NCBI RefSeq assembly: GCF_046119375.1
Contig: NW_027362767.1
Span: forward strand, 51,584,001-51,648,000
Origin: Phyllobates terribilis
Lineage: Eukaryota
DNA length: 64,000 nt
Direction of reading: 5' to 3'
A model generated the notes under the pieces. It was given only the letters and a program-made list of their open reading frames with translations. It made no database searches and was not told the origin of the DNA. Made by a program: the position numbers and the translations under genes. Below, one piece after another: positions 1 to 64,000 of the stretch; position 1 is the stretch's first letter, and each line of letters starts with the position of its first letter.

Positions 1-315
1 CACCACGTCGTCTACAGGACGGTTTATGCTTTCTACATTTTTAATCGTCTGGTCAAAATTGAGTTGGAAAACCACGGACCTGTACACCAAGGTCATGTTA
101 TCCACTTCTGGCTTCTGCACTTTTTCCACCACCGAGTCGTTGGCCATTTTCCTAATCCCTGGAGACACGTGCATTCGGTTGTGCGGTTTCTCCACCTCCG
201 GGTCTTGCACAAAGTCATTTTTCTTTTGCTTGCCACTGTTCCACAACGCCAAGCCGCAGGCTATCACCACCAGAGCGAGGATGACGACTTTCCTCTTATA
301 TATTCGGCACCTCAT
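1..315 (-). CDS. MGAT2: alpha-1,6-mannosyl-glycoprotein 2-beta-N-acetylglucosaminyltransferase (GlcNAc-TII), N-terminal 105 codons; continues beyond the window start
   Basis: Manual translation from ATG 315: MRCRIYKRKVVILALVVIACGLALWNSGKQKKND...EVDNMTLVYRSVVFQLNFDQTIKNV, recognisably human MRFRIYKRKVLILTLVVAACGFVLW...ADNLTLRYRSLVYQLNFDQTLRNV. Same orientation downstream of LRR1 as in mammals. Not in the ORF track because no stop lies in the window. Confidence 0.96.
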   Translation of the reverse strand, partial: MRCRIYKRKVVILALVVIACGLALWNSGKQKKNDFVQDPEVEKPHNRMHVSPGIRKMANDSVVEKVQKPEVDNMTLVYRSVVFQLNFDQTIKNVESINRPVDDVV

Positions 316-1408
316 GATCCGCAGCAATTGGAGGGAAGGGAAAATGTTGGAAGAACACGCACAGGGCCGGCCTGTGGGATCTAAATCAAAGCCCAGACGG
401 AAACATTAAAAGAACAAATCTCTTTGGCTAACTCATCTTCCCATCTGATGAGGATATGAGTCGCGGCTCCAAGTGGGCGATCAGATGCATCTCTTATCCC
501 CCCAGCCTCGCATGTAGAGACTGAAGCAGAGCACCGGCTGGGATCAGGCTCCGCGCAGCATCTGCTACATAAGGACACACCGCTCTGTCCTCAACGCCGC
601 TCCCCCTGCAAAAGAAAGAGAACACAGTTATGCCTTAGAAAGAAAAGAATAAATGGACGTAGAAAAACACTGACCTACTGCACAAACTACATGGAGATCC
701 CACCGACAGGACACAGTCCGCTAACTGACCACGAGAGCAAACATCAGGGACGAACATCATGGGAAACAAGACCCCCCTTAATTTTAGAATGGTCTCTCCA
801 GAATGAAGATTAAAGAGGTCAATGGAAAGGAGAAACCACAGCCCCAAAGCAGAGAAGTCATGACTCAAGGACCGCACTAAGAAGGCTTTCTACACCCCAC
901 ACAAAGAGCAGAAAAGGGGATTTATAACAATAAAATCTGTCTTGCAGCAAAGAAAACTACGTGGATGAGAACGCTGCAGCTGATGGCTGTCCTCCACAGT
1001 GACGGCACCATGGTGCTCAGGGGAGAGATGATGACGGGGTCCGCACATCATTACTGAAGGTACACGATGATGGACGAGACCACCGGAGCAACAGTCCTCG
1101 AGCGGTGGGAGACTTCCCCTCTCATGTACAAGTCCGGGTGTCAGCACGGCGCCCTTGAGTTATGATTTGCACTGGTCTCGGGGCTGTGGTTGTGGCCTCT
1201 TCCTGCTTCATTCTCTAATTGTGGAATTCTCAGAAGACTGCACCTCTGATCCGGGGAAACACAGATCCATGATGTGCAAAACATTAACGGCTTCTGGGAC
1301 ATAAAAGTCTGCACCAGTTGGTGTTCATCTGAGAATGGCCACCGACACAGAAGATGCACAAAGGAGCTCGAGTAAAACGTCACTGTGTGCCCACAGATAA
1401 CCAGGGAC

Positions 1409-1552
1409 ATCACCTGTATATAGAGGTGTTATTAGTCATTGTACGGGAGGGAGAGGAGGTGAGCTGTGACATCACCTATTGTGAATGGTGGACCCTGTAT
1501 TATCAGTCATTGTACAGAAGGGGGAGGAGGTGAGCTGTGGCATCACTTACAG
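1409..1552. repeat. two degenerate ~70-bp units (GGAGGTGAGCTGTGACATCAC...TCAGTCATTGTAC)
   Basis: Direct repeat visible at ~1456 and ~1527. Confidence 0.6.
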
Positions 1553-1810
1553 TGAGCTATGCATATATGGATGTTAACTGACATTGTAATCCTGCCTGCG
1601 ATGATTATGAGACGGCTGGGAAGTGATCTTTGTAAGAAATATCTGTGTAACATGACGCTTAGTGAAAAGTGGATACAGCAACATATTGCACAGTTGAGTC
1701 AGGAGAAATGAACGATTGCAGGGCAATGTTACACTGTGGGCTCAAACCTGTGCCAAAACTACACATCCTATTATGCATTGCCAATGTGAGGAGTTGTAGT
1801 TTTAAGATAT

Positions 1811-2225
1811 AGAAAATAGTCAGCACTCCGCAGCTCATAAGTACTCGTTCGGTGGTGCACGTGGAAAGGTAGCATCATAGAAAGGAAAGAAATCCCGACA
1901 CTCACGTGTCGTCAATCAATCGTTTATTCCACATCAGTAAATCTGCAAAACGTTTCAGCTCCTCCCGACAACTGACAAAAGCTCGGAAGAAGCTGAAAAG
2001 TAGTTTTAAGATAGAATATAGTAGTAGGGAAGAAGAAGGGGGCACTCTTATTCTTTATTCAAACAATCAAAACACGGAGCTGGGGAAGAGAGTATCATGT
2101 TGAATGACGGCAGTTTCACGTCTCACTGACGCTTCAACGGATCCAGGTGAGACGTCAAGTGTTTTGTTTGAATAAAGAATAACGAAGAATTCTACGTGTG
2201 TCACCTTCTTCCCTACTCCCATATA
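1811..2225 (-). mobile_element. Penelope-like element relic with fold-back segments and a decayed hammerhead
   Basis: 10-bp direct repeat TTTAAGATAT at 1801-1810 and 2226-2235. Internal inverted repeats (~2050-2077 vs ~2159-2183; ~1968-2000). Hammerhead-like motif at 2099-2138. Confidence 0.6.
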
Positions 2226-2398
2226 TTTAAGATATGCTTCCTCCAGGTAGAGAACATGTCAGCCACAGTGTCGGCTGGCCGCAGGCGGTTACACCGGACG
2301 ACAGAGGTATGCCTAAGGTGAGGATAAAGGAAAGTAAAAGTCATCTGTGTTCTAGACATGGAGTTATCAGCTTCCTCTGGGAACAAGCATGTTGGCAA

Positions 2399-3536
2399 GA
2401 TTCCATCAGCAACCAGCAGATTAGCGAGTGCAGCTCTGGAGTATAATACACGATGTAACTCAGGATCAGTACAGGATCAGTAATGTAATGTATGTACACA
2501 GTGACTCCACCAGCAGAATAGTGAGTGCAGCTCTGGAGTATAATACAGGATGTAACTCAGGATCAGTACACGATCAGTAATGTAATGTATGTACACAGTG
2601 ACTCCACCCGCAGAATAGTGAGTGCAGCTCTGGAGTATAATACAGGATGTAACGCAGGATCAGTAATGTATGTACACAGTGAATGCACCAGCAGAATAGT
2701 GAGTGCAGCTCTGGAGTATAATACAGGATGTAACTCAGGATCAGTACAGGATCAGTAATGTAATGTATGTACACAGTGACTGCACCAGCAGAATAGTGAG
2801 TGCAGCTCTGGAGTATAATACAGGATGTAACTCAGGATCAGTAATGTAATGTCTGTACACAGTGACTGCACCAGCAGAATAGTGAATGCAGCTCTGGGGT
2901 ATAATACAGGATGTAACTCAGGATCAGTAATGTAATGTATGTATACAGTGACTGCACAAGCAGAATAGTGAGTGCAGCTCTGGAGTATAATACAGGATGT
3001 AACTCAGGATCAGTACAGGCTAAGTAATGTAATGTATGTACACAGTGACTGCACCAGCAGAAGAGTGAGTGCAGCTCTGGAGTATAATACAGGATGTAAC
3101 TCAGGATCAGTAATGTAATGTATGTACACAGTGACTCCACCAGCAGAATAGTGAGTGCAGCTCTGGAGTATAATACAGGAGGTAACTCAGGATCAGTAAT
3201 GTAAAGTATGTACACAGTGACTCCACCAGCAGAATAGTGAGTGCAGCTCTGGAGTATAATACAGGATGTAACTCAGGATCAGTAATGTAATGTATATACA
3301 CAGTGACTGCACCAGCAGAATAGTGAGTGCATCTCTGGAGTATAATACAGGATGTAACTCAGGATCAGTAATGTAATGTATGTACACAGTGACTGCACCA
3401 GCAGAATAGTGAATGCAGCTCTGGAGTATAATACAGGATGTAACTCAGGATCAGTACAGGCTAAGTAATGTAATGTATGTACACAGTGACTGCACCAGCA
3501 GAATAGTGAGTGCAGCTCTGGAGTAGAATACAGGAA
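2399..3536 (+). repeat. ~86-bp tandem repeat array 1 (~13 units)
   Basis: Unit GTAATGTAATGTATGTACACAGTGACTGCACCAGCAGAATAGTGAGTGCAGCTCTGGAGTATAATACAGGATGTAACTCAGGATCA, with an optional 11-bp GTACAGGATCA insert. Confidence 0.97.
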
Positions 3537-3679
3537 GCAGGCATGCTGGGAGTTGTAGTCCTGCAGCCACACGGTCCTGGGGGGCGCTCACCCATAAAAC
3601 CACAACCTTGGCAATGGGGGGGGGGGGGGGGGGAGTACAGAGCTGAGCCCCGGAGACACTTCCTCCAGCCCAGAGAGGA

Positions 3680-4130
3680 TGCAGTGGATTTCCCCGGGTG
3701 TCTGGGACGTCGTCCACACAGAGCTCGTGTATTCCGGTCACAGACAGCAGAGGAGGCCGAGGGAAAGCAGAAAACAACGACCCTCATCGTGCTCGCCTCA
3801 GCCCGCACAGCAGCCACACTGCACACAACGGTCCCATGACGTCATCACAGAGACCTCACACGTAACGGGCGGGACACCGGAACCCCGCCTCCTCCCGCCC
3901 GGTCCCGCGGTCATCTCCTCACCTGAGACTCCCGCTGCCGCCGTGCTGTCAGCTCTGTGCCTGTGTCCCCCCCACCCCGAGCTCCCTGACCCAGCGTCTC
4001 CGGACCCGCCTGCTCACCAAGCTCATTCGCTCTCAGACGTCGTGACGTGCCGCTGCGGATTGGGAGACACTAAACTGTTATCAGCTGTGGGTAGAAAAGG
4101 GTTAATTCACCATGGTAAAAGCTGATTGGA
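3680..4130 (-). promoter_or_regulatory. MGAT2: CpG-rich promoter and putative non-coding first exon (~4050-3923) of MGAT2
   Basis: High CpG density, full CRE TGACGTCA 3837-3844, GC boxes, CCAAT near 4125 and a minus-strand donor CAG|GTGAGG at 3923/3922. A matching strong acceptor (ttctctttcttttgcag) lies at 606/605. Confidence 0.65.
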
Positions 4131-6265
4131 CCAGACTCGGGAAGAAGTTCTCACATTAGCCAATGAGGGCTCAGAACTGGGACAAAAGCTTTCCAATGGG
4201 AGATTTTGTTGCGAAATTGGGGGAGGAGTTATAAACGCGACTAACTTATTAGAACACTCGCTGGTTGGACGGGATAACCAATAAACCAGTGTGAAAGGGT
4301 TTAAGAAGGCGGGACTAGTGTGACATGACAGGACAAGCAGCGAATATAAACAGGTATAGCATTAACAGGGCGTTTTTTTTTGTTTTTAGGAAACAGGTGA
4401 AAGAGGGTTGTCAGCGAGACACGTATATGAGACTAATGGTGTAAGCGAATAACAGGGGCTTCGACAAAATGGCGTCCTGATAAGCTAGAGGGTGGGCAAA
4501 TGGATGAAGTTTTTGTTGCCCGTAGCAACCAATCACAGTACAGCTTTCATTTTCCGGGAGCACATATAGAAATAAAAGCTGTGCTGTGATTGGACAACAA
4601 ATGCAGCTTTATTTTAGGCAGCCATTATTTGGATTGTGTGGCAGAGAAAGCCTATAGCCAACAGCGAAGAAAGTCTGACCTGTTTTTGGGACATCACATG
4701 ACCCCTTTAATTTTGCAGAAACAATGCTGCAGTGTAAAGCATAGCAGAAAGAGAAAGCAGCAGTTTTGAGCCTCTGATGAGTCAGGGAAATGTTTCAATA
4801 GAACATTCCTTGTATTTTCCGCTCCTGCTGCCAATTAGTATTAAATACTGTTTGCAGGGCAAATCCAAGGGTGATTCTGCTAATGTATGACAAACCCAAC
4901 CTGCTCCAGACATGTTACCAATATGTATATAACAGCGCAGACAAGCATTTACATAATTAAACATCCTGGAGCTGTGTGCACTTCCCCTGACAAGGAAGTT
5001 TAGATGTAACGCACAGTACCCCATGTGTAAAGTGTGAGCCCGGGCACTGGTTATAGTCATGGGGTCATCCAGGATTGTAAAAAAAAAAAAAAAAAAAAAA
5101 AACAACTCCTCCAAAAATAGCACCACCCTTGTATGTGGTTTTGTCTGGCACTGCAGCCACGCTCCATTAAACTGAATAGGGATTTGCAGCTGCAAAACTG
5201 CAGCATATGTAGGGTTAAAGGGAATTAAATTAATGGGGACCTGCAGCCAAATCCAAACTTTAAAGGGCTACTCTGCCATACTTTATATAGAACATTAGCC
5301 CTTTATAAAGGAAATTATTCAGCATATTTTTATCCATGGAAGCAGTGCATAGGTTGCATAGGTAATGCTTCATGTATTTATGTAAATCAGGCTGGAAGTG
5401 CACAGGGGGCGTTGCTGCGCCTGGACAGGTGAGAGCAGGAGAGTTTAGCTTACTATGAGCCTGGAAGGTAGTCCTTATTGGCAATGGGAAGGAATAATAA
5501 ATCTTCATGTACAGGACAGATAGCAGCCACAGTGTGGACGGTTCCAAACTACATAGACGGGTTTTATGCCACTCTGACCTCATTTACATGTCCATTTTTC
5601 CCTGGTGCCTATTATAATCTATGGGACTGTTCACATCTCCGTGTATTTTGCAGACCGGGTGGTCAGTAACCAATCAGAGTCAGGATTCATATTCATCCAA
5701 ACCACAGATCAAAACTTGGCAATAAAAATCTATGGGTCTGGGAGGGGGAGAAAAATAAAATAAAAAATAGGACAGCGTGTGGACGCCGTATATATGCAGT
5801 CTGTTTCTTACTGACCGATAGGAGAAGCCGTCAGTTTGTTACATATAAATAAATAATAATAATAAAAAAAAAAAGATTACACTCCGAGGATAAAAGCGGC
5901 GGCTGACCAAACACTGATGAGAATCGGGCAGTTTTATTGCATATGAGAAAAAATCACCAAGGTTTGATTGAGGCCTTAGGTTATGTCCACACAAGACGCA
6001 TCCACTGTGGACTTTTCCAAGCGGCAAAATTCCCATCAATGTTTGGATCTCATTGTAAAAATTCTGCGATTATCTTCCTCATGAAAACACGGATGTGTGA
6101 ATCTGGGCTATAGGACAGTATGAAACAGTAGCACCATACTGCGATCTCTAGGCGAAAACTATTATTCTTTTTCTTGACCAGTATATACCACACAAAAGGT
6201 TTTGTAAAATCGCTACACCCTCCCAATATATCATCACAGTACGGCCAGCTGCGATGGGGGAGGGG

Positions 6266-8604
6266 GAGCTCTGGGGTAAAATATAGGATGTAACTCAGGA
6301 TCAGTAATGTAATGTATGTACACAGTGACTGCACCAGCAGAATAGTGAGTGCAGCTCTGGAGTATAATACAGGATGTAACTCAGGATCAGCACAGGATCA
6401 GTAATGTATTGTATGTACACAGTGACTGCACCAGCAGAATAGTGAGTGCAGCTCTGGAGTATAATACAGGATGTAACTCAGGATCAGTACAGGATCAGTA
6501 ATGTAATGTATGTACACAGTGACTGCACCAGCAGAATAGTGAGTGCAGCTCTGGAGTATACTACAGGATGTAACTCAGGATCAGTAATGTAATGTATGTA
6601 CACAGTGACTGCACCAGCAGAATAGTGAGTGCAGCTCTGGAGTATAATACAGGATGTAACTCTGGATCAGTACAGGATCAGTAATGTATGTACACAGTGA
6701 CTGCACCAGCAGAATAGTGAGTGCAGCTCTGGAGTATAATACAGGATGTAACTCTGGATCAGTACAGGATCAGTAATGTATGTACACAGTGACTGCACCA
6801 GCAGAATAGTGAGTGCAGCTCTGGAGTACAATACAGGATGTAACTCAGGATCAGTAATGTATGTACAGTGACTGCACCAGCAGAATAGTGAGTGCAGCTC
6901 TGGAGTATAATACAGGATGTAACTCAGGATCAGTAATGTATGTACACAGTGACTGCACCAGCAGAATAGTGAGTGCAGCTCTGGAGTATAATACAGGATG
7001 TAACTCAGGATCAGTAATGTAAGGTATGTACACAGTGACTGCACCAGCAGAATAGTGAGTGCAGCTCTGGGGTATAATACAGGATGTAACTCAGGATCAG
7101 TAATGTAATGTATGTACACAGTGACTGCACCAGCAGAATAGTGAGTGCAGCTCTGGAGTAGAATACAGGATGTAACTCAGGATCAGTAATGTAAGGTATG
7201 TACACAGTGACTGCACCAGCAGAATAGTGAGTGCAGCTCTGGAGTATAATACAGGATGTAACTCAGGATCAGCACAGGATCAGTAATGTATTGTATGTAC
7301 ACAGAGACTGCACCAGCAGAATAGTGAGTGCAGCTCTGGAGTATACTACAGGATGTAACTCAGGATCAGTACAGGATCATTAATGTAATGTATGTACACA
7401 GTGACTGCACCAGCAGAATAGTGAGTGCAGCTCTGGGGTATAATACAGGATGTAACTCAGGATCAGTAATGTATGTACACAGTGACTGCACCAGCAGAAT
7501 AGTGAGTGCAGCTCTGGGGTATAATACAGGATGTAACTCAGGATCAGTAATGTATGTACACAGTGACTGCACCACCAGAATAGTGAGTGCAGCTCTGGAG
7601 TATAATACAGGATGTAACTCAGGATCAGTACAGGATCAGTAATGTAATGTATGTACACAGTGACTGCACCAGCAGAATAGTGAGTGCAGCTCTGGAGTAT
7701 AATACAGGATGTAACTCAGGATCAGTAATGTAATATATGTACACAGTGACTGCACCAGCAGAATAGTGAGTGCAGCTCTGGAGTATAATACAGGATGTAA
7801 CTCAGGATCAGCACAGGATCAGTAATGTAATGTATGTACACAGTGACTGCACCAGCAGAATAGTGAGTGCAGCTCTGGAGTAGGATGTAACTCAGGATCA
7901 GTAATGTAATGTATGTACACAGTGACTGCACCAGCAGAATAGTGAGTGCAGCTCTGGAGTATAATACAGGATGTAACTCAGGATCAGTACCGGATCAGTA
8001 ATGTATGTACACAGTGACTGCACCAGCAGAATAGTGAGTGCAGCTCTGGAGTATAATACAGGATGTAACTCAGGATCAGTACAGGGTCAGTAATGTAATG
8101 TATGTACATAGTGACTGCACCAGCAGAATAGTGAGTGCAGCTCTGGAGTATAATACAGGATGTAACGCAGGATCAGTAATGTAATGTATGTACACAGTGA
8201 CTGCACCAGCAGAATAGTGAGTGCATCTCTGGAGTATAATACAGAATGTAACTCAGGATCAGTAATGTATGTACACAGTGACTGCACCAGCAGAATAGTG
8301 AGTGCAGCTCTGGAGTATAATACAGGATGTAACTCAGGATCAGTAATGTAATGTATGTACACAGTGAGTGCAGCTCTGGAGTATAATACAGGATGTAACT
8401 CAGGATCAGTAATGTAATGTATGTACACAGTGACTGCACCAGCAGAATAGTGAGTGCAGCTCTGGAGTATACTACAGGATGTAACTCAGGATCAGTACAG
8501 GATCAGTAATGTAATGTATGTACACAGTGACTGCACCAGCAGAATAGTGAGTGCAGCTCTGGAGTATAATACAGGATGTAACTCAGGATCAGTAATGTAA
8601 TGTA
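6266..8604 (+). repeat. ~86-bp tandem repeat array 2, left part (~26 units)
   Basis: Same unit as array 1. Confidence 0.97.
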
Positions 8605-9763
8605 CAGGTGCATCTCACTAAATTAGAGTATCAAAAAGTTAATTTATTTCAGTTCTTCAATGCAAAAAGTGAAACTCATTATATAGAGTCATTACAGAGT
8701 GATCTATTTCAAGTGTTTATTTCTGTTAATGTTGATGATTACGGCTTACAGCCAATGAATACACAAAAGTCATTATCTCAGTAAATTAGAATTATTAACA
8801 AAAAACACCTGCAAAGGCTTCCTAAGCCTTTAAAAAGGTCCCTTAGTCTGTTTCAGTAGGCATGTTTCATGGGGAAGACTGCTGAGTTGACAGATGTCCA
8901 GAAGGAAGCTATTGACACTAAAGCAAATGCAAAGTAAATTTTGCATTTCATTTGGAAATCAAGGTCCCAGAGTCTGGAGGAAGAGTGGAGAGGCCACAAT
9001 CCAAGCAGCTGGAGGTCTAGTGTGAAGTTTCCACAATCAGTGATGGTTTGGGGGGCCATGTCATCTGCTGGTGTAGGTCCACTGTGTTTTATCAAGACCA
9101 AAGTCAGTGCAGCCGTCTACCAGGACATTGTAGAGCACTTCATGCTTCCCTCTGCCGACAAGCTTTTTGGAGATGGAAATGTCATTCTCCAGCAGGACTT
9201 GGCCCTTGTCCACACTGACAAAAGTACCAATACCTGGTTTACACACAACAGTATCACTGTGCTTGATTGGCCAGAAAACTCGCCTGACCTTAACCCCATA
9301 GAGAATCTATTATAGAGAATCTATGGAGTATTGTCAAGAAGAAGATGAGAGACACCAGACCCAACAATGCAGACGAGCTGAAGGCTGCTATCAAAGCCAC
9401 CTGGGCTTCCATAACACCTCAGCAGTGCCACAGGCTGATCGCCTCCATGCCACATTGCCGCATTGATGCAGTAATTGATGCAAAAGGAGCCCGACCAAGT
9501 ATTGAGGGCATTTACTGAACATACATTTCAGATTTTAAAAACCTTTTTCAAGCCGTTATAAAGTATTCTAATTTACTGAGATAATGACTTTTGTGTTTTC
9601 ATTGGCTGTAAGCCATAATCATCAACATTAACAGAAATAAACACATGAAATAGATCCCTCTGTGTGTAATGACTCTATATTATATAGGAGTTTCACTTTT
9701 TGTATTGAAAAACTGAAATAGAATATCATCAAAAAGTTAATTTAATTTCGTCAGATGCACCTG
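8605..9763 (+). mobile_element. Tc1-family DNA transposon, internally deleted, inserted into the satellite
   Basis: TA TSD at 8603-8604 and 9764-9765. TIRs CAGGTGCATCT...AGATGCACCTG, ~200 bp long. Transposase fragment VKFPQSVMVWGAMSSAGVGPLCF...QQDLA...WPENSPDLNPIENL (8941-9315), interrupted after NPIENL and lacking the N-terminal DNA-binding region. Confidence 0.93.
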
Positions 9764-10283
9764 TATGTACACAGACTGCACCACCAGAATAGTGAGTGCA
9801 GCTCTGGAGTAGAATACAGGATGTAACTCAGGATCAGTACAGGATCAGTAATGTAATGTATGTACACAGTGACTGCACCACCAGAATAGCGAGTGCAGCT
9901 CTGGAGTATAATACAGGATGTAACTCAGGATCAGTAATGTAATGTATGTGCACAGAGACTGCACCAGCAGAATAGTGAGTGCAGCTCTGGAGTATAATAC
10001 AGGATGTAACTCAGGATCAGTAATGTAATGTATGTGCACAGAGACTGCACCAGCAGAATAGTGAGTGCAGCTCTGGAGTATAATACAGGATGTAACTCAG
10101 GATCAGTAATGTAATGTATGTGCACAGAGACTGCACCAGCAGAATAGTGAGTGCAGCTCTGGAGTATAATACAGGATGTAACTCAGGATCAGTACAGGGT
10201 CAGTAATGTAATGTATGTACATAGTGACTGCACCAGCAGAATAGTGAGTGCAGCTCTGGAGTATAATGCAGGATGTGATTTAG
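9764..10283 (+). repeat. ~86-bp tandem repeat array 2, right part (~6 units)
   Basis: Resumes in register after the Tc1 (AATG-TA|element|TA-TGTACAC). Confidence 0.95.
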
Positions 10284-10790
10284 GATGGGGGAGGGGGCGG
10301 CTTCCTGCCTGGTGTTATTTTAGGTCGCGTGTTACTTTCGATATGAATGACACTCACCCCAATGTAAATGAGGGCAGCCAGAAATGTAAAGCGTTCATGT
10401 CCTGCAGTCTCAGCAGCTGCTATGAGGGTGAAGAAATTTAGAGAAATGGGAAATTATTTCATTTCAGCTACAGTTCATTTATGGCAGAGAAGTAAAGTGT
10501 CCGCTGTCGCTGGTATTTGTGACACTGACAGCTGCTGCCATTATTGCTGCCATCTGCCATTGAGCTGCTTCTCCTGTTCACCCTGAACCAGCGACGTGGG
10601 TCTGATTTAGTTGTAAAGTTCCACAATACAGCGAGAGAGAGCTCAGAGGAGACCCCCAGAAACTATGGCCGTACAGAAATGTCTCGCACTGAGCGTGCCC
10701 GTTGATCCTGGAAGGGGCGCACAACCCCCCCCCCCCCCCCCCAAAAAAAATATAAATTTCTAAAAACAGGTTCAATAAATAAAAGTAAAA

Positions 10791-10796
10791 TTTATT
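10791..10796 (-). terminator. LRR1: candidate LRR1 polyadenylation signal AATAAA
   Basis: AATAAA ~1.07 kb after the stop, followed by U-rich TTTTACTTTTATTTATTG on the minus strand. No transcript data. Confidence 0.5.
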
Positions 10797-11863
10797 ACAA
10801 TTTAAAAATATTCTAACTTTCCATTAGTACGCGTCCAGGTGATGTCACGAGTCTGAACTGATCATTATTCTGTTAACCCTTTACACAAGGTGATAAGACT
10901 TACGATGGCTGAGGCACGTCTACTGAAGTATAGGCAACGGTGTATTCTCCCATCCCCCAGAAATTAGATATGGGTGAAGCATAATGCCCCATGCTTCTAC
11001 AAAAAAAACCATAATCCACCTGACCGAACATCATCTGGTACATTCCCCATATATAGCATCTGGTAACAGTAACCATGTAGTCCATGTACACCACAGCACC
11101 CAATTTACTGCTTACAGCAACCATGTACAGCCTGGGACAAGAGTTAAGCCTCCCCCATACAAATGTTGGCTGCACCCGCCGATGTTAGCAGGTTCAGCCG
11201 ATGATTATTGTGTATGGGGGGAGCGACTGACTGATAGTCGGGGAAGGTGTCGCTTGGGGTTGTGCAATTTCGGACTGCCGATTGCTTTGTTCTCCTGGAG
11301 ATGGGAATAACCCTTTAAGAACCTGACAGAGCTCTAAGAATGCAATGAGCTTCTCCATGTGCGAGACCAAACACAGCTACAAACCATTCAAGTGGTTAAT
11401 AGGAACTGAGGGTAAAGCAACTTCACTATGTGTACGATATGCCATGTGCAGGGCATGAACCCCCTGTCCTGACGCCCCCTCAGGTCCTGCACTAGGTATG
11501 AGGCATTCTGGAATAAAAATGCACCGGTATGTTTTGTGCCCACGGTGCACAACTGAAGTCTCTTGTACCGCAACTTTACAAACTATTTACGGCCGCTTGA
11601 GGTGTGACATCTTATAAGTAGCCAGTGTGACTTTCCTTTTGGAAAACTATATCTTGCATTGCTTGCAGCAGGGGGGTCATGACATGCTGGGGCCTGTAGT
11701 CCGTCACCACTGCTCTATATAATACATTTCTTGCACTCTTCTGACTCTGAAGCAGCTTGTCTATTCATTATGTATCAGGGCCGCTGCCAAGGCACCATGC
11801 TCTGCGATAGCAATGCTCAGGGAGCAGATTGTGAGACAGATCTGGGGTGGGCAGCTCCTCACT

Positions 11864-14800
11864 TTACACTCTGGTGCTTTGCAGGTATTTATCGAGGAAC
11901 ATGGAGTAGCAGGTGAGGGAACAGAAGTAGCAGATGATGGGGGCCTCAGTGCCCCCCATGGAGTCCACAAGGACGACCGTCTGAGACACCTGGTGCAGAT
12001 TCATTACAACAATCGTCTGGATGAAAGACGACAAGCAGGGCCCCCCACAGTCACACGTCTTGGCCACCGACAGATCTTGGCAGAGGTGCTTGGGGATCAC
12101 TTGTGGTCCGTATGGGATTCTAGATAAAAGGGATAAAAAAAAAAAAACCACAATATTAGAGATTTAAAAAACAAACACCTCACCCCATCCCCATTTCTTT
12201 TACCTCAGTGTTTTGTACATTTGATTATGTGGTCACGCCTCGGGCACAGTCAACGCCACAAGAAAATACTGAGCAGTAATCATAACCTTCAGGTTTCACA
12301 ACAGCTGAGAATTAGGTCAGCGACACAAGTGTGGAATAGAAAAGAGGTCAAGGAACGCTCAACCTCATTATTAGGAAGAAAAAAATAACTAATTATATGC
12401 ATCTCACTCAGGAGCTACATGACATGTAATGGCAGCCATCGTGACCCAGCTTTCTGAGGAGCAGATTTACACTAAGGATAAAACTTACTATTGTCCATTA
12501 CTCATCCATATAATAGTAGAAAATAAAAAACAACCCACTGGGGGTCTTATTACTCTGGAGCCCAGAGTTCCTCCCATTTCTCCTTAAGGCACGACTGCAG
12601 GGATGGACAGTTTTCACTGGAGCGGCAGGTAAACTTTTAACACACTACATGGACAAAAGTATCGGGACACACAGCTTAACCATCACTCAACGCCGAGCGT
12701 CGGATGGGGTGGTGTAAAGCCGCCAGCACCGGATTCTGGAGGAGATGTGTTCTGTGTAGTGACGGATCACACTTCTATGATGGAGGGGTCTGGGTTTGGT
12801 GATTCCAGGAGGACGTTACCCCCTGACTGCATTGTGCCCCCTGTACAGATGGTGGAGGAGGATAATGCTATGGGCCCTTAGTTCCAGTGAAATCTTAGTC
12901 TTTAGCACAAGACATTGTGGACAAATTGTAGCTATAGCTTTGTGGGAACAGTTTGGGGAAGGCTCTTTTCTGTTCCCCATGACTGTGCCCAGCGCACAAG
13001 CTCCATACAGACATGGAGGGGAGAACATGACCCGGAGTCCTGACCTCAGCCCCATCCAACACCTTTGAGATGAAGTAATTAGAGATTGTGAGCCCGACCT
13101 GTCCCCAACATCAGGGACTGACCTCACAAAGACTCTTCTGGATGAAGGGGCAAAACTTCTTACAGACACCTCCAAAATCTTGCAGAAAGACTTCACAGAA
13201 GAGAGAATATTCCCATCTATGAATCATTCAAGTGTCTAACATTTCATACAAGTCTCCAGCGCACACAAGCCCGGAGGTCACACACGTGGGTCTTTGCTGT
13301 CATTCCCCCCAGGATAAATGCCACGAGACCCCTCATTCTGAGGAGGAGGCCAAGGACTGATGTAAAAGTCTCTATGTAAGCACGTAATGGCGTCCTGGCC
13401 GCTGGAAACAATTATCTACATAGGGGGCTTCTTTGCGCCATAACAATACACGATCCACTGTAACAAAAGGATCTAGAATGGGTGAGAAAACCCATCCAGG
13501 GCGTCAGTGGGTGCTAGAGAAATCATGTGAAAGATGGACCCCCAGAAATAAGTGCAGATGGATCACCTGCGCCACCACAGGTATAAGGCACTCAGGGGTG
13601 GTCACTAGTTTCTGGCTAAGTGACTACCTGGACCCAGAGCCCTGATGGCACACAGGCCAAAAAAAAACAAGACCGACCCAGATACACTGTGACACTCAGT
13701 AACAGGCCATCAGCTCCGGTCATACCTTTATCATTTTCTTAAGACACAGAGTCTCATCTCTAGGAGGTAAAAAGAACTAAAAACAAACCTTTTGGCATTA
13801 CATTTTGAGACTGTGTATTGACACCCTAACCCTAGAACAAAGGAGCCAGGAGCCATGTCGGCGCTCTTCTGCTTGGCTTTCCCTTTCTAGGACTCTGCTT
13901 GTGCCGCTTTCCAAGAAACGAGGAACAAAACCTAAATGAAGGCAGAGAGCAGAGTATTGAGTGCAGCTCCTATAGCAGGGGACGGGAGCGGCACAGCAGA
14001 AGCTTCTGTACTCTGTGCCGGTGTCAGGGAGGACAGGGCTTCTGAAGTTACCACGTTCTCTGTCTTCAGTGGAATAATGGGAAAGGTGAACCCTGAAAGG
14101 TGATAACGAAGTCATAAGTAACCGCCACATAAAGAGACCTGTGGTTTTAAATGGAACGTGTGCCCTACAGTGAAACATACACAGGAAAAAACCCCACAGC
14201 GTTCCCACAGCACACAGGGTAGTGGAAAATCTCCCCAACAGGACACAGAGGATTTGGGCCGACTGCCTTACATCTACTGCAAAAGGCTATGAAGAATCTG
14301 ACATTTTCTGCAATGAAACCAGAAGAAGATCACAGCCAGACAATTTCTTGTATGGGTTTTTCACAAAACATGGAACCATTACAGTCTATGCGCGTGTTCA
14401 CATTTGTTTCTATGCAGACCAGTTGTCAGTTTTCAAGATGATTTGCAGAACAAACTCGTCCACTCAAGTGAAAGGATCCATGACAAAAACGGGCAGCACA
14501 TGATGACTTTCCTGTCATCCAAGTTCTGGGTTTTTTACTGTTTAATGGGTCAGAAAAGCTTTTTTATTTTTTATTTTTTTTATAGCAGATGGTGAAAAAG
14601 GAAACAGGCCAAAAACAGATCCAAAATTAGATCCAGGGCACGGGTGAAAAGGACCTTTTTTTCCCCCATACATAAAACCCCCAGATGTCTGAATGATGCT
14701 GAAATCATTTGGTTCGGACACAGACGGGACGGGCTCTGCGGGGAGAATACTGACGTTTTTCTGGCTAAAATTAAATTAGAAAAAGAAGCCGATGTCTAGT

Positions 14801-17800
14801 GATGTGAGGAGCAGTCACTGCGGAGGTCTCTCGCCCCTTCTTCTGCAATGAATAGAGAAGACCACTAAATGACAGAAAATCAATCACCCTGGAACCACTG
14901 ACGGAGGGTCCTGGCTCCAGCCCAGCACCTTACATATCAGCCATTTGTAATCCCAGACTGTAGCTCATATGTCGTCTGTAATCCCTTCTCTGATACATGC
15001 CATCACTATGATCAGTGGGGGACGCTCTGCAAATTCCTACATCAGGGTAAAAATAGGTTTAAAGTGGTTCTCCATGACTAGGATATTGATGATTATCAGA
15101 TAAATGGGGCCATCGTCTGGAAGTGCAGAGTCAGAGCCGCTCCATACACTGTGGTGCCCGTTCTTGGTACTGCAGCTCTGCTCCTATTCACTGCAATAGA
15201 AACTGAGCTGCTGCAGCCAAGAGCGACCATGACAGTTACCAAGCGGTGATGTTTCGGCTCCGTAGACTGTGGTGCCAGTTCTTGGTACTGCAGCTCTGCT
15301 CCTATTCACTGCAATAGAAAGTGAGCTGCTGCAGCCAAGAGCGACCATGACAGTTATCGAGCGGTGATGTTTCGGCTCCGTAGACTGTATACTTGCAGTG
15401 AGCAGCATACAGCCGATAAGAGGGGCTGCCGGAGGTCAGAAGGCCCCAATCTGATACTGATGAGGTTATATAATGCAGACAACATACTTGGATTTTAAAG
15501 GGATTGTCCAGGACTACGATGGTTAGGTTACTGAGCATTGTAGTCCTGGCCAATCAAGGTAAAGCCCAAGTATGATTTCTGCATTATATAACCTCACCCA
15601 AACAGGTCTGAGCACGCTGTGATCCAATATATCAGGGGCAATCCTTTTCTCGGAGGATCTTTCTTTGCCCTACTTTCTATAGGCGCTCCACCCCTCTCCC
15701 CAATATCAGGATTGTCCCATGTCACACCACCAAACATTCATGGCACATCCAATGACCACATTTAATGCCCTGCTTAAACTTGTGTTAAAAGTTCTGCCAC
15801 TTTCCATTCTACATTGTGTATTCCTTATCAATTTTAAGATCTTTGTTTGCATGTGAAGACTGGAATCCTGTATGGTCCTAATAAGTTGGATCTGCTTTCA
15901 TTTTAGGGCAGGAGAGGGACTTGTGCAGTGATGTCTGATGGCCTAACCCCAGGATACCTCTGCAGCAAAGTGTCAGCTGTGAGCAGGACCGGAGCAGGTC
16001 CAGAGCCTTTGGTGTATACTCCAGATGAATCTACAGAGGTCCACCCCCAGAAGGCGGCCAAGACTATCCTTTAGGGACACATCCAGTCTTTATGTGTCCT
16101 GCGCTTTTCTATTCAGAGACACAGTAGAAATACTGTATTCCGAGGGGGTATATGTTTTTACAACGGGAACTTATGGGAGACGCATCCATCTCCATGTATA
16201 TAGTGGGATGTGTCAAGTCAAATATTCATCCCAACATATACCTGTGACATAACCTATACAATATTATATGAATATAGCTTAAGCGGAAATGTTTCCATTC
16301 ACTGACAGCAAACAGTTATTCAAGGAAACACATTCCCGTACTTTTCCAGCTATAGAAAATTCAGACGATAGTCAAGAAAGTTTTAACCCCTGCAACACCT
16401 CCAAAGAACCTGCATGTCACACCCTACCTGTAACCAAGCGTCGCCCTTGAAGCGGTTTCCAGTAATGTAAGTGGGAACTTCAGCAGGATGTCGGGAGCCA
16501 TAGGATTCGCTTTCGCAAAGGGATTCCCAAAGAGATCCAGATTCTCCAGCGCCAGCTTTTTGAAGCTGTTGGGAAGATATGGAAGCTTATTTTTGGTGGC
16601 GGAGAAGAAGCGCAGTTTACTCAGCTTGCCAACGGCAAATGGCAACTGCACCAGCTCGTTTCCGTCCAGCTTCAGGTTGACCAGTTCTGTGAAGTTGCAG
16701 AACTGGACGGGGAGAGCCTTCAGCTTGTTTTCACTCAAGTCCAAAGACTTCAGAGACTTCCTCCAGGTGGAGTCGCACAGCTCGACCTCGAACGTCTCTA
16801 GTAAGTTGCGGTGCAGGCTGAGCTCCTGCAGGCACAGCAGGTCCCCGATGGTCTTCGGCAGCTTCTTGATGTGGTTGTTGCTGAGGTCGAGCTTCTGAAG
16901 TCTCTTGAGGCAGAGCATCCGCATGTCCAGACGAGCCAGCTTACAGAAGGAGACCTGGAGATGCTCCAGGGAGTAGGGGAAGCTCTTTGTGAGGGGATAG
17001 TCTTTCTTGCAAGTAATAATCATTCTGGTTCGGGGTTTTTCAATTTCAGAGGTCTTGGCGGGAGTCAGACGGGACAGGAGCACAGGGCTGGCATCGGTGC
17101 CCTTGTGCGCTAAACTCACAGCAGAAAGGAAGTTCTTCAGGTTGCAAACATCGGCCTGAAACAAAGAAAATACATAAATGTTAGTAGGGAAAAACAGAAA
17201 TTAGAGAGTAGATTTTTTACCCCTAGAACTGTGTATTGTAATCTATAGGCGATGTCTGGCATGGCAGCTCGGGCCCACAATGGTGGCTCCGCTAGGGGGC
17301 CTACAGCACTGACTTGTGGTGGGAACGATGGAGGTCATTTCCTGCTGCTCTCCCCAAACTGCAGCATTGAAGTTAAAGGGTGCGCCAGCTTATGAGGTCA
17401 AGTTCAGCCATCCATTTAAATAATAGCCAAAAATGATGGCCATAAATGGATCCATGTGCAGGTGCTGCGCTCGTCTGCTGGACGACATACAAGCGCTGTG
17501 TCATTAGTGCATGCTGCGATTCTCTTGCACTAGCACATGGGCCAGCATTGGTCAGCGAGCAGTCCGTGGGCGGTCAGTTGACTAAAAACATACCTGTCTG
17601 AATGAGGACGAAGTTCAGATGATCCTATACGAGAAACCTCTGCTTTAAAGTCCAGAAAAAAAATAAATCTTCATTTGCAAGGTCCCGTACGCCTGCCATG
17701 TCTCTGCCATCTATATGGCTATTATTAAAGGAGTTGTCCAGTACTTTTTATTTTATCCCCGATGTATTCACCTTGTGCCCATAATTGTTTTTGTAAATAC

Positions 17801-20800
17801 CTTTGGTTGTCCTTCTTGCCTGTGAGCGGCGCTATCGCTGGCCGCTCAGAAACATGACGTGACCCCCAGCGGCAGCAGTCTCAGACATCCGCTGATGTCA
17901 CGTCAAGTTCCGGCTGCAGCGCTCCCCGGTGAGTGATGGGCTGTGGCCGGGGTCTTACTTGACGTGACATCAGTGGAAGAAAGCCGGCTGCAGCCGGGGG
18001 TCACGTGATGCCTGTGAGCGGTCACCGATAGCGCCGCTCACAGGCAAGAAGGACAACCACAGGTATTTACAAAAACACTTTTGGGCACAGGGTAAATACA
18101 TTGGGGAAATAATAAAAAGTACTGGGCATCTTCTTTAACACCTGTTATTCACACCCTCAAAAATAATAAAAAGCCTCAATAAATTTCCTGTCTAGACTTT
18201 GCAAATGATCTCTTAAAGGGAATCTATCATGTCTCCAAACACTATTAACCTGCGCAGGTTAATAGTCTTCCAAAGTGGTGCAGCCGCCGCACTGAAAATG
18301 CAGCTACAGGCAGGAAATAAACTTTATTCCTCCAGGCAGCCTCTGGCTTTCAGTCATAGAGGTGTGACGGTAAGGTGAACTAAATTTTGAGAAAGGGAAA
18401 AAATAAATAAAAAATTCTGCCATTTTGTGTTTCTTTTTTTTTTTTATTCAATAAAACCATTTGGGGGTAAATGTAAGTAATTCATTGTGATGTATTAGTT
18501 ACAAACAATTTTGTCATTTGAGTTTTTTTAATGCTTGCCACTGTATGCTGATTAGCACAGAGCGGTCAGACGGCTGTCTCCGGACCGTGCATGGCGCCTC
18601 CTGTAGGCCTGCAGTCGCCGCTGCATCTGCCTGTATTGACATCTTCCACTCTGCCCGTTGTGTCTCTGCACAGAGCTCGAGTCTACTGCTCATATGCAAG
18701 AGGCTGTGAGGATGACGTAGAAGTCATCCACATCAACCAAGGCGGGAGTGGCGATGATTGTAGGTGCAACGGAGGCACCAAGCACAGTGGCTACTAAATT
18801 GATTGGCGCAGGATAGTTATTAACCCCTTTATCCCCAAGGTGGTTTGCACGTTAATGACCGGGCCAATTTTTACAATTCTGACCACTGTCACTTTATGAG
18901 GTAATTACTCTGGAACGCTTCAACAGATCCCCCTGATTCTGAGATTGTTTTTTCGTGACATATTGTGCTTCGTGATTGTGGTAAAATTTCTTGGATATCA
19001 CTTGCGTTTATTTGTGAAAAAAAAAATGGAAATTTGGCAAAAATTTAGAAAATTTAGCAATTTTCTAAATTTAAATTTTTATGCCCTTAAATCAGAGAGA
19101 TATGTCACACAAAATAGTTAATAAATAACATTTCCCACATGTCTACTTTACATCAGCACAATTTCGGAACCCAATTTTTTTTAATTTTTTTATTATTATT
19201 AGGGAGCTATAAGCGTTAAAAGTTGACCAGCGATTTCTCATTTTTCCAACAAAATTTACAAAACCATTTTTTTTAGGGACCACATCACATTTGAAGTCAC
19301 TTTGAGAGGTCTTTATGACAGAAAATACCCAAAAGTGACACCATTCTAAAAACTGCACCCCTCAAGGTGCTCAAAACCAAATTCAAGAACTTTATTAACC
19401 CTTCAGGTGCTTCACAGGAATTTTTGGAATGTGGAAGAAAAAAATGAACATTTAACTTTTTTCACAAAAATGTTACTTTAGACCCAATTTTTTTTATTTT
19501 CACAGGGGTAACAGGAAAAAATGGACCCCAAAATTTGTTGTGCACCTGGGGGTTCAAGGTGCTCACCACACATCTAGATAAGTTCCCTGAGGGGTCTAGT
19601 TTCCAAAATGGTGTCACTTGTGGGGGGTTTCCAATGTTTAGGCACATCAGGGGCTCCCCAAACGCAACATGGCGTCCGCTAATTATTCAAGCAAATTTTA
19701 CAATCAAAAAGTCAAATGGCGCTCCTTCCCTTCCGAGCCCTACCGTGCGCCCAAACAGTGTTTTTCCCCCACACATGGGGTATCTGCGTGCCCAGGGGAA
19801 ATTGCACGGCAAAGTTCAGAAGAGAAGGAGCACTGTGTAACTTTTTGAGTGCAAAATTGGCTGGAATAGAGAGCGGATGCCATGTTATGTTTGGAGAGCC
19901 CCCTCAAGGATTTTATCAAGGGGTATAGTGAACATTTTAAACCCAGAGGTACGGCACAGAATTTGATAACATTAGGTCATCATATTGAATAAGTTGTCAT
20001 TACTCTTGAGAGCAAGTGCTCGCTACTTGAGTTTGCATCGGGTACTCAGGTATGCACCATGTATCGCGGAAGCTCGAGTGACATGCTCGAGTCCCTGCTC
20101 CGCATGTTTCACGGTTATTAGACACCCCAAAAAAAACATGCAGGGATCGCTCGTGCATGGCAGGCAATCACCACAAGTCTTTTTTGCCCGCGAAGCATAT
20201 GGGGCGGAGACTCGAACATCCGCGATACTCGGTGCATAACCGAGCACCAGATGCAAACTCAAGTAGCGAGCACTTGCGCTCAACACTAGTCGCCATATCG
20301 TCATCTTTTTATTTTTTACTTTTGAAAAACATCCCAACCCTAATACAACCCCAACGTTTATTTTTTACGCTGCTCCTCATGCGGTATAAGTGATTAGAGG
20401 ACTTTATTCTTCGGGTCGGTGTAATTACAGAGATACCAGAATCATATCGGGTTTTTATGACTGACAGCTATCACACACCAAAAGGCGCATTTTTTTTGTC
20501 AAAACTAGTTTTTGCATCGCCATATTTTGAGAGCTATAATTTTTCCATATTTCGGCCCACAGTGATGCGACTGCTTGTTTTTTGAGGGATGACTTGACGT
20601 TGTTATTGGTACCATTTTAAGGCACGTGACATTTTTTGATCGCTTTCTATTCCGATTTTTGGGAGGCAGAATAAACAAAAGACAACAATTCAGGAATTGT
20701 TTTTTTTTTATTCGACTCCGCGTGTGGTAAAATTGATAAGGCAGCTTTATTCTTCGGGTCAGTACGTTTACAGCAGTACCACATTTATATTGTTTTTCTA

Positions 20801-23800
20801 TGTTTTGGCACTTTTACACAATAAAAGCTATTTTATAGAAAAAAATATTTTTTAGCATCGCTTTATTCTGAGAGCTATAACTTTTTTATTTTTTGGCTGA
20901 TGGAGCGATATGGCAGCTTGTTTTTTGCGGGACAAGATAACGTTTTCAGCGGTACCATTTTTATTTATATTCGTCTTTTTGATCGCGTGTTATTCCATTT
21001 TTTGTTTGGCGGTATGATGATAAAGCATTGTTTTTTGCTTCTTTTTTTTTACCGTGTTAAATAAAGGGGTTAACTAGTGGGACAGTTATATAGGTCAGGT
21101 CGTTCCGGACGCGGCAATTCCAAATATGCGTACTTTTATTGTTTTCTTTTTTTTCATAATAATATTTATTGATGAGTACATTATATTTTTATTTTTGGTG
21201 GATTATTTAGTTTTTCATTTTTTAACACTTTTTTTTAAAACTTTTATTCTTTGTCCCACTATTGGACTTTCACTTTTTATATTCTGATCGCCTGTATAGC
21301 ATAGGGATGGAGCACCATCCCTGTGCTATACAGGCGGTCAGCGCTGCAGAAGATACTTTGGTCAAGCGCAGTGCATTACCAAAGTATCTTCCTGCTGTCT
21401 GGTGAACTGGATGTTGTCATGACAATATCGGGTCGTCATGGCAACATCCAGGAAGCGCGGCAGGTAGCGTTAGACGCCAGCAGGAGAGTTGAGTATCGAG
21501 ATCACCTCCCATTGCCCCCGCAATGCTGCGATCAACTTCGATCTCAGCATTGCGGAAGGTAATGTGCCGGGAGCGGTGCGGGACCGCTCCCTGCACTTAG
21601 TACCGGGTGTCAGCTGTGACAATCAGCTGACACCCGTAGGGGATCGCGCCCGCACAACCTGTGTGCGGGCGCAATCGACATGACGTATTAATACATATCT
21701 GGCTCTTAAGTCCCAGGGCGCAGATACGTATTAGTACGTCTTGGGCTTTAAAGGGGTTAAATGAATTTTCCTGGTATGTGGCGCAAAGGAATGCTATTAA
21801 ACAGGGATAAAAGCTGTTACCTCTATTTACGCCCCCCCCCCCGCCTGCTATGTCAAATTATTAGTGCCCCGTGATAAATACACTCACACTTGTACCTTGC
21901 TGAGACATATGTCCACCGCCGGCTCTCTAAGTCGTATTGTGGCCTTTCCTTCACTTACAAATTTGGAAAATAAATTCTCAATGTTCTCCTGCAGCTGTAT
22001 GGGAGAGAAGAGAAGAGCGATTAGTGTCAGAGGCGACATAAAGCAAATACTAAAGCTGCAAAACTGCATTCACCAAGTATATTGACCAGGAGCGATACTG
22101 TAGCAGGGTCACATTGTGCAGCCGATTACAAGTCTTTGACTTTCACAACTTATTTTCTACTTTCAAAGTCTTTGGAAAAATTGATCAGCAGTCATTAATA
22201 ACCTATTAGATGGCTAACAGTCTGATATTCAGTACAACAGTCATCTTCTTGGGAATCCAAACTGCAGATTCGATGTAATATCTTTGCACAGAAGAAAGAA
22301 GATCACAGCGCGCCTCCATAGTGATCACATAGGCTGATCAGGAGATCAGAAGACATTTTACCTGAACCAGATAAAATTCCGTGATTGTGGTGTGCATGCG
22401 CCACCTAGTGGTGAAATCCAGTATACTCGCTATGAATAAATTTTCATTACTTTGACATCTTCAGATTCACTAAATTAATTTTAGAATAGGAATGTTCAGG
22501 CAGTGGACGTGATACTAATTCAGGGTGATTCAGAAAAAGAGTAAAAGTCTGCAGTTAAAGTCACAAAAGAGGGAAATAGCAGTGACTGAAAAAGCAAAGC
22601 AAAACCGGCTTAGTTACCTGTCGCATTTCGATTTTCTGCAGCTATCAGTAAGACATGAGATGGAAACATAAAAGTGAGAAAAAGCTATTTGCGTGTTGCA
22701 ATTTTCAAGTCCAGGATCTGCTGGGACACGTTCAGAATAAATTTGGAAAATGTGTTCCACATAGAAACTGCTTTCTGTGTTGGGTGAAACAATTCACCCA
22801 TTCAGCGTTTGAGTCCGTGGGGCACAAAAACTTCGGAGGAGACCGTGAACAGGATTGGAGCCGTGTAAGAGTGTAGTACTAGAAACTCTGCCAGAATGAC
22901 TAGTGTGGAACTACAGGTGCCACAAACCCCGGGATCAAACAAAGTCTGTGGTCCCTTTTAGCCGAGGATCTGGTCACTTCTACCTGGACATGTTAAAGCA
23001 ATGGCTTATGCCACAGATGAGCTATGCTGGGCAGACCGTCCTCCGTCAGCAGGATTGTGCACTTCCACACCAACATTTGGATTTTCACTGATGACTGAAT
23101 GAAACTATCAGAATGTTGTATCGACAGTACCGTAAAGAGTTCAAGGAGTTTTATTCTCTTATGAATACTGAGGCTATAATAAATGTTCTAAAATTAATTT
23201 AGCAGATCTGCAGCCATATATAATGAAAGTGTAAGGCCAGATGAGACAACACATTAGGAATGGCAATGGACACAGCAGTATTCATGACAGAAGTGCAGGG
23301 GTCAGATGCACTTAATTCATTAAGAGTCGCATGATACAGGGAATCTGTCACCTTTAAAGAGTGTAAATGGGGTTCCTACAACATCCTCATACCCTCAGAG
23401 GTGTCCCTCATACCTCCATATGTCTTCTATCATGATCCGTGCTGCATGTAACTTGCCCTATTTGGTCCGATGGGCGACTGCTTAGCAGAGAGCACAGCGC
23501 GCCTGCGCAGACCTCCCATTCGCCTGCGCAGACCTCCCATTTGCCTGCGCAGACTTGTGACTCTCAGCGGTGTTTACTGGGAATAAGGAGGCGACGATCG
23601 CGGTCCGGAGACACCCATCATACTGGAAGGAGCAATTTACAGTCAGTGTGAGAAAGACAAAGAATTTGTTGGAAGTACGTGGGGCATTTATGAGGATATA
23701 AAGGGGTTGAAGGAATCCCAATTGCACACTTACCAGTGACCGGCATGAGCCTCACCAGCAAAGTTACTGCAGTCAGGACTGGAGTACATTTCTGTAATAA

Positions 23801-25856
23801 GTTAGTGCCACTAAAGTGGCATAACTTATGAAGAATTTGTTGGGTGGGCATCATCATGCCCTGTTCACTTTCGGGATTCTGGCTGGGACTAGCGTGAAAA
23901 CACCAAGAGTTTCAACATTTTTGTCCATTTTTGAGTTGCGCAAAAATTTGGCATCTTTTCGCTGGATTTCTTGGGTAAAACATTTTGATGAATGAGGGAA
24001 TAAGTCTGTGTACAACTGGAAAAGCTCCTGACATACTTTAACATTGGCCACCAAATACCAGGAGGTCCTATAAAGACGACCGCTGCAAACACACCATACA
24101 CAGACCAGTATAGTCAGGTAATGCCTCCCCCAACCTGCTGAATCACGGGAGACACCTGTACCTCCATGACCAGTAACAACACAAGGAAAGCATCACAGGT
24201 TTATGTGCATAAGAAAATTTGTCTTTACAAAATTTAAGGGGTTGTCCTGGATTTAGTTATTGATGGAGTTGCCGAATGTCAATCAGCTGTTTGTAGCTCC
24301 TGAGGTGGTAGGAAGTGCACAGCTCCACACATTGTATAGTGGCCATTCTCAGGTACTGCAGCTCAGCTCCTGTTGAGGTGAATGTGGTGTGAGCTGCAGT
24401 ACCTGAGAATGGCCACTACACAGGGTATGGGGCTGTGCTGTTCTGTCCACAGTGAGAGCTGCTGAAAGCTGATTGGTGGAAGGTGCCGGGCGTCAGACTG
24501 CTACTGATCTGATATTGACAACCAATCCCAAGGGCGCTGTCAGATGACCATATGAATCAAAGAGTATGGACTACAATAAACGGACTGGTTGGTGGGTCTC
24601 CCAACCTGTGCATAACGGCGTCATATATAAGAAAAGGTCACGAGACCTGCCAGCGGTCCAATTTATACAGTTAATATGGCTGCGATACTTGATTTGATCC
24701 GATACTTGGACAGCAGTCGGCCATGCAAGTCAGTGAGTCCGTAGAAAACATCGGAAGGCACTGGACGACATCTGAGGGTAGGCTAATTTTCGCGCACGCA
24801 AAGAATGGAAAAGGTGGACATTTTTCTCCATCTTCTCATTTGATAGAATTGGGTCGCACTGTGCTCAGTGCCATTACCATAATCAGCCCGATGCTCTCGG
24901 ATGACAGAAGCTGCTGCCGTCCGCACCTGCCCTTGGTCGCCCATCTACACCCAAGCCCTGGACAACGCCTTCAGCCTACGGCTGGACGGCACATCTAATG
25001 ATTTCCTGTGGTGCCGCATTAGGACCTGAAATCTACTACTGCGACACAAGACAAATGTATCCATTCTGTGTCGCTGGAGGCACCGGACTCACCACAGAGT
25101 TCAGCGCAAGATGCAAGTGATTTATCTGCAATTTATTATTCAGCACAACCACAGCTCTGATAGTCTCACGGCAGCACGCTGCACCAATGTTTTAGTGGTG
25201 CGACTTGTGGGAGGATTGCTCATAGCACATGTGTAGCCGCGACACAACATGGGTTATAAGCGCCTCTCAGCAGCACATCAGGGGCCGCTGCACGGCAGGA
25301 ATCAGGATCACCGCCACATAGGGAGCACAAGCCCCATTGTGATTAATAGGAGTCATGCACAGATCCCTGCCGTGGGGCCACGCCAGCAGCTGGAGGCGGA
25401 AGCTTTACCGGCCGCCCCTCATGTGGGGGACCACCTGTCCGATATGGGGCCCCCATTATCAGCACCTAAAAGATGAAAACACCCCTTCAATGTCCAATTC
25501 AGAATAGCCGCTAGTCAGGCGCCAGGTCCGTCCGCTAGTCAGGCACTATTCTGGATTAGGACTGTTACAGCCTCCATAGAAAGCTATGGCCTGTCAGTAA
25601 CCGGCACTCATCAGGCATTGGCTGCTGCAGAACCTCTTCTCCCCCACAGTTCTGAGGAGCGGGCACTCGCCTTGTATCTGGAGCCAGCCTTGTCCTTGAT
25701 GGTACAGACCATCAGGTAGATGGGCCCCCGCTGCCCGCAGCCGTTCTCCGCCTGCCTCCCCACAGACAGCACAGCCCGGGTCCCTCGCCCTCTATTCCTC
25801 ATGCCGAAGGTGGGCAGCAGCCGGCTCACCACCTCCACCTCACACTGCAGCTTCAT
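11864..25856 (-). CDS. LRR1: leucine-rich repeat protein 1 (CRL2-LRR1 substrate receptor), 4 exons, 422 aa
   Basis: Exons 25856-25671 (MKLQCEVEVVSRLLP...SRYK), 21994-21896 (LQENIENLFSKFVSEGKATIRLREPAVDICLSK), 17155-16428 (LRR core, KDYPLTKSFPYSLEHLQ) and 12119-11864 (IPYGPQVIPKHLCQDL...GGTEAPIICYFCS). Phases join to 1269 nt; similar to human LRR1 along its length. Confidence 0.96.
12643..13245 (+). mobile_element. degenerate Tc1-family transposon fragment
   Basis: TIR-like start CACTACATGGACAAAAGTATCGGGACAC and a frameshifted transposase remnant ending SPDLSPIQHL (SPDLNPIEHL motif). Right end uncertain. Confidence 0.75.
15148..15383 (+). repeat. 118-bp tandem duplication inside a MITE-like element
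   Basis: ACTGT anchors at 15148, 15266 and 15384; the two units are near-identical. Confidence 0.9.
17289..17300 (+). promoter_or_regulatory. CTCF-like motif CCGCTAGGGGGC
   Basis: Matches the CCASYAGRKGGC core with one mismatch; motif evidence only. Confidence 0.4.
17725..18138. mobile_element. TTAA-target palindromic MITE (T2/Kolobok-like)
   Basis: TTAA-AGGAG...CTTCT-TTAA ends; arms pair over ~150 bp. Confidence 0.85.
18820..21760 (+). mobile_element. non-autonomous piggyBac-like element, long copy
   Basis: TTAA at both ends with CCCCTT/AAGGGG termini. 5' ~700 bp and 3' ~250 bp closely match 36515-37779. Confidence 0.85.
20007..20290. mobile_element. palindromic MITE nested in the piggyBac-like element
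   Basis: ~33-bp inverted arms GCAAGTGCTCGCTACTTGAGTTTGCATC / GATGCAAACTCAAGTAGCGAGCACTTGC. Confidence 0.85.
22398..22411 (-). promoter_or_regulatory. CTCF motif CCACTAGGTGGCGC in LRR1 intron 1
   Basis: Exact match to the CTCF core consensus. Confidence 0.55.
22655..23091 (+). mobile_element. fragmentary IS630-Tc1-mariner transposase fossil (not the usual vertebrate Tc1 type)
   Basis: VQNKFGKCVPHRNCFLCWVKQF resembles an N-terminal HTH region; YLDMLKQWLMPQ...QQDCALPH resembles YLDML..WL.PQL...FQQDGAPPH. Confidence 0.6.
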
Positions 25857-26060
25857 GGCGCCGAGCTCTGCTGTTATTCCGCCTGGGTCATAGAGAGCAG
25901 AAGCCGCTCCGCACCGCTCTATCCCGCCATGGCAACAGCAACTTCGTGTTCCCGCTCATCAGTTACGTGACGTCATTGCACCTCCAACTCCGGCAACATG
26001 ATAGAGAGGACGGGCTAGAAAGCCGCATTCTCTATGGTTATTGCTGGGGCCCTGTCTATA
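25700..26060 (-). promoter_or_regulatory. LRR1: LRR1 CpG promoter
   Basis: CpG-rich. E2F-type TGGCGGGA at 25922-25929, half X-box CCATGGCAAC and full CRE TGACGTCA at 25968-25975 upstream of ATG 25856. Confidence 0.75.
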
Positions 26061-26639
26061 CTGGGGAAATGTGGCCGTTGTCAATAGCAACCAATCAAAA
26101 TAGCTTTAAAATTAAAGCTCTATTTCCGGTCGTACTCATATTAACCCCATTATGTCTGGGTGATTTTTCTGTTCTTCCTCCCCTCCTTCCAAGAGCCATC
26201 ATTTTTTTTTACATTGTTTCCATAGACATCATTTGTAGTTGTGAATGGCACCAATCAATCGCTAAACAGGGGATGAGATAGTGAAAAAATTAAATAAAAG
26301 CAATTATATATTTTTGCTTTTAGGATGTTTACTGTGCGATAACAATGATTATCCGGGTCAGAACCACTACGGCGATAGCAAATCAATATGTGGCATTTAT
26401 ATCTGAGTGCTTTACATAAAGAAAAAACTTTGTAAAAAAATTCAATTGTCTTGTGTCGCCATTTTCCGAGACCTGATATGTTTTTTTTTTCCTCCTGTGG
26501 GTGGCGCTGTGTGACGGCTTGTATATATGGAGTTATGATCACTTTTCACTCCGTTTTCTTGGATTGGAAGATTCGTCGCCATTTCTTAATACTTTTTTCT
26601 TGATAGCGTTTACCCTACAAGTCAATAAATGGGCGAATC

Positions 26640-26944
26640 CAGATTGCGATCAGCGCCGCCCCGGTCCCTTCAAAAGCCGACTCTTCTATCTGGATGGAAG
26701 TGGATGACGTCTCTACATCATACACACGGTTCTCGAAGCCTCGCAGATCAGAGACCGTCAGCGCAAACTCATGTAATGCGAAGACGCTGACTTCACTTGT
26801 ACATCACCAGCGCCTGCGCAGGTCTCTGATTCCACTGCGCAGGTGCAAGACTTCGAGCACTGTGTGGATGATGTAGAGACAACATCCACTTCCACGGAAG
26901 AGTCAGCGTTTGAAGGGACCTTGGCGGCGCTGATCGCAATCTGA
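26640..26944. mobile_element. palindromic MITE
   Basis: Arms CAGATTGCGATCAGCGCCGCC...CTCGAAG / CTTCGAG...GGCGGCGCTGATCGCAATCTG. Confidence 0.8.
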
Positions 26945-27571
26945 ATGCACCCGTCAGACCGGACCACATAATTTACGTGCAGCGCAGGACATGTATAAAA
27001 TGTTTTTTTTCAAAGTTTTGCAGGGGCCCCTGTGAGGATACAAAGGGGTTGTAGAAGCAACATTCACATGGTGATGGGGATAGATTATAAGCCAAAAAAA
27101 ACTGGTGATCCCTTTAAATTCATTTACGTTTATCCTTTTTCGTCCCAGTGGGAGAATTGAACCTGGGATTACTTGATCTGTACAAGGCTGTGAGCAAAAT
27201 CAACATCTTTCAATTCATTGTTGTGCCAAATTAAATATAAATGAATATATAGGAGCAGCTCAGAGGAAGCAACACACAGATCCAGCAGTTGTATTCAATG
27301 TAAATTCCTGTTTATTTAGACTGAAAGGCATGTTTATATAGACAGATAAACAAATGAATGGCCTGTATTCAGGGTGGTCCTGACATGCACAATAGATATA
27401 GCCTGCAGTCATCCAGGCGCTGTGTGGATGAAAGTCTATGCAAGTTGTTAATACAAGGAACAAGATGGAAGATACAGGCAAAATGGTTTCCTTCACACTG
27501 CAATACTTTGGTACTGCATTATATGGCAAAATGCTGATCTATGAAGTCCAGCCACAGGCTTGAATCTCTTA

Positions 27572-28475
27572 GGGTATGTGCACACGATGCAGAAATGAAG
27601 CAGAAAATTTAGGCTGAGTTCACACAATGCGTATTTCATGCGTTTCCGCGGCGTTTTTGCAGTTGCGTAAACGCCGCGGAAACGCATGAAAAACGCATGG
27701 TAGAAGGGCAGCAATGTTCCCCAATGGAAATCCGCATGTGCTGTGCCCATGATGCGGATTTTTCCGCAGCGTGAACGCTGCGGTCAAAAATCCGCAGCAT
27801 GTCAATTAATTTTGCGGAAACGCGGCGATTTCGCCGCCATTGACTTGCATTAGAACGCGCCAATTCCGCAAGACAGCATCTGTACTTGCGCTATTGACGC
27901 GTTCTAATATGCGGATGGTACCCGAGCGTGGAGGAGAGGAGAGTCTCATCCACACCCAGGTACCATTAAAAAAGCTGTAAAAAAAGAATAAAATAAAAAA
28001 TAAATGTATTCTTACCTTCTGTCGGCCCGCGCAGCGCTCCCGCTTGGTTCCCGGCACTTGCAGTGAGTTGTAGGACCTGCGCTGACGTCCGAGTCATGTG
28101 ACGGGTCACGTGACGCTGACGTCGGCAGGTCTTTCAATTCAAAGTTGCCGGCAGCCGGGAACTTTGTAAAGCAGGACAGCGCGGGCCATCGGAGGTAAGT
28201 ATATACACTCTCTCGGGTCACACTATATAAATCCATGCTGTTTGCATGGATTTATATAGTGTGACCTAGTTGTCAAGCACTTTCCAGGTGATGCTAAAAT
28301 CGCCTGGAAAGCGCTTGTCAATCTGCATGCGGAAACGCATGTGAATCTGCATGTGGATCCGCATGTATTCTGCAGGAAAAACGCATGCACAATCTGCATG
28401 CGTTTTTTCTGCCAGGGAGATGCAGAAATGATGCAGAAATTTTCTGCTTCATTTCTGCATCGTGTGCACATACCC
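27572..28475. mobile_element. PIF/Harbinger-type MITE with nested relatives
   Basis: ~38-bp near-perfect TIR GGGTATGTGCACACGATGCAGAAATGAAGCAGAAA; TTA on the left flank. Confidence 0.85.
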
Positions 28476-28594
28476 TTTTAGGGTATGAAGTGGTGGCCTT
28501 CCGTAGATACATTGGCACTTGTGATCATGGGCGGGGTGGTAAGCTCCTGATCACAACCATTTAAATGCATATACAAGGTTAAACAGTGGCAATT

Positions 28595-28812
28595 GTTTAT
28601 TATATAGCGGCATTAATTCCGCAGCGCTTTACAGACATCATCATCACTGTCCCCATTGAGGGACAAAATCTAAATTCCCTATCAGTATGTGGGAGGAAAA
28701 TTGAGTACCCAGAAGAAAAACACACAACATGCAAACACCTTGCAGATGTCGTCCTTGGTGGAATTTGAACCCGTGGACAAAGCAACAGCGCTAACCACTG
28801 AGCCACCATGCT
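28595..28812 (-). mobile_element. tRNA-derived V-SINE with an L2-type 3' tail
   Basis: A box TGGCTCAGTGG (28805-28795), B box GGTTCAAATTCC (28771-28760), V-domain-like GTTTGCATGTT...TTTCCTCCCAC and tail TGTAAAGCGCTGCGGAATTAATGCCGCTATATAATAAA. Confidence 0.8.
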
Positions 28813-29573
28813 GGACATTGAAGTTTTCTCCAGTCGCTGGCTGTATAACACAGTTAGCCCCCACCAAGTATGGAGAGGAGCATCACAGATCCATCACGCT
28901 TTTTATTGGCTGCTGCTGGGAACTAAACAGTATGATGGAGTATGTAGTGCTCAGCTCTATACACTATTCACATCTGGCCGCCAAAGGTAATAAGAGCTGA
29001 TGGGTGGGAGAGCCGGATGCTGGACCCCAACTCATCCTATACCAATAAGTCATCAATGTAAAATACTGGCCAACTCTATTTAAACTGTTGTTGAAGGGGT
29101 TTCACAGTCCTAAAACTGATCAGCTGTGTGACTGCTCTTGTGGCTCTCTGGTGAGTATTACGCCCCTGTTACAGCACAGATCCATATTGCTAGCAGCAGC
29201 TTTGTCTCATATTACAATCTAATCCCAGTCACAGTAAATTGTAATATAAGGCACAGGCTCTACTGAAAGTGCGGTGCTATGAGACACAGGCTGCAACCAC
29301 CAGAGCTCTGAGACCCCAGAAAACCACTGATGGGCGGGAAGCGGGTGTAATATTCATGGCTAGTCTATGTATGATAGATGGAAGCCAAATACTGGAATTC
29401 CACAGGGTGTGAGAACCAACAAGACGGCCATGGGATACATTGCCCCACTCTCAGACATGGTATCTAGTATTTCAGCTCATCCTCTATTCCCCTGAACTCT
29501 CTACATCAGGTGCACTGCTGATCGGCATCTGCAAACAACACCCCATATCTAAGCTGCAGATGTGTGTGATTTA

Positions 29574-29741
29574 GGCCACGTTCACACCTTCAGTATTTTG
29601 CATCAGTATTTGTAAGAAAAATTCAGGAGCGGGAGAAAAATGCAGAAGTGGTGACGTGTTTCTAATATACTTTTCTTCTTGTTTTGGCTCACAAATACTG
29701 ATGTAAAATACTCACCAAATACTGACTGTGTGAACGTGGCC
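29574..29741. mobile_element. PIF/Harbinger-type MITE
   Basis: TTA TSD on both sides; TIR GGCCACGTTCACAC / GTGTGAACGTGGCC. Confidence 0.9.
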
Positions 29742-29923
29742 TTAGGTGTATGGATGGATAATACAATAAACACATGCTTTGTTCTAATTTATGCAATTGC
29801 CTCTTCAGAAAGGCAATGCATATTAATTTCCCAGAGGGGTATGCATGGATTACAAGTCTCCTCACTGTTACATGTCAGGCTTGGCTTGTGATTCTCCACA
29901 AGAAGAAACATTCCCCCTTAGAT

Positions 29924-31014
29924 CAGGGATGTCAAACTCAAGTACACAGAGGGCCAAAATAAAAAACTTGGACAAAGTCGCGGGCCAACCTTGATATATA
30001 CCATATTAAAGAAGTGTCTACAATTGAGGAAGTTTTTCCTTATCAAATATAATGATGAACCTTTTCAAATGAAGACAAACTTAAAGGGGTTGTCCCACAA
30101 ACAAAATACATTTTAATTTACAGATCTTAGAACAACTTATACAAATAAACATAATCACAAATGGAGCATACTGGAATAATATAATATGTTATGGAACAGC
30201 AGTAAAAAGCATATGGCCCAATGGCCAAAGTTAAATATGTAATAACAAAGGATAAAAAGCCTTGAATAAATACAGATAATAAAGTATGATGCTAGCAAAA
30301 TTGCCCCCCAAACACAGTATGATACCCCTACAGTGAATTCCTCCACACACACAGTATGATGACCCACACAGCCCTCCATGCGCTATAATGGGACCCACAC
30401 AGCCCTCCATACATTTATAATGGGCCCCACACAGCTCTCCATGTGTTATAATGGGGCCCACATAGTCCTCCATACAGTATAATGGGCCCCACACAGCCCT
30501 CCATACATTTATAATGGGCCCCACACAGCCCTCCATGTGTTATAATGGGGCCCACATAGTCCTCCATACATTTATAATGGGCCCCACACAGCCCTCCATG
30601 CGTTATAATGGGGCCCACATAGTCCTCCATACAGTATAATGGGCCCCACACAGCCCTCCATGTGTTATAATGGGGCCCACATAGTCCTCCATACAGTATA
30701 ATGGGCCCCACACAGCCCTCCATGCGTTATAATAGGGCCCACATAGTCCTCCATACAGTATAATGGGCCCCACACAGCCCTCCATGCATTTATAATGGGC
30801 CCCACACAGCCCTCCATGCATTTATAATGGGCCCCACACAGCCCTCCATGCATTTATAATGGGCCCCACACAGCCCTCCATGCATTTATAATGGGCCCCA
30901 CACAGCCCTCCATGTGTTATAATAGGGCCCACATAGTCCTTCATGCAGTATAATGCCAGGGGAGTGTCGCGGGGCAAATCTTATCACCCTGCGAGCCAGT
31001 AGTTGACATATGTG
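29924..31014. mobile_element. hAT (Charlie/Chap-like) non-autonomous element with an internal minisatellite
   Basis: Ends CAGGGATGTCAAACT / AGTTGACATATGTG; degenerate 8-bp TSD CCTTAGAT / TCTTAGAG. Confidence 0.75.
30375..30945 (+). repeat. ~31-32-bp minisatellite with two alternating variants
   Basis: CCCACACAGCCCTCCATGCATTTATAATGGG alternating with CCACATAGTCCTCCATACAGTATAATGGG. Confidence 0.92.
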
Positions 31015-31059
31015 TCTTAGAGCCTTGTTTTTAGTTATGACGTTGTCATTAAAGTTTTG

Positions 31060-32403
<1,344 letters not shown>

Positions 32404-32495
32404 GCATATTCCAGTTTGGACAAGAAATGTGGCCGTAATGTCTTACACCTTAATGAAGCTATACTTGAGTGAACATGACTTATTGTACATAAACC

Positions 32496-32501
32496 AATAA
32501 A
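32496..32501 (+). terminator. RPS29: RPS29 polyadenylation signal AATAAA
   Basis: ~93 nt after the stop, followed by a pyrimidine/U-rich tract. Confidence 0.85.
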
Positions 32502-32799
32502 CTGTTCCAGTCTTCACTTTCCGTTCCAGCCCATTTGTCAATACCAGTGGTAGAGACTTTGATTATATCATAGGGAACGCAGAAGTACTTGCTAGGCTAC
32601 ATTAGGTCTGATGCAAAAAGATAGTTATTGGGTATGTGACCGATCTAATATTGATAACCCTAAAGTCTTGTGCACATGACCGTATTTTTGGTCTGAGTGT
32701 AATCTGACAAGACATTGAATCCCGCTCAGACCAATATTCTGTAGGGCTGTATGTCTCCCACCCCACCCTCTGACTGAAAACTGCTGAATGCCAGAATTA

Positions 32800-33540
32800 C
32801 TGTATTTTTTGGACTAGAAGACGCACCTAGGTTTTAGAGGATGAAAATAAGAAAAAAATGTGGTCATGATGCCCTGTTATAGGGGAGGCAGTCAGCTGCT
32901 GACACTGGTAATGTCCCCCAATTATGTAAATATCCTCCATCTTGGTATACGTGGCCCTCATCCCCATTCTGGAATGTATGGCACCCCTTGAGCCTCCATC
33001 CTGCTGCCCACAAAAAACAATCCTATCCACCTCTTTTCTCCAGCGCCGTCCTGCTCTGCTGCTGACAGTGTGAGCCGCGCATGGGGTCCCTGCCATGCGC
33101 CCTCAGTGTGAGAACACACACACTACCGCAGTTTGGCTCCTGCTGCCGCTCTGCGGTCAGTGTGCCTGCTATTAAAGACCATGGATAGTCACTCTGACTC
33201 ATGGGAGTGGGTTGTAGGGAATAATCATGAGCTTTAATAGTGGGCACAGACTGCAACAGGAGCCATGCTGCAGTATAGTGACAGCTGTTAAGGAAAATGA
33301 ATATAACCTGCTCCCCACGCCCATGGGCGTGGGGAGCATGGAATATTCATTTTCTTTAGTAACGGGCACAGCGAAGGCTGCAGCAGTCAGCTGCTGCCTC
33401 CTGTGCCCTGCTGATCCCCCAGACCTCCTACCACGCTGAGCCACAGTATATACAGGGAGATAGTATTCATACTATAAGACGCACCCCCACTTTCCTCCAA
33501 AATTTGAGGAAAAGTGTGTCTTATAGTCCGAAAAATACGG
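32800..33540. mobile_element. pogo/Tigger-type MITE
   Basis: TA TSD at 32798-32799 and 33541-33542; TIR CTGTATTTTTTGGACTAGAAGAC / GTCTTATAGTCCGAAAAATACGG. Confidence 0.85.
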
Positions 33541-33825
33541 TAGATCTAATGCTTGGTTCACACTCAGCCATGCAAGTCTGTAAAATTGTCATCCTAGTGC
33601 AGTCTGATTGCCATAGACTGACAAATGGATAACTTTTTCTTTTCCCATCTTATGAGAAAATCTGCTGACACTGATCAGTGTGGTTTATATCATTGTCCCA
33701 AATCTTTCAGATTGACTATATGCTGGTGTGACCTGAACCCAAGAAGGTATTAATGTCCATGCAACAGAAAAACCTGTTAAAGGGGTTGTCCACTGCTTTA
33801 ACATTGATACCTAATCCGTAGGGTA

Positions 33826-34581
33826 GTCAAAGCAAAGGATGCACAACCTCAATCATAGATTAGGGTGCGTAATAATGTACCCAACTACAATGTCAGAAGA
33901 AAGAACAAGAAGGTACATATATAGAAATGCGCATACTTCAATACAATTTACAAGCTTTATTCAACTCCTCTAAAAACACTAAACCACACGCTTTCCCAAA
34001 TCCAGTTAATTGGCAATATTCAAAATTCTTCTCTAGTAAATGGCATAGGTCCTTACGTTATCTTCATATAAATGTCAAATACAGTTCTCAAAATAAGCAC
34101 ACAAATCAGTGATAAATATACTGTCTGGCATATAGCTGGACCATATCAATACATGACAGACTTTCCCTGACTAAGCTGTGTTTTCACAGCGATACGAGTG
34201 GGGTTTGTCATTGGATCCACACATGATCCTTAAGGGGTGATATGGCTGTGTGTGTGCAATGATTTGATTGTGGCATTAACTATGGTCATGTGGGACTTCT
34301 CATACTAGGTTTTTGGTTTTGGCACAGACTGGTATATAATGGTGGCATTGATAAGGAGTGCACAATATGTACTGAGATGGCAGACAAATCAGTGATAAAT
34401 GTGCTTATTTTGGGATAACTGTATATGACATTTATATGATAACATAAGGACCTATGCTATTTACTAGAGAAGAATTTTGAATATTGACAGTCATGGGTGT
34501 TTTTAAAGGTTTAATAAAGCTTGTAATTGTATTAAGGTGTGCATATTTCTATATCTGTACCATCTTGTTTTTTCTTCTGAC
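33826..34581. mobile_element. Penelope-like relic with ~200-bp inverted arms, inserted into a TTAA MITE
   Basis: Arms ~33891-34105 vs ~34400-34582. Degenerate 13-bp TSD AATCCGTAGGGTA / AATCGGTAGGATA. Central hammerhead relic at 34154-34210. Confidence 0.6.
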
Positions 34582-34586
34582 AATCG

Positions 34587-34910
34587 GTAGGATAGGGCAT
34601 CAATGTATGATTGGCCGGGGTCCAGCACGCAGCACCCCCACTGATCAGCCATTGTGTCGACCGGAAGTCCTTACCCGCGGTGCTTGGCCTTCAAGTTGTA
34701 GTGGCTGCCGCTTCTAACTGTACATCTGCCTCCCATTCAATTGAATGGGAAGCGGATGTGTTGTACCCTGCTACGGCCACAACAGATGGACGGCCAAGCA
34801 CCACAGGTAAGGACTTCCGGTCAACACAATGGCTGATCAGTGGGGGTGCTGCGTGCTGGACCGCACCTAATCATATATTCATGCCCTATCCATAGGATAG
34901 GGCATCAATA
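34587..34910. mobile_element. palindromic MITE (remainder of the element starting ~33778)
   Basis: Long inverted arms GTCCAGCACGCAGCACCCCCACTGATCAGCC / GGCTGATCAGTGGGGGTGCTGCGTGCTGGAC. Confidence 0.8.
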
Positions 34911-35289
34911 TCAAAGTAGTGTTCGTTCAAAGATATTGATGGATCCAGCATGGGTTGATCTTATAGCTTCCTCATCTGGCAGGGTTATTAAATGTAACCG
35001 CAGATCAGAAAGCCAGGAATAACTTCTGAACAAATGTTAAATAAAAATCTACTTTATGGAACTCAAAGATGGATCAAAACTTGAGCAGTGACCTGAGCTG
35101 CTCCTCTAAGCCAAGGGTACAAGCACAAGCATTCAGTCTTTGCGCCGACACTCAATCACTATGGCTGGTAGGATGGGGATGAACAATACACTTAATCCCT
35201 TCACACCAATGTCTGTTTTTACATAATTTATCCAAATCCAGAAGATGGGTGGCCCAACCTATCATCATGCTTAAAAGCAAGTTTCCTAA

Positions 35290-36030
35290 CCTTGCATCAC
35301 CTGTTGTGTATAACGGTACACAATATGAAATCCACTAGTTTTAACAGTGACACTGTGAGAGTACTTAAGGGTACACAAATATTTAGGGTTTCTGAAAAGG
35401 AGGGACACCAGGATTAAAGCACCTGAAAACCCTAATGACCGGGCATAGTTGAAAAATTGTCAAGAGCGATCACAGAAATAAGGGACTTCCATGGGTCACT
35501 AATGATCAACTGCACCGTGTAGAGAACCTGCTGGTGGTTAAGGATAATCCTGACCACAATAACTGGAAATAGTAGCATCTCCACCGCTGTACCACTACAC
35601 TGATCCCCAGACCAGACCGTGTCCAGGGGTACAAGCAGCACATGGAAGTTTCTCTGATAAAGTGCTCCAGCATTAGTGCCATGAAGAAAACAAAAGCTCA
35701 GTACAAACAGATGGCTGAGTATCATGCTCACGCGCTTTCACCATGTGCAGGCCAGACTGGCACAATGCTTCAGTTTCAGGAGGTAATGACCAAGGCCCTA
35801 ATATTTAGAAATCAGGAAGGCAAAGGCTCAGTGCCTCTGGAACTTTAAGTGCCTGTATCGTACCAGGGCAACATTTCACCCTTGAGATCCATCAAACTGC
35901 AAGGAGAGGAAGGTAAAAAAAAAATAATCTAAGTGCAGCGTGTTACACAAGGCAACCATTTCTCAGAGCAACATCTGCCCCAACAAACCTGGACGGTGGA
36001 TAATGTAAAGTATCACATGTCCATTACTTC
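35290..36030 (+). pseudogene. degenerate piggyBac (PGBD4-like) transposase C-terminal region
   Basis: Remnant motifs ENLLVVK, PRPDRVQGYKQHM (P..V..YN..MGGVD), MLQFQEVMTKALIF and VPGQHF, followed by a decayed Cys-rich tail; stops and frameshifts throughout. Confidence 0.65.
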
Positions 36031-36514
36031 TGATATACATTTATTACAGTCTGATGTACCGAGCACAACCTACATATATAGAAATTCATACACCAGTAAA
36101 AATTAAAAAAAAAACGGGATCTCTCCATATACTCCTAGATCAAATCCACACTGGGGGTAATTGCTGTCCTGACACTTCCAAGGGCTCCGCAAATGTGACA
36201 TGGATCCTGCAAACCACGCGAGCAAAGTCTGCATTGTGACGCGGCGTGCTTCCCTTGCAGTTTGCCAAACAGTTGCTTCTTGCCACATATGAGGTATCAT
36301 CGAACCCAGGTAAAAAAAAAAATAAAAATGCACAACTCATTATGGGATGCATTTTCTCCTATTACATTTGGGAAAATGAAAAATTTGGGGCAAAAGCAAC
36401 ATTTTAGTGAAAAACACTTCGCTATAAAGTCCTGAGAAGCACCTGAAGGGTTAAACTTCCAAAATCGGGGTTAGCATATCTTAAGGGGTGCAGTTTAAAA
36501 AAAAAAAAAACCTT

Positions 36515-37779
36515 TTAACCCCTTAAGCCCCGAGGGTGGTTTGCACGTTAATGACCAGGCCAATTTTTACAATTCTGACCACTGTCACTTTATGAGGTAA
36601 TTACTCAGGAACGCTTCAACGGATCCCCCTGATTCTGAGACTGTTTTTTCGGGACATATTGTACTTCATGATTGTGGTAACATTTCTTTGATATCACTTG
36701 CGTTTATTTGTGAAAAAAACGGAAATTTGGCGAAAATGTTGAATATTTTGCAATTTTCAAAATTAAAATTTTTGTGCCCTTAAATCAGAGAGATAGGTCA
36801 CACAAAATAGTTAATAAATAACATTTCCCACATGTCTACTTTACATCAGCACAATTTTGGAACCAAAATTTTTTTGTTAGGGAGCTATAAGGGTTAAAAA
36901 TTGACAAGCAATTTCTCATTTTTCCAACAAAATTTACAAAACCATTTTTTTAGGGACCACATCACATTTGAAGTCACTTTGAGAGGTGTTCATGACAGAA
37001 AATACCCAAAAGTGACACCATTCTAGAAACTGCCCCCTCAAGGTGCTCAAAACCACATTCAAGAAGTTTATTAACCCTTCAGGTGCTTCACAGGAATTTT
37101 TGGAATGTGGAAGAAAAAAAATGAACATTTAACTTTTTTCACAAAAATGTTACTTTAGACCCAATTTTTTTTTATTTTCGCAGGGGTAACAAGAAAAAAT
37201 GGACCCCAAAATTTGTTGTGCAACTTCCCCTGGGCACGCAGATACCCAATATGTGGGGAAAAAACACTGTTTGGGCGCACGGCAGGGCTCGGAAGGGAAG
37301 GAGCGCCATTTGACTTTTTGACCGCTAATTATTCAAGCAAATTTTGCAGACGCCATGTTGTATTTGGAGAGCCCCTGTGTGCCCAAACATTGGAGCTCCC
37401 CCACAAGTGACCCCATTTTGGAAACTAGACCCCTCAAGGCACCTATCTAGATGCATAGTGAGCACTTAGAACCCCTAGGTGCTTCACAAATTGATTCGTA
37501 AAAATGAAAAAGTGGAAAAAAACAACACTTTGTTTTTTACGAATCACCTCCCCTTGCCCCCGCAATGGGAGTGCAGCATCGCGGGGGTTAATGTGCTGGG
37601 AGCGGTGCAGGACCGCTCCCTGCGGGTGTCAGCTGTGACAATCAGCTGACACCCGGCGGCGATCGCGCCCGCACAGCCTGTGCGCGCGCGCGATCGCCAT
37701 GACGTACTAATACGGGTCTGGCTCTTAAGTCCCAGGGCACAGATGCGTATTAGTACGTCAAATGTTGTTAAGGGGTTAA
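36515..37779 (+). mobile_element. non-autonomous piggyBac-like element, short copy
   Basis: TTAA at both ends, CCCCTTAA TIR; homologous to 18820-21760. Confidence 0.88.
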
Positions 37780-38324
37780 AGTCACTTCAAAAATGAAGCG
37801 GTGCCTGAAACAATAGGGCTTATAAATGGTGTTGGAAAAATTGCTACTCAACTTTTAAGCCTTCAAAATCATGCTGACAAAGTAGATTATATGGTAAATA
37901 TTAACTATTTTGTGGAGTATGACTATTTTCAAAGCATAAAACTTTAATGTTAGAAAATTGTTAATTAAAATGAGTGTAGGCTGAAATTACTGACCATCTA
38001 ATGTGCAAGGGAAATCCCAGCTCCCTCCCGTCTCCCCCTTAAGACATCATGAACCCGAATTGGGGTGTGGGAGAAGCCTGTTAACAGTTTCTTTAGCCAC
38101 CTGACTTCAAATTTCACATGGAAAAAATATTTCTCCCGACCCCCTTTAAGAGACTGACATACCTTTAAGTCCATTGGACTATTTTCAGCCAACCCCATCA
38201 TCAGCTGTGGCGGCCATGCAATATTTGATTAGCCGCTCTATTACTTATACGGCTGGATGTGTAATGAGATAAGAAAAAAATAAATCCACAGGACACAATA
38301 CATGTAACATGGGGTTGTGCGGTT

Positions 38325-38330
38325 TTTATT
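38325..38330 (-). terminator. PAPOLA: candidate distal PAPOLA polyadenylation signal AATAAA
   Basis: ~2.25 kb after the stop, with GU-rich TGTATTGTGTCCTGTGG downstream on the minus strand. Confidence 0.5.
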
Positions 38331-38793
38331 TTTTTTTGTGTTTTTTTTTTTTTTCTGTTTTCAATTGAGAAATACATCATCTGTTTACAAAATAGCTTCT
38401 GAAAAATACAAGGAGAACGGGTACTATAAAACAAAGCAAACTCCAGTCATGAGACAATACATACATCATGCGGAAGCAACAGTCTGATCTTCAGGATGGG
38501 AGAAACTAGAGAGAAAAGTTACAACACAGAAGGTGGGCAAACAAAAAAGAAGAAACCAGGCCAAACATTGTCCTGGGGAGAAGAAAAGAAATATACAAAC
38601 ATCTTAGGTTTCTAGAAAGCTGTGGAGGATGACTTGGGAGTGCGGGGGAGGGGGGCCGGATCCTGTAAACAAATGACTTATAACCTGGTGGCTGGCGTGA
38701 CTACAAGGAATAGACATTACCGGTCCTGTTGTGTGGCTTTTATATATAGATGGGCTGTTAAAATGTAGTATGAGCGGGAATTATTGCGTGGGC

Positions 38794-39170
38794 TTAAAGG
38801 GGTGGTCCTGGATTACCATGCTGCTGACTTGCACTTAGGATAGGACATCGATATCAGATCGGCGGGAGTCGATCACCTGGCGCCCCAAGTGATCAGCTGT
38901 TCCCAGGTCCTGTACCTGCCAGATATGCAGTGTATAGCACAGCACCATATAATGTGTAGTGGCTATTCTTGGGTACTACAAGAAAGGCAATACCCATAAA
39001 TGGCCACTACAAAGTGTGTGGCGCTGTGGAGCTCCAACTCTGTACAATGGACCTTCGGCTGCCATACGACCTTGTAACAGCCGGTAAGTGGGGGTCTGAG
39101 CCAAGGCACTCCACCAATCTGATCCTAAGGGTAACCTATCAATATGAAAAGTTCTGGACCATGCCTTTAA
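38794..39170. mobile_element. TTAA-target MITE in the putative PAPOLA 3'UTR
   Basis: TTAA-AGGGGTGGTCC...GGACCATGCCT-TTAA. Confidence 0.8.
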
Positions 39171-40573
39171 ATGGAAATACACCACCTGTGGCCAGATGTT
39201 GCTAAAGGCCAGAATCACATGCGTTTTGTAGACATAGACTTGTAAATCTGTCCATTATATATCCCATTAAATCGACTTCTGGCTCAAAAAAAACCCCAAA
39301 CCCAGCTTGTGAGATCCCAGCCTTAAGTGAGTTTTCCTGGGTAAGATTTTTTTTTCATCCCTGAAAAATTGCAGCACTGAAACAGAGATGCATTGCAATA
39401 CCACCCCACAACCACAAGTGGCGCTGTTCATTTTTGTCCTATTCTTGGAAACCCCTATTAAATGGACTGCAAATGATAACTCCAAAGCAAAGTACAGAGA
39501 AGAAAAACCGCATCGGAGTTGTGCCCCCCCCCCCCCCCAAGTCGTGCGCTGGCAATCGCACACCGCCCACCCCATGAAACCAAAAGTTTAAGAGTGTATT
39601 CAGACTTTCAACATTTCCATTGATTCATTCAACCTACCCACAGCAATGCTATAGATACCCCCTTTAGTCCCGCACCCCACCCAGCTTAGAGGACAAATCA
39701 CAGCTTCTCAAATGAGTTACAGTAGGAAAAAAAATAATGGTCGTCTTGTACATGAAAGTTTCTGCTGCACTTTCCAGCAGGACTAAAACTCACAAAAACC
39801 CAAAACCTGGAATTATCTAAGGATTCACACACTTTTACTGCTTTTGATGCAATGCCTCCCTGAACGTCTGTGTAAAGGTAGGGGAACTAAGATTATACGA
39901 CCAGAAATATTCGTGTTAAAAGGAAAATTAAAGGGACCCTCGCAATCGGCCTTCAGAACTCACACAAACGATATCCTAATGATATTACGACAAAACCATT
40001 AACGCTTCACTTTCATTTTCTTTATAAAAGTGGGGAAAGGGGAGCATGACATGTCCAGTGTTGGGATACAACATGCAAAAACAAAAAAGAAAAAAAAAAA
40101 GAAAATCTAGCACATGAATGAAACCGAAAAATACAATTAAAAAGAAACCCATCTAAAAGTTCCTCGCTACGGTTAAAAAAGAAAAAAAAACAAAAAAAAG
40201 TGCGTCTGCTGAGAGATTTCAGGCCAGATGTATTGTCGATTCTGCGAGAGATACATGAACTATGGTGGAGTACGGATACAGTTATCAGTCAACTGTGAGG
40301 TTCTCCCAAGATATCAGTCCTTTTGGGTAAATCATTATGGAACAGACGGCAACCAGTTACCAGTGCGTCACCAGTCATCGTACTAACCTGGACTTCCAGA
40401 TCGGTGCTTACAGGCCAATACAATTATCTACATTTTTTTTATATTATTATTATTTTTTTTTTAAAGTAACATCACGTCCTCTTCTTCTCCAGCACTTCCA
40501 GGAGACCACTGTTCATCTGGCGGAGAGATTGTTTATGGACCCTGAGGTACTAAGACTGAGGGGAGGGGGAGTT

Positions 40574-62853
<22,280 letters not shown>

Positions 62854-63189
62854 GGTGACCTCACTCCTCCCGCCGCCGCCCACCGACTCTGGGCATGAGG
62901 AAGCCGGAATCCGCCACAACAAACCCGGCTTCGGAGGACAACAATGAGCGACCGGAACCTGCCGCCTAAACGCTTCCCGTCTGTCCCAACATGGCGCCCG
63001 TCGCTACCACAGCAACGTTCTGGATGGCGTCAACGTCGTGACGACTGTGCGTCCTCAGCATGACCACGCCCACGACTGGTTCCAGGCATCATGGGAAATG
63101 TAGTTCTTTGCGCAGCAGCGACACCTGCCGCCACCTGCTGGAATTACCTTTCTTTACTGTCTGATTTTCACTGAGTGGGAGAAGTTTAG

Positions 63190-63190
<1 letters not shown>

Positions 63191-63221
<31 letters not shown>

Positions 63222-64000
63222 TATTATTATAGCGCCATTTATTCCATGGCGCTTTACATGTGATAGGGATATACATAACAAAAGCATTTACATAATCTTA
63301 ACAAAACGAGTCAGCGACTGGTACAGGAGGAGCGAGGACCCTGCCCGCGAGGGCTCACAATCTACGAGGGATGGGTGAGGATACAGTAGGTGAGGGTAGA
63401 GCTGGTCGTGCAGTGGTGTTTACTGCAGGTTGTAGGCTTGTCGGAAGAGGTGGGTCTTCAGGTTCCTTTTGAAGGTTTCCACGGTCGGCGAGAGTCTGAT
63501 ATGTTGGGGTAGAGAGTTCCAGAGTAGGGGGGAAGCACGGGAGAAATCTTGTATGTGATTGTGGGAGGAGGAGATAAGAGGGGAGTAGAGCAGGAGATCT
63601 TGTGAGGATCGGAGGTTGCGTGCAGGTAAGTACTGGGAGACTAGGTCACAGATGTATGGGGGAGACAGGTTGTGGATGTCTTTGTATGCCATGGTTAGAG
63701 TTTTGAACTGAATTCTCTGGGCAATAGGGAGCCAGTGAAGGGATTGACAGAGAGGAGAGGCCGGGGAATAGCGGGGGGACAGGTGGATTAGTCGAGCAGC
63801 AGAGTTTAGGATAGATTGGAGAGGTGCAAGAGTGTTGGAAGGGATGCCACGGAGCAGGAGGTTGCAGTAGTCGAGGCGGGATATGATGAGGGCATGCACT
63901 AGTGTTTTTGCAGAGTCTTTGCTGAGGAATGCACGGATCCGGGAGATGTTTTTGAGTTGGAGTCGGCAGGAGGTGGAAAGGGCTTGAATATGTGGCTTGA
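63191..64000 (-). mobile_element. L2-clade LINE, 3' end of ORF2 plus 3'UTR and (TAA)n tail; continues beyond the window
   Basis: Frame is open from the window edge to 63420: ...KTLVHALIISRLDYCN...LHWLPI...FSRASPLLWNSLP...FKRNLKTHLF. 3' stem-loop GCGCCAT-GGAATAA-ATGGCGC and TAA repeats at 63191-63230. Confidence 0.93.

What the first reader, a model, noticed from the sequence alone, without database searches (positions are those of the whole stretch)
6253..10296. The 86-bp satellite array is bracketed by a perfect 13-bp direct repeat, suggesting a mobile satellite
Seen: GATGGGGAGGGGG lies immediately left (6253-6265) and right (10284-10296) of the whole ~4-kb array, including its nested Tc1. 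The array starts and ends at different points of the unit, with GAT microhomology at the right junction. Known: variable 7-20-bp TSDs are typical of target-primed reverse transcription or staggered-break repair, not of in-situ slippage. Inference: the repeat inserts as circularly permuted monomers or oligomers (RNA-mediated or extrachromosomal circles) and then expands. That would explain its dispersal to three loci in 64 kb with no transposon ends.
Basis: partly seen in the sequence, partly recalled or inferred. Interest (0 to 1): 0.7.

Follow-up and report, generated by a model that had tools for sequence, protein, structure and literature searches.

The report
Frog satellite block with target duplication
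A 4-kb block of a very abundant 86-base frog repeat is flanked by two perfect copies of a 14-base host sequence, so it was most likely inserted as a ready-made block during repair of a staggered DNA break; this is a clean single example of a known way for repeats to spread, not proof of a self-mobile satellite.

Summary
The bracket is real and slightly stronger than reported. It abuts both ends of the array (6267-10283) with no gap. In 20,000 random flank pairs from this window the longest match was 12 bases, and those matches did not have to abut anything.

The array holds about 33 monomers of 79-97 bp and was later split by a dead Tc1-like transposon (8605-9763, TA duplication). A short-read contig from a second individual crosses the left junction without a mismatch. 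That junction is therefore not an assembly artefact. No empty allele was seen.

My reading is that a pre-formed satellite block was inserted once into a G-rich site, with an 11-14 bp target duplication and a 3-base (GAT) overlap at the right junction. This fits staggered-break repair or templated capture.

The wider claim of a mobile satellite that lands as monomers and then expands is not supported:
- The other two loci in the window have no flanking repeat.
- Monomers do not cluster by locus.
- There is no ribozyme, poly-A tail, terminal inverted repeat or shared flank.
- The RNA run shows no enrichment of the satellite.

Similar cases are described for Drosophila and Tribolium satellites. 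Interest is modest.

The parts
6253..6266 (+). Left copy of the 14-base direct repeat GATGGGGGAGGGGG (presumed target-site duplication)
   Evidence: It ends exactly where the satellite begins. A contig of a second individual spans 5882-6305 with no differences.
6267..8604 (+). Satellite array 2, left part: about 27 monomers of 66-97 bp (modal 86). The first partial monomer starts at AGCTCTGG and carries 3 substitutions in 33 bases.
   Evidence: TRF, blastn, monomer cutting and alignment, edge statistics.
8605..9763 (+). Dead, internally deleted Tc1/mariner-like transposon nested in the array. Its TA duplication is at 8603-8604 and 9764-9765, and the array phase continues across it.
   Evidence: Inverted ends of 28 nt and further inner arms. 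ORF 8941-9312 hits Pfam DDE_3 at E = 3.6e-9. Sequence.
9766..10283 (+). Satellite array 2, right part: about 6 monomers, three of them identical in a row (a local duplication). The last partial monomer ends ...GATGTGATTTAG(GAT) with 4 substitutions in 35 bases.
   Evidence: nhmmer extends the match to 10286, so GAT is shared with the repeat.
10284..10297 (+). Right copy of the 14-base direct repeat. Its first 3 bases (GAT) could equally be satellite sequence, so the duplication is 11-14 bases.
2412..3535 (+). Satellite array 1 (about 13 monomers), same orientation, 2.7 kb to the left, with no flanking direct repeat. It lies in the presumed first intron of a minus-strand gene.
40852..41698 (-). 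Satellite array 3 (about 10 monomers), opposite orientation, with no flanking direct repeat.
41700..42121 (+). Short plus-strand satellite piece joined head-to-head to array 3. It is interrupted by a 312-base insert (about 41754-42066) and ends at GGAGTATAAT|.

Best explanation
A pre-formed block of several to many monomers of a very abundant dispersed 86-bp satellite was inserted once into a G-rich site, ...CAGCTGC-GATGGGGGAGGGGG-CGGCTTCC.... The site lies about 2.2 kb upstream of a gene's first exon.

The break had staggered ends 11-14 bases apart. One 3' end paired with the satellite donor through the 3 bases GAT and was extended on it. The other junction was sealed without overlap, and filling in the stagger left the target sequence on both sides. 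The donor was most likely DNA: an extrachromosomal circle of satellite, or another array copied by template switching during break repair or replication. This reading needs no dedicated transposition machinery.

Later events were small local duplications inside the array and the landing of a Tc1-like transposon in it.

Shown: the repeat, its exact abutment, the overlap, the mixed monomer content, the later Tc1 insertion and the presence in two individuals. Inferred: the insertion itself (no empty site was seen), the staggered break and the donor form.
For: - The 14-mer is perfect and lies at distance 0/0 from the array ends. The null maximum is 12 in 20,000 pairs, and the core 11-mer is otherwise near-absent from the window.
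- The satellite match runs 3 bases into the right copy, giving the GAT overlap.
- The flanks are single-copy by depth: 6-9 against a run baseline of about 7. They share nothing with the flanks of the other loci, so the array is foreign to its site.
- The satellite's summed word depth is about 660,000-710,000 times the unique depth in three DNA runs (a rough figure, not a copy number). Donor copies are therefore plentiful.
- Monomers of the three loci are intermixed, as expected if a ready-made block arrived.
- There are no inverted ends, poly-A or ribozyme.
- Precedent: Rsp-like satellite insertions in Drosophila have junction microhomology, and in four clusters a 32-bp duplication of the target. 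eccDNA and FoSTeS/MMBIR were proposed there (PMC7403614). eccDNA insertion was also proposed for Tribolium Cast arrays (PMC11610590).
Against: - No empty site was found. Only one species was available, and the two individuals with coverage both carry the filled left junction.
- Only 1 of 3 loci in the window has such a repeat.
- A 3-base overlap is weak evidence on its own.
- The two edge monomers are more diverged than the interior: 3/33 and 4/35 substitutions against 1.44%. If that reflects age, a perfect 14/14 repeat is somewhat unexpected.
- The intermixing of monomers could also come from exchange between loci after a small insertion.
Confidence: 0.55

Rival explanations
1. The satellite is a non-autonomous retroelement, SINE- or retrozyme-like. 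Its transcript, possibly circular or multimeric, is reverse-transcribed at a nicked target by a LINE or Penelope enzyme, leaving a variable 7-20 base duplication.
For: - The duplication length fits target-primed reverse transcription (established knowledge).
- The overlap lies between the insert's right end and the first bases of the duplication, which is where priming microhomology is expected.
- Non-LTR retrozymes are tandem repeats with duplications larger than 4 bp when present (PMC7229834), and this genome holds retrozyme-type repeats according to earlier notes.
- In one search the best-supported loose end inside the satellite is one fixed monomer position (...GGAGTATAAT| at 3432: 7, 4 and 2 contigs in three runs, with unrelated flanks). 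The small piece of locus 3 ends at the same position. This hints at a preferred terminus.
Against: - No ribozyme or any Rfam family matches, even at E up to 10.
- The monomer and the 141-nt stretch (about 1.6 units) fold no better than shuffles.
- The unit is 86 bp, not 150-450 bp.
- There is no poly-A or simple-repeat tail, and the target is G-rich rather than A/T-rich.
- The four array ends in the window fall at four different monomer positions, and array 2 itself does not end at the recurrent position.
- In the RNA run the satellite-to-flank depth ratio (about 125,000) is below the ratio in DNA (about 700,000), so there is no sign of specific expression.
Confidence: 0.15
2. The two copies are not a duplication made at insertion. 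The site held a G-rich microsatellite-like tract, (GGGGGA)n, or an older local duplication. The array landed or grew in its middle, and the right-hand GAT comes from the satellite's own CAGGAT.
For: The core is low-complexity (G5AG5). The left copy continues ...GGGGGAG, in register with a G5A period. G-rich runs occur elsewhere in the window: a third G5AG5 at 38644, and poly-G at 3613 and 50980. GAT is indeed part of the unit.
Against: It needs the array to split the tract so that exactly G5AG5 remains on both sides, and also to end on GAT, which occurs at about 3 of 86 positions. The exact 11-mer occurs only once more in 128 kb of both strands. Nothing beyond the 14 bases is repeated.
Confidence: 0.15
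3. The array is the internal tandem-repeat region of a cut-and-paste or rolling-circle transposon (a MITE, hAT or Helitron type carrying arrays, as noted elsewhere in this genome), and the repeat is that element's target duplication.
For: Earlier notes on this genome describe hAT elements stuffed with tandem arrays. Transposon-borne satellite-like arrays are well documented, for example oyster Helentrons (PMC7492417) and clam MITEs (PMC3879986), both listed.
Against: The satellite runs right up to both copies of the repeat, with no non-satellite terminal sequence. There are no inverted ends within 400 bases and no flank shared among the three loci. To my knowledge no DNA transposon superfamily makes a 14-base duplication, and Helitrons make none.
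Confidence: 0.07
4. Campbell-type integration. A circle that carried satellite plus a copy of the G-rich 14-mer, for example one excised from another locus, recombined with the chromosomal 14-mer. The flanking repeat is then the crossover homology and not a filled-in stagger.
For: Single-crossover integration of a circle always leaves the homology as a direct repeat. Satellite circles are common in animals (PMC3225859, listed).
Against: The 14-mer is not satellite sequence and is found next to no other array in the window. Fourteen bases is very short for homologous recombination.
Confidence: 0.05

Closest known systems
Rsp-like satellite insertions into 1.688 clusters on the Drosophila simulans/mauritiana X chromosome (Sproul et al. 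2020, PMC7403614)
   Same: Blocks of a satellite appear at new euchromatic sites. One junction has short microhomology and the other is variable. In four clusters 32 bp of the target is duplicated on the far side. The proposed routes are eccDNA reintegration, microhomology-mediated repair and FoSTeS/MMBIR.
   Different: There the target is another satellite, and synteny across species proves the insertions. Here the target is unique G-rich DNA, the duplication is 14 bp, and no empty site is available.
Cast1-Cast9 euchromatic satellite arrays of Tribolium castaneum (Volaric et al. 2024, PMC11610590)
   Same: Short arrays are dispersed in gene-rich DNA, and monomers from different loci are intermixed. 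Array edges are more variable than the interior. Spread was ascribed to transposition or eccDNA insertion, with microhomology at some junctions.
   Different: The preferred sites there are poly(A)/(T) tracts, and the passages I searched mention no flanking direct repeats. Here there is a G-rich site and a clean 14-base repeat, but only one locus.
Non-LTR retrozymes / amphibian satellite 2 (Cervera and de la Pena 2020, PMC7229834)
   Same: They are tandem repeats thought to move as units, are abundant in amphibians, and have target duplications larger than 4 bp when present.
   Different: They are defined by a type I hammerhead ribozyme in every repeat and have units of about 150-450 bp. This 86-bp unit has no ribozyme match and no special fold.
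LINE-mediated (target-primed) insertions such as SINEs, SVA and processed pseudogenes
   Same: They have a variable 7-20 base target duplication and microhomology between the insert's 3' end and the start of the duplication.
   Different: This array has no poly-A or LINE-type tail, no A/T-rich nick site and no constant 3' end among the copies in the window.

Membership tests
Non-LTR retrozyme | A self-cleaving (type I hammerhead) ribozyme in every tandem unit | tested here: not met
   Rfam gave 0 hits in the whole window at gathering score and 0 hits in 6200-7300 at E up to 10.
Non-LTR retrozyme | Unit of about 150-450 bp that forms a highly self-paired RNA | tested here: not met
   The unit is 86 bp (79-97). 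RNA fold z-scores are -0.7 to +0.6 on both strands.
Non-LTR retrozyme | Expressed as linear and circular RNA | tested here: inconclusive
   Satellite words are present in the RNA run X12, but at a lower ratio to unique flank than in the DNA runs. Contigs cannot show circles.
Target-primed reverse-transcribed (LINE-mobilised) element | Variable 7-20 base target-site duplication | tested here: met
   An 11-14 base perfect repeat flanks array 2. It is absent at the other two loci.
Target-primed reverse-transcribed (LINE-mobilised) element | Poly-A or LINE-derived 3' tail next to the downstream duplication | tested here: not met
   The right end reads ...GATGTGATTTAG(GAT) and the left end starts AGCTCTGG. 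There is no A- or T-run at either junction.
Target-primed reverse-transcribed (LINE-mobilised) element | Constant 3' end with variable 5' truncation among copies | tested here: inconclusive
   The four array ends in the window fall at four different monomer positions. However, read contigs show a recurrent end at ...GGAGTATAAT| with unrelated flanks (table 7).
DNA transposon carrying an internal array (MITE, hAT, Helitron/Helentron) | Non-satellite termini (inverted ends, or 5'-TC...CTRR-3' for Helitrons) shared among copies | tested here: not met
   The satellite abuts the repeat directly. No inverted match longer than 9 bases exists within 400-base flanks, and no flank is shared between loci.
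DNA transposon carrying an internal array (MITE, hAT, Helitron/Helentron) | Superfamily-typical fixed-length target duplication (2-11 bases) | tested here: not met
   The duplication is 11-14 bases at one locus and absent at two. The superfamily lengths are from general knowledge.
Satellite block insertion by break repair or eccDNA capture | Foreign array in otherwise unique DNA, with junction microhomology and/or duplicated target | tested here: met
   Flank depth is about single-copy. There is a 3-base GAT overlap and a 14-base duplication.
Satellite block insertion by break repair or eccDNA capture | Empty site in another individual or a related species | tested here: inconclusive
   Only one species was found. 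Run X5 (a second individual) carries the filled left junction, X6 has no cover there, and no loose end at 6266 is among the listed ones.
Satellite block insertion by break repair or eccDNA capture | The satellite is present on extrachromosomal circles | not testable with these tools
   No circle-enriched library was available.

The most novel reading that the evidence does not exclude
The 86-bp repeat is a genuinely mobile, protein-less and ribozyme-less tandem element with a defined terminus (...GGAGTATAAT|). It is copied into staggered nicks from multimeric RNA or rolling-circle DNA, leaving variable target duplications. That would make it a satellite that transposes as an array. The hint is that read contigs from three runs end at that one monomer position with unrelated flanks, and the small piece of locus 3 ends there too.
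Probability: 0.12. Interest if true: 0.65.

Novelty: new member of a known kind. Interest (0 to 1): 0.3.

Why it matters
How short satellite arrays reach gene-rich DNA is still argued, with circles, gene conversion and transposons all proposed. Clean junctions that show a target duplication are rare. This locus is a tidy vertebrate example: unique flanks, a perfect 14-base duplication and a 3-base overlap. It comes from a giant, repeat-rich frog genome in which the family's summed read depth is several hundred thousand times that of unique sequence (a rough measure, not a copy number). The array sits about 2.2 kb upstream of an expressed first exon, so such insertions can reshape regulatory neighbourhoods. 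On its own it is one locus and adds no new principle. Its value is as a seed for a genome-wide junction survey.

Tried and rejected
- **Chance match:** rejected by the null pairs and the motif count.
- **Assembly artefact:** rejected for the left junction by a contig of another individual. The right junction is untested.
- **Both junctions in one read layout:** I laid 3200-6650 instead, as the tool advised. No joint across the whole array could therefore be seen.
- **Orthologous empty site:** the run search returned only one species.
- **Arrays 1 and 2 as one array split by the 2.7-kb spacer:** rejected, because the phases do not join and the spacer holds a CpG-rich promoter and an expressed exon.
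- **Shared transposon around the arrays:** no shared flanks or inverted ends.
- **Ribozyme or structured RNA:** none found.
- **Solo monomers with their own duplications:** none in the window (nhmmer).
- **Frog host contigs in JGI metagenomes:** two exact scans with 22- and 24-base pieces of the unit found nothing.
- **Unit sequence in the literature, and poison-frog satellite papers:** nothing found.
- **Earlier notes of this scan on the same repeat, by sequence and by words:** nothing found.
- **Naming the neighbouring gene from ORFs:** no Pfam hits.
- **Fetching other arrays through predicted proteins:** not tried, because short-read contigs stop within 17-39 bases of an array edge and could not give both flanks.
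Full report
**1. What is in the sequence**

GATGGGGAGGGGG has no match in the window even with one substitution allowed. The DNA reads GATGGGGGAGGGGG, 14 bases, perfect at 6253-6266 and 10284-10297. Nothing beyond these 14 bases is shared: tgc|DR|agc on the left and tag|DR|cgg on the right.

The satellite was mapped with TRF, blastn and an nhmmer profile. It begins at 6267, the first base after the left copy. It ends at 10283, or at 10286 if the GAT shared with the unit's CAGGAT is counted. The repeat therefore abuts both ends without a gap, and the duplication proper is 11-14 bases.

The array holds about 33 monomers. The modal length is 86 bp. Slippage variants of 81 and 97 bp arise from loss of one GTAAT or gain of one CAGGATCAGTA, and rarer forms of 66, 79 and 92 bp also occur.

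A dead Tc1-like element sits inside at 8605-9763.
- It has inverted ends and TA on both sides (8603-8604 and 9764-9765).
- It has a DDE_3 remnant at E = 3.6e-9.
- The monomer phase continues across it, so it landed after the array existed.

**2. Is it more than chance?**

In 20,000 random pairs of 48-base flanks from the non-satellite part of this window, the longest exact match anywhere was 12 bases. The observed 14-mer in addition lies at distance 0 from both junctions. The low-complexity core G5AG5 occurs only once more in the window (38644), against 0.02 expected from shuffles. Chance is excluded.

**3. Is it an assembly artefact, and is there an empty allele?**

The run search with the unique left flank (3536-6266) returned one species only, with four samples.

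I therefore laid 3200-6650.
- A 461-base contig of a second individual (run X5) covers 5882-6305 with no difference. It reaches 39 bases into the array.
- The reference-like sample (X1) covers 5882-6283.
- X6 has no cover at the junction.
- No loose end at 6266 is among those listed.

The left junction is thus real and is shared by at least two individuals. No empty allele was seen, and the right junction was not tested.

**4. What kind of repeat is it?**

The summed word depth of the satellite is about 660,000-710,000 times the depth of the unique flank in all three DNA runs. The tool warns that this is no copy number, so I take it only as "very abundant".

Three loci in 64 kb is then unremarkable. 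They are 2412-3535 (+), this array, and 40852-42121.
- **Flanks.** The flanks of the three loci share nothing with each other, and no inverted ends exist within 400 bases.
- **Flanking repeats.** Arrays 1 and 3 have no flanking direct repeat of 7 bases or more.
- **Locus 3.** It is two arrays joined head to head at the unit's small internal palindrome. The short arm is interrupted by a 312-base insert.
- **Solo monomers.** nhmmer finds none elsewhere in the window.

**5. Monomers do not cluster by locus**

| Measure | Result |
|---|---|
| Mean substitution distance within loci | 0.024-0.037 |
| Mean substitution distance between loci | 0.026-0.035 |
| Between-minus-within distance (substitutions plus indel events) | 0.0003, permutation p = 0.45 |
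| Nearest neighbour in the same locus | 27.8 of 52 monomers, against 22.2 expected |

Rare variants are shared between arrays 2 and 3:
- a 7-base deletion with GT;
- a second 7-base deletion;
- the T33 substitution (alignment column) on 92-bp monomers;
- C17 and G15 (the same numbering).

Only short runs of identical neighbours show local duplication (A2b 2-4, A2a 5-6, A2a 14-15). A single monomer that landed and then expanded would give locus-specific clades, and this is not seen. Either a mixed block arrived, or the interior has since exchanged sequence with other arrays.

The two edge monomers are more diverged than the interior: 3/33 and 4/35 substitutions against 1.44% (P = 0.012 and 0.0016). 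Diverged array edges are known from other satellites (PMC11610590). They could also reflect error-prone synthesis at the junctions, which would sit better with the perfect 14/14 repeat than great age does.

**6. RNA route**

- Rfam gives no match in the window at gathering score, and none in 6200-7300 at E up to 10.
- A single unit (86 nt) and a 141-nt stretch (about 1.6 units) fold no better than shuffles on either strand.
- There is no A- or T-run at either junction, and the target is G-rich.
- Run X12 behaves as RNA. Among the unique bins almost only 3896-4127 is covered; a 79-letter contig lies inside array 1 and a depth-2 contig at 6086-6233.
- One 152-base X12 contig has depth 110. Its alignment stops at 3922, at a minus-strand CAG|GTGAGG donor.
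- In X12 the satellite reaches about 250,000 where the neighbouring unique flank has depth 2. This ratio is lower than in DNA, so nothing points to specific transcription.

**7. Mechanism**

The simplest account of a foreign block in unique DNA, bracketed by 11-14 duplicated target bases with a 3-base overlap at one junction, has three steps:
1. A break occurred with ends staggered by 11-14 bases.
2. The 3' end complementary to the start of the duplication annealed to satellite DNA (or RNA) through GAT and was extended.
3. The far junction was sealed without overlap.

The same signature is produced by capture of a circle or fragment, by template switching during break-induced replication, and by target-primed reverse transcription. 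The sequence alone cannot separate them. I favour a DNA donor for two reasons. All the specific marks of retro-elements are missing. Satellite circles are well documented in human cells (PMC3225859) and in Drosophila.

Close precedents exist. Rsp-like satellite insertions in Drosophila have junction microhomology, and in four clusters a 32-bp duplicated target (PMC7403614). Dispersed Cast arrays in Tribolium are another (PMC11610590).

**8. What remains open**

In one search the best-supported loose end inside the satellite lies at 3432, that is ...GCAGCTCTGGAGTATAAT|. It is supported by 7, 4 and 2 contigs in three runs, with median loose lengths of 215-255 and unrelated continuations. The short arm of locus 3 ends at exactly that monomer position (42121). 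Many arrays may therefore end at one fixed point, which would be expected of an element with a defined terminus. It is the basis of the "novel case".

**9. Verdict**

The reading as an insertion with target duplication is the best explanation for this locus (confidence about 0.55, plus 0.15 for its RNA variant). The generalisation to a "mobile satellite that seeds monomers" is not supported by the other two loci or by the monomer relationships. The case is a new member of a known kind.

Noticed in passing
window 3432 and 42121 (monomer position ...GGAGTATAAT|): Read contigs from three runs end at this one satellite position and continue into unrelated sequence (7, 4 and 2 contigs, table 7). 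The short plus-strand satellite piece of locus 3 ends at the same position. This may be a preferred array terminus or a breakage hot spot.
   Followed up: partly
window 3922-4046, minus strand: An RNA-type run has a 152-base contig at depth about 110 here. Its alignment stops at a CAG|GTGAGG donor (3923/3922) inside a 63% GC island (3500-4000). This is probably the first exon of an unnamed minus-strand gene. Array 1 then lies in intron 1 and array 2 about 2.2 kb upstream of the start.
   Followed up: partly
window 3541-3560, minus strand: ACTACAACTCCCAGCATGC is a textbook ZNF143/Staf-type motif (from memory). It directly abuts the right end of array 1. Many unrelated genomic contigs align to just these 19 bases (loose ends at 3541 and 3559).
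   Followed up: no
window 41661-41754: There is a head-to-head inverted junction of two satellite arrays, centred on the unit's small internal palindrome (CTGCAC...GTGCAG). It looks like a fold-back or strand-switch event, and no target duplication is present.
   Followed up: partly
window 41754-42066: A 312-base insert lies in the short satellite arm; another note of this scan reads it as hammerhead-related. Rfam at gathering score finds no ribozyme anywhere in the window. About 15 bases of the monomer are missing at the insertion point.
   Followed up: no
window 30363-30955: A 31/63-bp tandem array of about 19 copies (CCCACACAGCCCTCCATGCAGTTATAATGGG) was reported by TRF. It may belong to the 31-bp satellite family noted elsewhere in this genome.
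   Followed up: no
window 18820-19816 and 36515-37780: A dispersed repeat pair of about 1 kb, 85-92% identical and partly inverted (self-blast). It is probably two copies of a transposon.
   Followed up: no
window 6086-6233: The RNA-type run X12 holds a low-depth (2) 151-base contig on the unique DNA just left of array 2. It may be background, or weak transcription running towards or out of the array.
   Followed up: no
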